Shown piece by piece: positions 1 to 64,000 of a DNA stretch of 64,000 nt. This DNA is from Candidatus Latescibacterota bacterium (GTDB lineage Bacteria > Latescibacterota > UBA2968 > UBA8231), in assembly GCA_965203175.1 (NCBI GenBank), contig OZ241867.1:3936001-4000000 (forward strand), in the 5' to 3' direction. Numbering within the stretch: the stretch's first letter is position 1; every line of letters starts with the position of its first letter. A model generated the notes under the pieces. The model did not search any database and was not told the DNA's origin. It worked only from the letters and a program-made list of their open reading frames with translations. Position numbers and translations under genes: made by a program.

Positions 1-821
1 AATTTCGTCCCACAACCCCGACGCTGCGCTACAAGACAGTCAACTCCTTTGAGGAGCTAACGCGCAGTAAGCCCGAGAAGTCTTTGCTCGCAGCTGCCGT
101 TGGCAAATCGGGCGGGCGCAACAATCAGGGCCGCATGACCATGCGTCGGCGCGGTGGGGGGCACAAGAGGCGCTACCGCGTCATCGACTTTAAGCGCACC
201 AAGCTCGGTGTGCCGGGTCGGGTTACCGCGATCGAATACGATCCCAACCGCTCGGCATTTATTGCTCTTGTCGTCTATGCCGATGGAGACAAGCGCTACA
301 TTCTCGCGCCTTTGGGGTTGAAGATCGGAGCCCACGTCATCGCCGGTCCCAATGCCCCCATCCAAGTCGGGAATGCCTTGCCGTTAGCCAATATTCCCTT
401 GGGGGCGACGATTCACAACGTCGAGCTCAATCCCGGTCGCGGTGGGCAGTTAGCGCGCAGCGCGGGCGCTGAAGTGCAGCTTCTTGGCCGCGACGGCGGG
501 CGGGCGCAGTTGCGGCTGCCTTCCGGGGAGAATCGCGAAGTGCTGGTCCAGTGCATGGCGACCTTGGGGCAAGTGGGAAATATAGAACACGCCAATATCG
601 TCATTGGCAAGGCCGGTCGCTCTCGTTGGTTAGGGCGAAGACCCAAGGTGCGGGGCGTAGTTATGAATCCGGTGGATCACCCGCATGGGGGCGGCGAAGG
701 CCGATCTTCAGGCGGACGGCACCCAGTCACCCCTTGGGGCAAGCCCACCAAAGGGTACAAGACGCGCAGGCGCAAAAACCGAAGCAATCAGTGGATCATA
801 CGCCGGCGCAACGTGAAGTAG
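1..821 (+). CDS. rplB: 50S ribosomal protein L2 (5'-truncated by window edge)
   Basis: Frame is open from position 3 ([11 protein letters not shown]...). [16 protein letters not shown] and [14 protein letters not shown] motifs. Confidence 0.99.
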
Positions 822-830
822 CGAGGGATT

Positions 831-1118
831 ATGGCAAGGTCGATCAAAAAAGGCCCTTTTATCGACGGGCATTTAGCAAAAAAGGTCGAGCACCTCAATC
901 GCACGGGCGATAAGCAGGTCGTACGGACTTGGTCGCGGCGTTCAACCATTACACCCGACTTCGTCGGCCATACGCTAGCCGTTTACAACGGCAATAAGTT
1001 CATTCCGGTGTACATCTCAGAGAACATGGTCGGGCACAAGCTCGGCGAGTTTGCTCCGACCCGCACTTTTCGCGGTCACGGAGGCCGGTTGACCGAACGC
1101 GGCACGAGGATTCAATAG
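831..1118 (+). CDS. rpsS: 30S ribosomal protein S19
   Basis: [31 protein letters not shown]; operon order. Confidence 0.99.
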
Positions 1119-1119
1119 C

Positions 1120-1467
1120 ATGGAAGCCCAAGCTGTCCTCAAACAGATTGGCGTCCCGACCACTAAGGTGCGCCAACTCATCGATCTGATTCGCGGCAAG
1201 CCAGTCGCCGAGGCCCTTACCATTCTTCGGTTTTCTCCTCGCCCAGTGGCCAAGCTGGTCGAAAAGACTCTGCGTTCGGCTATATCCAATGGAGTAAATC
1301 AAGACGAAGAAAATCCGGTTGACGCCGATGATCTCTACGTAACTCGCGTCTTCGCCGACGAAGGACGCGATCTCAAGCGCATTCGTCCGCGGGCTCGCGG
1401 CTCGGCTGATCGCATTCGCAAGCGCCACTGCAATCTTACGGTCGTCGTCAGCGACGAGGTCAACTAA
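1120..1467 (+). CDS. rplV: 50S ribosomal protein L22
   Basis: KVRQLIDLIRGK, KRIRPRARG; operon order. Confidence 0.98.
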   Translation: MEAQAVLKQIGVPTTKVRQLIDLIRGKPVAEALTILRFSPRPVAKLVEKTLRSAISNGVNQDEENPVDADDLYVTRVFADEGRDLKRIRPRARGSADRIRKRHCNLTVVVSDEVN

Positions 1468-1477
1468 GGGGGACACC

Positions 1478-2134
1478 TTGGGCCAGAAAACACATCCATA
1501 CGGCTTCCGTCTCGGGGTCATCAAGCCTTGGCGTTCAAATTGGTTCGCCGAAAAGGATTTTTCCGAGTTGCTCAAGGAAGACCTCATGCTGCGGCGCTAC
1601 GTGCGCCAGCGCCTACAGCGAGCTGGCGTGTCCCAGATCAACATTGAGCGCCAGCCCAAGCGGGTTACCGTTGAAGTGCATACTGCCCGTCCTGGTATTG
1701 CCATTGGTCGCCGGGGGGCCGAAGTCGATAAGATTCGCGACGAGCTCAAGGCACTGACCAGCAAGGATGTCTCGCTCAATATCCAAGAGATCAAAAAGCC
1801 CGAACTGGATGCTCAGTTAGTAGCCGACAATCTCGCCCGCCAGCTAGAGCAGCGCGTTTCTTTCCGCCGGGCCATGAAGAAATCCGTCGCCTCGTCGATG
1901 CGCATGGGGGCCGAGGGTATCCGCATCGTCTGTTCCGGGCGCATCGGTGGTTCGGAGATGGGGCGGCGTGAGCGGTCTGAGCCAGCCGGTCGGGTTCCCT
2001 TGCACACGCTGCGCGCCGATATCGACTATGCCATGGCGACAGCGTACACCGTATCGGGGACTGTGGGCGTAAAAGTTTGGATTTGCCACGGCGAAGTCGT
2101 GGCTGAAGAAGAAGGGGCCGCGCGGGCGGTCTAA
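1478..2134 (+). CDS. rpsC: 30S ribosomal protein S3 (TTG start)
   Basis: MGQKTHPYGFRLG, KH domain, GRVPLHTLRADIDY. Confidence 0.99.
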   Translation: MGQKTHPYGFRLGVIKPWRSNWFAEKDFSELLKEDLMLRRYVRQRLQRAGVSQINIERQPKRVTVEVHTARPGIAIGRRGAEVDKIRDELKALTSKDVSLNIQEIKKPELDAQLVADNLARQLEQRVSFRRAMKKSVASSMRMGAEGIRIVCSGRIGGSEMGRRERSEPAGRVPLHTLRADIDYAMATAYTVSGTVGVKVWICHGEVVAEEEGAARAV

Positions 2135-2152
2135 TTACAGCGAGGCACTCTC

Positions 2153-2560
2153 ATGTTGATGCCCAAGAAGTCCAAGTGGAGGAAGCAGGCGCGAGGCCGC
2201 ATGCGCGGCCAGACCAAAGGCGGGGACATGGTCTCCTTCGGCGAATATGGCCTCAAAGCCCTCGAGCCTTGTTGGGTTACCAGCCGTCAGATCGAAGCTA
2301 TGCGCGTGACAATTAGTCGGGCGATGAGCCGCACAGGTAAGATGTGGATCCGCATTTTTCCCGACAAACCAATCACCAAGAAACCGGCCGAAACTCGCAT
2401 GGGCAAAGGCAAGGGGCCGCCCGAGGGATGGGTTGCGGTGGTCAAACCCGGGCGGGTGATGGTCGAGCTTTCCGGGGTGCCCGAAGACATGGCCCGCGAG
2501 GCATTCCGCCGCGCTGGTCACAAACTGCCCATCAAGACCAAAGTCGTCAAACGAGTTTGA
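2153..2560 (+). CDS. rplP: 50S ribosomal protein L16
   Basis: [34 protein letters not shown]. Confidence 0.99.
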
Positions 2561-2564
2561 AGTT

Positions 2565-2780
2565 ATGAAGGTCAGCGAATTGCGCGAGATGAGTTCAGAG
2601 GAAGTGCAAAACAGGTTGGAAGAACTGCACGAGGAATTCTTCAACCTGCGTTTTCAGCACGTAGCCGGCCAGTTGACCAGTCCCATTCGCTTGCGGCAGG
2701 TGCGGCGCGATATTGCCAAAGCGCACACGGTGCTCAAAGAGCACTCCCTTGGGATTCGTCCCCTAGCCGGTGGGAAGTAG
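2565..2780 (+). CDS. rpmC: 50S ribosomal protein L29
   Basis: ELREMS...FNLRFQ...RQVRRDIAK. Confidence 0.98.
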   Translation: MKVSELREMSSEEVQNRLEELHEEFFNLRFQHVAGQLTSPIRLRQVRRDIAKAHTVLKEHSLGIRPLAGGK

Positions 2781-2788
2781 GGAGGGAA

Positions 2789-3046
2789 ATGGCTAAACAA
2801 AAGACAGGCCGGCGTCAGGCCGAAGGCCGAGTGCTCAAGGCCAGCAATATCAAGACGCGTATCGTGGCGGTTGAACAGCGTATTCCGCATGCCCTGTACG
2901 GCCGGATCATCCGCCGCACCGCCAAGTTCGTCGCCCACGACGAGCGGGAAGAGTCGCAGGTTGGCGATTTGGTGCGCATTGAGGAGTGCCGGCCTATGAG
3001 CAAGACTAAGCGTTGGCGGCTCGTTGACGTATTAGAGCGGCAGTAA
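2789..3046 (+). CDS. rpsQ: 30S ribosomal protein S17
   Basis: AHDE, GDLVRIEECRPMSKTKRW. Confidence 0.98.
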   Translation: MAKQKTGRRQAEGRVLKASNIKTRIVAVEQRIPHALYGRIIRRTAKFVAHDEREESQVGDLVRIEECRPMSKTKRWRLVDVLERQ

Positions 3047-3073
3047 ATAAAATTTAGGCTTGTTAGGAACGAA

Positions 3074-3442
3074 ATGATTCGGGAATACAGCGTAGTCAAA
3101 ATGGCGGATAATGCCGGGGCCCGCACGGGCCGTTGCATTCGCGTCCTCGGCGGCTCCCGCAAGCGCTATGCCAGCATTGGCGATATGATTGTAGTTGCTG
3201 TCCACGGCGTAGCACCGAATGGGGCCTTAGAGGAGGGGCAAGTCGTCAAGGCCGTAGTCGTGCGGACCAAGAAGGAATACCGCCGTCCCGATGGCTCTTA
3301 TATCCGCTTTGACGACAATGCCGCCGTATTGGTCAACGACGACAAAGAGCCAACAGGTACTCGCATCTTCGGGCCTGTAGCCCGCGAGCTGCGCGAAAAG
3401 CAATACATGCGCATTGTCTCGCTGGCACCCGAGGTAGTCTGA
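3074..3442 (+). CDS. rplN: 50S ribosomal protein L14
   Basis: [29 protein letters not shown]. Confidence 0.99.
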
Positions 3443-3453
3443 GGAAGAGCCCA

Positions 3454-3771
3454 ATGGACATTCGCAAAGACGATACAGTACAGGTTATAAGCGGCAACGA
3501 TAAAGGCCGGCGCTCGACCGTACTCAGCGTGTTTAAAGATCGGGGGCGAATCATCGTCGAAGGCGTGAATATGCGCAAGCATCACACCCGTCCCACATCG
3601 CGCGATCCCCAAGGTGGTATCGTCGAACGCGAGGCTCCGATCCACGTTTCCAATGTCATGATCGTTTGCCCCAAGACCGACCAACCGACGCGCATTAGTC
3701 ACAGGAAGTTGGACAACGGTAAATACGTGCGCGTCTCTGTCCGCAGCGGCGAAATGATCGACCCGGAATAA
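3454..3771 (+). CDS. rplX: 50S ribosomal protein L24
   Basis: KOW motif (DTVQVISGNDKG), EAPIHVSNV. Confidence 0.99.
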   Translation: MDIRKDDTVQVISGNDKGRRSTVLSVFKDRGRIIVEGVNMRKHHTRPTSRDPQGGIVEREAPIHVSNVMIVCPKTDQPTRISHRKLDNGKYVRVSVRSGEMIDPE

Positions 3772-3774
3772 GCC

Positions 3775-4320
3775 ATGTACGAAGCCAGACTAAAAAAACA
3801 GTACAGAGAAGAGGCGCTGCCTCAACTCAAGACCCGATTCGCCTTTAAAAACGACATGCAGGTGCCGCGCTTGCAGAAGGTAGTCGTCAACATGGGCGTT
3901 GGCGATGCGGTACAGGAGCCCAAGGTGCTCGAAGGAGCTGTATCCGAATTGACGGCGATTACCGGTCAAAAGCCCGCCATCCGCCACGCCAAGAAGGCGA
4001 TCTCAAACTTCAAGTTGCGCGTCGGCATTCCCATCGGCTGCATGGTCACCTTGCGGGGTACCCGCATGTACGAGTTTCTCGACCGCTTGATCAGTTTCGC
4101 CTTGCCGCAGGTTCGAGATTTCCGCGGTGTTTCTCCCAAGAGCTTCGACGGACGTGGCAACTACAATTTGGGCATCAAGGAACAGATCATATTTCCCGAG
4201 ATCAACTACGATATGATCAACCAAGTTCGGGGCATGAATATTACCATTGTCACCTCGGCCAAAAGCGACGAGGAAGGCCAAGAGTTACTCCGATTGTTGG
4301 GCATGCCCTTCAGTCAATAG
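3775..4320 (+). CDS. rplE: 50S ribosomal protein L5
   Basis: [27 protein letters not shown]. Confidence 0.99.
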
Positions 4321-4339
4321 AGCTAGAAAGAATTTGCTA

Positions 4340-4525
4340 ATGCCAAAGAAATGCCTGATAGCCAAAGCGCAGCGCAAACCCAAGTTTTCCACGCGAGCCT
4401 ATACCCGCTGCCACCGCTGTGGGCGCCCGCGTGCAGTATATCGCAAGTTTGGCCTGTGTCGCATCTGTTTTCGCGAGTTGGCCCTCAAGGGGGAGATTCC
4501 GGGCGTTAGCAAGGCGAGCTGGTAG
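4340..4525 (+). CDS. rpsN: 30S ribosomal protein S14, zinc-binding (type Z), 61 aa
   Basis: ATG at 4340; CHRCGR...CRIC zinc ligands; ends KASW. Confidence 0.98.
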
Positions 4526-4543
4526 CGAGCTGGAGAAATCAAT

Positions 4544-4942
4544 ATGAGCATGACGGATCCCATAGCAGACATGTTGACCCGCATTCGCAACGCCTGTAGC
4601 GCCAAGCATTCGCGAGTTGACGTGCCCGCCTCTAAGCTAAAGCGAGAAGTGGCCCGCGTATTGGCCGAGTCTCGTTTTATCGACAACTTTGCCTTTATTG
4701 AAGATGGCAAGCAGGGCATTTTGCGGCTCTATCTGCGTTACGATCAGAATGACAATAGCATCATCCGCGGACTAGAGCGCGCTAGTAAGCCCGGGTTGCG
4801 TCAATATGCGGGCAAAGCTGATATCCCGCGCGTGCTCCGCGGGCTGGGTATCGCCATCGTCTCCACCTCTAAGGGAGTGATGACGGATAAAGAAGCGAGG
4901 ATGAACGGCGTAGGCGGCGAGATCCTCTGTAGCGTCTGGTAA
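4544..4942 (+). CDS. rpsH: 30S ribosomal protein S8
   Basis: [32 protein letters not shown]. Confidence 0.99.
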
Positions 4943-4967
4943 ATAAAGCCACTGGGAGAATGTTAGA

Positions 4968-5525
4968 TTGTCGCGCATAGGCAGCATACCCCTTCCCCTA
5001 CCGCAGGGCGTCGAAGTCGTATTGGCTCCAGCTGAGGTCTCCGTAAAAGGGCCAAAGGGCCAATTACAGGTGCCGTTTGTCGTCGAGCACCTAGCGGTGT
5101 CTCAGCAGGATAGCGCTTTGACTGTGACGCGTAAAGGCGAGAGCAAACAGGCCCGCTCTCTGCACGGATTGACTCGCACCTTGATCGCCAATGCGATCGA
5201 GGGAGTTTCTGAGGGTTTTTTTAAGAACTTGGATCTATTCGGCGTAGGGTACCGGGCGGAGGTTAAAGGCAGACAACTCGTGCTCCACGTAGGCTATTCG
5301 CACCCGGTGATCTACGAGGTGCCCAAGAGTATCCAAGTTGAAGTGTCCGAAGGCACTGGAGGAGCACAAGCCCGCATCGTCGTTCGGGGCATTGACAAGC
5401 AGTTGGTGGGTCAGGTGGCCGCCGATATTCGCTTCAAGCGCCGCCCAGAGCCCTACAAGGGCAAGGGGATCCGCTATGAGAACGAGACTATTCACTGGAA
5501 ACAGGGCAAGGCGGCAGTAGCCTAA
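4968..5525 (+). CDS. rplF: 50S ribosomal protein L6 (TTG start)
   Basis: [22 protein letters not shown]. Confidence 0.99.
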
Positions 5526-5899
5526 TGAAAGACAAAAAACACCTAGTCGAGAACCGCCAGCGCCGGCAGCGCCGGCGCCACCGACTGCGCAAGATCGTCT
5601 CTGGTACGTCCGCGCGCCCGCGCATGGTGGTGCATCGTTCCCTGCGCCATATTGAGGTGCAGCTCGTTGACGACGTGGCAGGTCATTCTCTTTTAGGGCT
5701 TTCCACTCAATCTCAGGAGCTAAGGGAACGGCAGTTTGACAATCGCGTGGCACAAGGGCACGAGGTTGGCAAAATGGTCGCTGCTAAGGCGCGCGAAAAA
5801 GGCATTGAGCAGGTCGTCTTTGACCGCGGTGGATTCCTCTATCACGGGGTGATCAAAGCCGTGGCCGACGGAGCGCGGGAAGCCGGCTTGAATTTCTAA
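5525..5899 (+). CDS. rplR: 50S ribosomal protein L18
   Basis: [21 protein letters not shown]. Confidence 0.98.
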
Positions 5900-5910
5900 G
5901 GGAGAACGGC

Positions 5911-6444
5911 GTGGCGAAAGCAGATACTAGCAGAGCGAAATCCGATTCCAGCGATGGAGAGTTGAGCGAAGTTGTCGTTCAAAACAGCATCAAGCGAGTT
6001 TCGCACGTGCGCAAGGGAGGGCGGCGCTTCAGCTTTAGCGCGATGGTTGTAGTTGGCGACCGCAATGGCCGAGTGGGGTTTGGTGCTGGCAAAGCCGGCG
6101 AGATTGCCGAGGCCATCCGCAAGGGTGCCGAGGCGGCGAAAAAGAACGTCGTCGAGGTCCCAGTGACTGATGGGACCATACCGCATGAGATCGTCGGGGT
6201 TTTTGGCGCAGCCAAGGTACTTTTTAAGCCAGCTACCCCGGGAACCGGGATCATCGCCAGCGGCGGCACCCGCATCGTACTGGAGCTAGCCGGCGTTCAC
6301 GATATTCTGACCAAATCCCTCGGATCCAACAACGTGCAGAATTCAGTGAAGGCGACCGTCAAAGCACTGGCGCAACTGCGCAGTGCCGAGATGATCGCTC
6401 GGGAGCGCGGCGTGCCGGTGGAATCGCTTCGCGCTTGGGATTAA
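5911..6444 (+). CDS. rpsE: 30S ribosomal protein S5 (GTG start)
   Basis: [29 protein letters not shown]. Confidence 0.99.
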
Positions 6445-6450
6445 CAGCCA

Positions 6451-6633
6451 ATGAAACTAGTCATCACACAGCGGCGCAGTGCCATCGGACGCGCCAGAGG
6501 TCAAAAGGCGACGATTGAGGCTTTGGGAATCAAGCGCCTGTATCAACAGGTCGTACACGACGACACGCCCCAGATCCGGGGTATGATCGCCAAAGTCAAG
6601 CATCTGGTCGCAGTCGAAGAAGCAGAACAGTAA
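6451..6633 (+). CDS. rpmD: 50S ribosomal protein L30
   Basis: RSAIG, ALGIKR, IRGMIAKVKHLV. Confidence 0.98.
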   Translation: MKLVITQRRSAIGRARGQKATIEALGIKRLYQQVVHDDTPQIRGMIAKVKHLVAVEEAEQ

Positions 6634-6646
6634 GCGAGAGTGTGCC

Positions 6647-7096
6647 ATGCGTCTAGAAAACATAAAATGCCCTCCGGGGTCTAAGCGGAACCGCAAGCGG
6701 CTGGGACAAGGGCCAGGTTCGGGGACGGGTAAGACCGCGGGCAAAGGCCACAAAGGTCAGCGGGCTAGGTCCGGTGCTAGACGCGGTAATCGCGTTGGGT
6801 TTACTGGCGGTTCGCTGCCGCTGTTTCGCCACATTCCCAAAGTGGGTTTTTCCAACCACAAATTCAAAACGGTCTATCAGGTCGTCAATCTGCGCGATCT
6901 CGAAGAGAGGGGACTCAGCGGGGAAGTTGGGCCAGAGGAAATGGCTGCTGCCGGCTTGATCGCCAAGCCATCAGGGCTGCTGAAGGTCCTAGGCGAAGGA
7001 GAACTGAGTCAGCCCTTGACGGTCAAGGCGCACAAATTTTCCGCTGCGGCAGCAGAGAAAATTGTCAAAGCGGGTGGCCAGGTCGAGGTGATTTGA
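6647..7096 (+). CDS. rplO: 50S ribosomal protein L15
   Basis: GSGTGKTAGKGHKGQRAR, KVLGEG, AHKFS. Confidence 0.99.
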   Translation: MRLENIKCPPGSKRNRKRLGQGPGSGTGKTAGKGHKGQRARSGARRGNRVGFTGGSLPLFRHIPKVGFSNHKFKTVYQVVNLRDLEERGLSGEVGPEEMAAAGLIAKPSGLLKVLGEGELSQPLTVKAHKFSAAAAEKIVKAGGQVEVI

Positions 7097-8439
7097 TGCA
7101 ATTAGTGCAAAGTTTTCAAAACTGCTTCAAAATTCCCGATTTGCGGCGTCGCATCCTCTTCACCGTAGGGATTTTGGTCGTCTATCGCATCGGTGGTCAG
7201 ATCACGGTCCCCGGCGTCGAGTTGGCCGTACTCAAAGAGTTCTTTGAAAACACTGGCAACACCCTCTTTGGGCTGTACGACATGTTTGTGGGCGGTGCCT
7301 TTACGCGCGGGACGATCTTCGCTCTGGGTATTATGCCCTATATCAGCGCCTCGATTATTTTGCAATTGCTGGGTGCGGTTATTCCCTACTTCCAGAAATT
7401 GCAGCGCGAAGGAGAAGAGGGCCGCAAAAAAATCACCCAGTACACACGCTATGGTACAGTCTTTCTGGCAGCGGCTCAGTCCTACGGCGTCAGTTTTTTC
7501 ATTACCAGCATCAAGGCCCCGTACTCGGGTCAGCCGGCGGTTGCCGATCCGGGCATTGGCTTTACGCTGGCGACCATGCTGACGATTACCACTGGCACAA
7601 TCTTTATCATGTGGCTAGGTGAGCAGATCACGGAGCGCGGTATTGGCAACGGCATTTCTCTGATCATCTTCATCGGCATCATCGCCGAGTTGCCCTACGC
7701 GATCAATCAGGAGTACGAACTTTTTGTCATCAATCGCGGTTTCAGCAAGAATATCATTGAAGAAATTTTTCTCGTCGCGCTAATGTTCGCCGTAGTGGCC
7801 TTTGTTATCTTGCTGACCCAGGGTCTGCGCAAAATTCCCGTGCAGTACGCCAAGCGCGTCGTCGGACGGCGGGTTTACGGCGGTCAGACCACGCATATTC
7901 CTTTGCGGATCAACACCGCGGGCGTGATTCCGATCATATTTGCCCAGTCGATTATGTTCCTGCCCGGCACGATCACGCAGATGTTCCCAGGCTATGAGTT
8001 CATGCTGGCGATAGGTTCGTTTTTCTCGACCGAATCCATGTTCTATTGGTTCGTCTATGGGCTAATGATCATCTTCTTTTGTTATTTTTATACTGCCATC
8101 GTCATGGATCCCAATCAGCTCTCTGACAACATGAAAAAGCACGGGGGATTCATCCCAGGCGTCCGTCCCGGTCCTCGGACCGCTCAGTACATCGACGGTA
8201 TTATGACGCGCATTACCTTGCCGGGCTCTATCGCCCTCGCGCTGGTGGCAATTTTTCCCTTCTTCGTCACGAGGCAATTCAACGTGGCCCCTTCTTTTGC
8301 CCAATTTTTTGGCGGTACAGGGCTCTTGATTGTCGTTGGCGTGGCTTTAGACACTTTGCAGCAGATAGAGTCTCAGCTAATGACTCGCCATTACGAGGGA
8401 TTCATGAAGCGGGGCAAAATCCAGGGACGCCGAGGCTAA
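7096..8439 (+). CDS. secY: Preprotein translocase subunit SecY
   Basis: [41 protein letters not shown]; ATG overlaps the rplO stop (TTG at 7093 is an alternative start). Confidence 0.99.
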
Positions 8440-8461
8440 AACCTCATTTGGAGTGAGTATC

Positions 8462-8578
8462 GTGAAAGTTAGAGCATCCGTCAGCAAGCGCTGTAACGAG
8501 TGCAAGATCGTCCGTCGAAAGGGGGTCGTGCGCGTTATATGCAAGCGCAATCCCCGCCACAAGCAGAAACAAGGCTGA
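8462..8578 (+). CDS. rpmJ: 50S ribosomal protein L36 (38 aa, zinc-binding; absent from the ORF track)
   Basis: Manual translation from GTG: [38 protein letters not shown]. Confidence 0.98.
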
Positions 8579-8589
8579 GGAATAACACT

Positions 8590-8970
8590 ATGGCGCGCAT
8601 AGCAGGTGTAGATTTACCCCGCGACAAACGAGTCTCCATCGGATTGACCTATATCTTTGGCATTGGGCACGCGACGGCCAATCGCATCGCCTCCCAAGCT
8701 AGGATTGATCCCCAGACTCGCATCAGCGAACTAAGCGAAGACCAGGTCAATAGTTTGCGCTCGATTATCGAGGTCAGCCACAAGGTCGAAGGTAGTCTGC
8801 GCGGCGAAACTACCATGAATGTTAAGCGGCTGATGGATATCGGCTGCTATCGGGGTTTGCGGCATCGTCGCGGGTTGCCGGCCAACGGCCAGCGCACCAA
8901 GACCAACGCCCGCACGCGCAAGGGGCCGCGGCGAGCCATTGCCGGCAAGAAAAAGGCCCCCGTCAAGTAG
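8590..8970 (+). CDS. rpsM: 30S ribosomal protein S13
   Basis: ATG at 8590: [34 protein letters not shown]. Confidence 0.99.
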
Positions 8971-8996
8971 ATAACCTAAACGGAGAGGATTGACCT

Positions 8997-9383
8997 TTGC
9001 CGCCCGAAAGACGCAGACGCAAGAAAGCAAAACAGGTAGAGGCTGTGGGCGTGGCGCATATTCTGGCCACGTTTAACAATACGATCATCACCCTTACCGA
9101 TACTAGCGGTAATGTGATTTCTTGGGCGACCCCGGGGAAAATGAGCATCAAGGGCAGTCGCAAATCTACGCCCTTTGCCGGCCAGCTCGCCGCTGAAAAG
9201 GCCGCTCAAGAAGCCATGAATATGGGACTGCGCCGCGTAGAGGTCTGGGTCAAGGGGCCGGGGGTTGGGCGCGAGTCTGCCATTCGTGCTTTACAAAACG
9301 CTGGACTCGAAATTTCCGCAATCCGCGACGTGACTCCCATGCCGCACAACGGCTGTCGACCACCCAAGCGCCGCCGCGTTTAG
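8997..9383 (+). CDS. rpsK: 30S ribosomal protein S11 (TTG start)
   Basis: [34 protein letters not shown]. Confidence 0.99.
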
Positions 9384-9399
9384 AGGAGCTAACTACGTT

Positions 9400-10026
9400 A
9401 TGAGTAGGCATACAGGTCCCAACTGTCGCTTCTGCCGCCGGGAAGGGGCTAAACTCTTCCTGAAGGGCGAGCGCTGCAACCTCGAAAAATGCTCCTTTGA
9501 GCGGCGCAGCTATGCCCCGGGCCAGCACGGTCAGGGCTTGCGGCGCAAGCAGTCCGACTACAGCGTGCAGTTGCGGGCCAAACAGAAGTTAGCCCGGCTC
9601 TACGGAATCCGCGAAGGTCAGTTCAGGGGCTATTACAAGGAGGCCTCGCGAGTGCCGGGCGTTAGCGGCGAAAACCTGTTGCGCTTGTTGGAGCGCCGCC
9701 TCGACAATATCGTCTATCGGCTCGGCTTCGCGCCGTCGCGCAAGGCCGCGCGCCAGCTAGTGCGCCACAACCACATTGTGGTAAACGGCAAACGGGTCAA
9801 TATCCCTTCCTACCTGACCCGGATGGGCGATGTGGTGCAGGTTACCGAGCGCAGTCGCCAGCTAGAGGCCATTCACGAATCGCTGCGGCGCTCGCGGGAA
9901 ACCGTACCTTGGCTGGCCATAGACAAGGTTAACCTGACTGGGACCGTAGCAGAGATTCCCGGACGCGAAGACATTCCCACGGTTGCCGAAGAACAATTGG
10001 TCATCGAGTTTTATTCTCGCGTCTGA
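9400..10026 (+). CDS. rpsD: 30S ribosomal protein S4 (Cys-containing zinc form)
   Basis: CRFCRREG, LERRLDNIVYRLG, ARQLVRH, IEFYSR. Confidence 0.99.
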   Translation: MSRHTGPNCRFCRREGAKLFLKGERCNLEKCSFERRSYAPGQHGQGLRRKQSDYSVQLRAKQKLARLYGIREGQFRGYYKEASRVPGVSGENLLRLLERRLDNIVYRLGFAPSRKAARQLVRHNHIVVNGKRVNIPSYLTRMGDVVQVTERSRQLEAIHESLRRSRETVPWLAIDKVNLTGTVAEIPGREDIPTVAEEQLVIEFYSRV

Positions 10027-10069
10027 AATTTTACTCCGCCTAATCCATCAAGGGGCAAGAGGCTAAAGT

Positions 10070-11086
10070 ATGAAATTAGAAGGTCTCCATATGCCGAGGC
10101 TGGTCGAGGTCGAAAAAGAGAGCCTCAGCGATACATATGGCATGTTTATTGTCCAGCCGCTTGAGCGCGGTTTTGGCGTCTCTATAGGGCACGCACTGCG
10201 CCGCGTATTGCTGTCCTTTATCCAAGGAGCCGCGATAAAGCAAGTTAATATCGAAGGCGTGCATCACGAGTTTTCCACGATTGCTGGGGTGCGCGAGGAT
10301 GTGCCGGAGATCGTGCGCAACTTCAAGGAAGTGGCGATTCGCTATCGCGGAGAGGAGGATCGCGTCTTGCGCGTCGAGCGCGCGGCAGACGGGGCCTTAG
10401 TAGCCAAGGATCTAGAAGTGGACCCCAGCGTCGAGGTGATGAATCCCGACCTGCACATCGCCACCTTGGATAAAGGGGCCTCCCTGAAAATGGAACTAAC
10501 CGTCGGCTACGGTCGCGGTTACCAGTTCGCTGAGGAGAATAAAATCCCCGATCAGCCCATTGGTGCTATTCCACTCGATACGAACTATTCGCCGGTTCTC
10601 AAGGTCCACTACGAGATCGAGAACGCACGCGTCGGGCGGCGTACTGACTACGACAAGTTGATTATGGAAGTCTGGACTGATGGCTCAGTACATCCCGAAG
10701 ACGCCATGTCCCAAGCCGCCCAGATCCTGACCGAACATCTAAGCCTTTTTATTAATTTTACAGAAGAGCCCGAAGGCACCGAGGAAAAGGAAGTTGACGA
10801 GGAGGCCAAGAAGATCGTCCAACTCCTGCAAACGCCCGTCGAAGAAATCGAGTTGACGGTGCGCTCGGCCAATTGCCTCAAAGCCGCAGGAATCACCCAT
10901 CTCAGGGATTTGGTGTCGCGCACGGAGGCCGAGATGTTGCAGTATCGCAACTTTGGCCGCAAATCGCTCAACGAGTTGCAGAAAATACTCGAGGAAAACA
11001 ATCTTAGCTGGGGTATGGACCTGACTCCGTACGACAGCATTGAGGTCGACCAAACAGCGGACAACCCGCTGGCGGAAGAATTCTAG
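10070..11086 (+). CDS. rpoA: DNA-directed RNA polymerase subunit alpha
   Basis: [39 protein letters not shown]. Confidence 0.99.
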
Positions 11087-11088
11087 CC

Positions 11089-11514
11089 ATGAGACACGGC
11101 AAAAAAATAGCCAAACTGGGGCGCACGGCTCCACACCGCAAGGCCATGTTGTCCAACATGATGGCCTCGCTCTTTATCAACGAGCGCGTCACCACCACCC
11201 AGACGCGCGCCAAAGAGCTCAAGCGCACGGCCGAGCGGGTGCTGACCTGCGCCAAGAAAGGCGACCTGCACGCCCGGCGCCAAGTGCTACGCGTCATAGC
11301 CGACAAGCAGGTGGTCGCCAAGCTGTTTGACGAACTCGGACCGCGCTACAAAAGCCGCAACGGAGGCTATACGCGCGTGATCAAGTTGGGCCCGCGGCGC
11401 GGCGACGGGGCATTTATGAGCATCGTCGAACTCGTGGATCGCCCCGAGGTGACCACGGAAGAAGCTCAGCAGGCTGAGACTGCAGAAGAAGAGGCTCCTA
11501 AGGCCGAAGAATAA
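11089..11514 (+). CDS. rplQ: 50S ribosomal protein L17
   Basis: [29 protein letters not shown]. Confidence 0.99.
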
Positions 11515-11539
11515 GGTGGGCGTCCAAAGGCAAGTAGTG

Positions 11540-11579
11540 ACGGGGCAAGATGATGACCATCTTGCCCCGTTTGCATTTT
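11540..11579 (+). terminator. Probable intrinsic terminator of the alpha operon
   Basis: Perfect 13-bp stem ACGGGGCAAGATG / CATCTTGCCCCGT, 5-nt loop, followed by TTGCATTTT. Confidence 0.8.
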
Positions 11580-11592
11580 AGATAGGTAACAC

Positions 11593-12951
11593 GTGAAACG
11601 AGGAGATCGTATCGAGGTCGAGGTTGCCGCCCTCACCTCCAAGGGCGACGGGATGGCGTACGTCGGGCACCGCGAGGTCGTCGTGCGTCAGTCTGTTCCC
11701 GGGGATCGGGTCGCTGCCCGGGTCGTAAAGAAGCGCAAAGGGCGCTTCGAGGCCGAGGTGGAGGAGTTCCTCGCAGAAGGCTACAAGCGCGAGGAGCCTC
11801 GCTGCGCCCATTTTGGACATTGCGGCGGCTGTCGCTGGCAGGAATTGCCCTATGCGGCCCAACTCGCCGTCAAGGAGCAGATGGTCGCCAGCGCATTGGC
11901 AACCAGTGGCCTGACGCTGCCGCCCGCAGCGCCGATTTTGCCCAGTCCGACCCCCTTTTTCTATCGCAACAAGATGGAATTTTCCTTTGGCACGGATCGC
12001 GAGGGCTTGTTGCAATTGGGCTTGCACGTGCGCGGGCGTTTCAATTGGATCTTCGATGTCGAAGAGTGCCACCTACAGTCGCGCACTTCCAACCGCATCG
12101 TCGGAGCGACCCGTCGCATCAGCCAAGCGTTGGGCCTGAGCGCGTACGACTTGAAGCGGCACCAAGGGCTGTTGCGCTTCCTAGTCGTACGCGAGGGCAA
12201 GCGGAGTGGAGAAGTGATGGTCAACCTCGTCGTGGCCTCGTATCCCGACCCAGGCGTCCAACAGCTCGCTGAGCAACTATTGGACGCCATACCTGAAATT
12301 GATGTTTTGCTCGTGACCTTACACACCGGCAAGGCCCAAGTAGCGGCTGGGGAGCGCGAGTTTGTGCTCAAGGGAAGTGGGCGCATCACCGAAGTGTGCG
12401 CAAGTCTCGAATTCGACATTTCTCCCCAGTCCTTTTTTCAAACGAATTCGCTGCAAGCCGAGCGGCTCTACGAGGTTATAGCTCGCGTGGCCGGGCCGCA
12501 AAAAGCAGTGCTAGATTTGTACTGCGGCACGGGCAGCATCAGCCTGCTTTTGGCGCGTCAGTCCCAGTTCGTGTTGGGCATCGAAGTAGTGGCTGAAGCG
12601 GTGGAAGACGCTAGGCGCAACGCCGCACGCAATCGGATAGAACACTGCGAGTTCATAGTTGGCGCAGCCGAGGATATACTGGGGGAATTGGCGGTACGAG
12701 GCCAGCATTTTGACTTGGCCGTTGTCGATCCACCGCGGCCTGGGATCCACAAAAAGGCGCTGGCCGGTCTATGCGCGTTGGCACCGCCGCGCATCATTTA
12801 CGTCTCCTGTAATGTTCACGCGCTAGCCGGCGATTTGTGCGCCTTGGGTGAGGCTGGCTACGGCGTCCGCAGCGTGCAGCCCGTAGATATGTTTCCCCAA
12901 ACGCCGCACTGCGAGGTGGTCGTCGAGTTGTGCAAGCAGGTCACCCCGTGA
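11593..12951 (+). CDS. rlmD: 23S rRNA m5U methyltransferase, RlmD/RumA family
   Basis: TRAM N-terminus, CAHFGHCGGC Fe-S motif, YRNKMEF, SFFQTN, DLYCGTG, DPPR, YVSCN, DMFPQTPHCE. Confidence 0.93.
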   Translation: MKRGDRIEVEVAALTSKGDGMAYVGHREVVVRQSVPGDRVAARVVKKRKGRFEAEVEEFLAEGYKREEPRCAHFGHCGGCRWQELPYAAQLAVKEQMVASALATSGLTLPPAAPILPSPTPFFYRNKMEFSFGTDREGLLQLGLHVRGRFNWIFDVEECHLQSRTSNRIVGATRRISQALGLSAYDLKRHQGLLRFLVVREGKRSGEVMVNLVVASYPDPGVQQLAEQLLDAIPEIDVLLVTLHTGKAQVAAGEREFVLKGSGRITEVCASLEFDISPQSFFQTNSLQAERLYEVIARVAGPQKAVLDLYCGTGSISLLLARQSQFVLGIEVVAEAVEDARRNAARNRIEHCEFIVGAAEDILGELAVRGQHFDLAVVDPPRPGIHKKALAGLCALAPPRIIYVSCNVHALAGDLCALGEAGYGVRSVQPVDMFPQTPHCEVVVELCKQVTP

Positions 12952-14318
12952 GCCAGAAGCGCCATACGCAGCCTCGGGTCTTGGTCGTGCTGCCCGAATC
13001 CCAGCAATCCCGGGCGCTGATTTTCTATCTTGAACAGCGAGCATATGAAGTACTCTGGGCGCACGAGGGGCAGAGCGCGTACGACATCCTCGACGCAGAT
13101 GCGGTTGACGCGCTGATCTACGCCCTGCGCGAAAAGCGCATCGACGGATTGCGAGTCCAGCAACTCGCCCACAGGCGAAATCCGGCCATCTGCGCCATTG
13201 CCATTGCCGGGCCCGAAGACATTGAGCTGGGGGTTGAAGCGATGCGCCAGGGGGCCTACGACTTTCAGCTACAGCCGCTAAATTTGGCCAAGGTCGGCGC
13301 GGTGTTGGAAAAGGGACTGAGCTACCAGCAGCTAGTAGGGGAAGTCTCGGATCTACAGCGTCGCTTGGACGAGCGTTATCGCTTTGACGACATCGCCCGT
13401 CGCTCATCGCCTTGGCAGCGCATTTATCTCCAGGTCGAACAGGTAGCCCAATCGAAGACCAGTGTTCTGATCTCCGGCGAGACCGGCACGGGCAAGGGCG
13501 AGGTGGCAAAGGCCATCCACCAACGGAGTAGACGGCGAGAAAACGCCTTCGTCGAGATCAACTGCGGCGCCCTGCCAGAGAGCCTAGTCGAAAACGAGTT
13601 GTTCGGCCACGAAAAAGGGGCCTATACCGGGGCCGGAACAGCGCGCAAAGGCCGCTTTGAACTGGCCGATCAAGGCACTTTGTTCCTCGACGAAGTGGGG
13701 GACATTCCCCTGCCGACGCAAGTGAAATTGCTGAGAGTGATTCAGGACGGCTGCTTTGAGCGGATCGGCGGCACCCAGACTCGGCGGGCCGATGTGCGCT
13801 TGATCGCGGCGACGCACCGCGATCTCGAAGCCATGGTACGGGAAGGCTCCTTCCGGGCAGACCTCTTCTACCGGCTCAACGTGATCAAGGTCGAAGTGCC
13901 GCCACTGCGCGAGTGTCGCGAGGACATACCCATTTTGGTCGATGCGTTCATCCGGCAGTTCGCCGCGGAGAACAACAAGCGCATCGCGGGCATTCGGCCG
14001 CGAGCTTTAGACGTGTTGCGCGATTACGATTGGCCGGGCAATGTGCGGGAATTGAAAAACTGCATCGAGGGCATGGTCGTCATGTGCGCCCGCGAAGGCG
14101 TACTGGAGGTCGGGGACATCCCGCGCTATATAAACCGCCAAGAGCGCGTTTTTTCCGGGTTGGGTTTTCGCGTCGGCATGAGCATGGCCGAGATCGAGCA
14201 GATGGCCATTGCCGAGACGCTGAAGGCGGTTGGCAACGACCGACGGCGCGCGGCCGAAATTCTGCAAATCGGCCTCAGTACACTCTACCGCAAGGTAAAG
14301 CAGCACGGCGGGACTTAA
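12948..14318 (+). CDS. Sigma54-dependent transcriptional activator (NtrC/AtoC-like) with atypical receiver domain
   Basis: GETGTGKG, ELFGHEKGAYTGA, LFLDEVG, FRADLFYRLNV, WPGNVREL, Fis HTH; GTGA overlap with rlmD. Confidence 0.93.
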   Translation: MSQKRHTQPRVLVVLPESQQSRALIFYLEQRAYEVLWAHEGQSAYDILDADAVDALIYALREKRIDGLRVQQLAHRRNPAICAIAIAGPEDIELGVEAMRQGAYDFQLQPLNLAKVGAVLEKGLSYQQLVGEVSDLQRRLDERYRFDDIARRSSPWQRIYLQVEQVAQSKTSVLISGETGTGKGEVAKAIHQRSRRRENAFVEINCGALPESLVENELFGHEKGAYTGAGTARKGRFELADQGTLFLDEVGDIPLPTQVKLLRVIQDGCFERIGGTQTRRADVRLIAATHRDLEAMVREGSFRADLFYRLNVIKVEVPPLRECREDIPILVDAFIRQFAAENNKRIAGIRPRALDVLRDYDWPGNVRELKNCIEGMVVMCAREGVLEVGDIPRYINRQERVFSGLGFRVGMSMAEIEQMAIAETLKAVGNDRRRAAEILQIGLSTLYRKVKQHGGT

Positions 14319-15820
14319 CTTCGTTGATTGTAGTAGTATTTGACGAGCGCGTTGAGTGCTTCTTGAGGATCGGCGACTACATCGGCGTCAATGCAAAACT
14401 GGCTCAACCCAGCCAGTTTGAGGCCGTGTCCGTAGTCGCTGAACATTTCTTCGCACAATTCGCCGGGTGCGATGTTCCGCGTGTTGGCTAGGGCCTCGAT
14501 TTGCGCGGAAGCTTCCGGCGTGATCTCCAAGGCGATGTCGTGTTCGCGTTGAAAGTTGTCGAGAAAGCGGCGCAGCGAGGTGTCTTGGAGCAAGCGCTCC
14601 AGACCGGTCGTAGGATCCAGTACGGTATCGGCGTCGACCGTAAAGCCTTCGACGCCGACGGAAGGGAGTTTTTTTTCGTAGTTGATCAGTACCTTTTCAA
14701 TAGCGCTGACCAAGCCTCGAGCGCCGATGTGCTCGGCGTGGGCGCGCTCGGCTAACAGGGCTAGGGCCTCGTCGGCAAATTCGATCTCAATGTCATAAGC
14801 GCGGAAGTCGCGCTTTTTGGACAGAATGACGCTACTTTTAGGATTGCGAAGGATTTCGAGGAGATCTTCGGGGCCGAGACCGTGCAGCACGGCGATGACG
14901 GGCAAGCGGCCGATGAATTCGGACTCGAATCCGTATTCGATCAGGTCCTCGGCCCGCACATGGGACAGAAGCTGATCGGCATCGAGATGGGCCGGGTCGG
15001 CTTGGGAGCGGAACCCCATGGTACCTTTGTTGAGCCGGCGACCGATGATTTCGTCGAGCCCGGAAAAGGCCCCGCTAACAATAAAGAGGATATTGCGAGT
15101 GTTGACCTTCTGGCGTTCGATCTTGCCCGTCTGCTGCATCTGGATGACGGATTCCATCTGCGAGGCAATGTCGTGCGGGGCCTTGAGGTCGACGTCGGTT
15201 TCCTCCATCAGCTTGAGCAGGTTGCGCTGAACGCCCGAGCGCGAGACATCTGGGCCGTGTACTCCCTGCGCGGAGGCGATTTTGTCGATTTCGTCGATGT
15301 ATATGATGCCGTACTGGGCGCGTTCAATGTCTCCGTTGGCCTCGCGGACTAGGTCGCGGACCAAGTCTTCGACATCGCCGCCGACATAGCCGGTCTCGCT
15401 GAATTTAGTGGCGTCGCCCTTGACAAAAGGAACGCCGATTTTGCGGGCGATGAGACGGATTAGATAGGTTTTGCCTACACCAGTAGGGCCGATCATCAGC
15501 ACGTTGTTCTTGATGTTGCCGACAAATCCCTCGTCTTCTTCCGGGGGCAGTTTCAGGCGGTTGAAATGCGTGCAGATCTTGGTGGCGAGAATGGCCTTGG
15601 CTTCTTGCTGCTTGATGACGTATTGATCGAGATAGGCCTCTAATTCTTCCGGTTTGAGGTCGAAGTGGATGGCCTCGGACTCGACCGTCTGCGTACCTTC
15701 ACCTTCGGTAGAGGAAGCCTCGGGTTGAGCTGGCGCTTGCTCTTGTTCTTCGATTTGTCTAGCTAGGAGGCGACGCAGTTTTTCTGGGTCAATCTCCACT
15801 TTTTCGGCACGCGGTCGCAT
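14315..15820 (-). CDS. ClpX-like AAA+ ATPase without N-terminal zinc-binding domain
   Basis: YVIKQQEAK, GPTGVGKT, DATKFSETGYVGGDVE, IDEIDKI, EFIGRLP, GARGL. Confidence 0.88.
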   Translation of the reverse strand: MRPRAEKVEIDPEKLRRLLARQIEEQEQAPAQPEASSTEGEGTQTVESEAIHFDLKPEELEAYLDQYVIKQQEAKAILATKICTHFNRLKLPPEEDEGFVGNIKNNVLMIGPTGVGKTYLIRLIARKIGVPFVKGDATKFSETGYVGGDVEDLVRDLVREANGDIERAQYGIIYIDEIDKIASAQGVHGPDVSRSGVQRNLLKLMEETDVDLKAPHDIASQMESVIQMQQTGKIERQKVNTRNILFIVSGAFSGLDEIIGRRLNKGTMGFRSQADPAHLDADQLLSHVRAEDLIEYGFESEFIGRLPVIAVLHGLGPEDLLEILRNPKSSVILSKKRDFRAYDIEIEFADEALALLAERAHAEHIGARGLVSAIEKVLINYEKKLPSVGVEGFTVDADTVLDPTTGLERLLQDTSLRRFLDNFQREHDIALEITPEASAQIEALANTRNIAPGELCEEMFSDYGHGLKLAGLSQFCIDADVVADPQEALNALVKYYYNQRS

Positions 15821-15844
15821 ATATTTAACCTAAAGAGGTTGGAA

Positions 15845-17848
15845 ATGTTGTGGCGTAAAAAATATACTCGTCCCCTCAGATGTGGACAACCTAAGCCTCG
15901 TTTCTTTTTCTTTTATATACAGCGAACAGCTCGGTATTTATGCCTAGTTCTCGCGGCAGTGCTGGCACCGGCTCTTGCCGAAGGACAGGCGTACACGTGG
16001 ACGTACTCGGTCGACGCCGAAAAGGTTTTTGGCAATGGGCTTGCAGCTTATAAACAGGGGCGTTTCGACGAGGCTCTCAATCACCTGCGGCAGCTAGCGG
16101 GGCTCCCGCTCAACCAGCGGTCCAGCGTTGGTCAGTTCCTCGTGGGAAAAGCTCTGTACAGCCTGGGGCACTTTGCCGATGCCATCGACGCGGCCTTGGC
16201 CTTGCAGCGCCAGTTTCCCGCGAGTCGCTACCTGCCCGACTCCCGCCTGTTGATCGGCGATTCGTTTTTCAACATCAAGCACTACGACGAGGCCGTGTCC
16301 CAGTACGGTCGTTTGCTGGCCACGCCGGCTCCTCTCGGCATCCAGGCCCAAGCGGCCGAGCGGTTGGCGGCCATGGTTTGGAACGGACAGATAAAAGAAC
16401 AAGAGCTGACGCGCTTGCGTCAGGCCGTGGGGGCTAGACGGCTGCGCGAGGCTCTGTTCTTCGGCCGGGCGCGCTGGTATCAGCGCCTCGGCTGGCAAGA
16501 GGAAGCCGCCCAAGCGATGCAGACTTATCGCGATAGCGTCGTCAGTGGCATATTCGCTCCGATAGCCGCCGTCTGGGGGAGCGATCTGACCGCATATAGC
16601 CCGCGTGGTGGCGCGGGATCGCCCCGGCTGGGCTTGCTGCTGCCCCTTACTGGGCCGGACCAACAGTACGGCGAAGAACTCCACCAGGGCGTAATGTTGG
16701 CCAATCGAGAGGCCGGCAGTCCTTTCGAACTCGTAATTGCCGACACCGGGATTGACTACGGGAATTTGCCCATCGCGACCGAGCGCGGCGACGACGTCAG
16801 CGAAAGCCCCGCCAGCGGTTTGTTGCGCGTGGCGCGCGGTGCCCAGCGGCTGCTGGATCAAGGCGTCGTGGCCATCGTCGGCCCGCTCAGGAGCAGATCT
16901 AGTGTGGTAGCAGCCACGGTCACGGCGCGCGCTGGCGTTCCCCTGCTGGTGCCGCTGGCTCAACAGAGCGGCTTGGATTCGCTCGGCCACAGCGTTTTCC
17001 AGTTGAGCACAGTCTCGAAAACAGAGGCGCGTCTGCTGGGCGAGTACGCGACTCTCGTCCTCGGCTTGGAGCACTTAGCGATCATTTCCCCTCTCAGCGA
17101 CTACGGCTGGGATTTCGCGCGCGAGTTCACCCGCATTGCCGAGCGCAACGGCGGCCAGATCGCGCACAGCGATTGGTATGTGCCCAAAAAGACCACGGAT
17201 TTCCGCCACGTCTTCGAGGAGATTCGCAAGGCCGGTTTTGCGCTGAGGCCGCCGCCGCCCGATACGCTTGAAGTGGTCGAGGGAGAGCCAGAAGTCGAGG
17301 GAGAGCCAGAAGTCGAGGAAGAGCTAAAAGCGGACATGTTCATCGACACCATCGACGGGGTGGTGGTGGTGGTCGAGAGATTTGAAGATGCCAAAACAAT
17401 TGCACCGCAAGTGCATTTTCACCGCTTGCAGACTCAAGTCCTCGGCAACGATGCTTGGTGGGATCCCGAGGCCATTCGCCAGATGCGCCCGGGCGAGCGC
17501 AAGAATTTCGACGGGGTCATTTTCGTTTCCGCGCGGCAGACTGAGTCTGCGGCCGCGCGGTCGTTTGTCAGCTCCTTTCGCAAACAATTCCGCCGCGACC
17601 CGCTCTACTCGGCGACTAGCTACGACGCCACCCACTTGCTCATTGATGGATGGGAACAAGGGTACCGCGATCCAGCCGCACTGATCGAGTGGTTGGCCTC
17701 GGTCCGTTTCTACGAAGGAGCCTCGGGCACCATTTCCCTGTCGCCGGACGTGCGCTCCAACAGCGCGCTGACCTTGCTCAAAATCGAGCGCGACAAGGTG
17801 CGCTCTCTCGACACGGGCGATCTCCCGAAAATGGGTGGCGCCGAATAG
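15845..17848 (+). CDS. TPR plus periplasmic-binding-fold protein (LpoA/LppC-like); start uncertain
   Basis: Signal-like hydrophobic stretch, TPR repeats, LGLLLPLTG, AIVGPL, YDAT, YEGASGTI. Confidence 0.7.
   Translation: MLWRKKYTRPLRCGQPKPRFFFFYIQRTARYLCLVLAAVLAPALAEGQAYTWTYSVDAEKVFGNGLAAYKQGRFDEALNHLRQLAGLPLNQRSSVGQFLVGKALYSLGHFADAIDAALALQRQFPASRYLPDSRLLIGDSFFNIKHYDEAVSQYGRLLATPAPLGIQAQAAERLAAMVWNGQIKEQELTRLRQAVGARRLREALFFGRARWYQRLGWQEEAAQAMQTYRDSVVSGIFAPIAAVWGSDLTAYSPRGGAGSPRLGLLLPLTGPDQQYGEELHQGVMLANREAGSPFELVIADTGIDYGNLPIATERGDDVSESPASGLLRVARGAQRLLDQGVVAIVGPLRSRSSVVAATVTARAGVPLLVPLAQQSGLDSLGHSVFQLSTVSKTEARLLGEYATLVLGLEHLAIISPLSDYGWDFAREFTRIAERNGGQIAHSDWYVPKKTTDFRHVFEEIRKAGFALRPPPPDTLEVVEGEPEVEGEPEVEEELKADMFIDTIDGVVVVVERFEDAKTIAPQVHFHRLQTQVLGNDAWWDPEAIRQMRPGERKNFDGVIFVSARQTESAAARSFVSSFRKQFRRDPLYSATSYDATHLLIDGWEQGYRDPAALIEWLASVRFYEGASGTISLSPDVRSNSALTLLKIERDKVRSLDTGDLPKMGGAE
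17276..17318 (+). repeat. 18-bp in-frame tandem repeat, about 2.4 copies (VEGEPE)
   Basis: GTCGAGGGAGAGCCAGAA x2 followed by GTCGAGG. Confidence 0.9.
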
Positions 17849-17937
17849 GACGCGTCGCGTCGCCAAGTATTGCGTCCCTAGTTGACCGAATTTATATTAT
17901 TTAGTTTGTATTTTTAGTTATAACAAGAGCCAACGCC

Positions 17938-18225
17938 ATGCCCACATACGAATACGAATGCCAGCAGTGCGGCCACCGCTTTGAAGAGTTTCAGAGCATC
18001 ACAGCCGAACCGCGCCAGACCTGCCCGGAAGCAAATTGTACAGGCCCAGTCAAGCGGCTCATCGGCATGGGCGGTGGTTTGCTGTTCAAGGGGACGGGCT
18101 TTTACATAACCGACTATCGCAGCGATGGATACCAAAAGGCGGCTAAGGCCGACAAAGACAGCGGCAGCAGCAAGGCGTCCGACAAAAAGGGCGATAGCAA
18201 AGCGAAGGCCGCCAAACCCGATTGA
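17938..18225 (+). CDS. FmdB-family zinc-ribbon protein
   Basis: [12 protein letters not shown]...CP...[12 protein letters not shown], low-complexity tail. Confidence 0.92.
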
Positions 18226-18260
18226 GGAACTTTCCTGCGCGATGCGTGGTTAAAACGTAG

Positions 18261-18752
18261 ATGTGGTCGAGGATATTACTAGGAATTTTTATCGCCGGTT
18301 CTTGGTGGGTAGGTTGCAGCCAGCAAAGCGCTGAAGAGCTGTTCGCAGCCGGCGAGGTCGCAGCGGCCGATCCCGCCACAGCCGACCAAGCAGTCGCGCA
18401 TTTTACGGCTTTTCTCGAGCGCTTTAGCCAATCTCCCAAAGCCCCAGAGGCGCTGAGAAAACTTGCCGCCCTAGCCCAGCAGCAAGGGAAGATGCAGGAG
18501 GCCATCGGTTATTACGAGCGCGTGTTGGTTGAATATCCCGTTAGCGGGCACGGCGACGAAGCTCAATTTATGATCGCCTTTATATATGAAGAGTACATCC
18601 GCGACCTAGAAAAAGCGCGGCGGGCCTACCAGCGCGTGATTGAGAACTACCCAGATTCCGAACTCGCGACTAGCGCTCGACACCTGCTGCCCAACGTCGG
18701 ACGCACTCCCCAAGAATGGGTTCAATTTCAAGACGAGGTCGCCGCTCCGTAA
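18261..18752 (+). CDS. TPR lipoprotein (CpoB/BamD-like)
   Basis: Lipobox-like WVGC; TPR motifs ending YP.S. Confidence 0.75.
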   Translation: MWSRILLGIFIAGSWWVGCSQQSAEELFAAGEVAAADPATADQAVAHFTAFLERFSQSPKAPEALRKLAALAQQQGKMQEAIGYYERVLVEYPVSGHGDEAQFMIAFIYEEYIRDLEKARRAYQRVIENYPDSELATSARHLLPNVGRTPQEWVQFQDEVAAP

Positions 18753-18795
18753 CACGTTAGAAAATTGCCCTAGAGATTTAAGGCAGATGGGCCCA

Positions 18796-18826
18796 GCCGC
18801 TTGCGAATCCGCAGGGCGGTTTTTTA
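18796..18826 (+). terminator. Probable intrinsic terminator
   Basis: CCGCTTGCG-AATC-CGCAGGGCGG bulged stem followed by T6. Confidence 0.65.
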
Positions 18827-18862
18827 TTGGCTGAGTCCTAAAGCACGTCGAGAATACAGCCG

Positions 18863-19861
18863 ATGACGCAAACAACAATAGACATTCACGCCATTAGCGA
18901 ACAGGTCCAGCGCGAGAGCGCGGTGGTAGAGCGCATCTTGCAGGAAATGGACCGGGTCATCGTCGGCCAACGCGCCATGGTGGAGCGGATCCTGATGGGG
19001 CTATTGTGCAACGGCCACATTCTCCTCGAAGGGGTGCCCGGACTAGCCAAGACCCTGACGGTGGCGACGCTGGCGAGGATCGTGGCGGCCCAGTTCAAGC
19101 GAATCCAGTTTACCCCCGATCTTTTGCCCGCCGATCTGACCGGGACCACCATCTACAACCAGCACCAAGGGGTTTTCATTCCCAAGAAAGGCCCGATTTT
19201 TGCCCATTTGATCTTGGCCGACGAAATAAACCGAGCACCAGCCAAAGTGCAGAGTGCGCTGTTGGAGTGCATGCAGGAGCGGCAGGTGACCATCGGCGAG
19301 GAAACCTACGCGCTCGACGACCCGTTCTTGGTCATGGCCACCCAGAACCCGATTGATCAAGAGGGAACCTACCCGCTGCCCGAGGCCCAAGTCGATCGCT
19401 TCATGCTCAAGGTGAAAGTCGATTACCCGTCGCGCGCTGAGGAACGGTTGATCTTAGACCGCATGGCCAACGACAGTCTGATTGAGGTAGAGCAAGCGGT
19501 GGGTATCGACGAAATACGCCGCCTGCGCGAGGTGGTGGAGATCGTCTATATCGACGACAAGATCAAGGATTACATTGTCGATCTCGTCCAGGCCACCCGG
19601 CGACCGGCCGATTACGGGCTGGCCGACATGGAGCCGCTGATCGAGTACGGGGCCTCGCCGCGGGCCGCTATTTTCCTCGTTCGCACGGCGCGCGCCCACG
19701 CCTTCATCCAGCGCCGCGGCTACGTCACCCCGGAAGATGTCAAGGCCGTGGGGGCCGATGTGCTCAGGCATCGGATCATTGCCTCGTACGAGGCCGAGGC
19801 CGAGGAAATCGACAGCGATCACATCGTGCAGCAGCTTTTCGACCACATCGAAGTTCCCTAA
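18863..19861 (+). CDS. MoxR-family AAA+ ATPase
   Basis: LEGVPGLAKT, RIQFTPDLLPAD, ADEINRAPAKVQSALLE, ATQNP, GASPRA. Confidence 0.96.
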   Translation: MTQTTIDIHAISEQVQRESAVVERILQEMDRVIVGQRAMVERILMGLLCNGHILLEGVPGLAKTLTVATLARIVAAQFKRIQFTPDLLPADLTGTTIYNQHQGVFIPKKGPIFAHLILADEINRAPAKVQSALLECMQERQVTIGEETYALDDPFLVMATQNPIDQEGTYPLPEAQVDRFMLKVKVDYPSRAEERLILDRMANDSLIEVEQAVGIDEIRRLREVVEIVYIDDKIKDYIVDLVQATRRPADYGLADMEPLIEYGASPRAAIFLVRTARAHAFIQRRGYVTPEDVKAVGADVLRHRIIASYEAEAEEIDSDHIVQQLFDHIEVP

Positions 19862-19880
19862 AGCCAAGGCGAGCCGAGCC

Positions 19881-20756
19881 GTGATTCCCAAAGAGATACT
19901 CGACAAAGTTCGCCTGATCGAGATTCACACCCGCAGCATGGTGAACAACCTCTTCGCCGGAGAATACCACTCGGCGTTCAAGGGGCGGGGGATGGAGTTT
20001 GCCGAGGCGCGCGAATATCAGCCCGGCGACGACGTGCGCCACATCGACTGGAACGTGACGGCACGGGTGGGCGCGCCCTTCATCAAAATATTCGACGAGG
20101 AGCGCGAGTTGACCGCGGTGCTGGTGGTAGATGCCAGCGCGTCTGGGGCCTTTGGCTCACAGCAGCAGATGAAGGGGGAAATTGGGGTCGAAGTTTCGGC
20201 GCTGTTGGCCTTTAGTGCGATCAAGAACAACGACCGAGTGGGACTGCTCATCTTCACCGACGAGGTCGAGGTCTTCGTGCCGCCGAAAAAGGGGCGCAAG
20301 CACGTGCTGCGCGTGTTGCGCGAGTTGCTATACTTTCAGCCGCAGGGGCGCAAGACCTCCATCGCCGGGGCCTTGGAATACCTCAGCCGCGTCCTGCACC
20401 GCCGCAGCGTGATCTTTGTCATCTCCGATTTTCTCGACCAAGACTACGAGCCGGCGCTGCGGCACTTGAGCCAGCGCCACGATTTGATCGCCGTGGTGGT
20501 GAGCGACCCGCGCGAGTGGGAACTCCCCGATGTTGGTTTTATCAACTTGCAAGACGCCGAGACCGGCCAACAGGTGCTCGTCGATAGCGGCCACGAAGGT
20601 GTGCGCGCGTTTTTCGCCGCCGAACAGCGGGCCGCGGCCGAGCGCCGCAGCACCCTATTGCACAAAGCGGGCGTCGACGAAATAGCGATTGATCTGTCGC
20701 GCCCTTATGTCGAACCTCTCATTCACTTTTTTCGCGCGCGGATGCAGCGACACTAA
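19881..20756 (+). CDS. DUF58 (vWA-like) protein
   Basis: GTG at 19881; FKGRGMEFAEAREYQPGDDVRHIDWNVTAR, NDRVGL, ISDF. Confidence 0.93.
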   Translation: MIPKEILDKVRLIEIHTRSMVNNLFAGEYHSAFKGRGMEFAEAREYQPGDDVRHIDWNVTARVGAPFIKIFDEERELTAVLVVDASASGAFGSQQQMKGEIGVEVSALLAFSAIKNNDRVGLLIFTDEVEVFVPPKKGRKHVLRVLRELLYFQPQGRKTSIAGALEYLSRVLHRRSVIFVISDFLDQDYEPALRHLSQRHDLIAVVVSDPREWELPDVGFINLQDAETGQQVLVDSGHEGVRAFFAAEQRAAAERRSTLLHKAGVDEIAIDLSRPYVEPLIHFFRARMQRH

Positions 20757-20768
20757 GGAGGAAGTACG

Positions 20769-21701
20769 GTGATTGAAGTACGCGAACTGTCCAAACACTA
20801 CGGAGATGTCGTCGCCGTGGAGAATGTGTCCTTTAATGTTGACAAGGGCGTCGTCCTCGGTTTCCTCGGGCCGAATGGCGCGGGCAAGACTACGACGATG
20901 CGCATACTTACCTGTTATCTGCCACCTTCGCAGGGCGAAGCCAAAGTCGCTGGTTTCGACATCATCGAAGAATCTATGGAGGTGCGCAAGCGCATCGGCT
21001 ATCTGCCCGAACAGCCGCCGCTCTACCACGATATGACGGTAAACGCCTATTTGCGCTTTGTCGCCAAAATCAAGGGCGTGCCCAGCGCGGCTCTCAACAG
21101 CCGGATCGACGACACCATGGAAAAAACTGGCATTGCCCACCAACGCCACACGGTGATCGGCCACCTGTCTAAGGGCTATCGACAGCGCGTCGGTTTAGCC
21201 CAAGCCCTCGTCCACGAGCCGGAGGTGCTCATTCTCGACGAGCCGACTGTGGGTCTCGACCCCAAGCAGATCATCGAAATCCGCGAGGTCATCAGGGGGC
21301 TGGGGGGCGACCATACGGTCATTCTCAGCACTCATATCCTGTCGGAAGTGAGCATGACCTGCGGGCACGTGGCGATCATCAACAACGGCCGCATCGCCGG
21401 CCAAGGCACGCCCGAAAGCCTCATGGCCCAGCTCAAGGAGGGAGAAGTGCTGCGCGCCCATATAGACGGCCCCAGCGAGCAGGTGCTGGGCATGATCGGC
21501 CAGCTAGAGGGCGTGCTGGAGGTGGAAGCCGGTGGTGAGGAGGGCGCGTACGTGGTGACGAGCGCACCCGGAGCCGATGTGCGCGACGACCTGACCCGCA
21601 AGGTCGTGGAAAGCGGCTTCAGTCTCCGCGAATTGCGGCCGCTCGACATGACCCTTGAAGACATTTTCCTGAGCCTGACTAGCGAGGAGGTAGCAGCTTA
21701 A
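20769..21701 (+). CDS. ABC transporter ATP-binding protein (GldA-like)
   Basis: GPNGAGKTT, LSKGYRQRVGLAQA, LDEPTVGLDP, STH. Confidence 0.93.
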   Translation: MIEVRELSKHYGDVVAVENVSFNVDKGVVLGFLGPNGAGKTTTMRILTCYLPPSQGEAKVAGFDIIEESMEVRKRIGYLPEQPPLYHDMTVNAYLRFVAKIKGVPSAALNSRIDDTMEKTGIAHQRHTVIGHLSKGYRQRVGLAQALVHEPEVLILDEPTVGLDPKQIIEIREVIRGLGGDHTVILSTHILSEVSMTCGHVAIINNGRIAGQGTPESLMAQLKEGEVLRAHIDGPSEQVLGMIGQLEGVLEVEAGGEEGAYVVTSAPGADVRDDLTRKVVESGFSLRELRPLDMTLEDIFLSLTSEEVAA

Positions 21702-21702
21702 A

Positions 21703-22485
21703 ATGCGTAATTTTGCCGCCGTGTACACCAAGGAGATGCGCTCCTATTTTGTTTCGCCGGTCGCCTATGTGATCGCCGGCGTCTTCCTATTTCTCTCGGG
21801 CTATCTGTTTCGCAACATCCTGATGCAGTTCAACCTCTGGTGCTTGCAATTTGGCCAGCGGGCGCAGATGGGCATGGGGGGGATGCCGGCGCTCAATCTC
21901 AACGAGATGGTCGTCACCCAATTCTTCGCGGTCATGGACTTCATCTGGCTCTTGGTCATCCCGATGCTGACCATGCGGCTGTTTGCCGAGGAGAAGAAGT
22001 CGGGGACCATCGAATTGCTGATGACCTCGCCGCTGCGCACCATCGAGGTGATGTTGGGCAAGTTTTTTGCCTGCTTTTCGCTCTACGGCATCATCGTCAG
22101 CCTGACGCTGATTTACTTTCTCATCCTCGAAGTGTACGGCTCGCCCGACTGGGGCCCGATTTTTTCCGGCTACTTAGGCTACTTGTTCCTCGGCGCGACC
22201 TTTATCTCCGTAGGCATCTTGGCCTCGGCGCTGACTGAAAATCAGATCGTCGCCGTGCTGCTGACCTTTGGCATGTTGCTCCTGTTCTGGCTCATCGACT
22301 GGTCGGCGAGCTTTGCCGGCCCGACAGCCGCCAAAATCCTGCAGTACCTCTCCTTTATAGCACACCTCGAAGATTTCCAGCGCGGAGTCATAGACACCAA
22401 GGACGTGGTGTTCTACCTAAGCTTTACCTTTTTCTGCTTGTTTTTGACCACGCGTGTCATTGAATCGCGGAGATGGAGGCGCTGA
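21703..22485 (+). CDS. ABC-2 permease (GldF-like)
   Basis: KEMRSYFVSPVAY, TMRLFAEEKKSGTIELLMTSP, TENQIVA. Confidence 0.9.
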   Translation: MRNFAAVYTKEMRSYFVSPVAYVIAGVFLFLSGYLFRNILMQFNLWCLQFGQRAQMGMGGMPALNLNEMVVTQFFAVMDFIWLLVIPMLTMRLFAEEKKSGTIELLMTSPLRTIEVMLGKFFACFSLYGIIVSLTLIYFLILEVYGSPDWGPIFSGYLGYLFLGATFISVGILASALTENQIVAVLLTFGMLLLFWLIDWSASFAGPTAAKILQYLSFIAHLEDFQRGVIDTKDVVFYLSFTFFCLFLTTRVIESRRWRR

Positions 22486-22487
22486 GT

Positions 22488-25400
22488 ATGAAGGCATATA
22501 CCACGCCCTTGGGGCTTGTCGGCGCGGCGCTGATGGTCGCGGGTGGCACGGCCTATCTGCTCAATGCCGAGAGCGGTTCGGTTGGGCTTTTCAACTTGGC
22601 CCTCGGTGCCCTGATGGTGGCCGCGGCCGGCTTGCTCAACCCGGCGCTCTTCCGCCAGTACGGCCGCTGGCTCAACGCCTTTTGGGGCGGTATCATGGTC
22701 TTTGGCATTGTGGCCATGGTCAATTTTTTGGGCAACCGCTATCCCGAGCGCTTCGACCTGACTGAGGGCCGGCTGCATAGCCTCGCCGACCTGACGGTGG
22801 AGACGCTCAAGGCGTTGGACAGGGATGTCCACGCCCTCGCCTTTATGGAGGGGGGAGAAAACGCCGAACTCGAGTTGCTGCTGGCTGAGTTGGAGACGTA
22901 CAACACTCGCTTCAGCTACGAATTCATCGACCCGGACCGCGATCCGGGTCGCACCGAGGACTACGGCATCCGCCGCTACGACACGCTGGTGTTGGAAAGC
23001 GGCGACAAACAGCAGCAAATCACCGAGCTCGAAGAGCGCGAGATCGTCAACTCGCTGCTCAAGCTGACGCGCGAGCGCCAAGACCGGATCTACTTGACGG
23101 TGGGGCACGGCGAGCGCAGGCTGGCAAACCAACCCGATGGGCTGGAGCAGCTCCAGGCTCAATTGACAGAAATCGACTACGCAGTCGAGGATTCGCTTTT
23201 TCTCGCTCGCGAGGGGGCGGTGCCCGAAGATTGCGCCGTGCTGGTCATCGCTGGCCCGCGCACGCCCTTCTTCCCGGTGGAGGTTGAGGCCATACGCTCC
23301 TATCTAGCAGAAGGCGGAGCCTTGCTGTTGCTTTTGGACCCGCTCGCCGACAGCGGCTTAGTAGAGCTGTTGGACGAGTGGGGCGTGGCGGTCGGCGACG
23401 ATTTCGTCATTGATACCAGCGGTATTGGCTCGCTCTTTGGCCTCGATTTTACCACGCCGGTCGCCCTTTCCTACGGCGACCATCCGGTCACGCGTAAGCA
23501 CCAGGGCTTGATGACCTTCTTCCAACTCGGGCGCTCAGTGCGCTTTGACGAGAGCAGCGGCCGCGAAGGAGGGGCCTTGGTTATGACGTCGGAGGCCGGT
23601 TGGGCCGAAACCGACTTGAGCGTGCTCACCAGCGAGGGCGATCAGACGGTCAAGCTCGACGAGGGCGTCGATCAGCCCGGGCCGGTATCCTTAGCCGTCG
23701 CCGCCCGAGACACCGAGGCCGGGGGCCGCTTGGTGGTCTTTGGGGATTCGGACTTTGCCACCAACCAGTACTTCGGTGTCCAAGGCAACGGCGACTTGGT
23801 GCTCAATGCCCTTAGTTGGCTGGCCGAGGACGAGGCCCTGATCTCGATCCGCCCCCGCGAGCCGGGCCACAATCCCATCGCCCTGACTGAAAGCGACGGC
23901 GAGTGGATTTTCTGGCTCAGCGTGGTGCTCTACCCAGGGGTGATCGCCTTGGTCGGCATTGTGGTCGTCTCGCGCAAGGGGCGCTGGAGCTTAGCCGACT
24001 TGAGCGCGGCCGGGTTGGGCATTGTGATTTCGCTAGGCATTGCCGCGCTGGTCAACTTCCTCGGCGACCGCTATCACCTCCGCAAGGACATGACGGCCGA
24101 CGCGCTGTTTACGCTGTCGGACGATACCCACCGACTCCTCTCGCCCCTTGCAGACAACGGCCAGTACGTCAGCGTCAAGACCTTCATGAGCGAAATGGAG
24201 AACATGCGCTTTGAGGATCTCTTAAGGGAGTACAGCTATGTGTCGCCCAACTTCGACTACGAGCTGCTTGATCCGCAGAAAAATCGGCTGCGCGTCGAGC
24301 AGAACAACATCCGCGAGCGCGGAACCTCGATTATTGAAGTAATCGACGAAGGACAGGTGCGCACAGAGCGCATCACCGCCCAGAGCGAAGAGGCGTTGAG
24401 CAATGCCATTCTCAAGGCACTCAAAGGCCGCGAGCTAAGGGCTTATTTCACCAGCGGCCACGGCGAGGCCGAACTCGACCAAGTCGATGAGCTCGGCTAT
24501 TCCACCCTCAAAGGTCGCCTCAAGGAGCTAAACTTCGCGGTCGAAGGGGGATTGACGCTCGCAGAGCCGGTGCCCGACGACGCTACCTTAGTGGTGGTCT
24601 TGGCACCGAAGGAGCGCTTTGTCGCGGCTGAAGCCGAAGTGCTGGGGCAATACTTGGCTCGCGGGGGCAGTGCGCTGTTTTTGCTCGATCCGGGTCAGCC
24701 GACCGGGCTTGAGGCGCTTTTGAACGAATACTCGGTGGAGCTAGGGCAGGACTTCGTCGTCGATTTGAGCGGTTTGGGCCAGCTCTTTGGCGCGGATGTC
24801 TCAGTGCCGGTAGTCATCAACTACGGCGATCACCCGATCACTGAAAAGTTGTCCGGCGGTACGATGAGCTTCTTTCCGCTGGCGCGCTCGGTGCAGATGA
24901 CCGAACACCGGCTCAAGGAGCCGGACATCGCTGCGTTGGCATACACCCACAAAAGCAGTTGGGGCGAAGCGGACCTAGCACCCATAATGGGCGAGGGCGG
25001 CGAGGTGGATTTCGATCCGGAAGTAGATATGCGCGGCCCGGTGCCGCTGGGTGTGGCTGTCTCCGCAGACGCTGATACCAGCTTGGCACCCGAAGGGCGG
25101 ACGCGGCTGGTGGTCATCGGCGACGCGGATTTTGCTTCCAATCAGTACTTTGCCCAGCAGGCCAATGGCGAGCTATTCCTCGGCAGCGTCAGTTGGCTCA
25201 CCGAGGATGAAGACCGCCTGACCATCGCCGACAAGCAACCCGCCTTTAATCCCATCAACCTGATCGGCAATCAAGGTGCGGTCATTCTCTGGGTCTCAGT
25301 GTTTATTGTGCCCTTTGCGGTCGCGTTGTCGGGCATGGTTATGGTGCTCAGGCGCGGCTATCAGACCTATGCCGACGGCTTTGTGTCGTGGCTGGTATAC

Positions 25401-25739
25401 ACCTTTTGGGGCAATGCGATGTTCTTTTTTATCAGCGGCATCATTGCCACCAGCGAGGGGGCGATCTTTGAGGGTGAGGTCAAATTGATCTCAGCCTTAG
25501 CCTCGGCAGCCATTGGCTACGGACTCTATCGGCACGCAGCGTGGGCTTGGCAATCCGGCTTGGTGTTTGCGGTGCTGTGCGCCGGCGTGGTCGCGCTGAC
25601 GATTTTTACCGGTGCCAGCCTTGGGTTCTCGCTGATTCCCAACGAGACAGTCCAACTGATCTACGCCGCGGTTTTTGTGGTTAACACGGCCATTCTCGTG
25701 TGGATTAAAAAGGTCTTTGTCCAAGAGGAGCAAGCATGA
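22488..25739 (+). CDS. GldG-like ABC auxiliary protein with two tandem modules and extra C-terminal TM helices
   Basis: Motif series repeated twice: DLT/DMT, GHGE, LLDP, DFVxD, YGDHP, WAE/WGE, GPVxL, LVVxGDxDFA, WLxED. GGAGG RBS precedes ATG 22488. Confidence 0.85.
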   Translation: MKAYTTPLGLVGAALMVAGGTAYLLNAESGSVGLFNLALGALMVAAAGLLNPALFRQYGRWLNAFWGGIMVFGIVAMVNFLGNRYPERFDLTEGRLHSLADLTVETLKALDRDVHALAFMEGGENAELELLLAELETYNTRFSYEFIDPDRDPGRTEDYGIRRYDTLVLESGDKQQQITELEEREIVNSLLKLTRERQDRIYLTVGHGERRLANQPDGLEQLQAQLTEIDYAVEDSLFLAREGAVPEDCAVLVIAGPRTPFFPVEVEAIRSYLAEGGALLLLLDPLADSGLVELLDEWGVAVGDDFVIDTSGIGSLFGLDFTTPVALSYGDHPVTRKHQGLMTFFQLGRSVRFDESSGREGGALVMTSEAGWAETDLSVLTSEGDQTVKLDEGVDQPGPVSLAVAARDTEAGGRLVVFGDSDFATNQYFGVQGNGDLVLNALSWLAEDEALISIRPREPGHNPIALTESDGEWIFWLSVVLYPGVIALVGIVVVSRKGRWSLADLSAAGLGIVISLGIAALVNFLGDRYHLRKDMTADALFTLSDDTHRLLSPLADNGQYVSVKTFMSEMENMRFEDLLREYSYVSPNFDYELLDPQKNRLRVEQNNIRERGTSIIEVIDEGQVRTERITAQSEEALSNAILKALKGRELRAYFTSGHGEAELDQVDELGYSTLKGRLKELNFAVEGGLTLAEPVPDDATLVVVLAPKERFVAAEAEVLGQYLARGGSALFLLDPGQPTGLEALLNEYSVELGQDFVVDLSGLGQLFGADVSVPVVINYGDHPITEKLSGGTMSFFPLARSVQMTEHRLKEPDIAALAYTHKSSWGEADLAPIMGEGGEVDFDPEVDMRGPVPLGVAVSADADTSLAPEGRTRLVVIGDADFASNQYFAQQANGELFLGSVSWLTEDEDRLTIADKQPAFNPINLIGNQGAVILWVSVFIVPFAVALSGMVMVLRRGYQTYADGFVSWLVYTFWGNAMFFFISGIIATSEGAIFEGEVKLISALASAAIGYGLYRHAAWAWQSGLVFAVLCAGVVALTIFTGASLGFSLIPNETVQLIYAAVFVVNTAILVWIKKVFVQEEQA

Positions 25740-27154
25740 AATTCAAGACCAATGTCGCAATCGGCGCAGTCTTCGTGGCGCTGTTGGCCTTTGTCTATTT
25801 CTACGAGATCAAAGGCGGCGAGGAGCGTCGCCAAGAAGCCGAAAAATCCAAGCAGCTATTCGCCTTCCAAGAAGATGATGCACAGCGGCTCGAACTGTTG
25901 CGCGGCGACGATGCCTTGGTGTTGGATAAGGGGACGGGTGGCTGGAACCTGAGCGCGCCTATGACCGACGGCGCGGACCAAGAGGCCGTAGAGCGCTACT
26001 TGCGCAATCTACGCGAGTGCGAGCGGGAAAAGGTGGTCGTCGATAGCGCGGCTGCGAGCGCAGCGGAAGCCGCCCAATACGGGCTTGACGCGCCGAGACT
26101 CAAGGTGCGGGTGCAAACCGAGGACGGTGCCGAGCAGGTGGTGGCTTTCGGCTCGGACAGTCCCACCGACCGCTTCACCTACGCCCAACTGCAAGGCGAC
26201 AATCCCGAGATCTTTGTGGTGCGCGCTTGGCGCTTCGACAATCTCGACAAACGCGCTTTTGACTTGCGCGACCGCCGGGTGCTGGCCTTTGCCAAAGACG
26301 AGGTAATGCAAGTGCAGCGGTGGGGTGCGGGCGGCGCGGCCGTGCTGGCGCGGGACGAACCTGACTGGCAGTTTCGCGAGCCGGTAGTCGCCCGGGTCGC
26401 CGACGATGCGGTAAACGGCTTACTCGACAAAATCGACCAAGCCGAGATCGAGGCTTTTGTCTCCGAAGATCCAGATACCACCGCCTTGGCCAGCTATGGC
26501 TTGGGGGAGCGCGCGTCGCAGGTGGAAATCGCCCTGCTCGTCGGCGAAGACCGGGCCGAGAAGCGCTTGGCCATTGGCGGCGCGGACGAACAGGGCCGTT
26601 GGTACGCGCGCGACGCCAGCCGGCCGCAAGTCTTCTTGGTCGATTCGACGCTGGTACAAGAGCTTACCAAAAGCATCTCCGACCTGCGCGACAAAAAACC
26701 CTTGCGCTTTGAGCGCGATCAGGTCGAGCGCATCGTCTTGACTCGCGGGGCTGTACCCGCGTTTGCAGCCGACAAGGACACGAGCGGTGTGTGGCATTTA
26801 TCCAAGCCTATGGGGCGCGATGCCAAATCGTGGAAGCTCAACAGCCTCTTGAGCGACTTGGAGCAACTTGAAGTCGAGGATTTTGCCGAGGAACTGCCCG
26901 CCGAGGCCACTTCTGTTTTCAGTATTGAACTCCTCGGCGAAGGGCAAGCCCTGCTGACCGCTCGCTTTAGCGCAGCCGCCGGAACCTCGTACCTGCAACA
27001 GGAAGGCGACGACGCGGTGTACGTCGTAAGTGGCGATGATTTCGCCGAGTTGGATTTGGATATAGACGACGTGGCGCAAGCGCCCAAAAAGCCGGCTGCA
27101 CCCGCCGCCAGCAGCGAAGAAGACCCCGACGACGGCGGCGCTGACAGTCCGTAA
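25736..27154 (+). CDS. DUF4340 domain protein
   Basis: N-terminal anchor, YGL..P motifs, repeated DLRD, usual neighbour of GldG. Confidence 0.8.
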   Translation: MKFKTNVAIGAVFVALLAFVYFYEIKGGEERRQEAEKSKQLFAFQEDDAQRLELLRGDDALVLDKGTGGWNLSAPMTDGADQEAVERYLRNLRECEREKVVVDSAAASAAEAAQYGLDAPRLKVRVQTEDGAEQVVAFGSDSPTDRFTYAQLQGDNPEIFVVRAWRFDNLDKRAFDLRDRRVLAFAKDEVMQVQRWGAGGAAVLARDEPDWQFREPVVARVADDAVNGLLDKIDQAEIEAFVSEDPDTTALASYGLGERASQVEIALLVGEDRAEKRLAIGGADEQGRWYARDASRPQVFLVDSTLVQELTKSISDLRDKKPLRFERDQVERIVLTRGAVPAFAADKDTSGVWHLSKPMGRDAKSWKLNSLLSDLEQLEVEDFAEELPAEATSVFSIELLGEGQALLTARFSAAAGTSYLQQEGDDAVYVVSGDDFAELDLDIDDVAQAPKKPAAPAASSEEDPDDGGADSP

Positions 27155-28086
27155 TGTATCTCGGCGGTCTGCTCGCCGCGCTAGTCGTCCTCGTTGAGGG
27201 GCTGCACGCCCAGATCCCTCGGGCTGAGGCGACCTTGGACACTGCGGCTGCTCGGGTCGGCGATCCCATCCGCCTGACGTTGACGCTCCATCACGACGCC
27301 ACTGTGCGTCCCGAGGCTCCGGACTTGCCCCAGATTCTCCGGGATTTTTCGCCTCGCTGCGCTGGTTGGCACCAACGCGAGGTCGCGACTGGCGTTGAGC
27401 TAGCGCAAGAATGCGAACTGCGTCTCTACGAACTGGGGCTGCACGAGGTACCAGCCGTGGCCGTGCCCTTTGTCACTGCTGCGGGCGACACGCTCCTGCG
27501 CGCGACTCAACCCTTAGCCATAGAGATCATCAGCGCCCGAGGCGAAGGGGAGGACCAACTGCGCGACATCAAACCGCCCGTGCTCATCAGCGGGGGAGTG
27601 CCGTTGTGGGTGGTCGTCGCAATCGGACTGCTGGCGTTGGCGCTTTGCGCGCTCGGCGGCGTTTGGCTCTGGCGTCGCCGCACCCGCACCCCAGAGCCCC
27701 CACCTCCGCCCGAGCCGATAGACTACGCGGCTGAATTCGCGCGCATTGCCAAGAGCGGCCTGTTGGAACGCGGCGAGTTCAAAACATACTACTCGCTGCT
27801 TTCGGAAAACCTGCGCCGCTTCTTGGAGGAGAGCCTGACAATTGAGGCCATGGAGCAGACCACGTCTGAACTAGCGGACGCGCTGCGGGAGGGTGAAATC
27901 GATGCCGCGCTTAGGGAGCAGATCATCGACTACTTGGCCGCGGCTGACTTGGTGAAATTCGCCCGTTTTCATCCGGCGCTGGACGCGGCCCGGCGCGCAC
28001 CGGATGTCGGCCTAGCCATATTGCGCGCCATTGAGGAGGCGGTCGCAACCCGCGCTGCCAAGGCCCATGCAGAACATCCGGTTTGA
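27154..28086 (+). CDS. Bat-operon membrane protein (Ig-like N-terminus, TM helix, DUF4381-like C-terminus)
   Basis: VGDPI, LRDIKPP, TM helix, AMEQTTSE, ADLVKFA. Confidence 0.75.
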   Translation: MYLGGLLAALVVLVEGLHAQIPRAEATLDTAAARVGDPIRLTLTLHHDATVRPEAPDLPQILRDFSPRCAGWHQREVATGVELAQECELRLYELGLHEVPAVAVPFVTAAGDTLLRATQPLAIEIISARGEGEDQLRDIKPPVLISGGVPLWVVVAIGLLALALCALGGVWLWRRRTRTPEPPPPPEPIDYAAEFARIAKSGLLERGEFKTYYSLLSENLRRFLEESLTIEAMEQTTSELADALREGEIDAALREQIIDYLAAADLVKFARFHPALDAARRAPDVGLAILRAIEEAVATRAAKAHAEHPV

Positions 28087-29071
28087 AAATCCCGAGTGGC
28101 TGTTGTTGCTCCTGCTGTTGCCCGTCTTGCTCTACAGCTATGTGCGCACGCACCGGGGTCGCCAAAGCAGCGTGCAGTTTTCCGACCTCGGCGTGTTGCG
28201 CCGCGCCACAGCGTCGCTGTGGACCAAGCTCCGGCACGGCCTCCTCGTCTTGAAGATACTCGGCTTGGGCTGCCTCATCGCGGCCATGGCCCGTCCGCAA
28301 GCCGGGCGCGAGGTGCGGGAAATATCGGGCGAGGGCATCGACATTATGCTGACCTTGGACATCTCGTCGAGTATGGAGTTGAACGACCTAGACGAGGGCC
28401 AGAAGAGCCGCTTACAGGTGGCCAAGGAAGTGGTGGCCGACTTTATCTCCGGTCGCCACAGCGACCGCATTGGCATGGTCGTCTTTGCCGGCGAGAGCTT
28501 CACCCAGTGTCCGCTGACCCTCGACTATCGAGTGCTGTTGGAGTTTCTCCAGGGCGTGGAGATTGCCAGCGAGGAATGGGATGGCACGGCCATTGGCATG
28601 GCGCTGATCAACGCCTGCAACCGCCTGCGCGACTCGGATGCCGAGAGCAAGGTAATTATCCTGCTGACCGATGGAGTGAACAACGCCGGCGAGGTCGAGC
28701 CGTTGACCGCGGCTGAGGTAGCCGCGGCCGTGGGCATTCGGGTCTATGCGATTGGCGTGGGCAGCGACGGGGAGATTCGTCGGCCCGTGCGCGGGGTTTT
28801 CGGCACTCGCTATCAGACCGTTCAGGTGGAGATCGACGAGGAAACCTTACAGGAAGTGGCTGCGCGCACCGGCGGCCAGTACTACCGAGCGACTAGCGAG
28901 AAAAAGCTAGAGGCCATCTATCGCGAAATCGGCGAATTAGAGGCGACTGAGATCAAATCCGAAATCCACCTGAGCTACTCGGAGCGCTTCGCCTATTTTC
29001 TCTACATGGGCTTGGGCTTGTTGTTATTGGAGATGCTGTTGGCCCATACCCGTTTCCGCTCGCTACCCTGA
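28067..29071 (+). CDS. batA: vWA protein BatA
   Basis: RFENP, ARPQ, MIDAS DISSSM, DRIGMVVFAG, GTAIG, LLTDGVNN. Confidence 0.88.
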   Translation: MQNIRFENPEWLLLLLLLPVLLYSYVRTHRGRQSSVQFSDLGVLRRATASLWTKLRHGLLVLKILGLGCLIAAMARPQAGREVREISGEGIDIMLTLDISSSMELNDLDEGQKSRLQVAKEVVADFISGRHSDRIGMVVFAGESFTQCPLTLDYRVLLEFLQGVEIASEEWDGTAIGMALINACNRLRDSDAESKVIILLTDGVNNAGEVEPLTAAEVAAAVGIRVYAIGVGSDGEIRRPVRGVFGTRYQTVQVEIDEETLQEVAARTGGQYYRATSEKKLEAIYREIGELEATEIKSEIHLSYSERFAYFLYMGLGLLLLEMLLAHTRFRSLP

Positions 29072-29077
29072 GTTTAT

Positions 29078-30103
29078 ATGCGCTTTGCGAACTTGTACAA
29101 TTTTTGGTTGCTGTTGCTGCTGCCCTTTCTGGCGGCCTTTTTTGCCTGGGCGCTCTGGGCGCGCCGCCGCGCCTTGGCGCATTTTGCCCGCGGCCCGCTA
29201 GCCGAGAAGCTAACCCGCAACCTGAATCGGGGCCGCCAAGTGGGCAAGCTCGTCCTATTGGGGCTGGGGACCTTCTTTGCGATCCTCGCACTGACTGGCC
29301 CCCAATTTGGCACCCAACTCGAAATGGCCGAGCGCAAGGGCGTGGACGTGATGCTGGTGCTCGACGTATCGCGCAGCATGCAGGCCGAGGACGTCAAGCC
29401 GAGCCGCTTGGCGCGGGCCAAATACCAGATTCGCGGCCTGTTAGACTTGCTACGAGGCGACCGGGTTGGGTTGGTCGTCTTTGCTGGTAAGGCCTTTGTC
29501 CAATGCCCGCTGACGACCGACTATGGTGCCGTGGAGTTGTTTCTCGACGTGCTGGACGCCGGAGCCATACCCGTCCAGGGAACGGCCATTGGCGACGCGG
29601 TGCGGCTGGCCGTGCGCTCGTTTGAGGAAGGCGAGGGCCAGCACAAGGCCGTCGTGCTGTTCACCGACGGCGAGGATCACGTGGGGCAGCCGCTGGCCGC
29701 GGCGCAGACAGCCGCCGCACAGGGCGTACGCATCTTTGCTTTGGGGTTGGGGACGCCTGCCGGCGAGCTTATCCCCACTGAGGAGGAGAGTGGCGGTGTG
29801 GGCTTTCACAAGGACCAGCGCGGCCAATACGTCAAAACTCGGCTCGACGAGAGCACCTTGCAGGACATGGCGCTGGAGACGGGGGGCGATTACTTTCGCA
29901 CTACCTTGGGCGGTGCGGAATTGGAAGCTTTATATGGCCAGATCGCCGAGATGGATCAGCGCGAAATCGGCTCTACCCGCCTCACCCGCTATCAGGAGCG
30001 TTTCCAATGGCCCTTATTACTGGCCCTTTGCTGTTTCTTTGCCGAGGCTTTCTTAGGCGATGCGCGGGTGCAGGCCCGCGAGTGGAAGGGACGGTTCGCC
30101 TAA
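29078..30103 (+). CDS. batB: vWA protein BatB
   Basis: DVSRSM, PSRLARAK, CPLTTD, TDGEDH, TRLDE. Confidence 0.88.
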   Translation: MRFANLYNFWLLLLLPFLAAFFAWALWARRRALAHFARGPLAEKLTRNLNRGRQVGKLVLLGLGTFFAILALTGPQFGTQLEMAERKGVDVMLVLDVSRSMQAEDVKPSRLARAKYQIRGLLDLLRGDRVGLVVFAGKAFVQCPLTTDYGAVELFLDVLDAGAIPVQGTAIGDAVRLAVRSFEEGEGQHKAVVLFTDGEDHVGQPLAAAQTAAAQGVRIFALGLGTPAGELIPTEEESGGVGFHKDQRGQYVKTRLDESTLQDMALETGGDYFRTTLGGAELEALYGQIAEMDQREIGSTRLTRYQERFQWPLLLALCCFFAEAFLGDARVQAREWKGRFA

Positions 30104-30873
30104 TGGGTACACTGTGGGTCGTCTTGGGGATCTGGCTGGTCGTCTGCGGAGCGACCGTGGGCGATCCCGTGGCCAGCAAGAGCGCCGAGGCGCTGGAGCA
30201 CTACCAGCGCGGCGAGTACGATCAGGCCCTACAGCTCTACCGCGACGCCCTCCTCGACCGGCCCGACGCGCCCGAGCTACACTTCAACGTCGGGGACGCG
30301 CTTTTCAAGCGCGGCGAATACGACCAAGCCCTGCGGGAATTTGAGCGCGTGCTCAGCGCCGAGGAGCAGAAAATCCAGGCGCAGGCCCATTACAATATGG
30401 GTAATAGCTTCTTTCAGCAGCAGGCGTTTGAACAGGCCGTTGCCGCGTACAAGCAGGCGCTGGAGCTAGACGCTGACGACGAGGATGCAAAGGTGAACTT
30501 GGAACTGGCGCTGGAGAAATTGCAGGAGCAGCAACAGCAGCAACAACAGCAGGATTCGGAACAGGATCAACAGGACCAAGAGCAACAGCAGGATTCAGAG
30601 CAGAGTCAACAGAATCAAGATCAGCAGCAGGATTCAGAGCAGGATCAACAGGACCAAGATCAGCAACAGCAGCAAGATTCAGAGCAGGATCAACAGGATC
30701 AGCAACAGCAGCAAAGTGAACAGGACCAACAGCCGGAGGAGCAGCCCGCCGAGCAGCAGGCTATTAGCCCCGAGGAAGCTCAGCAGCTCATGGATGCACT
30801 CAAAAACCGCGAGTTGGAAGCTCAGCAGCGCCGATTTCGCGCGACTGGCAAGGCACAGGCTAGGGACTGGTGA
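30103..30873 (+). CDS. TPR protein with Gln-rich linker (BatC-like)
   Basis: ATG 30103 overlaps the batB stop; TPRs (HYNMGN, NLELA), Q-rich region, ends DW. Confidence 0.85.
   Translation: MGTLWVVLGIWLVVCGATVGDPVASKSAEALEHYQRGEYDQALQLYRDALLDRPDAPELHFNVGDALFKRGEYDQALREFERVLSAEEQKIQAQAHYNMGNSFFQQQAFEQAVAAYKQALELDADDEDAKVNLELALEKLQEQQQQQQQQDSEQDQQDQEQQQDSEQSQQNQDQQQDSEQDQQDQDQQQQQDSEQDQQDQQQQQSEQDQQPEEQPAEQQAISPEEAQQLMDALKNRELEAQQRRFRATGKAQARDW
30527..30730 (+). repeat. Imperfect 39-45 bp tandem repeat encoding QDSEQDQQDQ(E/D)QQ
   Basis: Units start near 30550, 30589, 30628, 30673 and 30712. Confidence 0.85.
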
Positions 30874-32645
30874 AAGCGCGGCTGACTATACCGTTAGTGC
30901 TATGGGCGCTGGCGGCATCCAGCGTTGCAGCGGCGACGATTCAGTTCGAGGCGTCCGTCGATCGCACGCGCGCTAGCGAAGGTGAGCCGATTCGCCTGAC
31001 GATCCGCATCACCTCTGACGAACAATTGGGCCAGGTGACGCCAGCGTTCGATCTAAAGGATTTCCACGTTGAGGGGCCAGCCACTAGCACGCGAATGGAG
31101 ATGAGAAACACCAACATCACCTTCACCCGAGAGCTAGCATACGCCCTCTATGCCAAGCAGGCTGGCACCTTCACAATCGGCCCGCTCCAACTGGAAATGG
31201 GCGGTGAGTATTATCAGACCAAGCCCATTACCCTTGAGATCGTCCGCGGCACCAGCAGTGCACAAGCTGGCCAGGCAGAGAGTCCCATCTTTGTGTTGGC
31301 GCGCGCCGACCACGAGCGGGCTTACGTGGGACAGCAGGTCACCGTATCCTACGATCTGTTCTACCGCATCCAGCCGCGCAACGTTAGCTTCAACAAGCTG
31401 CCGACCTTTGTCGGGTTTTGGACCGAAGATCTCTTTATCGCCCAACAGTTAGATTCGCATCAGGAGGTGCGTGGCGGCGTGTCCTACAACGTCGCGCCAC
31501 TGCGCCGCGTGGCCCTTTTTCCCACCGGAGCGGGAACCCACGCCGTCGGCACGTTGGCTGTTTCCTGCGACATTCCTCAACAGCGCTCGCGCCGCGGCAG
31601 TACACTCGACGACTTTTTCGCTGGCGATCCGTTTTTTGGCCGCTCTCGCTCGGTGCTTCTGCAAAGCGAGGAATTACAAATCGAGGTGCTACCGCTGCCA
31701 GAGCAGGGCCGCCCCGAGGAATTTACCGGCGCGGTGGGGCGCTTCCAGCTCAGCGTCGAAGCCCAGCCGACTCAGGTTGCGGTCGGAGATCCGGTAACGC
31801 TGCGAGTGCTGGTCGAGGGCGAGGGCAACATGGCCGCGGTGCAGCCTCTGCAAGTAGATGCTGCCGCTGGCGTCAAGCTTTACGACCCCAAGGTCGAAGA
31901 GGAAGAGCGGATCACCAACGGCGTGTACGGGGGCCGCCGCCTCTTCGAGTACATCTTGATTCCCGAGCAGGGCGGCACCGTGAACATCCCGCCGTTGCGC
32001 TTTGCGTACTTCGACCCACACCAAGCGCGCTACGAGGTCCTCGAATCCGATCCCATCGCCATTCACAGCAAGGGGAGCGTCGAGGGGGAAGGGGTGAACT
32101 ACGGGCTGAGTCGGCGCGACATAGAGGCCGTAGGCGAGGACATCCGCTACATCAAGCCCGACGCCGAGGCCCTCGTCGCGGCTACCACGCTGCACGAGAG
32201 CTATTGGTTTTGGTCCTTGCAGGGCGCGTTGCCCCTCGCCTTTTTTGCCCTGCTTGTGTGGCAACGCCACCAGCGGCGCTTGCAGGGCGATGTGGCGTAC
32301 GCTCGTCAGCGCCGGGCCAAAGGCGAGGCTGGCCGCCGCCTAGCCCGCGCCGATGCCTTGCTTGAGACCGGTACTGAGGCCGAGTTCTACGGCGAGGTTC
32401 GCGCCGCAGTGCTGGAATTCGTAGCCGACCGCCTCAACCTCGCTGCGGCTGGCCTGACCATTGAGGTTTGTGCCGAGGCCCTAGCGGCGCGCCAAGTTGA
32501 GGCCGAGACGATTGCTGGGTTGCGCGATTTGCTGACGCGCTGCGACTTTGCGCGCTTTGCGCCCGCGGGCGGCCCGCCGACGGACCGGGCGGCGGCGCGG
32601 CACTTGGCCGAGGAGGTGATCGCGGGTTTGGAGAAGCGGATATGA
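30870..32645 (+). CDS. batD: BatD-family protein
   Basis: ASVDR, YVGQQ, FTGAVGRF, GEGN, YFDP. Confidence 0.85.
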   Translation: MKARLTIPLVLWALAASSVAAATIQFEASVDRTRASEGEPIRLTIRITSDEQLGQVTPAFDLKDFHVEGPATSTRMEMRNTNITFTRELAYALYAKQAGTFTIGPLQLEMGGEYYQTKPITLEIVRGTSSAQAGQAESPIFVLARADHERAYVGQQVTVSYDLFYRIQPRNVSFNKLPTFVGFWTEDLFIAQQLDSHQEVRGGVSYNVAPLRRVALFPTGAGTHAVGTLAVSCDIPQQRSRRGSTLDDFFAGDPFFGRSRSVLLQSEELQIEVLPLPEQGRPEEFTGAVGRFQLSVEAQPTQVAVGDPVTLRVLVEGEGNMAAVQPLQVDAAAGVKLYDPKVEEEERITNGVYGGRRLFEYILIPEQGGTVNIPPLRFAYFDPHQARYEVLESDPIAIHSKGSVEGEGVNYGLSRRDIEAVGEDIRYIKPDAEALVAATTLHESYWFWSLQGALPLAFFALLVWQRHQRRLQGDVAYARQRRAKGEAGRRLARADALLETGTEAEFYGEVRAAVLEFVADRLNLAAAGLTIEVCAEALAARQVEAETIAGLRDLLTRCDFARFAPAGGPPTDRAAARHLAEEVIAGLEKRI

Positions 32646-33394
32646 TGCGGGTATTGGTGCTGTTGCTCCTGTTGGGCACTCAACTCCACGCCGGGGCTGC
32701 GGCTGGGCAGTACAACGAGGCCAACGCGCTCTATCGGGACGGAGGTTTTGCTGAAGCGCGGCGCAGCTACTTGGCGGTGGTGGACGCTGGAGTACAAGAC
32801 GCGCGGCTCTACTACAACTTGGGCAATGCTTGCTTCAAGTCCGGGAAGCTGGGCGAAGCGATTCTCTGGTACGAGCGGGCGCGGCGCTTGCTGCCGCACG
32901 ACGCGGACATTGAGGCCAATTTGCGCTTCGCCAACCTAGTGAAGAAGGACCGCGACCCGCAAACTGAGGACGGCCTCGGCGCGCTGGTGGCTGCGCTGGT
33001 GGCCGCCTATTTTTGGCCTACGTTTAACCAGCTCAGCCTGCTGTTCGCCGCGGCATTTTTCGCGGTCTTTGTCTTGGGGGTGCGGTGGTTATTCGCGCAG
33101 CCGCGTCTCGGTGCGCTGTGGCTAGTCGGGTTTTTGCTCTGTGCGGGGCTGAGTGTCGGGTCTGCGCTCTGGCTGGGGACGCGCCTCCACCATCAGGCGC
33201 AGACGAGCGAAGCCATCATCACAGTTGACATGGCGCACGCGCGCTCCGGCCCCGACCTCGGGCAGACGGAAGTCTTTGTCGCGCACGAGGGTACCAAGGT
33301 TCGCTTAGTGCGGCAGGAAGGGGGGTGGATGCTGGTGCGGCTGGCCAACGGCCTCGGCGGATGGATGCAAGCGGAAGCCTTGACGAAGATCTGA
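32642..33394 (+). CDS. TPR plus SH3-like protein (BatE-like)
   Basis: YYNLGNA, YERA, HEGTKV, C-terminal GW. Confidence 0.85.
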   Translation: MMRVLVLLLLLGTQLHAGAAAGQYNEANALYRDGGFAEARRSYLAVVDAGVQDARLYYNLGNACFKSGKLGEAILWYERARRLLPHDADIEANLRFANLVKKDRDPQTEDGLGALVAALVAAYFWPTFNQLSLLFAAAFFAVFVLGVRWLFAQPRLGALWLVGFLLCAGLSVGSALWLGTRLHHQAQTSEAIITVDMAHARSGPDLGQTEVFVAHEGTKVRLVRQEGGWMLVRLANGLGGWMQAEALTKI

Positions 33395-33449
33395 ACCTAA
33401 CAACGACTTTTTCGCTTAGATCAAACCACAACCAAAACAAGGATAAGCC

Positions 33450-34505
33450 ATGAGCACGCTCAAAGTAGGTATCGTCGGCGTCGGCGGGATCGCCCGCACG
33501 CATATCCCCGGCTGGGAGGCTTCTAGCGAGGCTGAGCTAGTCGCTGGCAGCGACATTAGCGAGGAGGCGCTGAAGCACTTTGGCACTGAAAACGGGGTTA
33601 CCAAACTGCACACCGACCCGGAGGCACTGTTCAGCGATCCAGATATCGACATTATAGACATCTGCACGCCCAACATGTATCACGCCCCCTTGGCCATTGC
33701 CGCGCTGTCGGCTGGCAAGCACGTGATCTGCGAAAAGCCTTTGGCCCCCACGCCCGAGGATGTTCGCCAGATGATCGCGGCGCGCGATGCCTCGGGCAAG
33801 GAGCTGATGACGGCGCAGCACTTTCGCTTTCAGGGTTCGTCCCGTGCGCTAAAAGATGAGATAGACTCGGGCGCGCTCGGCGACATCTACCACGCCCGTA
33901 GTTGGATGCTGCGTCGGGCTGGGGCACCGGTTGGTGGCGGGTTTATTCTCAAGGAGCACAGCGGCGGCGGCCCCTGCATCGACATTGGGGTTCACATCCT
34001 CGACCTAACCTTGTGGTTTATGGGGCATCCCGAGCCAGTGGCCGTTTCGGGTGTGGCTCGCGCTGAATTGGCGCACCAAGAGGGGTCTTTTAGCCAATGG
34101 GGCCGCCAGACGATTCCATCCCACTACGATGTCGAGGATTTTGCCGCGGCCTTTGTGCGCTTTGACAATGGCGCAGTGCTGATCTTGGAAGTAAGCTGGC
34201 TTTTGCACCACCCCGTCCAAGGCGAGGACATGCAGATGTGGCTCTACGGCACCCGAGGTGGGGCGCACTGGCCCCAGTGCTCGATTTGCGAGAGCAACAA
34301 CCAGACCCGCCAGCAGTACGACCGCAAGCTCATGCTGATGTACGACGGCCTCGAAGCCCACGCGCAGGAATGCGTGGAGTTCGCCGCAGCGATTGCCCAA
34401 GGGCGACCCTCGCCGGTGCCGCCGGAACAATCCCTACAGGTGATGAAGATCCTCGATGGGATCTACCGGAGCCAAGAGGCGGGGGAGGAGATACGGCTGG
34501 ACTAA
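33450..34505 (+). CDS. Gfo/Idh/MocA-family oxidoreductase
   Basis: GIVGVGGI, ICTPN, GKHVICEKP, GGGPCIDIGVH. Confidence 0.93.
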   Translation: MSTLKVGIVGVGGIARTHIPGWEASSEAELVAGSDISEEALKHFGTENGVTKLHTDPEALFSDPDIDIIDICTPNMYHAPLAIAALSAGKHVICEKPLAPTPEDVRQMIAARDASGKELMTAQHFRFQGSSRALKDEIDSGALGDIYHARSWMLRRAGAPVGGGFILKEHSGGGPCIDIGVHILDLTLWFMGHPEPVAVSGVARAELAHQEGSFSQWGRQTIPSHYDVEDFAAAFVRFDNGAVLILEVSWLLHHPVQGEDMQMWLYGTRGGAHWPQCSICESNNQTRQQYDRKLMLMYDGLEAHAQECVEFAAAIAQGRPSPVPPEQSLQVMKILDGIYRSQEAGEEIRLD

Positions 34506-34669
34506 GAGGGGGTGGTTTACCTTCCAAAAGTACTTCGTCTTGGATAATCATCCCAAGCTGCGGGATTTCATCCAAGGGTGGCATCGCGATGAAGCTAGAT
34601 AATAAAATTGAATCTTCCCCGCCTATCTTCTATCTTCGGCAGAGTCCCGGAGATTGCGAAAGGTAGGAT

Positions 34670-35896
34670 ATGCTCATTCGTCGTATCAAACAGACCAACC
34701 TGCTCTCATTCGGCCCCGACTCCGAGGGAATCGAACTTAAGCGGCTAAACGTATTGATCGGCCCCAATGGTTCGGGGAAGTCTAATCTTCTAGAGGGGAT
34801 CGATATCCTCCGGTCGGCTCCAAGAGATTTGGTTGCGCCCATTCGCGAGGGAGGAGGCATCCATGATTGGATATGGCGGGGAAGACCGGAAGGTGCTGCT
34901 CGCATCGAGGCCATTGTGGAGAATCCACAGGGGTCACAGGCGTTGCGGTACTGGCTGGGTTTTGCAGAGCGCGGCCAGCGATTTGAACTGATCGAAGAGC
35001 GGATAGAGAACGAACAGAGTGATGAAGGACATGAGGTGCCATATATCTATTACAATCAGAAAGGCGGGCAGGCGTTTCTCACTTACAAGGATGAGACCGG
35101 CTTGGATCCTACCGTAGAGGCTACCGTAAAGGCGAAATACCCTAATGTTCGTCTTCGGCTGGGCCGATACGACTTGCGTCCCGAGGAAGTCAAACTGGAC
35201 CAGTCCATCCTGTCCCAACGTAAAGATCCCGACCTCCCTGAACTGATGTACCTCGGCGAGGAATTGAGCCGCATTCGCATTTATCGCGAGTGGTCGCTTG
35301 GGCGCGACTCCCCACTGCGGTTACCGCAGAAGGCCGACCTTCCCAACGATTTCCTGCAAGAAGACGGGAAAAACTTAGCCTTGGTGTTAAACAGGCTTCA
35401 AGGTGAGCCGGCGGTAAAGCAGCGTCTGCTGGACGCTCTGCGCAGACTCTACGAGGGCATAACCGATTTCTACTTCAGCATTGAGGGTAGTACGATCCAA
35501 TTGTTCTTACAGGAAGGTGACGTGGTCATACCGGCGACCCGTCTTTCGGACGGTACGCTGCGGTACCTCTGTTTGCTCTCCATTCTCTGTCACCCGGAGC
35601 CTCCGCCCCTCATCTGTATCGAGGAACCCGAACTGGGCCTGCACCCAGACATGCTACTGACGGTGAGCAAGTTGTTGCTTGAAGCCTCCGAACGCAACCA
35701 GTTGATTGTAACGACTCATTCGGACATGCTCGTCGATGCCCTGACCAATGACTGGTGGAGTGTCGCAGTTTGCGAAAAGCGCGACGGGCAGACTGTGATG
35801 CGCCGTCTCGATGAGAAGAAAATGGCTGCTTGGCTGGAGGAGTATCGGCTCGGAGAACTCTGGAGTAGTGGCGAGATCGGGGGGAATCCTTGGTGA
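34670..35896 (+). CDS. ABC-type AAA ATPase (AAA_21/AAA_15-like)
   Basis: GPNGSGKSN, LSDGTLR signature, IEEPELGLHP, TTHS, ends LGELWSSGEIGG. Confidence 0.88.
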   Translation: MLIRRIKQTNLLSFGPDSEGIELKRLNVLIGPNGSGKSNLLEGIDILRSAPRDLVAPIREGGGIHDWIWRGRPEGAARIEAIVENPQGSQALRYWLGFAERGQRFELIEERIENEQSDEGHEVPYIYYNQKGGQAFLTYKDETGLDPTVEATVKAKYPNVRLRLGRYDLRPEEVKLDQSILSQRKDPDLPELMYLGEELSRIRIYREWSLGRDSPLRLPQKADLPNDFLQEDGKNLALVLNRLQGEPAVKQRLLDALRRLYEGITDFYFSIEGSTIQLFLQEGDVVIPATRLSDGTLRYLCLLSILCHPEPPPLICIEEPELGLHPDMLLTVSKLLLEASERNQLIVTTHSDMLVDALTNDWWSVAVCEKRDGQTVMRRLDEKKMAAWLEEYRLGELWSSGEIGGNPW

Positions 35897-36501
35897 GCAT
35901 CAAGGTGTATGTCGAGGGTGGTGGAGACAAGAATCCAAAATTAAACAGACAATGTCGCGCTGGCTTCAGGGAGTTTTTTAGCAAGGCCGGGCTTGAAGGT
36001 CCTATGCCGAGCGTTCATCCTGGCGGTTCCCGAGAAAAAACTTATAAAAAATTTTGTACCGCCATTAATGAAGCCAAAGACGACTGTTTTATCGTTCTCC
36101 TGGTAGATAGTGAGGCCGCAGTCGCATCTAGCGATAGCCCTTGGGAACACTTAAAGAAGAGCGATAAATGGATCCAGCCCTCGGCTGCTGCGGATGACAG
36201 CGCACAACTTATGGTGCAGTGCATGGAAGCGTGGTTCATCGCGGACCGGCAATCCTTGGGTGCCTATTTTGGCCAGAACTTCAACGCCACCGCGTTACCA
36301 AAACAACATAAAGTGGAAGCTATCGCAAAAGACGACCTTGAACGAACGCTGAAACAGGCGACAAGGTCGTGCTCTAAAGGTAAAGGAATATACCGGAAGG
36401 GTCGGCATTCGTTCGAGTTGCTTGAATGCTTGGACCCAAGTAAGGTGATGGAATCTTCGCCCCATGCGCGACGGCTCATTGACGCGCTGAAGCGGTCTTA
36501 A
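35893..36501 (+). CDS. DUF4276-family (TOPRIM-like) protein
   Basis: VYVEGGG, LLVDSE, LMVQCMEAWFIAD, YRKGRHS; GTGA overlap with the ATPase. Confidence 0.78.
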   Translation: MSIKVYVEGGGDKNPKLNRQCRAGFREFFSKAGLEGPMPSVHPGGSREKTYKKFCTAINEAKDDCFIVLLVDSEAAVASSDSPWEHLKKSDKWIQPSAAADDSAQLMVQCMEAWFIADRQSLGAYFGQNFNATALPKQHKVEAIAKDDLERTLKQATRSCSKGKGIYRKGRHSFELLECLDPSKVMESSPHARRLIDALKRS

Positions 36502-36590
36502 AGTTTCGCGTGCTGCCCGATTGGTCTCGACGTTGCGATTCGCACTCGGCTAGGTATTCGGTCGTCCGCTTATCAAAGTTTCCCCAAATA

Positions 36591-37037
36591 TCACGGTCCT
36601 TCCAGCCAAGCGACAAAGGCCGCTGGCGACTCGACCACTACGCGGCCGTTGAGCGACTCGTGTTCAAAGCCGCACATTTGGTCACCGACGAAGGCGAATA
36701 CGCCGGTGGTCTGTGAGATAAAGGCCAGCTCAAAGGTCAAATCGGGTACGGCCACTTGATGTAGGTCGAGATGGGGCAGGGCAAAAGTGTAGATGTAATC
36801 TCGACTAGTCAGTTCGACTTCAATTTCTATGCCAAGTGGAAGGTGTAACTCCTTCCCCTGCTTGGTTATATCGTCATCAGTATGCAACTCGCCATCGGGG
36901 CCTGGATAGCGAAATTGCCAGGTGAACTCTTCCCCGGTGATTTGGATGCGCAGCGGTCCTGGGGGCAGGGCGGGCGTGCAGCCGTCCGCCCCCAATAGGA
37001 CCAGTCCCCAGAGCATGAATCGGATATGGCCGTGCAT
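36591..37037 (-). CDS. Stand-alone CoxB/CuA-like cupredoxin-domain lipoprotein with degenerate metal site
   Basis: FTWQFRYPGPDG, LHLP, LTSRD, CGFEH; signal peptide with ADGC. Confidence 0.75.
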   Translation of the reverse strand: MHGHIRFMLWGLVLLGADGCTPALPPGPLRIQITGEEFTWQFRYPGPDGELHTDDDITKQGKELHLPLGIEIEVELTSRDYIYTFALPHLDLHQVAVPDLTFELAFISQTTGVFAFVGDQMCGFEHESLNGRVVVESPAAFVAWLEGP

Positions 37038-37088
37038 GACGTATCCTATTCTCGAACAGTCGTTTAAGTCTAATGTCTTAAGGCGAAG

Positions 37089-37134
37089 TATTTGCGACTA
37101 AACGCAAATAAACCAGCCCATCCCCGCGTGTCAA
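37089..37134 (-). promoter_or_regulatory. Putative sigma70 promoter with overlapping palindromic operator
   Basis: Minus strand TTGACA-16-TTTATT; TATTTGCG-N6-CGCAAATA at 37089-37110. Confidence 0.5.
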
Positions 37135-37208
37135 GTTGCTTTACACGCGCTCTTGATCTCCCTAAAATCACCCCACACCCGTCTATCAATCCTCTCAGGA
37201 GTAAGGAC

Positions 37209-39146
37209 ATGCCCGCCATAACTGCCAATATCCCACTCAACTCGCCAGCCCACTGGGCCGTGTGGCAGCGCCGCCTCTTCGACGCCTTGGACCAATCGGT
37301 GCAGCCCTTTCTCGACCATTTCACCCGCGAGGACGGCGAATTCATCTGGCAGGACGAGTGGGGCGGCGGCAGCCCCGACGATTTCTACGAGCCTTTTTTT
37401 AATTGGCCGCTCGTGTATCTGATGGGCGGCGGCGAGCACCTGTTGGACTTAGCCGACCGCCAGTGGGAGGCCATTACCCGCCAACTGACCCGCTTGGGCA
37501 CGGTTAGCAAGGAATACGGCATCCGCGAAGACCAGATGCATCAAGCCGAAAGCGACATCTGCTTTTACCACTTGTGCTTGGCCCACCCCAACGCCCCTCG
37601 GCGCGTCGAGCGGGCTTGTCGCTTTGCTGGCTTTTATCTCAACGAAGACCCCGAAGCGCAAAACTACGATCCCGAGCACAAAATCCTTCGCTCGGGCCTC
37701 AACGGCAGCCACGGCCCCTATTTCGCCCCGCTATCCGAACGCGACAAACAAAGTTACAACCCCTTGGGCGGCAGCATGGAAGTGTACAATTTGCCATTTT
37801 TCGACTTGCCCGGCATTACCAGTGTGCAGGACTTGGCCGACCCGGCTAAAGCCCGTTTGATGGGGCAGACCCTGTTCGACCGCTGGCGTCAGGGTGATAC
37901 GCCGACCAACTTGGCTGTCACCTCGCTGGTAACCAACGCCTTCCTGATTACCGGCGATGAAAAATACCGCGCTTGGGTTGTGGAATACACCGACGCTTGG
38001 GTAGAGCGTGCTCAAGCCAACGGCGGCATGTTGCCGGACAACGTCGGTCTGTCGGGCCAAGTGGGAGAGTACTGCGCTGGCAACTGGTACGGCGGGCGCT
38101 ACGGCTGGACTTTTCCACACGGTTTTTTGACCTTGCAGAAAGCCACGCTCGACGCGGCGGCCAATGCCTATCTGTTGACCCGCGACCGGGCCTATCTCGA
38201 CCTGCCACGCCAGCAGATGGACCGCATCTTGGAACAAGGGCGCATGGAGGATATCCGCGACCAGTACATGAGCGTGGCCGAGCGCTGGGCGAGCCAATTT
38301 GCCGCTATGGGCGAAAAAAGCGAGACCTTGCTGGTACCCTACCGCTACGGCGACGCCGGCTGGTTCGACTGGCAGCCCATGAGTCCGGTGTACCCGGTGA
38401 CGCTGTGGAATCTGTCCATGGACGAGGGCGACTGGGAGCGCATGGAGGCGATTCGGCAAAAAGAAGCGTTCGACTGGGCCGCGGTCTTTCCCTTTCACAA
38501 CAAAGAGGACTCGGGCCACGAGGCCCCTTGGGTGCGCTTTTTGGCTGGGGCTAACCTGGCCTATCCAGAGCAAATGTTGCAGGCCACGTACCAAGTGGCC
38601 GGCCGCCGCTTGGCTCAACTGCGCGCCGATCAAGACGTGGGCACCCGCCATCACGTTCACCACTGGCAATGGGGCAATCCCGTTTCCTCCGAAGCCCTCA
38701 TCCAGCTAACTATGGGCGGCCCACAACCCATCTACAACGGCGGCCTGCTGCACGCCCGCCTGCGCTACTTTGACGCCCAGCGCCGCCGCCCTGGCCTGCC
38801 CGCAGACGTCGGTGCCTTGGTGGAAAAGCTCGAAGCAAACCGCACGGTCGTGCGCTTGGTCAATTTGAATCACAACGAGGGCCGAGAACTGGTCATTCAG
38901 GGCGGCGCTTTTGGCGAGCACCGCTTTGGCCGGGCTGCGTATCAAAGCCGCACCAGCGAGTACCCGGGCTGGATGGGCGGCTATGCCGGCACGTACGCAG
39001 CTCCGCCCTTGGAGACAGAGGAGCGCCAGCTAGCCGTTGATGACAAGCACCTGAGCATCACCTTACCGCCCCATTGCGAAATCACCCTCGACCTAGAGAC
39101 CCAGCGCTACGTCAATGAGCCTTCGCACCACGCCGGGCCGTTTTAA
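37209..39146 (+). CDS. Large hypothetical protein (645 aa, Trp/Tyr/Asp-rich, possibly alpha/alpha-toroid enzyme)
   Basis: AGGAG-type RBS, long ORF with host-like codon usage, no family recognised with confidence. Confidence 0.7.
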   Translation: MPAITANIPLNSPAHWAVWQRRLFDALDQSVQPFLDHFTREDGEFIWQDEWGGGSPDDFYEPFFNWPLVYLMGGGEHLLDLADRQWEAITRQLTRLGTVSKEYGIREDQMHQAESDICFYHLCLAHPNAPRRVERACRFAGFYLNEDPEAQNYDPEHKILRSGLNGSHGPYFAPLSERDKQSYNPLGGSMEVYNLPFFDLPGITSVQDLADPAKARLMGQTLFDRWRQGDTPTNLAVTSLVTNAFLITGDEKYRAWVVEYTDAWVERAQANGGMLPDNVGLSGQVGEYCAGNWYGGRYGWTFPHGFLTLQKATLDAAANAYLLTRDRAYLDLPRQQMDRILEQGRMEDIRDQYMSVAERWASQFAAMGEKSETLLVPYRYGDAGWFDWQPMSPVYPVTLWNLSMDEGDWERMEAIRQKEAFDWAAVFPFHNKEDSGHEAPWVRFLAGANLAYPEQMLQATYQVAGRRLAQLRADQDVGTRHHVHHWQWGNPVSSEALIQLTMGGPQPIYNGGLLHARLRYFDAQRRRPGLPADVGALVEKLEANRTVVRLVNLNHNEGRELVIQGGAFGEHRFGRAAYQSRTSEYPGWMGGYAGTYAAPPLETEERQLAVDDKHLSITLPPHCEITLDLETQRYVNEPSHHAGPF

Positions 39147-39151
39147 GCGGC

Positions 39152-39180
39152 TTGACAGGTCATTAACGCTTTGGTTTATT
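39152..39180 (+). promoter_or_regulatory. Putative sigma70 promoter
   Basis: TTGACA-17-TTTATT with a TG extended -10 element. Confidence 0.6.
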
Positions 39181-39187
39181 GCAAATA

Positions 39188-39300
39188 AGTGCTCGAAGGG
39201 AGCCCTCAGGTCCGCGGTAAGGGTCAAACCCACCTCTCAGCAAAATAACAGCCTTCTTTCAGCCTGCGACGCGGACACCAGGCACTAACGAGAGAGGGTT
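39188..39300 (+). ncRNA. Candidate structured cis-regulatory 5' leader
   Basis: AGTGCT/GGCACT, GTCCGCG/CGCGGAC and GGGT-CAA-ACCC pairings; AACCCACCTCTC is largely complementary to the RBS region GAGAGAGGGTT. Confidence 0.5.
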
Positions 39301-39303
39301 GGC

Positions 39304-40014
39304 ATGTCTAGAGCACTTCCCCGTAAGCCTCATATAGATTCCCTCAAAAAGCAGGCCCGGCAGCTACTCCAAGCGCACCGCGAGGGTCGGCCAGAAAGCC
39401 TCCGCAGCATTCGGACCTATATGCCTCATTTAGGCTCATTGTCCGACGAGGCCGTCCTGCAAAGGCCATTTACCTTGCAACAGGCCCAATGCGTCCTCAG
39501 CCGCGAGTATGGGTTTAGCAATTGGGCAGAATTGGTCCGAGCTGTCGAGATTATCCGTCAGGCCGAGTCAGCTATGCTGAGCCAAGTCGATGACGCTTTG
39601 CGCAACGGTCAATCTATCCATGTGTTGATCCCCGAGCACATGGCGGCGAATGTTGCCCAAAGGCTGACCGCTCATTGCGGCCAAAATCGGGTACTCTTGG
39701 TAGCTCGCGTAAGCCAAGAGCCGTTCAATGGCTGGGTCGACCCGATAGCCGCAGCGGCAGTGGTAGTTAGTCCTCCTGGAGAGTTGGGCTTCCTCCACAT
39801 GCATGAACGCTTGCAAAAACCCGAAGGGCCATGGGATTTCGAGCAGCTTTTATCTGAAGCCCACGCCTTCGTGAACGTGCCGTTCAGAGAGGAACGGACG
39901 CCTTTGATCATTTCCGGTCCAGATGAAGAAACAGGTGCTGTCCGCGACCTGATTTCCATGTATCTGACGGAGTTTTATGGGTTATACGGTTCGATGATGG
40001 ACCATCGATATTGA
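39304..40014 (+). CDS. LPxxP-LKKQA / REYGF-W N-terminal domain fused to a degenerate SecA NBD1 fragment
   Basis: MSRALPRKPHIDSLKKQARQLL...AQCVLSREYGFSNW; C-terminal GQSIHV...GELGF...ERTPLIISGP. Confidence 0.75.
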   Translation: MSRALPRKPHIDSLKKQARQLLQAHREGRPESLRSIRTYMPHLGSLSDEAVLQRPFTLQQAQCVLSREYGFSNWAELVRAVEIIRQAESAMLSQVDDALRNGQSIHVLIPEHMAANVAQRLTAHCGQNRVLLVARVSQEPFNGWVDPIAAAAVVVSPPGELGFLHMHERLQKPEGPWDFEQLLSEAHAFVNVPFREERTPLIISGPDEETGAVRDLISMYLTEFYGLYGSMMDHRY

Positions 40015-40053
40015 CCTCCGGTAATCAGATAGGTTGTAGGGGTAACCTTTTCC

Positions 40054-40674
40054 TTACAAAGCAGTTAGGACGGACTCGACCTGTTCTTCGGTGGGCGTGC
40101 TGCCGTCGAGGATCAGGTCCGCGTAGCGGGCGGTGGGCTGGATATGGCGGCGGTACATTGGGCGGACCTGCTCTTGGTATTGGGCGCGGATTGAGGCGGG
40201 GGAACGGCCGCGTTCGATGCGGTCGCGGGCGAGGCGGCGCTCCAAGCAGATCGCGTCGGCAGCGGTGACGAAGAGGCGCAGGTGGTAGAGGGCATTGATG
40301 TCGGGCCAGTAGAGGGCAAAGAGGCCCTCGACGAGTAGGAAATCGGTGGGGGTGAGGCTCTGTTGGTGCGCTTGGCGCGTGTGGGTGGCAAAGTCGTACA
40401 CTGGGATTTCGACGCGGTGGCCGGCGGCGAGTTGGCGGAGATCCTCGGCGAGGCGCTGGTGGTCCATGGCCTCGGGGGCGTCGAAGTTGACGCGGGCTCT
40501 TTCGTCTGGGGAGAGGGCGGCTAAGTCGCGGTAGTACGCATCTAGGGAGAGCACGGTGGCTGAGCCGGGCAGGCGGGTCTGAAGGGCGCGGGCGAGCGTG
40601 GTCTTGCCTGCACCGGATGGTCCGGCTAAGCCGATGAGGCAGGGCGGCCCTTTAGCTTTGGAATAGGGCTGCAT
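40054..40674 (-). CDS. udk: Uridine kinase
   Basis: GPSGAGKT, LDAYYRD, NFDAPEA, PVYDFATHTR, VEG, RRLARD..ERGR. Confidence 0.9.
   Translation of the reverse strand: MQPYSKAKGPPCLIGLAGPSGAGKTTLARALQTRLPGSATVLSLDAYYRDLAALSPDERARVNFDAPEAMDHQRLAEDLRQLAAGHRVEIPVYDFATHTRQAHQQSLTPTDFLLVEGLFALYWPDINALYHLRLFVTAADAICLERRLARDRIERGRSPASIRAQYQEQVRPMYRRHIQPTARYADLILDGSTPTEEQVESVLTAL
40651..40663. repeat. Left copy of 13-bp direct repeat (inside the udk 5' end)
   Basis: TTTAGCTTTGGAA. Confidence 0.9.
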
Positions 40675-40809
40675 TCTTGACTCGTAAGATACCGTCTATA
40701 AGTTCAAAAAGACAGAGTTGTGGGAACGGTCCGATGCGTGTAATCCCTCCACCGGCGTGGTTCCTACTCCCAATTGGTATTCAAAAAATTATAAAGAAAG
40801 GAAGAGCCA

Positions 40810-41748
40810 ATGAACCAAATCGGGCCTTTCCCGATCAATAAGACCCACGAAGGAGATTGTCTAGAACTGATTCCGCAACTTCCGGACGAGTCCGTGAATA
40901 TAGTTGTGACGAGTCCTCCCTATTGGGGGCAAAGGCACTCAGAAGGGATCGGTATCGAAAAAGACCCGAGGGATTATCTACAGTTTCTCACGAAAGCCTT
41001 TGTGGAAGTTTTACCGAAGTTGAGACCGGAAGGGATTCTTTGGATCAATATAGGAGACGCTTACAACACCCCTGTGAACTGGAATCAGAAAGCATGGAAG
41101 TTCAGCACCTTGGGTGCAAAAAAACAAGGCTTTTCGGAAGACAATTCAGCGTACACCAAACCTCGGGCGCGGCGAAAAGCATTTATCGATAAGGATGAAA
41201 CGTGGCTTCAGTATGGCAATCTTCTGGCGCTCCCATATCGTCTTATTATCTCTCTTTGCGACGCGGGCTACTTGTTCCGGGGAGAAGTAATTTGGCGAAA
41301 GAAAAATGCCATGCCTGAGGGCCGCTGCCGACGCCCGCATCGTCAACACGAATCGATTTACTTGCTGACAAAGAGCGAGCGGCATGGTTTTCGCGTAACA
41401 CCTCCGATTAAGAGCGTGTGGGAGTTCGCAAACGAGAAGATTGACGGGCTCAAGCATTTCTCACGCTTCCCCAAGGAATTGCCAATTCGTTGCATTAAGG
41501 CGTACGGAACCTGTGGAGAAGATGTTGTGGTTTTAGATCCGTTCTCTGGATCGGGCACTACAGGAATCGCGGCACTGACCCTTGGCTGTTCCTACATAGG
41601 ATTTGAAGTTGACCCCGAGCAAGTTCAGGCCTCCAACAAACGCTTAGAGGAAAGCAAAGGGCCAAATTTGGAATTATTTCCGAAATCGGAGACTCTCCGA
41701 AACGACGAACCTAGTGAAGGCATCGTCCGGGTCGGTGAAGTCACATGA
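40810..41748 (+). CDS. DNA methyltransferase, beta class, probably N4-cytosine
   Basis: Motif IV TSPPY N-terminal; motif I LDPFSGSGTT C-terminal. Confidence 0.92.
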   Translation: MNQIGPFPINKTHEGDCLELIPQLPDESVNIVVTSPPYWGQRHSEGIGIEKDPRDYLQFLTKAFVEVLPKLRPEGILWINIGDAYNTPVNWNQKAWKFSTLGAKKQGFSEDNSAYTKPRARRKAFIDKDETWLQYGNLLALPYRLIISLCDAGYLFRGEVIWRKKNAMPEGRCRRPHRQHESIYLLTKSERHGFRVTPPIKSVWEFANEKIDGLKHFSRFPKELPIRCIKAYGTCGEDVVVLDPFSGSGTTGIAALTLGCSYIGFEVDPEQVQASNKRLEESKGPNLELFPKSETLRNDEPSEGIVRVGEVT

Positions 41749-42837
41749 ATAAATTCGTGCCTTTGCTAGGGGGGTATCGGGAGGAGTTGGACGAGTGTTC
41801 CTATTGTAAGAAAAGCATGCTGAGAAAAAGCCGTCGCTTTCTATGTCTTTTCTCTTAGCGTTCCTTTGATCCTGACCTTCTCCGGTAAAAATTTTCCCCA
41901 ATTCGCCGCGATTGACGGGTTCAGGACTAGGGAAACTCTTGCAATCCATCGTCCATAGCGGGGAAATGTAGCTAGCATCAACGAGTGCTTGACTCATAGG
42001 AACATCGTCTGTTCGGCGTTCCGCAAAACTCGCCTTGACGTGAACGACCCCAATCATCCGTTCGTTTGCTCCCTCGCCGACCGTTAGCATAATATCCACT
42101 TTGTCTGGTTCAAGGCGGTGACCAACGTCGATACCGCAAAGAATCCTCGCCTTACGCTCGGAATCTTTACGTACCATGTTGATCCCTTGTTTTGCCAAAG
42201 TATCACCGTAATGCTTTTCGAGAACCAACTCCAAGGCCCAACCAGCAGTTCGTTTCCAGCTTTGCGCAAAGTCTAAGCGAGCATACTGGGCAGGATGGTT
42301 GTATGGGTCACAGTAGGCGCGATATACGAGAAACCACCAGAGATCGGAGGGGTTAGCTTGAGGCCAGAGTTCAACGGCTTTCATGAACGCATTGGCCACA
42401 CTTTCCATCTTAATCGTCTCGGCTCGCGGCTCTCCAATCCCAGAGTCGGCGAGCTGAGCGAGTCCATTTCGCAACGTTAGAACTATTTCCGTGAACTGCT
42501 CCACGGTAGCACCTTCAAGGCGGTACGTAGCATCGTATTCACCATAGGGAAAGTGAAGAATGAGGTCATTGTCGACTTCTTCTGGAGTAATTGAGCGTTT
42601 TATGGACGGAGCGTTCCCGTCTATGCCTTCTGCAAGGTCGCTCAGAGTTTTGCCATAGAGTGAGAGCAGAGACATAACCACATCAAGACCGGGGAGGGCC
42701 GCACCGCTCTCGAACGCGTGGATCCACCCTGGCCCCAAAACAAGGTTACTTTCGACCTGCTCAGGCTCAAGTTGGGATTCCTGACGAAATGTATGCAGTC
42801 GCCGGAAAAGCTGTGAGAGGTAATCGCTACGGGTCAT
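41674..42837 (-). CDS. Putative type II restriction endonuclease (PD-(D/E)xK, BsaWI/CCGG-family-like) with N-terminal XRE-type HTH
   Basis: HTH-like N-terminus (LHTFRQES...IHAFESG..PGLD..LYG), QSWKRTAG.ALE, PDKVD, VKASFAER; adjacent MTase. Confidence 0.72.
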   Translation of the reverse strand: MTRSDYLSQLFRRLHTFRQESQLEPEQVESNLVLGPGWIHAFESGAALPGLDVVMSLLSLYGKTLSDLAEGIDGNAPSIKRSITPEEVDNDLILHFPYGEYDATYRLEGATVEQFTEIVLTLRNGLAQLADSGIGEPRAETIKMESVANAFMKAVELWPQANPSDLWWFLVYRAYCDPYNHPAQYARLDFAQSWKRTAGWALELVLEKHYGDTLAKQGINMVRKDSERKARILCGIDVGHRLEPDKVDIMLTVGEGANERMIGVVHVKASFAERRTDDVPMSQALVDASYISPLWTMDCKSFPSPEPVNRGELGKIFTGEGQDQRNAKRKDIESDGFFSACFSYNRNTRPTPPDTPLAKARIYSCDFTDPDDAFTRFVVSESLRFRK

Positions 42838-42838
42838 G

Positions 42839-42851
42839 TTTAGCTTTGGAA
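42839..42851. repeat. Right copy of 13-bp direct repeat (polX 3' end)
   Basis: TTTAGCTTTGGAA; on the minus strand it reads F-Q-S-stop of polX. Confidence 0.9.
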
Positions 42852-44534
42852 CCAAGCGGCAATGGCTTCGCGGCTGAGCGCGTTGGGGATGTCGGCGGCG
42901 CGGAGCCAGCCCTTGCGGGCAATGCCGATACCGTAGCCGAGATGGTCCAGGCCACCGACGCTGTGGGCGTCGGTGTTGACGGCGATTTGGACGCCGCGGT
43001 CGCGCGCCTTTTTGACGTGCCGCCAGTCGAGGTCGAGTCGCGACGGGTGGGCGTTGATTTCGAGGGCGACCCCACAGCGGGCGGCAGCTTCGATGATTGG
43101 GTCCATATCGACGGCATAGCCTTCGCGGTTGAGGAGCAAGCGCCCGGTTGGATGGCCGACGATGGTGGTCGCCGGATGCTCGATGGCGCGGACGATGCGG
43201 GCGGTCATAGCGTCGCGGCTCAAGTTGAACTGCGAATGGACCGAGGCGACTACGAAGTCGAATTGGGCGAGCAAGTCGTCGTCGTAGTCGAGCGAGCCGT
43301 CGCCGAGGATATCCGACTCAATGCCCTTGAAGATGCGGAAGGGAGCCAATTCCTCGTTGAGCTGGTCGATTTCCTCCCATTGGCGCTGGACATCCTCAAC
43401 GCGAAGCCCACCGGCGTAGGCTGCGGCTTGGCTGTGGTCGGCAATGCCCATGTACTCAAAGCCGTGTTCTTGCACGGCGTGGGCCATGGCCTCCAAGCTA
43501 TCGGCCCCATCCGAATAGGTCGAATGCACGTGGAGCATACCGCGAATGTCGGCGGCTGTTACCAACTCAGGTAGTGTGTCGGCGGCTGCGGCCTCGACTT
43601 CGCCTTGGTTTTCGCGCAACTCCGGCGGGATGTAGGCGAGGCCCAAGGCGGCGAATAAAGCCGCTTCATCCGCGCACTCGATGCGCTCGTCGCCGCGCCA
43701 GAGTCCGCGTTCGTCGAGGACTAGCCCGCGCTCTGCGGCTTTGGCGCGCAGTGCGACGCGGTGTTCCTCGCTGCCTGTGTAGTAGTGTAGGGCCGCAGAG
43801 AAGGCATCGTCTGAGACTATATGCAGGTTGGCTTGTAGCCCACTGGACAGTCGTCCTGCGCCCGGTGAGGAGACTTCGGCTATATCCGGATGGGAGCCAA
43901 AGGCCGCAGTCGCGGCCTCGGCGTCGGTGGTGCTGATTACGAAGTCGAGTTGCTGGACTGTTTCTCGCGCTCGGCGCAGCTCTCCGGCGATGGCAAAGTG
44001 CTGCGCGTGGGAGCACAGGGTTGTGAGCAGACTTTGGGCGCTCTGGTGTGCGCTATCGACGCGGCAGTGGCCCTCGTGGGCGCGAATGAACCCGACGCCC
44101 TTGAGAATGGTTGCCTGGGTCTTGGAGCCAAAGCCCTTGAGGGCGGCGAGTTGGCCGTCGCGACAGGCTTGTTCGAGGGCGTCGAGGGTCTCAATGCCGA
44201 GGGCCTTGCGGATGGCGACGATCTTGCGCGGCCCCAAGCCGGGGACTCTCAGCATGTCGAGCAGCCCCTCCGGCGTTGCGGCCCGCAGGTCTTCATAAGC
44301 TTGGGCCGTGCCGGTGTCGGCCAACTCGGCGACTAGTTCAGCCACGCTGTCGCCGATACCTTTGACCTCGGTTAGAGTCCCGGCGGCGAGAAGTTCGTCA
44401 AGAGGGGATGTTAGGGTTTCGAGGGCGCGCACGGCATTGGCGTAGGCGCGCACCCGGAAGGGGGAGGCTCCGCTGAGTTCGAGGAGGGTGGCGTACTCTT
44501 CGACAAAATCCGCTGCGATCCGGGCCGTTATCAT
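42840..44534 (-). CDS. polX: PolX-PHP protein, non-canonical polymerase site
   Basis: FRVRAY, HhH (VPGLGPRK), YTGS.EH, IPPELRE, PHP motifs HVHSTYSDG, DHS, HPTGR, TDAH; ATGA overlap with the upstream gene. Confidence 0.92.
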   Translation of the reverse strand: MITARIAADFVEEYATLLELSGASPFRVRAYANAVRALETLTSPLDELLAAGTLTEVKGIGDSVAELVAELADTGTAQAYEDLRAATPEGLLDMLRVPGLGPRKIVAIRKALGIETLDALEQACRDGQLAALKGFGSKTQATILKGVGFIRAHEGHCRVDSAHQSAQSLLTTLCSHAQHFAIAGELRRARETVQQLDFVISTTDAEAATAAFGSHPDIAEVSSPGAGRLSSGLQANLHIVSDDAFSAALHYYTGSEEHRVALRAKAAERGLVLDERGLWRGDERIECADEAALFAALGLAYIPPELRENQGEVEAAAADTLPELVTAADIRGMLHVHSTYSDGADSLEAMAHAVQEHGFEYMGIADHSQAAAYAGGLRVEDVQRQWEEIDQLNEELAPFRIFKGIESDILGDGSLDYDDDLLAQFDFVVASVHSQFNLSRDAMTARIVRAIEHPATTIVGHPTGRLLLNREGYAVDMDPIIEAAARCGVALEINAHPSRLDLDWRHVKKARDRGVQIAVNTDAHSVGGLDHLGYGIGIARKGWLRAADIPNALSREAIAAWFQS

Positions 44535-45316
44535 TGCTTTTGCTCGTGCATTAGGTGGAGAATGTGCGATACCAGCGTCGCGTTGCCCGCGGCGAGTCCA
44601 CCGGGGATGAGGGTATCGGCTTGGTTGTAGGTCCGCACTTGGTGGCCGCACGTGTGCATGAGTCCGCCGGCCTCGCGCACTAACAGGTCGCCGGCGCAAA
44701 CGTCCCACTCGTTTTTGTCTTGGATGCTAAAGTTGAGGTCGCAGGCTCCCGCCGCCACTAGGGCCAGCTTGTAGGCGACGCTGCCGACGGGACGGATTGC
44801 GCCAAGGTGCGGGCGAAAGGGGTCGATCCCGCCGCGTTTGGTCTCGCTGCGGCTGACGACGGCTGTGGCTTGGCTGAGGGATTGGACCTCGCTGCAAAAC
44901 ACGCGCTGACCGTTGCGGAAGGTGCCGCTGCCCGAGACGGCGGCGAAGATTTGCTCCTGCGCGGGATTGTAGATAACCGCCAGAGTCGGCGCGCCGCCTT
45001 CGACTAAGGCCACGGCAACTACGTATTCGGGAATGCCTTCGACGAACTCGCGGGTGCCGTCGATTGGATCGACGATCCACACGGCTTCTTTTGCGAGACG
45101 TTGGCGATCATCGACGGTCTCTTCGGAGAGCCAGCCGCAGTCTGGGCGCAGATCCCGCAGGGCTTTTTTGAGGTAGGCGTCGGCTTGGAGATCTGCCGCG
45201 GTCAGCGGATCGTTCCTGTCTTTGTAGGCGATCTCAAGTGGTCCGCCAAAGTACTGCAAGGTCAGTGCCCCGGCCTCGCGGGTGGCTGCTATGGCTTGTT
45301 GGAGTTGGGTCTGCAT
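44531..45316 (-). CDS. cysQ: 3'(2'),5'-bisphosphate nucleotidase / inositol monophosphatase family (CysQ-like)
   Basis: LTAAD, LSEE, WIVDPIDGTREF, EWDVCAG. Confidence 0.85.
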   Translation of the reverse strand: MQTQLQQAIAATREAGALTLQYFGGPLEIAYKDRNDPLTAADLQADAYLKKALRDLRPDCGWLSEETVDDRQRLAKEAVWIVDPIDGTREFVEGIPEYVVAVALVEGGAPTLAVIYNPAQEQIFAAVSGSGTFRNGQRVFCSEVQSLSQATAVVSRSETKRGGIDPFRPHLGAIRPVGSVAYKLALVAAGACDLNFSIQDKNEWDVCAGDLLVREAGGLMHTCGHQVRTYNQADTLIPGGLAAGNATLVSHILHLMHEQKQ

Positions 45317-45381
45317 GAGAGCATTCGAAAATAGGGGTTAGAGTTGGGGAGAGCAATGGACTGAATCGGGGCCATGGCGGC

Positions 45382-45411
45382 TTGACAAGACGAAGAGGCG
45401 TCGGGTAGATT
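45382..45411 (+). promoter_or_regulatory. Putative sigma70 promoter
   Basis: TTGACA-18-TAGATT upstream of the 45448 ORF. Confidence 0.45.
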
Positions 45412-45447
45412 GATAGAGCAGAATCGACAATTTCAAACGAGGTGAAA

Positions 45448-46074
45448 ATGCGTTGGATACTATGGTTTTGGCTGCCGGTGATTTTGCTGGTGGCAAGCGG
45501 GGCCGAGGCGGCCATGGAGACCGAAGAGGTGCGGAGTCTGCTGGAGAAGATGCAGGCCGAGGAGGCATGGGGCGAAGCTGTGCTTACTGATGGCCGAGTG
45601 CGCTCGTTGCGCGTGGAGGAGCTTGAGGCGGATTCAGTGGCAGTCGTCGAGGTCGTCGGTGCCTTGCAGGAGCGGGAGGCCGCGTATGCGCTAGCTGAAA
45701 TTCGCTCCCTGCGCTCGCTGGGGACGTATCGCATTCAGGCGCGCCACGCCGCGTATCGACAGCCAAAGTCCGGGCTGTTGGCCTTTCTGCTGGAGCTACC
45801 CGTGCCGGGCGCGGGCTATTTCTACATTGGGGAGCACAAGCAGGGGCTCGCGCTCATGGGTTTGACGGTGACGGCTGTGGGGACGGCCGTTCTGACGGGT
45901 TCAGACACCGCGGCCGGTTGGGTGCCGCTGTCGGCGTGGGTCAAGATCGCGTCGTTGTTTCATCTGCGCGACCAAGTCCAAACCATCAACAAGTTAGCCA
46001 AAAACGTAGAACTGGGCGCTCTGCCCGGGCGCGAAGCCGCCGTCCCCGCCCTGCGGCTGAAGCTGGATTTTTAA
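45448..46074 (+). CDS. Hypothetical exported/membrane protein
   Basis: Signal peptide, KS..LAFLL...PGAGYFYIG motif, C-terminal Phe. Confidence 0.7.
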   Translation: MRWILWFWLPVILLVASGAEAAMETEEVRSLLEKMQAEEAWGEAVLTDGRVRSLRVEELEADSVAVVEVVGALQEREAAYALAEIRSLRSLGTYRIQARHAAYRQPKSGLLAFLLELPVPGAGYFYIGEHKQGLALMGLTVTAVGTAVLTGSDTAAGWVPLSAWVKIASLFHLRDQVQTINKLAKNVELGALPGREAAVPALRLKLDF

Positions 46075-46120
46075 CGGCTGCAAGAGGGCTATGCTGGCCC
46101 TGTGCTTGACTAGATACTCG

Positions 46121-46149
46121 ACCGGCCCTTGCGGGGGCCGGTTTTTTTA
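46121..46149 (+). terminator. Intrinsic terminator (hairpin also abuts the orphan acrB tail on the minus strand)
   Basis: ACCGGCCCT-TGCG-GGGGCCGGT followed by a T-run. Confidence 0.8.
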
Positions 46150-46212
46150 TGCCCTCCCAACGCGGCCGATCCAAGCCCTTAGATCCATGGCCAAGCTGAG
46201 GAAGGTGGGTAC
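46147..46212 (-). pseudogene. Orphan duplicate of the acrB-like 3' end (VPTFLSLAMDLRAWIGRVGRA*)
   Basis: 46153-46212 matches 48976-49035 at 50/60 nt and 18/20 aa. Confidence 0.92.
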
Positions 46213-46224
46213 ACTGCGGTCCGA

Positions 46225-47115
46225 CTATACACACCCCGGGAACTCGCGCCCACGGATCAGGGGCCAGCCGTTGACAGGTTCCGACCCGACAAGGCAACCG
46301 CGCTGTTTAAGGCGTTCGGTCTCTTCCGGTGTACCGATGTAACGCGTGTCCGAAGAGACGTAGTGAATCGACCAGCCTCGCCGCCGGTACGGCGTTGTAT
46401 TCGGGCCGCTGCAATGGAGTGCCAGGCTGTGGTGAAAGGTCGCATCACCCGCCTTCAGTGGAACAGCGACCTCTTGGGCGAGCACATCCTCTGTCAGCAT
46501 GTAGGGGAGATGGTCCCAGTTGACGAGGCCGAAGTGGTGGCTGCCCGGGATGAAACGCACACAACCGTTCTCGACAGTCGCATCGTCGAGCAGGACCTGG
46601 CATGTGACCTGGAAGTTGCTCGCGAAGAAGGCCCAGAAAATGGAATCCTGATGGTAGCGATTCGCTTTGGCGTATGGCGGCTTCGCAAAGACCTGGTCGT
46701 AGTAGAGCTTGATGTCCGGCCCCATCAGGGATTCGATGATGTCGACGATTTTGGGGCTTCGTACAAACGCATTGAAAACCGAATGGTGGTACGAAGGCAG
46801 GTTGAGATGACTTACCGTATCCAGCGGGTCCTCAACCGACGTGCGATCTTCTGGAGCGGTTACTTCCCCTTTCGGGTAAACCTGAGTGCCGCGTCGGTCA
46901 TGTCGGCTTCCGTGAGGAGTGGGCGGTTCCGCGGCTTGAGCCGTTCCCGGAGTGTGGTGAGAGACGTTGCCTTCCGGGTAGTCGGGGACGCGACCGAGCG
47001 CAAGGTCGGCGTAGTGGTTGCGCAGGGTCTCGAGTTCTTCTGTGGTCAGCAGTTCTTTGACGACGATATAGCCGTCTTGGAAAAATTGGTTTTTCTGTTC
47101 TTTGGTCAAAGCCAT
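46225..47115 (-). CDS. PhyH-family Fe(II)/2-oxoglutarate dioxygenase
   Basis: FFQDGY, KPP, YHQD, ENGCVRFIPGSH, HCSGPN, RR. Confidence 0.9.
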   Translation of the reverse strand: MALTKEQKNQFFQDGYIVVKELLTTEELETLRNHYADLALGRVPDYPEGNVSHHTPGTAQAAEPPTPHGSRHDRRGTQVYPKGEVTAPEDRTSVEDPLDTVSHLNLPSYHHSVFNAFVRSPKIVDIIESLMGPDIKLYYDQVFAKPPYAKANRYHQDSIFWAFFASNFQVTCQVLLDDATVENGCVRFIPGSHHFGLVNWDHLPYMLTEDVLAQEVAVPLKAGDATFHHSLALHCSGPNTTPYRRRGWSIHYVSSDTRYIGTPEETERLKQRGCLVGSEPVNGWPLIRGREFPGCV

Positions 47116-47312
47116 GAGTGCCTCCGGATGGAAAGGTGCCGGGTGAGTGCGGCGATGATCTTCACCTGCCCCTGCAAACCGGGCATTGGGTCACATTCAC
47201 ACGAAAGGTCCGGAGCTCGCCAGCGGCCAGTGGTGGCAATACAACTGGTGAAGCCCGATTAGACCGCTACGTTGTCCGGGCCGTAGAAGTCGTTGACGGT
47301 CGGCCGGCTTCC

Positions 47313-47738
47313 CTATTCAGCCACCCAGACCCGTCTGAGCGGAACGTCGGGAGACTCGCACACACCGCCATAGATTGTCACGGCGGTGATTTTCTCGTTT
47401 TGAATCCGGCACAGGTGCACCTCAGTCGCTTCCAGACGTTTGCCATACAACGCTTCGGGCAGTCCGGGAAGAGGCTGGTTTACAATGCCCTTGTGGCGAA
47501 ACTCCACGGCGACCATCTCATCGTCTGCGATGACGTTGAGAATCTCGAGCCGCAGGTCCCGCTCTTCCTCGTGGCAGCCCCGCCAGAGCGCCACCATGTT
47601 ATCCGCGCCGCGGATGTCAAGTCCGCCGCCGACCATGGTTGCGTCGTCGGCGTACGTTTCGCGAAGGCGCTTCCAGTCAGAGGCGAAGGCGGCTTCGAGG
47701 GATTCGCGGGCGATACGCGCGTTTACACTAGAAGACAT
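47313..47738 (-). CDS. SnoaL/NTF2-like protein
   Basis: YADDA, IRG, VAVE, KI pattern typical of ester-cyclase folds. Confidence 0.8.
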   Translation of the reverse strand: MSSSVNARIARESLEAAFASDWKRLRETYADDATMVGGGLDIRGADNMVALWRGCHEEERDLRLEILNVIADDEMVAVEFRHKGIVNQPLPGLPEALYGKRLEATEVHLCRIQNEKITAVTIYGGVCESPDVPLRRVWVAE

Positions 47739-47769
47739 TGGTACGACCTCCGGAAAATGAAATCGGGAT

Positions 47770-48837
47770 TCAATCGTTATTGAACGCGGGCGCGACCTGT
47801 TCCGAGAACATCCGCAGGGACTTGCAAACTAGGTCGGGGCTCAGGTCGCCAATGCGGGTCCATCCCATAAAGTTCTGCAGTCCCGTGTGTTTCTGGATCC
47901 AACCGATTTTTTCGGCGACAAAGTCCGGATCGCCTACGATGGCGTGATCGGCCAGGATCTCGTCGAAGGTGATGTTCGAGAACTTCTGTTTCAGTCCCTG
48001 ATAGAATTCCATCTGACCGGGAGGTGCCATTTCCGGCGGCGGCGCGATCACCTCGGCAAGCAGGGTGCGGAAGTACCACATGAGTTGGTCGTGGCATTCC
48101 TCCCGGGCTTTCTGGCTAGATTCGGCCACATAGAGGAACCTCGCTAGGGGGAAGTCCAGTTTGCCCGACATTCCGCACGCGTCCGCGGTCTTGTGGTACG
48201 ACTCGTAGAGCTGGAAAACCTCGTCGTAGGGGTGCAGGAACGAGGTCAGGACGTTATAGCCGTTTTTTATGACCCATTCGTACGTGGAGGGACTCACCGC
48301 GGCAACGTAAACCGGCGGGTGGGGCTGTTGTACGGGCTTTGGGATGACGTTGACTTTCCTGACCTTGTGAAACTTGCCGTCGTATTCGACAGGGCCCGTC
48401 CAGGCTTTCAGGATGATTTCCAGTTCTTCCTGAAACCGTTCGCGGCTTTCCTCGAGGTCGATTCCCCAGTTGTAAAATTCCTCAGCCTGATAACCGCGCC
48501 CCACGCCGAAGAGGAGCCGCCCTTTCGACATGATATCAACGGTGGCGAAGTCTTCCGCGACAATGACGGGATTGTGGAAGGGCAGCACGACAACCGCGGT
48601 GCCGATCTTAATGCGTTCGGTAATGGCCGACGCGTACGCGGCCATGGTATGGATGGACGATGTGATCGAATAGTAGTTGGCCCCCGGTGCCTTATGGTCG
48701 AAATGGTGTTCCGCCAGCCAGATGGCGTCCCAGCCCGTTTCGTCCATGAGTTTGAACTGTTCGAACGCTTCGTGATAAACTTGCATGTGGTCCTTGCCGG
48801 GCGGGGTTTCCAGCAGATAGAATTGGCCGAATTTCAT
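47770..48837 (-). CDS. Luciferase-like (LLM) flavin-dependent oxidoreductase
   Basis: MKFG, WLAEHHF, IKIGTAV, GRLLFGVGRGY, PKPVQQPHPP; AGGAG RBS. Confidence 0.93.
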   Translation of the reverse strand: MKFGQFYLLETPPGKDHMQVYHEAFEQFKLMDETGWDAIWLAEHHFDHKAPGANYYSITSSIHTMAAYASAITERIKIGTAVVVLPFHNPVIVAEDFATVDIMSKGRLLFGVGRGYQAEEFYNWGIDLEESRERFQEELEIILKAWTGPVEYDGKFHKVRKVNVIPKPVQQPHPPVYVAAVSPSTYEWVIKNGYNVLTSFLHPYDEVFQLYESYHKTADACGMSGKLDFPLARFLYVAESSQKAREECHDQLMWYFRTLLAEVIAPPPEMAPPGQMEFYQGLKQKFSNITFDEILADHAIVGDPDFVAEKIGWIQKHTGLQNFMGWTRIGDLSPDLVCKSLRMFSEQVAPAFNND

Positions 48838-48877
48838 TGGAACTCTCCTGAGGTTTCGCGACAATGAATAAGGCACC

Positions 48878-48913
48878 GATATAGGTATATCAATTCGCTG
48901 AAACTGTTGTCAA
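48878..48913 (-). promoter_or_regulatory. Putative promoter with palindromic operator over the -10 region
   Basis: Minus strand TTGACA-18-TATACC; GATATA-GG-TATATC at 48878-48891. Confidence 0.55.
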
Positions 48914-48966
48914 GGGTCCGCCGGTCAGGGCGGCGACGATCCGCAGGCGCCCGCCACAGGCCGCCC

Positions 48967-52110
<3,144 letters not shown>

Positions 52111-52116
52111 GGCAGA

Positions 52117-53127
52117 CTATGGTTGCCGGCGGATGATGCGCACGGCTTGGCCGTCCGTCAGCCGCTCATTGCCGCGCACCACGGTTAGATCGCCGGGTGC
52201 GAGTTCGCCCGTAACGGCCACGTAGCCCTTGTGCGCCAACCCGGTTTCGACGGGGCGGCTGAGGGCTTTGCCGTCGCGGGCGAGGTACACGACTTGTCCC
52301 TGCGGGCCGGAGACTAGGGCGTCCTTATGCACTAGGAGCGATGCCTTGGCCTGCGCGATCTGGAAGCGCACTCGTGCGGACATATTGCTGCGCATCCGGC
52401 CTTGTGGATTGGCGGCCTCGACGATGACTGGGAAGGTGCGGGAGGAGGCGTAGCCCTCGGCGGAGATGGCGGTCACGATGCCGTCGATGGGGTCGTTGCC
52501 AAGGGCATCGACGACGATGGCGACGCGGTCGCCCAAGGCGAGCTGCGACACGTGGCGCTCGGGCACCTCGACGATCACGCGCACCGTGTCGATGGAGATT
52601 ACCTGCGCGATCTCGCCGCCGCGCCCGACCCACTGGCCAACCTCGGTAAAGGTGCGGGTGATGTGTCCGGAGAAAGGGGCGCGGACGAGGAGGTTTTCTA
52701 CTTGGGCCTGAAGGCCGGTTAGCTTGGCTTCGGCGCGGGCTAGTTCGTAGGCCTTGTTGCGCAGGTCATGCTCGGAGACAGAGTCGGTGGCGCGCAACCG
52801 GCGGCTGCGGTCGTGGTTGAACTGGCGCAGCGCGAAATCGGCTTGGGCTTCGGCCAGCGAGGCTTGGAGCGGATCGTTGGCCAGTGCGAAAAGGGGGTCG
52901 CCGGCGCGCACGGCTTGGCCAGCTTCCTTGAAGCGCTGGACCACTTGCCCCTCGGTCTCGGCAGCGACGCGGCTGGAGCGCACGGGCAGAATGCGCCCGA
53001 CAAAGGAGAGGTCTTCGACGAGCGGTTGTTCGAGGACTTCGGCGACGATGACCGCCGTTGGCGGGCGCTCTTGGCCTAGGAGCGCGCTGGGCAGCAAGGT
53101 CAGGAGCAGGAGGAAGACAGGGGACAT
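52117..53127 (-). CDS. RND periplasmic adaptor (membrane fusion protein)
   Basis: GQAVRAGDPL, VRAPFSG, VETG, GD..VVRG. Confidence 0.92.
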   Translation of the reverse strand: MSPVFLLLLTLLPSALLGQERPPTAVIVAEVLEQPLVEDLSFVGRILPVRSSRVAAETEGQVVQRFKEAGQAVRAGDPLFALANDPLQASLAEAQADFALRQFNHDRSRRLRATDSVSEHDLRNKAYELARAEAKLTGLQAQVENLLVRAPFSGHITRTFTEVGQWVGRGGEIAQVISIDTVRVIVEVPERHVSQLALGDRVAIVVDALGNDPIDGIVTAISAEGYASSRTFPVIVEAANPQGRMRSNMSARVRFQIAQAKASLLVHKDALVSGPQGQVVYLARDGKALSRPVETGLAHKGYVAVTGELAPGDLTVVRGNERLTDGQAVRIIRRQP

Positions 53128-53198
53128 TTAGATTTCCTCGGAGGCGTGAGAAGGCACCAAGAAAGGTAGGGGTTGGATTGAACCGCGACAATGGGGCG

Positions 53199-53993
53199 CT
53201 ACTTGCGCCGCAAAACGGCGGTCTCCCGGACAAATCGCGCGCGGTAGCGCTGGCCCCCGCTGGCTCCGTACTGGTCGATCAGGCGCTCGATGCGGTGGAT
53301 TCGTTCGCTGGTAGGAGGGTGGCTGGCGAACAGGTTTTCTAGGTCGGAGCGCCGGTGTGCTTCTAGATTTTTCAGTTTTTCAAAAAAGCGCAGCAAGCCG
53401 CGCGGATCGTACCCGGCGGCGATGGCGTAGCGGACGCCAAAGGTATCGGCTTCGCGTTCGTCGTCGCGGCTGAAGCGGGCACTGCCGAGCTGGGAGGCGA
53501 TCTGGCCGAGTTGGTAGGGATCTTCGCCGAGGGCGAGGCTGGTGAGGAAGTCCATGCCGAAGCGGGCGGCGAGTTGGTTGGCGGAGTGGCGGCCGACGAT
53601 GTGGCCGATCTCGTGGGCGAGGACTCCGGCGATTTCGGCCTCGTCTTCGGCGATCAGCAGCAGGCCGCTATAGACGTAGAGATAGCCGCCGAGGACGGCG
53701 AAGGCGTTTATTTGTTTGGGATCGTCGAGGACCTTAACGCGGTAGCGGATGCCGGGGCGGTCTTTCAAGGCAGGGGGAAGCAGGGCCTTGGTGACGCGCT
53801 GGATGTAGGATTGGAGGCGGCGGTCGGGGTGGAGGCGTTGTTGGGCTTCGATTTGGGCGGCGAACTTCGCGCCGAGTTTGATTTCGGTTTTGTCGGAAAT
53901 CAGGGCGTAACCCAGCTCGCGGCGGACGGTGGCGCAGCCGGACGAGAGGGCGCAAGTGGCGATGAGCAGGACGAGGAGGGTGCGTTGGGGCAT
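53199..53993 (-). CDS. M48-family zinc metallopeptidase lipoprotein
   Basis: SSGC lipobox, INAFA, HEIGH, SRDDEREAD, SHP. Confidence 0.92.
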   Translation of the reverse strand: MPQRTLLVLLIATCALSSGCATVRRELGYALISDKTEIKLGAKFAAQIEAQQRLHPDRRLQSYIQRVTKALLPPALKDRPGIRYRVKVLDDPKQINAFAVLGGYLYVYSGLLLIAEDEAEIAGVLAHEIGHIVGRHSANQLAARFGMDFLTSLALGEDPYQLGQIASQLGSARFSRDDEREADTFGVRYAIAAGYDPRGLLRFFEKLKNLEAHRRSDLENLFASHPPTSERIHRIERLIDQYGASGGQRYRARFVRETAVLRRK

Positions 53994-54048
53994 GGCCGTT
54001 GGCTTCCTTGCGATGGGTACAGGTTAAACACCAAACAGCTAGTGCCGG

Positions 54049-54759
54049 TTACTTTTTCTTCCGTGCGCCAAACTCGATCACTTTTTTTTGCGGCGAGAGG
54101 TTGATTTCGTCGAGCACCGTGCCGTCGCGCGCCATCAGGGCTTGGACGATGATCTCGGCGACGTCTTCCGGCAAGATGTAGTTGTCGGGCTCCGGGCCGG
54201 GGCGGAAGTCCAATTCGTCGAAAAAAGGCGACTGGACCATGCCGGGGTTGACCAGTGTGACGCGGACGCCAGTGCGGGCGCACTCGGCGCGCAGGGCTTG
54301 GACGAGGCCGCGCAGGGCGAATTTGGCCGCGCAGTACAAGCTGCCTTGAGCCGTGCCGGTGAGTGCAGCTTCCGATCCCATAAAGACCAAGTGTCCATGC
54401 CCTGCCTTTTTGAGAGAGGGGAGGAAAGCTCGGGCGACGAAGACGTGGCTGGTGAAGTTGAGGTCAATCAGGGCGCGGATTTGCTCGTAGGAAAATTGCT
54501 CTAGGGCACCGAAGCGGCCGGTGCCGGCGTTGAGGACTAGGGCGTCGAGGGCCGGGTAGGTGGCGACGAGGTTTTGTAGATGGTCGGGAAGTTGGTCGAG
54601 GTCGGCGAGGTCAATTTCGTGCGCTTTAAAGCGGCAGTCATCGCAGGGGAACTTGCCGAAATCGCGAGCAATGCCGATGGCGTGATGGCCGTCGGCGAGC
54701 AGCCTTTCGCAGACGGCGCGGCCAATGCCGGAACTGGCCCCGGTGACTAAGACGCGCAT
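54049..54759 (-). CDS. Short-chain dehydrogenase/reductase
   Basis: TGASSGIG, NAG, YCAAK, NPG. Confidence 0.93.
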   Translation of the reverse strand: MRVLVTGASSGIGRAVCERLLADGHHAIGIARDFGKFPCDDCRFKAHEIDLADLDQLPDHLQNLVATYPALDALVLNAGTGRFGALEQFSYEQIRALIDLNFTSHVFVARAFLPSLKKAGHGHLVFMGSEAALTGTAQGSLYCAAKFALRGLVQALRAECARTGVRVTLVNPGMVQSPFFDELDFRPGPEPDNYILPEDVAEIIVQALMARDGTVLDEINLSPQKKVIEFGARKKK

Positions 54760-54761
54760 AT

Positions 54762-55769
54762 TCAGACCTGTAGGGTGGTGGAGGGACAGGGAAAGAAAAG
54801 CTCGGCGGGAATGTACTGGAGCAATTGATCCGCGCAAAAGTCGTGTAGCTTTTGCGCCAAGGCGGGTCGGTAGGAGACCATGCCGTCTTTTTCCTCCAAG
54901 CCATAAGCGAGAAGTTTTTCGTCTGGGTAGAGTTTGTGCATGGTTTTGTACATGCCCTGCGGCAGGCGGAACTGACCTAGGCTGACCGAGTGCAGGCCGT
55001 CGCGGCGCACCTTGGAGAACACGAGGGCGAACAGGTCGCGGTAGCGCTCCTCGTAGGCGCGGTCGTAGAGCAGCGGATCAAAGCGCAGCCCAATGGGCCA
55101 GCCTCGTTCTTGCAGGGTGGCGATGGCTTCCAAGCGCCGGGCCACCGGTGGCGCACCAACCTCGAATTGGTCGGCAAGCGCCGGCGGGGTCATGCTGAAG
55201 GCGACGACGCAGTTGGGCAGGGGCTCAGTGGCGAGTAGGGTTTTGATGCGCACGCTTTTGGTGCGCAGTTCAAAGTACGCCTGTGGGTGGTCGGCAAAGA
55301 AGGGGAGGAAGTCGGTTGTAAAGTGGGTAATGCCCTCTAGCGCAAGGCTGTCGCAGTCGTAGCCAGAGAAGAAATAGGGCGTATCGGGTGCGTCCTCAGC
55401 GATGTGCGCGGCGATGTCCTGCTGGAAGTCTTCGTAGTTGACAAAGAGGACTAGGTGCGCCGAGCGGTACAGGCCTTGGAGAAAGCAGTAGCGGCAGTCG
55501 TAGGGGCAGTTGAGCAGGTGCGAGAAATAGTAATTGCGCTCGCCGCCGATGCCGTAGCCGTCGGGGGCGGGGAGGACGCGCCGTCCGGCCTTGTGGGCGA
55601 GGATGAGCGCGGGGCGGCGCTTTTGTAGGCGGAAGTTCTGCGCCGTGCGGTTGAAGACCTCGCCGTAGCGGGCGCAGGGGACTAGTTGAGCGCGGGGGAA
55701 GCGGTCGATCAGGGCGCGGGTGCGCGGGTGGTCGAGGATGGACTCTTCGGCGTAGATGAAATCGAACAT
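54762..55769 (-). CDS. Spore photoproduct lyase-like radical SAM protein
   Basis: NCPYDCRYCFLQ, DSLALE, ELRTKS, RFDP. Confidence 0.87.
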   Translation of the reverse strand: MFDFIYAEESILDHPRTRALIDRFPRAQLVPCARYGEVFNRTAQNFRLQKRRPALILAHKAGRRVLPAPDGYGIGGERNYYFSHLLNCPYDCRYCFLQGLYRSAHLVLFVNYEDFQQDIAAHIAEDAPDTPYFFSGYDCDSLALEGITHFTTDFLPFFADHPQAYFELRTKSVRIKTLLATEPLPNCVVAFSMTPPALADQFEVGAPPVARRLEAIATLQERGWPIGLRFDPLLYDRAYEERYRDLFALVFSKVRRDGLHSVSLGQFRLPQGMYKTMHKLYPDEKLLAYGLEEKDGMVSYRPALAQKLHDFCADQLLQYIPAELFFPCPSTTLQV

Positions 55770-55961
55770 AGCTGAGTCAAAAAGCGTCGCAGAGACAGGG
55801 AGCTAAATTGCAGTGTGACTCCGAGTTAGGTTTATTGTCATCGCCCAAGATTTTAACTAAAACCTAAATACAGACCAGCACCTTCCCTATACATACGGGG
55901 AAAAAAGCCCTCGCGCAAAGGAAGGTCTTCTTCACACACCACGAGGAGAGGGATCGGCAGG

Positions 55962-56855
55962 ATGGGGATTGGGATATTGTGTATGCTGGGGGTGTTCGCG
56001 TTGTGGAGCGTCATCCCGGTGCTGGTGAAACTGCTATTTCCCGTTTTCGATCCGTTCACAATCGCCTTCCTTCGGTTGCTGCAAGGTGCGGCGGTCGTGT
56101 CGGCCGCCTTTTTCGCGCGCGGCCATACCCTACGGGACATTCAATGGTCTTGGTGGCATCTGATCGGGGGGCTGGGCATGAGCCTGAACTTCTCGCTCTA
56201 TGCGTTGGCGCTGAGTTATACTACGGCCAGCGCTGGCTCGTTGGTCGTCCAGGTGCAATACGTCGCGCTGACGGTGCTGGCCGTTGCCGTGCTGCGCGAG
56301 CGGTTGGGTGCAGGGAAAATGGCAGGTATGGCGCTGGTGCTGGCTGGAGTCGCAGTGATCGTGGGTGCGCGCGAGGATGTGGGTCATCTGTTCGCTCCGC
56401 GCTATGTACTGGGCAATGTGCTGATGCTGTTCTCGGGTCTGGGCTGGGGGATATACGCACTCGCCAACAAGGCGCTTGCACAGCGAGTGGGGACCGCGGC
56501 GATACTGAGTCCAATGATGACGATGGGTGTGGTAGTAACGGGCACCCTCGCCGCGACCCATTTTCAATTGCACTTGGAGCCGACTGCGGCCACGTGGATT
56601 ATAGTGCTCGTTCTGGGCGTGTTGGCCACTGGCTGTGCGTTTGTTTTGGTCTCAGAGGGCATGAAACGGCTCAGTGCCGTGCTGGTTGGTACGCTGACCG
56701 CTACGGCACCCATCGGGCAGATCGCGCTGGCCCACTGGGTCTTGGGGGAGCCAGTGACTTGGAGCTTGACTGGCGGTGGGATTTTGATCTTGGCCGGCGT
56801 GCTCGGCATGGTGTATGCCGAGCGATTCCAGGACCGACGGCGGGATCGCGGCTAA
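55962..56855 (+). CDS. EamA/DMT-family transporter
   Basis: About 10 TM helices in two repeats, LRERL, LGE. Confidence 0.9.
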   Translation: MGIGILCMLGVFALWSVIPVLVKLLFPVFDPFTIAFLRLLQGAAVVSAAFFARGHTLRDIQWSWWHLIGGLGMSLNFSLYALALSYTTASAGSLVVQVQYVALTVLAVAVLRERLGAGKMAGMALVLAGVAVIVGAREDVGHLFAPRYVLGNVLMLFSGLGWGIYALANKALAQRVGTAAILSPMMTMGVVVTGTLAATHFQLHLEPTAATWIIVLVLGVLATGCAFVLVSEGMKRLSAVLVGTLTATAPIGQIALAHWVLGEPVTWSLTGGGILILAGVLGMVYAERFQDRRRDRG

Positions 56856-56862
56856 TATTTTT

Positions 56863-57651
56863 CTAGTCCCCAGCCACTAAGTGCGCCCGTTCAGACCGCA
56901 GAAGCTCTCTTAGTTTGGCGTCGTATTCTCGCTTGGTCGCCGCTTGATTTTCGGGCAGGCCAATCGCGACCCCGGCCGCAGTATAGGTCATAACCAGCGC
57001 CTTGCGCGGCTCGTTGTCTATATTGGTCGATCCACCGTGGACCATGGACGTCGTCAGCACGGTCACTTGTCCCGCTTGCGCCAAAACTGGCTGCGGCGCA
57101 GCGTATTCCGGCGGTAGGTCCACCATTTTGATACCTTGGACTCCCGGAATCGCGTCTTGCAGCATTGGATCGGCTGAACGCGCGGCGGCTACTAGGCGGT
57201 GGCTGCTTGGCCGGTACATCATCGGCGCACGCCGTTTGTTGACGTCGGTCAACCACAGAAAAAAACTGCATACGACTCGCCGTGGCGTCGCAGCCCAATC
57301 CTCCAAGCTGTACTGGATATCGGTGTGCTGGTCGTAGCTGAACTCGCTTCCCGGCTGGGGATAAGAAGCTACAATCGCCGTCTGAAAGAAGCGGATTGCA
57401 TCCGCGCGCAATACTCGTTTGGCAACCGCTTCAAAGAAGGGATGCTGGATCAGGTCCAGTAGGGCCGGCTCGTAGTAATTGCAGGTCGCCCCATAGCGAA
57501 AACGCGGTGCTTGGTCCGGGTCGGCTGCTTGAAAAGGCAGCAGTTCGTCGATGGCTGTCGCGGCTGCGGCGATTTCTTTGGTTGTCAAAGGCGTGTCGAT
57601 GGTGACAGCACCTAGCTCCTCAAAGACCCTTAATTGTTCGGCGCTGATCAT
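56863..57651 (-). CDS. PhyH-family dioxygenase
   Basis: FEELG, HTD, WLTDV, PSSH, HGGSTN, PR. Confidence 0.82.
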   Translation of the reverse strand: MISAEQLRVFEELGAVTIDTPLTTKEIAAAATAIDELLPFQAADPDQAPRFRYGATCNYYEPALLDLIQHPFFEAVAKRVLRADAIRFFQTAIVASYPQPGSEFSYDQHTDIQYSLEDWAATPRRVVCSFFLWLTDVNKRRAPMMYRPSSHRLVAAARSADPMLQDAIPGVQGIKMVDLPPEYAAPQPVLAQAGQVTVLTTSMVHGGSTNIDNEPRKALVMTYTAAGVAIGLPENQAATKREYDAKLRELLRSERAHLVAGD

Positions 57652-57676
57652 GGTTCCTCCTTTGCTAAAGCGATCC

Positions 57677-58564
57677 TCAGAACTGGTATAGCAGGCTGAG
57701 GCTTGCGCCCCAGAACTGGGTGTCGTCCGTGGTGATAGTGTATAGAATCGGCTCGCCGCGCCCCACTGTGGAGTCGTGGCTGCGCAGTTGATCCCACTCG
57801 GCTTTTTCGCTTTCGAACTCGCCGGAAGCCATCCAGCGCAGCTTGAAGTCCAGAGCGGCGCGATTGCCGATCTGATAGGCCGCGCCGGCGAGCAGTTGAT
57901 AGCCTATGCGGCGGTCGGTCAGCCGCGCTTGGCCGACCGTGGTTGAACCGGCGATTTTCGCGTTCAAATCCGAGTCTGCAAACGTCCTAATCCGGCTGGG
58001 GTCGTCGTTGCGCTTCCAATTGGTAAAATAGTAGAGCGACGTGCTTGCCATCCCCGCTCCAGCCCCTGCGTACGACACTAGTGCCGGCCCCAACGCAAAG
58101 TCGTAGTACGCGTTGGCGAACAGGTTATGCGCTAGCAAATTATCGATCCCGGCGATGGCCACTTCGATTTCCTGATCCTGCTTGTCGAGGGTTATTGCGT
58201 CGAAGATGGCAATGTCGGAGCGCTCGTCGTAGGTCGTGCTGCGGTGGAAGTACTCCCCCTCGATTCTGAAGGCTCCCCAGCGATAGCCAAGAGCGAAGCC
58301 CGACCCGATTCCGGAGCCGCCGCCAAACGCATTTTCCCATTCCGTTGGGGCTGGCACTGAATCGCATTCATCGGTCACTTCCAAGCCGTCCGGATTGATG
58401 ATTCGGTCGCACTTGGTACCCCAGTCGTTGTCGGTGCCCCTCACGTCCATTGCCGGAGCAACGGCGATCCCCAAGCCCATCTGAATGTACGGGCCGTCTT
58501 GGCCTAGGACGTGGTTATAGAAGCCCAGCAGGGCGACCGTCCACAGCAAGAATTTTTGAGGCAT
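57677..58564 (-). CDS. Outer-membrane beta-barrel protein (opacity/OmpA-like) with long loops
   Basis: Signal peptide, GY...FRIEGEY, ANAYYDF, YAGAGAG, GYQ, C-terminal YQF. Confidence 0.8.
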   Translation of the reverse strand: MPQKFLLWTVALLGFYNHVLGQDGPYIQMGLGIAVAPAMDVRGTDNDWGTKCDRIINPDGLEVTDECDSVPAPTEWENAFGGGSGIGSGFALGYRWGAFRIEGEYFHRSTTYDERSDIAIFDAITLDKQDQEIEVAIAGIDNLLAHNLFANAYYDFALGPALVSYAGAGAGMASTSLYYFTNWKRNDDPSRIRTFADSDLNAKIAGSTTVGQARLTDRRIGYQLLAGAAYQIGNRAALDFKLRWMASGEFESEKAEWDQLRSHDSTVGRGEPILYTITTDDTQFWGASLSLLYQF

Positions 58565-58656
58565 TACAGTTTCCTCTCTTTAGATAGGTACAGATGAAAC
58601 GCAAACGAGCCGTACTATTCGTTTGTCAACGTTATTTTCAAGTTATCTAATCGTCG

Positions 58657-59496
58657 TTAGGCTTCTGTCTGATCCTCTTTCGTCTCCTCTGGAATAAGAA
58701 AAAACTCCACATCGTCTAGCTGCTGCTGGAGATGGGCTAACACTTCGTCGCGGCTTTGCAAGGCCAGCAAGTCGTCGTTGACGGCAGATATTGCCGGTGC
58801 CAGCGTCTGCCAGCGCGCGAGCAAGCCTCGCAACTGGTGCTGTTGCGTGGCCGTGAATTGCCAGCGGGCGGTTAGCTCGGCAAGGCCGGGTGGATCGGCG
58901 TGTAGCGCGTGAAGCTGCTGACTGAGTGTTCGCAGGTGTTCGCCAACTTGGGCGACCGTATTGAGTTGGGATTCTATTAACGCCTCCACTTTCGCCGCAT
59001 TAAGTGTGTGATAGGAGGATTGCGGGTTGTCGGAGACGACCTTGAGGCAGTGGACCCGCTCACTGGTGGCAAAGCGCTGGGCGGCCTCGCAAAAGCCGCT
59101 GGCTTCCATGTCGTACGCAGCATCGCCGGTAGCCGGCTGCGCGCGATCGACGGTGTGTAGCAAGGTGGTGCGACAGGGTGGAGGCGCAGTGAAGGTGGGG
59201 TAAAAGGGCTTGCCGCTGGCCGTATCCACGACCTTGTGCGCCAGCAGAGCCGTGCCCACCGCTTGGCTGCCGTGGCCGGCGATGCCGATATTGAGCCAGG
59301 CCGCCGGTGTATTGCCGATCAGCGCACGCAGGTACGCCGTGGCGGCCGCGGCGGCCACTTTGCCGATGCCGGAGACGATTAAATGCGTCTGTTCGCCCGC
59401 GCAGATGCGATAGGGATGGCCGCTCACGCCTTGGAGGCGGAGGGAAGCCAACAGCGGGCGTGCCTCGGCCGCGAGAGCTACTACCAAGCACAACAT
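58657..59496 (-). CDS. Nucleoside phosphorylase (PNP/MTAN)-like protein with helical C-terminal extension
   Basis: AL..EA, SGIGK, NIGIAG, DMEASG, KVVSD. Confidence 0.82.
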   Translation of the reverse strand: MLCLVVALAAEARPLLASLRLQGVSGHPYRICAGEQTHLIVSGIGKVAAAAATAYLRALIGNTPAAWLNIGIAGHGSQAVGTALLAHKVVDTASGKPFYPTFTAPPPCRTTLLHTVDRAQPATGDAAYDMEASGFCEAAQRFATSERVHCLKVVSDNPQSSYHTLNAAKVEALIESQLNTVAQVGEHLRTLSQQLHALHADPPGLAELTARWQFTATQQHQLRGLLARWQTLAPAISAVNDDLLALQSRDEVLAHLQQQLDDVEFFLIPEETKEDQTEA

Positions 59497-59593
59497 GATG
59501 GCTAATATACCGGCTGGCTGCTCCCCGGCAACTTGGTTTGACCCTGCCTGAGCAGGGGCCTAAGTTCTGGAAGACAAACGAGAAAGGGCACGT

Positions 59594-60463
59594 ATGGAAA
59601 ACGAATTTTTCAAGGGCCACGGCCTCGGCAATGACTACATTGCCGTTGATCCGGCTGCGCTCAGTTTCGAGCTGACGCCAGACAATATCCGCGAGATCTG
59701 CGACCGCCATTGGGGCGTGGGCAGCGACGGCATTCTCGCGCTGGCACCATCGCAGAAGGCCGACTTTGGCCTGAAAATCTACAACCCCGACGGCAGCGAG
59801 GCGGAAAAATCGGGCAATGGCCTGCGGATATTCGCCCGCTATCTACACGCCACCGGCCAAGTGCAAAAGCAGCAGTTCACCGTCGAAACGGAGGGCGGTC
59901 TAGTAAGTATTGATTTGCACATTGACGATCACGGCGACGCCAGTTCGGCTACGGTGGAAATGGGGCGAGCTACGTTTGAGCCAGCGGCTCTGCCCTGCAC
60001 GCTGGAGGCCGAAGAGTTGATCGCACAGCCGATTGACGTCAACGGGCAGGCCCTGACCTTTACCGGCGTCAGCGTCGGCAATCCCCACTGCATCGTCTTT
60101 CGCGAGAAGGGCGAGCAATGGACCGAAGACGAGCTGTGCTCTTTGGGCCCGAAGTTGGAAAATCACCCGCTCTTCCCCCGGCGCACTAACGTGCAACTCG
60201 CCGTACCCGTGGAAACCCACGCGATCTATATCCTGATCTGGGAACGCGGCGCGGGTCAAACGCAGGCGTCGGGGTCGTCCGCGTGTGCGGCCGCGAGTGC
60301 GGCGGTGCGGCTGGGCTTGGTCAAAAGTCCGGTTGCGGTTAGGGCCCCGGGCGGAACCTTGCACATTGACGTAAGTGCAAGCTACGACCTGACGATGAAG
60401 GGGCCGGTCTCCGAAGTGGCGCGCGGCGCATTCAGCCCGTCGTTTGTGCGCCACATGCACTGA
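59594..60463 (+). CDS. dapF: Diaminopimelate epimerase homologue with Ser at both catalytic positions
   Basis: KGHGLGNDY, GVGSDG, NPDGSEAEKSGNG, VGNPHC, ERGAG.T.ASGS. Confidence 0.88.
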   Translation: MENEFFKGHGLGNDYIAVDPAALSFELTPDNIREICDRHWGVGSDGILALAPSQKADFGLKIYNPDGSEAEKSGNGLRIFARYLHATGQVQKQQFTVETEGGLVSIDLHIDDHGDASSATVEMGRATFEPAALPCTLEAEELIAQPIDVNGQALTFTGVSVGNPHCIVFREKGEQWTEDELCSLGPKLENHPLFPRRTNVQLAVPVETHAIYILIWERGAGQTQASGSSACAAASAAVRLGLVKSPVAVRAPGGTLHIDVSASYDLTMKGPVSEVARGAFSPSFVRHMH

Positions 60464-60488
60464 GCGGCGCGTGGTAGAGAGGATTGCC

Positions 60489-63263
60489 ATGCGCGGCTTG
60501 GTTTGGGTCGCGTGCGGTTGGATGCTCGCGGCCTCGGCTGCCGACGGCCAGGGCTTTGGCCGCAACAAGGTGCAGTACGCGGAATTCGCGTGGCGGAAGA
60601 TGGAGACCGCGCACTTTGACGTGTACTTCTTTGCCGAAGAGGAGGAGTTGGCCGCGTATGCCGCGCAAATGGCCGAGCGCCAGTTCGCCGATTTGGAAAA
60701 GAAGTTTGCCCACACAGTGCAGCGACGGGTGCCGCTGGTGGTCTATTCCTCGCACATCTACTTCGAACAGACGAATATCATCCCCAATCTCCTGCCCGAG
60801 GGGGTCGCGGGTTTCACCGAATACCTCAAGGGGCGAGTCGCGCTGCCGCTGAGTGGCTCCCTGCCCGAATTCGAGCGGGTGCTGCACCACGAGTTAGTCC
60901 ACGTCTTCACGTTTGACCGGATCGCGCGGGTGCTGGCGCAGCACGGGATATTGGACTTTCGCCCGGCACCGCTGTGGTTTTCCGAAGGGCTGGCCGAGTA
61001 CTGGTCGAGCGAGCCCAATAGCTTTGGCGAAATGGTGGTGCGCGACGCGCTCTTTGCGCAGCGGTTGGTACCCATCGCCGAGATGTACCGCATCCACGGC
61101 ACTTATCAGATGTATAAAGAAGGCGAGTCGATCTGCCATTTTATGGCGGCGCGGCACGGAGCCGATGTATTCGAACAGCTCTTTGCCAATTGGTGGCGCG
61201 GCGAGACCTTTGCCGAGATTTTTGCCATCACGACCGGCGAGAGCTTGGACAAGTTCGACCAAGCTTGGCAATACCATCTGCACAAGCGCCACCTGCCGGC
61301 GATTGCCGACCGCGATCCCCCGTCCGAATTGGCCACCGCCCGCACGCAGCGCGGCTTTAACATCAAACCCGAAATCGTCCCCGGAGACAGCAGCGCATTC
61401 TACCACTTCCGCAACGATCAAGGTTATACGCAGATCGTCCGCACGCGCCGCAGCGATAGTAATCCCGAGATCGTAGTCGAGGGCGAGCGCCTGCCGGTCT
61501 TTGAGTCCCTGCACCCGCTCTCGACGCGGCTGGCCGCCTCCCCGGACGGCAAGTGGCTGGCGTTTGCGGCCAAGAGCCGGGGCCGCGATCACCTGTACAT
61601 CTGGGATGTGGAACAAAAGCGCGCGGTAGGGGATTTGTCGTTTGCAGGAATCGTCGCGATTGCGTCGCCGTCGTTTGCACCCGACGGGCAGCGGCTGGTC
61701 TTTGCCGGCAGCGACGAAGGGGGCTGGACTGACATTTACCTAGTCGATGTAACAGGCGACAGCCTCCGCGCCCTGCGCCGCGACATCTATCACGACCGCG
61801 AGCCCGACTGGTCGCCGGACGGTCGGCACATCGTCTTTAGCTCCGACCGCTGGCCTGGGGGACGGCGCGGCCGCTACAACCTGTTCTTATACGATTTGGC
61901 GACTGAGCAGATCTCGGCCCTCAGCCGCGGCGAGCACAACGACGGCCAGCCGCGTTGGTCTCCGGACGGTCGGCACATCGTCTTTAGCTCCGATCGCGCT
62001 GGCGCGTACAACATCTATGCCTTGCAGCTAGCGGACAAGCGCACTGAGACCCGGCGGTTGACTCACGTGTTGACAGGTGCGTTTGATCCGGTGCTATTGG
62101 CCGATGGCCAGCACCTGCTCTTTTCTGGATATGAGAGCGGCGGCTTCCAGATCTACGAGCTCGCCGTGGACTGGGCCGACAGCGCGCAGGTCAGCTATCA
62201 GCGCATAGAGGAGGCCGCGGCCGAGCCGTGGTCGCTGGCGAGTCTGCACGGCCAGAGCGAGGTCGCCAGCCGGCCCTATGAGCGCAAGATGAGCCTCGAC
62301 ATTGCCCAGGGCCAAATCTCTCAGGATCCAGAGTTTGGCACCTCGGGCGGCATCCAAGTGGCTCTGAGCGACGTGCTGGGCAACGACCAGTATCACTTTG
62401 TGCTTTCGCACATTGCCGCCAGTCGATCCGGTTTCTTCGACGGCCTGAACGTGGCCTTGACGCGTCTCCACCTCGGCCAGCGGCTCAATGCATATTGGGG
62501 CGTGTTCCGGCTCAACGACCGCTTTTCGAGCCGTTTTGGCCGGTTCGTACGCGAAGAGCGCCTGGGTGCCCACGTTGGGTTGAGCTATCCCTTTTCTCAG
62601 CACGACCGCATCGACACTCGGCTCTCGCTGCGCCACGCTGAAATTGACCGGCAATTTGAGGGGCGGAAGCTGTCGGGCTGGCTGGCCAACAACTACGTCA
62701 GCTATACCCACGACAGCAGCCTGTGGATTCCGACCGGGCCACTGGAGGGCCAGCGCTACAGCTTTGGGCTGGCGCAGACGATCGACTTTAAGACCTCGCG
62801 GCGGTTCAATATCGCGCTCTTTGGCGACTACCGGTACTACTTCCGCCTCTCGCAGCGCAGCGCGTTGGCTCTGCGCCTGATGGGCCGGCGCTCCACCGGC
62901 GTGGTACCTGAGTTTTTTTCCTTGGGGGGTAGTTGGACACTGCGGGGTTATCGCTGGCGCTCGCTGTGGGGCAGTAAAATGGTGTTGTACAACCAAGAAT
63001 TGCGCTTCCCCTTGGTCGATCGGTTCTTGCTCCACTTTCCGTTTGGGGCCATAGAGTTTAGCGCCTTCCGGGGCGCGCTCTTTTTCGACGTGGGCAATGC
63101 GTGGAACGACGACTTTGACCAATGGCGTGCGGCGTTTGGCGCGGGGGTGCGCTTGGCCTTGGGTGGGGTTTTCGTCTTTCGCTTGGATGCGGCGCGGCGC
63201 ACGGACTTCAAGTCCATAGATGGCGACACGCGCTGGGACTTCTTCTTTGGCTGGGACTATTAG
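60489..63263 (+). CDS. Zinc-peptidase + PD40/TolB-like propeller + Omp85 barrel protein
   Basis: FGRNKVQY, HELVH and WFSEGLAEY, repeated WSPDG, LRGY, FFDVGNAW, ends GWDY. Confidence 0.87.
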   Translation: MRGLVWVACGWMLAASAADGQGFGRNKVQYAEFAWRKMETAHFDVYFFAEEEELAAYAAQMAERQFADLEKKFAHTVQRRVPLVVYSSHIYFEQTNIIPNLLPEGVAGFTEYLKGRVALPLSGSLPEFERVLHHELVHVFTFDRIARVLAQHGILDFRPAPLWFSEGLAEYWSSEPNSFGEMVVRDALFAQRLVPIAEMYRIHGTYQMYKEGESICHFMAARHGADVFEQLFANWWRGETFAEIFAITTGESLDKFDQAWQYHLHKRHLPAIADRDPPSELATARTQRGFNIKPEIVPGDSSAFYHFRNDQGYTQIVRTRRSDSNPEIVVEGERLPVFESLHPLSTRLAASPDGKWLAFAAKSRGRDHLYIWDVEQKRAVGDLSFAGIVAIASPSFAPDGQRLVFAGSDEGGWTDIYLVDVTGDSLRALRRDIYHDREPDWSPDGRHIVFSSDRWPGGRRGRYNLFLYDLATEQISALSRGEHNDGQPRWSPDGRHIVFSSDRAGAYNIYALQLADKRTETRRLTHVLTGAFDPVLLADGQHLLFSGYESGGFQIYELAVDWADSAQVSYQRIEEAAAEPWSLASLHGQSEVASRPYERKMSLDIAQGQISQDPEFGTSGGIQVALSDVLGNDQYHFVLSHIAASRSGFFDGLNVALTRLHLGQRLNAYWGVFRLNDRFSSRFGRFVREERLGAHVGLSYPFSQHDRIDTRLSLRHAEIDRQFEGRKLSGWLANNYVSYTHDSSLWIPTGPLEGQRYSFGLAQTIDFKTSRRFNIALFGDYRYYFRLSQRSALALRLMGRRSTGVVPEFFSLGGSWTLRGYRWRSLWGSKMVLYNQELRFPLVDRFLLHFPFGAIEFSAFRGALFFDVGNAWNDDFDQWRAAFGAGVRLALGGVFVFRLDAARRTDFKSIDGDTRWDFFFGWDY

Positions 63264-63267
63264 ATAG

Positions 63268-64000
63268 ATGATGCGCTACGCCCTGCTCGGATTCTGGCTC
63301 TTGACCGCCTGTGGCGAAAAGGTGCTTTACCTCGGCGAGCCGGGGCGTGGCACAGTGGGGGTTGAGCCGCCGCTGCAACTTTTGTGGACGCACAAAATGG
63401 ACGGCTCGCCACTGGGCGGCGCGCTCTTTGCCGGCGATCTGATCCTACAACTGAGCACCTCGTCCACCCTTTATGCGTTGGACCGGCGCAACGGTGCCTT
63501 GTTGGGCAAGCATGGATACGACAAGATGGCGTGTGCCCCTGGGCGGTTGGCCGGGGAGCTATACGCGCTGGGGGTGCTGGGCCGCAAGCCCGCCTTGAGA
63601 GTTTTGAACCGGCGGACTGCGACTGAGCGTTGGCGGCATGAGGGGACGTTTTGTCAGGTACCGGTCGTGCGCGGAGATACCCTAATCGCGGTGGATGATA
63701 AAGGCGTGGTGCAGGCGCTGCGCCTCACCGACGGGCGTTTGCTATGGCGCGCCGAATTGGGTGGGCTGGCGCGAACTGGGCTGTCGCTGAGCGGCGACCT
63801 CGCAGTTGCCGGTACCGCATCTGGGGACTTGGTGGCCCTGAGCGCGACAACCGGCCAAGAGCGCTGGCGCACAAGTCTAGAGGAAGCTGTACGCTCGCAG
63901 CCCGTACTTGCTGGTGAGCAGGTAGTTACGGCGACGGCTTCCGGCCGGGTACTAGCCGCGCACCGCGACTCCGGTCAGGTGGTGTGGGAGCGTGCCTTAG
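63268..64000 (+). CDS. PQQ-like beta-propeller (BamB-like) lipoprotein, 3'-truncated by window edge
   Basis: Manual translation MMRYALLGFWLLTACGEK; repeats ALDRRNG, ALRLTDGRLLW, ALSATTGQERW; frame open to the window end. Confidence 0.85.
   Translation, partial: MMRYALLGFWLLTACGEKVLYLGEPGRGTVGVEPPLQLLWTHKMDGSPLGGALFAGDLILQLSTSSTLYALDRRNGALLGKHGYDKMACAPGRLAGELYALGVLGRKPALRVLNRRTATERWRHEGTFCQVPVVRGDTLIAVDDKGVVQALRLTDGRLLWRAELGGLARTGLSLSGDLAVAGTASGDLVALSATTGQERWRTSLEEAVRSQPVLAGEQVVTATASGRVLAAHRDSGQVVWERAL

Follow-up and report, generated by a model that had tools for sequence, protein, structure and literature searches.

A widespread leader RNA with two pseudoknots sequesters the Shine-Dalgarno sequence of genes that share an unannotated N-terminal domain

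In Escherichia coli, ribosomal protein S15 is under autogenous translational control, which acts on a pseudoknot in the leader of its own rpsO mRNA. This pseudoknot includes the ribosome-binding region, and the primary target of S15 is rRNA. Ribosomal-protein leaders are usually narrow in distribution. In phage T4, a pseudoknot at the very 5' start of the gene 32 mRNA nucleates the binding of the encoded gp32, a general single-strand binder, which represses its own translation. The ZTP (pfl) motif combines two sub-domains, a variable linker and a long-range pseudoknot, and ZTP, SAM-II and preQ1-II all capture the Shine-Dalgarno (SD) sequence in or next to the folded state and have highly conserved core bases. 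Structured leaders that are conserved across many phyla are rare, and most of the known ones are metabolite riboswitches. Two further groups, the DUF3800 motifs and the HEARO/IS605-orfB RNAs, are multi-copy and tied almost exclusively to one protein family; to our knowledge, neither group acts as a leader that sequesters the SD and is coupled to an N-terminal domain common to proteins with no other relation.

In the present study, we analyzed a leader RNA in a window of 64,000 nucleotides from a Candidatus Latescibacterota bacterium (GCA_965203175.1, contig OZ241867.1, positions 3,936,001 to 4,000,000) and compared it with these systems. As in rpsO, a 5'-UTR pseudoknot includes the ribosome-binding region, and the downstream gene encodes a small all-helical protein part of about 85-90 aa, here the putative effector, whose synthesis would be tied to its free pool. 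It differs from rpsO in that S15 has a primary RNA target in rRNA, whereas the domain encoded here, a putative RNA binder, is multi-copy and fused to many C-terminal parts; the present RNA is also conserved across phyla. The position at the very 5' start of the mRNA is shared with gene 32, but there is no relation in sequence or fold, and here the motif contains two pseudoknots together with an explicit anti-SD helix. The sub-domain layout of ZTP, as well as the SD capture and the conserved core of ZTP, SAM-II and preQ1-II, recur here, but the present motif is tied to one protein domain rather than to a metabolic pathway. The near-exclusive tie to one protein family and the multi-copy occurrence recall the DUF3800 and HEARO/IS605-orfB RNAs, from which the motif differs as an SD-sequestering leader that is coupled to a shared N-terminal domain and matches no Rfam family. 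The main features of the locus are as follows.

39152-39157, + strand: -35 hexamer TTGACA, read in the window sequence
39175-39180, + strand: -10-like hexamer TTTATT, at a 17-nt spacer from TTGACA
39187-39306, + strand: whole RNA motif, 5' UTR through ATG, delimited by covariance-model matches; one of the four copies in the genome
39304-40014, + strand: open reading frame of 236 aa, with no Pfam, NCBIfam, PADLOC or PHROGs family
39304-39570, + strand: coding region of the N-terminal domain, about 85-89 aa with five predicted helices (alignments A5 and A8; AlphaFold2)

A first-pass annotation of the window had pointed out a good promoter before the leader, and the two candidate hexamers were present with a 17-nt spacer. 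Among 152 distinct regions upstream of motif copies, 101 carried a sigma-70-like pair, matching at 8 or more of 12 positions, that ended 2-8 nt before the motif start, and paralogous copies had TATCTT or TATCCT at the -10 place. A strict promoter scan returned 0 sites at the window copy, because the window -10 has a T at position 2. Transcription probably starts near 39187, and the region 39187-39306 would then be the full 5' UTR of the 236-aa gene. One 868-nt metatranscriptome contig from a close relative covered 38891-39758; it shows neither the start site nor the level of the transcript and might reflect read-through or DNA. We found no terminator-like site on the + strand within 39187-39306; an intrinsic-terminator attenuator would have a GC-rich stem and, behind it, a run of U ahead of the open reading frame.

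The window copy scored 154.4 bits with covariance model R1 and 115.8 bits with model R2, and across copies the motif measured about 120-135 nt and sat in the 5' UTR. It was present in 18 of the 31 genomes of the genus. Within the phylum, 58 of the 151 genomes sampled carried it, in up to 16 copies each, and the motif as a whole extended to at least 9 phyla. According to record titles, the carriers included Poribacteria, Latescibacterota, Acidobacteriota, Verrucomicrobiota, Gemmatimonadota, Chloroflexota, delta-/Myxococcota-type bacteria, Gammaproteobacteria and an Aliifodinibius isolate. Cultured strains of Acidobacteriaceae and of Aliifodinibius were among these carriers. In viral contigs, 14 pattern matches yielded one true model match, and this search gave no sign of phage enrichment. 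A scan of the window copy against Rfam 15 (E <= 10) returned a chance match to HOTAIR_2 outside the leader (13.8 bits, E 2.1) as its sole match, and 14 diverse copies (E <= 1) gave nothing on the motif; over these 15 copies, ZTP, SAM-II and preQ1-II were among the families without a score. These results agreed with the earlier view of a candidate new cis-regulatory RNA, now with conserved copies in at least 9 phyla and covarying helices. In the parts of the literature that were searched, a description of the RNA or of the N-terminal domain was not found, although a motif given only in supplementary lists of large discovery papers would escape such a search; passages of one preprint (10.64898/2026.10.21.760802) describe neither. 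Taken together, the copies form a widespread family of structured leader RNAs for which we know of no earlier description.

The comparative analysis backed six helices, namely P1, P2, PK1, P4, a long-range helix and P3. The pair counts for P1-P4 come from alignments that were fitted to that structure, whereas PK1 and the long-range helix were absent from the search model and yet covaried. The strands lie as follows.

39191-39203, + strand: P1 hairpin, GCUC / loop GAAGG / GAGC; 4 of 4 pairs changed on both sides
39197-39199, + strand: 5' strand of PK1, AGG, the last three bases of the P1 loop, paired with 39233-39235
39233-39235, + strand: 3' strand of PK1, CCU, directly after the conserved A39232; supported by covariation and duplex energy
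39210-39216, + strand: 5' strand of the long-range helix (second pseudoknot), GUCCGCG; 96.4% of cells paired
39270-39276, + strand: 3' strand of the long-range helix, CGCGGAC, within the P4 loop; supported by covariation
39221-39231, + strand: P2 hairpin, GGGU-CAA-ACCC; 100% paired, 4 of 4 pairs changed on both sides
39249-39260, + strand: 5' strand of P3, the CU-rich anti-SD CAGCCUUCUUUC, present in the minimum-free-energy fold
39290-39301, + strand: 3' strand of P3, GAGAGAGGGUUG, which contains the SD sequence and pairs with the anti-SD
39262-39283, + strand: P4 hairpin, GCCUG ... CAGGC; 98.3% paired

For P1, 93.7% of cells were paired in alignment A7 and 97.9% in alignment A9. The P1 loop and the bases just after P2 form an H-type pseudoknot. 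In relatives, the loop and its partner changed together (AAGG/CCUU, CAGG/CCUG, CCGG/CCGG, GUCG/CGAC, GUUG/CAAC and others), and the PK1 duplex energy was -5.23 within the same sequence versus -3.10 after permutation, the former value being reached in 0 of 200 permutations. The closing pair of P2 was C-G in 45 copies, U-A in 24 and A-U in 8, and one P4 pair was U-A in 40 and C-G in 33. The P2 hairpin and the perfect 7-bp stem between 39210-16 and 39270-76 had both been drawn in the first-pass annotation; the latter proved to be the long-range helix, and the two pseudoknots were absent from that drawing. Across copies, the long-range helix spanned 6-7 bp, with one pair U-A in 72 rows and A-U in 6 of an 80-row count and with a double compensatory swap in one copy (L279); an A.C mismatch in three others (L043, L044 and L122) counts against it. 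G39271, G39273 and G39274 were invariant in 81 distinct rows, and the linker between the 3' arm of P4 and the long-range strand was 1-3 nt in almost all copies. For P3, 12 of 12 pairs changed on both sides, and the duplex energy was -12.45 versus -8.43 after permutation. P3 contained many G-U and A-U pairs; the frequent G-U pairs fit a sense-strand RNA rather than a DNA site. The fold therefore has two halves, a 5' domain (P1, PK1 and P2) and P4 stacked on P3, which are joined by a linker of variable length and tied by the long-range helix. The core, in unpaired as well as paired bases, was nearly invariant across phyla.

We evaluated the fold against shuffled and displaced controls. Over the 81 distinct rows, 92.9% of the paired cells held a pair, versus 79.9% in shuffles and 42-49% with slid partners, and 27 of 36 pairs had changed on both sides; the observed values were reached by 0 of 500 shuffles. 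In 71 independent metagenome copies, 92.9% were paired versus 77.0% in shuffles. RNAalifold alone predicted P1-P4, with 20 of 22 pairs compensated. The single-sequence signal was no better than chance: the 125-nt leader folded at -35.0 kcal/mol versus -36.1 +/- 3.8 for shuffles (z = +0.29), and 118 of 200 shuffles folded as well as the window leader. The results indicated that the motif has a conserved structured core with covariation, as is expected of a riboswitch.

The same comparison bore on the switch originally proposed, which places 39227-38 within an outer stem (39188-93/39281-86) and has it pair in turn with GGGU or with the ribosome-binding site (RBS). The window sequence does contain these pairings: the outer stem AGTGCT/GGCACT forms 6 pairs including one G-U, and AACCCACCTCTC (39227-38) with GAGAGAGGGTT (39290-300) forms 5 + 5 pairs around a small internal loop. 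Neither covaried. Together they paired in 67.1% of cells, a level due to partly conserved bases, versus 65.7% in shuffles; 9 pairs changed on both sides versus 10.3, and the observed count was reached by 466 of 500 shuffles. Likewise, pairing of the strand after P2 with the SD, as in the proposed switch between the 3' arm of the inner hairpin (ACCCACCUCUC) and the RBS, had a duplex energy of -3.01 within the same sequence and -3.04 after permutation. The outer stem occupies bases of the covarying P1 and P4, and P2 and PK1 likewise take up strands that the proposal would need. We therefore regard this switch as barely credible. Overall, the observation behind it was partly confirmed and its interpretation partly supported; sequestration of the RBS, in particular, holds for the SD but is carried out by 39249-39260 instead of the 3' arm of the inner hairpin.

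Sequestration of the SD belongs to the conserved fold. In the window copy, the P3-P4 hairpin alone had an energy of -20 kcal/mol and an SD unpaired probability of 0.002; over 151 distinct copies, the mean unpaired probability of the SD window was 0.20 and the median 0.15. Because the anti-SD strand engages the SD together with the bases that lead to the start codon, the conserved structure is a translation-OFF fold. P3 thus acts as an expression platform that is coupled to the core, since the long-range helix joins P4 to the 5' domain. From this arrangement we infer that the leader switches, and likewise the sign of its effect. A pairing of the P1 loop and 3' arm with the anti-SD, a candidate for the ON state, gave a weak hint (-5.18 versus -4.76 kcal/mol), and the J1/2 strand (CCUC) with the SD gave no signal (-3.90 versus -3.82 kcal/mol). 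The OFF hairpin is thermodynamically dominant without an effector, and copies inside operons keep only the P3-P4 (3') half of the RNA, which would suit a constitutive element that lowers translation or shields the mRNA 5' end without switching. We consider such an element very unlikely, as a simple hairpin that damps translation could do without the 5' domain and the two pseudoknots that selection maintains.

The association between RNA and domain was examined from both sides. When sampling started from the domain, the RNA lay in the same transcription unit at 78 of 80 loci: it ended at the start codon in 70 (one weakly), lay about 1 kb upstream in 8, before the first gene of the domain's transcription unit, and was lacking in 2. 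When sampling started from the RNA, an RNA-only pattern gave 80 metagenome loci, 69 with true model matches (71 copies), and the domain followed 69 of the 69 evaluable copies, one of them frameshifted; the 2 others were cut by contig ends. The window genome contained four RNAs and four domains. In five further genomes, 47 of 48 RNA matches lay in a unit with a domain and 47 of 49 domain loci had an RNA. An unsystematic look at the short flanks showed no conserved neighboring gene. These results showed that RNA and domain are coupled. They supported the claim of a portable module made at first reading, since the two travel together in front of very different C-terminal parts. As in an autogenous leader, the RNA lies ahead of its putative binder, in the 5' UTR of the encoding gene or operon, here as an association only.

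We further characterized the protein. The 236-aa product had 55 homologues, none with a Pfam domain on record, and all 5 with a source name were called hypothetical protein. The N-terminal domain profile matched 9302 cluster representatives at E <= 0.001 and at least 4584 clusters at 50% identity (E <= 1e-10). In 143 of the 150 best representatives, its best match began no later than residue 20, and the domain often occurred in tandem, with 2-3 repeats. Pfam, NCBIfam, PADLOC and PHROGs held no family for it, all matches falling on the C-terminal parts. AlphaFold2 predicted a confident five-helix fold (pLDDT 90.5). A Foldseek search of the PDB gave a best E of 2.4 and a wide VIA-align search a best Z of 3.8, so that the model received no fold assignment from either, which does not by itself make the fold new. 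Neither search linked it to a known RNA-binding fold, which likewise does not exclude binding. A match to the REV1 C-terminal domain at E 0.02 with a 10-row profile fell to E 0.6 with a 65-row profile and was dropped. The domain had been described as basic and helical; five helices were predicted and the mean pI was 9.1, but the domain is only moderately basic, with a mean net charge of +2.8 and a range from -7 to +8 that includes acidic members. Conserved basic positions were 15, 19, 35, 37 and 67. The fusions were mainly to ankyrin, LRR or WD40 repeats: 43 open reading frames from the RNA-first sample comprised 24 with ankyrin, 7 with LRR, 1 with WD40, 1 with FliG_C, 2 with Clp_N, 3 with DUF1835 and 5 without a family. 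Two motif copies preceded a fusion to an AAA+ (Sigma54_activat) or nuclease (BFN) domain.

These data allowed the possible effectors to be weighed. The main rival to an effector encoded downstream is an orphan riboswitch, whose core would bind a small molecule or ion; the bound state would stabilize the P4-P3 stack and turn translation off, and the N-domain genes would be the regulon of the ligand. The intricate fold, the bases, both unpaired and paired, that hardly vary across at least 9 phyla, and the two sub-domains with a variable linker, a long-range helix and an SD-sequestering platform all suit this reading, as does an N-domain without a sign of being an RNA binder. Riboswitch classes, however, normally precede several unrelated gene families of one pathway. 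Here, the downstream genes share the N-domain only, with no common ligand metabolism or transport; the fusion partners of this one domain are mostly protein-binding repeats and include no transporter or biosynthetic gene, and no Rfam family matches the RNA. An orphan riboswitch thus appears doubtful; if true, it would be a new class with an unusual regulon. The domain genes could also be co-regulated, with no contact between domain and RNA, by temperature or some other physical signal, or by another factor acting in trans, either a small RNA or a separate RNA-binding protein. Up to 16 copies per genome with nearly identical cores would suit one common regulator, and the many G-U and A-U pairs of P3 would fit such a factor or signal, but any separate regulator would need to accompany the module through at least 9 phyla. 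An RNA thermometer, for its part, needs neither a double pseudoknot nor an invariant core, and the motif has two covarying pseudoknots together with such a core. Both forms of this explanation seem unlikely.

The RNA occurs essentially only in units that encode the N-domain, whatever the C-terminal fusion, which makes the N-domain the most economical effector. We therefore give an even chance to the proposal that the leader is a translational OFF element with the N-domain itself as effector. In this mechanism, the leader would set how often ribosomes start on the mRNA; free N-domain protein, possibly while still being made on that mRNA, would attach to the pseudoknotted core and keep P3 locked, and the pool of free N-domain would set the synthesis of every family member. 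Several observations count against the N-domain as effector. Its 2-3 tandem repeats are unusual for an autoregulatory RNA-binding domain, it matches no known RNA-binding fold and some members are acidic, and two domain genes lack the RNA while others have its 3' half only. A near-invariant RNA core is also found more typically in a small-molecule riboswitch than in a leader that binds protein. The stability of the P3-P4 hairpin on its own calls the effector's contribution and the route to the ON state into question. If the N-domain is the effector, this would be the first case in which autogenous translational control belongs to a domain and not to a gene. In the parts of the literature searched, we found no description of such domain-level control in bacteria.

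A broader and more tentative reading of the module is possible. The promoter, the double-pseudoknot leader and the first 85 or so codons may form a portable cassette that is placed before many protein-binding modules, with the N-domain as their common docking or adaptor domain and the leader as a gauge of the undocked pool. The modules so equipped would be ankyrin, LRR, WD40, FliG-like and Clp_N; the undocked domain would be sensed perhaps co-translationally in cis, and a paralogue family of up to 16 members would be balanced against one shared partner. The logic is comparable to that of the F-box, which stands before variable repeat domains. Whichever effector applies, the motif has no entry in Rfam 15, its double-pseudoknot architecture is well supported, and it is locked to an equally unannotated domain family. 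It opens a way into a large family of ankyrin, LRR and WD40 proteins of bacteria, sponge-associated lineages included. The module is also carried by two cultured strains, so direct tests are feasible.

The comparative evidence left very little doubt that the window carries a conserved RNA that sequesters the Shine-Dalgarno (SD) sequence and is coupled to the N-domain, the N-terminal region encoded downstream. At the window locus, the first-pass annotation had read a TTGACA/TTTATT pair, a leader of about 115 nt and an ATG at 39304, all as in the window sequence; this ATG begins a 236-aa ORF. A strict promoter scan of the leader region returned no site. Of 152 distinct upstream regions, 101 carried a sigma-70-like promoter ending 2-8 nt upstream of the motif, and therefore the motif probably represents the entire 5' UTR. 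The four pairings proposed earlier could each be written on the window sequence, but the leader alone folded no better than its dinucleotide shuffles (z = +0.29 for the single sequence; minimum free energy, -35.0 kcal/mol). Its minimum-energy fold departed from the proposed one and paired CAGCCUUCUUUC (39249-60) with GAGAGAGGGUUG (39290-301), enclosing a small hairpin, GCCUG...CAGGC. Immediately 5' of the leader lies a 684-aa ORF (37092-39146) without a Pfam family above the cut-off, and a close relative is represented by a metatranscriptome contig that spans the 3' end of this ORF and the leader.

Features of the leader in the window (promoter-like elements as read in the sequence; helices from alignments A7 and A9)
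39152-57, + strand: -35-like TTGACA
39175-80, + strand: -10-like TTTATT
39191-94 / 39200-03, + strand: helix P1
39197-99 / 39233-35, + strand: pseudoknot PK1, longer in relatives
39210-16 / 39270-76, + strand: long-range helix
39221-24 / 39228-31, + strand: helix P2
39249-60 / 39290-301, + strand: helix P3
39262-66 / 39279-83, + strand: helix P4

Motif hits were aligned to the covariance models, yielding A7 (81 distinct rows, domain-first sampling) and A9 (71 rows, RNA-first sampling). A candidate new cis-regulatory RNA had been proposed from the leader sequence, and conservation and covariation were indeed found upstream of homologues: in A7, 92.9% of 2865 cells were paired, compared with 79.9% in shuffles and 42-49% with slid partners. 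Both-side changes occurred in 27 of 36 A7 pairs, and 0 of 500 shuffles reached any observed measure. The corresponding A9 values were 92.9% versus 77.0% and 26 of 29 pairs; since the nested helices are in the model, their pair counts in both alignments lean towards it. RNAalifold independently predicted the same four helices, P1-P4, with 20 of 22 pairs compensated. The two pseudoknots, PK1 and the long-range helix, are absent from the search model. The PK1 strands covaried (AAGG/CCUU, UAAGG/CCUUA, CAGG/CCUG, CCGG/CCGG, GGGG/CCCC, UGAG/CUCA, GUCG/CGAC and GUUG/CAAC), with a mean helix length of 4.49 within a sequence versus 3.22 across sequences and a duplex energy of -5.23 versus -3.10 kcal/mol when permuted (0/200 permutations). 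The long-range helix, which is the 7-bp stem of the first-pass annotation, was mostly invariant; compensated swaps were found in relatives: 6 rows of a single Poribacteria clade read A-U in place of U-A, a few A7 rows carry A-U at each end, and locus L279 has a double swap, GCUCGCG/GCGAGC. The annotated inner hairpin corresponds to P2, while the outer stem (39188-93/39281-86) and the alternative anti-RBS pairing (39227-38/39290-300) found no comparative support. Counter to the structure, an A.C mismatch was present in three loci (L043, L044 and L122), and pairing was lost at the innermost long-range position in 16/80 rows, at the outermost P3 pair in 37/77 rows with letters, and at the fourth PK1 pair in 24/73 rows with letters, the last partly because the Poribacteria clade is shifted in register by one base. 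The P1 loop leaves 0-3 nt 5' of the PK1 strand; 2-6 nt separate the P4 5' arm from the long-range strand, and 1-3 nt follow that strand. These linker lengths fit classical H-type pseudoknot geometry, and therefore all six helices can coexist. Core bases at least 95% conserved across 81 rows were CC.C on the 5' strand, AAGGG, and G.GG on the 3' strand.

The coupling was sampled from both sides. An N-domain profile recovered 455 relatives in species-representative genomes, and the best 80 of the 455 loci were examined; these came from two isolates and from MAGs of Poribacteria, Latescibacterota, Acidobacteriota, Verrucomicrobiota, Gemmatimonadota, Chloroflexota, delta-/Myxococcota-type bacteria and Gammaproteobacteria. 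A match to R2, a covariance model derived from 74 hits, ended at the start codon in 70 of the 80 loci (weakly in L066), and in 8 the RNA lay about 1 kb upstream, 5' of a SnoaL-like first gene. The other 2, both Gemmatimonadaceae, had no RNA even with search filters off, and their N-domain gene begins 45-65 nt after another gene. In the reverse direction, an RNA-only pattern over metagenome contigs matched at least 80 loci, of which 69 of the 80 listed (71 copies) were true R2 hits and 11 were chance matches. The domain HMM placed an N-domain directly downstream in 65 listed loci, and the domain was also found in L187, in L149 (frameshifted) and after both second copies. Leaving out 2 copies cut by contig ends, the N-domain followed the RNA in 69/69 evaluable copies among the matches listed. 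Five further whole genomes contained 48 RNA hits and 49 domain loci, and the N-domain directly followed 46 of the 48 RNAs. One remaining RNA is a decayed remnant without an ORF (L276, G110:C2:1565245-1565370; both long-range strands mutated, no N-domain ORF downstream); the other (L279, G159:C61:35751-36750) precedes a 96-aa FliG_C-like ORF and then an ORF with two N-domain repeats in another frame. Two of the 49 domain loci lacked a full RNA, and one of them retains the 3' half only. In this locus (L277, G110:C1:1764900-1766100), the half-motif, containing the anti-SD, P4 with a CGCGGAC loop and the SD, precedes an N-domain gene directly after an upstream gene; such half-motifs seem to arise once a gene becomes operon-internal.

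The single-contig 6.58-Mb genome of the window (G000) contains the leader four times, and the N-terminal ~85 residues of the ORF also four times. Directly downstream of three of the RNA copies are N-domain genes of 236, 578 and 232 aa, the latter two in frames open over 597 and 303 codons. The fourth precedes a 339-aa SnoaL_2-like gene, followed by a 142-aa N-domain-only gene (L002:1498-1800; G000:C1:896445-896750, -) that retains just an SD-proximal motif remnant directly after the 339-aa gene's stop. A relative (L045, G019:C1) has two full RNA hits about 1.2 kb apart, one each for the SnoaL-like and the N-domain gene; G000 has lost the second of these copies. A short shared-core pattern occurred in 14/41 related genomes (reversed control, 0/41), R1, the model of the window type, found the motif in 18/31 genomes of the genus, and R2 in 58/151 sampled genomes of the phylum, at 1-16 copies per genome. 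Three copies (L043, L054 and L010) have no ATG/GTG/TTG where the model expects a start codon, or a short ORF only; such copies may be decaying or using unusual starts.

The N-domain had been described as small, basic and helical. Five helices were predicted with confidence (pLDDT 90.5), while the basic character was only moderate: net charge averaged +2.8 and ranged from -7 to +8 among members, and basic residues are conserved at several positions. At E <= 0.001 the family comprised 9302 representatives, with 4584 at the stricter E <= 1e-10, and the best profile match began within residue 20 in 143 of 150 best hits. Tandem repeats of 2-3 N-domains are common (e.g. among cluster representatives P0056-P0205), and the L171:8543 copy has a second, partial N-domain. 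The C-terminal parts were mostly protein-binding repeats. Among the matches listed, 43 RNA-first ORFs carried ankyrin (24), LRR (7), WD40 (1), FliG_C (1), Clp_N (2), DUF1835 (3) or no family (5). A further set of 35 proteins included ankyrin (19), no family (9), Sigma54_activat, FliG_N, FliG_C, PcfJ and BFN+Clp_N, with weak below-cut-off matches to SnoaL_2 and DUF4350.

In every lineage compared, the P3 3' strand comprised the SD together with the nucleotides between it and the start codon, and the SD variants GAGGG, GGAG and AGGAGG were matched by compensatory change in P3. The SD window had a mean unpaired probability of 0.20 (median 0.15; 151 distinct copies); in the window copy it was 0.002, and P3-P4 alone folds at -20 kcal/mol. 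The SD within P3, its low unpaired probability and the finding of no terminator in the window leader argue that the conserved state, as modelled, is translation-OFF. By stacking on P4-P3, the long-range helix would link the 5' domain to this state. The sole candidate ON pairing, in which the anti-SD pairs with the P1 loop and 3' arm (-5.18 vs -4.76 kcal/mol, 0/200), gives only a hint. Since the RNA was found with a single domain only, irrespective of what follows it in the protein, the simplest explanation is that the N-domain is the effector, repressing its own translation through the leader; we hold this assignment tentatively, as close to evenly balanced. Leaders of ribosomal-protein genes and T4 gene 32 mediate autogenous translational repression, to which the proposed control may be likened. 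The main rival, an orphan riboswitch, would suit the intricate, invariant core, but the controlled genes include no metabolic or transport gene, and we consider it rather unlikely. A response to a different trans-acting factor, or to a physical cue, appears less probable still, and a non-switching element very improbable. We rate the pair as operating through SD sequestration, a principle already known, and as unusual in being coupled at the level of a domain.

No Rfam 15 family matched the motif. The N-domain had no PDB match by sequence or fold and no family in Pfam, NCBIfam, PADLOC or PHROGs; the window ORF likewise had no Pfam family, and its closest named homologues are hypothetical proteins of Candidatus Latescibacterota. 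The listings, abstract openings and passages of the literature that were covered contained no description of the RNA or the N-domain. We rate the motif as a new RNA family and the N-domain as a new domain family. Elsewhere, a 5S rRNA gene (L126:2942-3057, -) lies just 3' of one N-domain gene. Downstream in the window, an N6_N4_Mtase DNA methylase ORF (40810-41748, +; Pfam) is convergent with an ORF carrying HTH_31 and BsaWI-like restriction endonuclease domains (41674-42855, -), and by domain content the two look like a type II restriction-modification pair.
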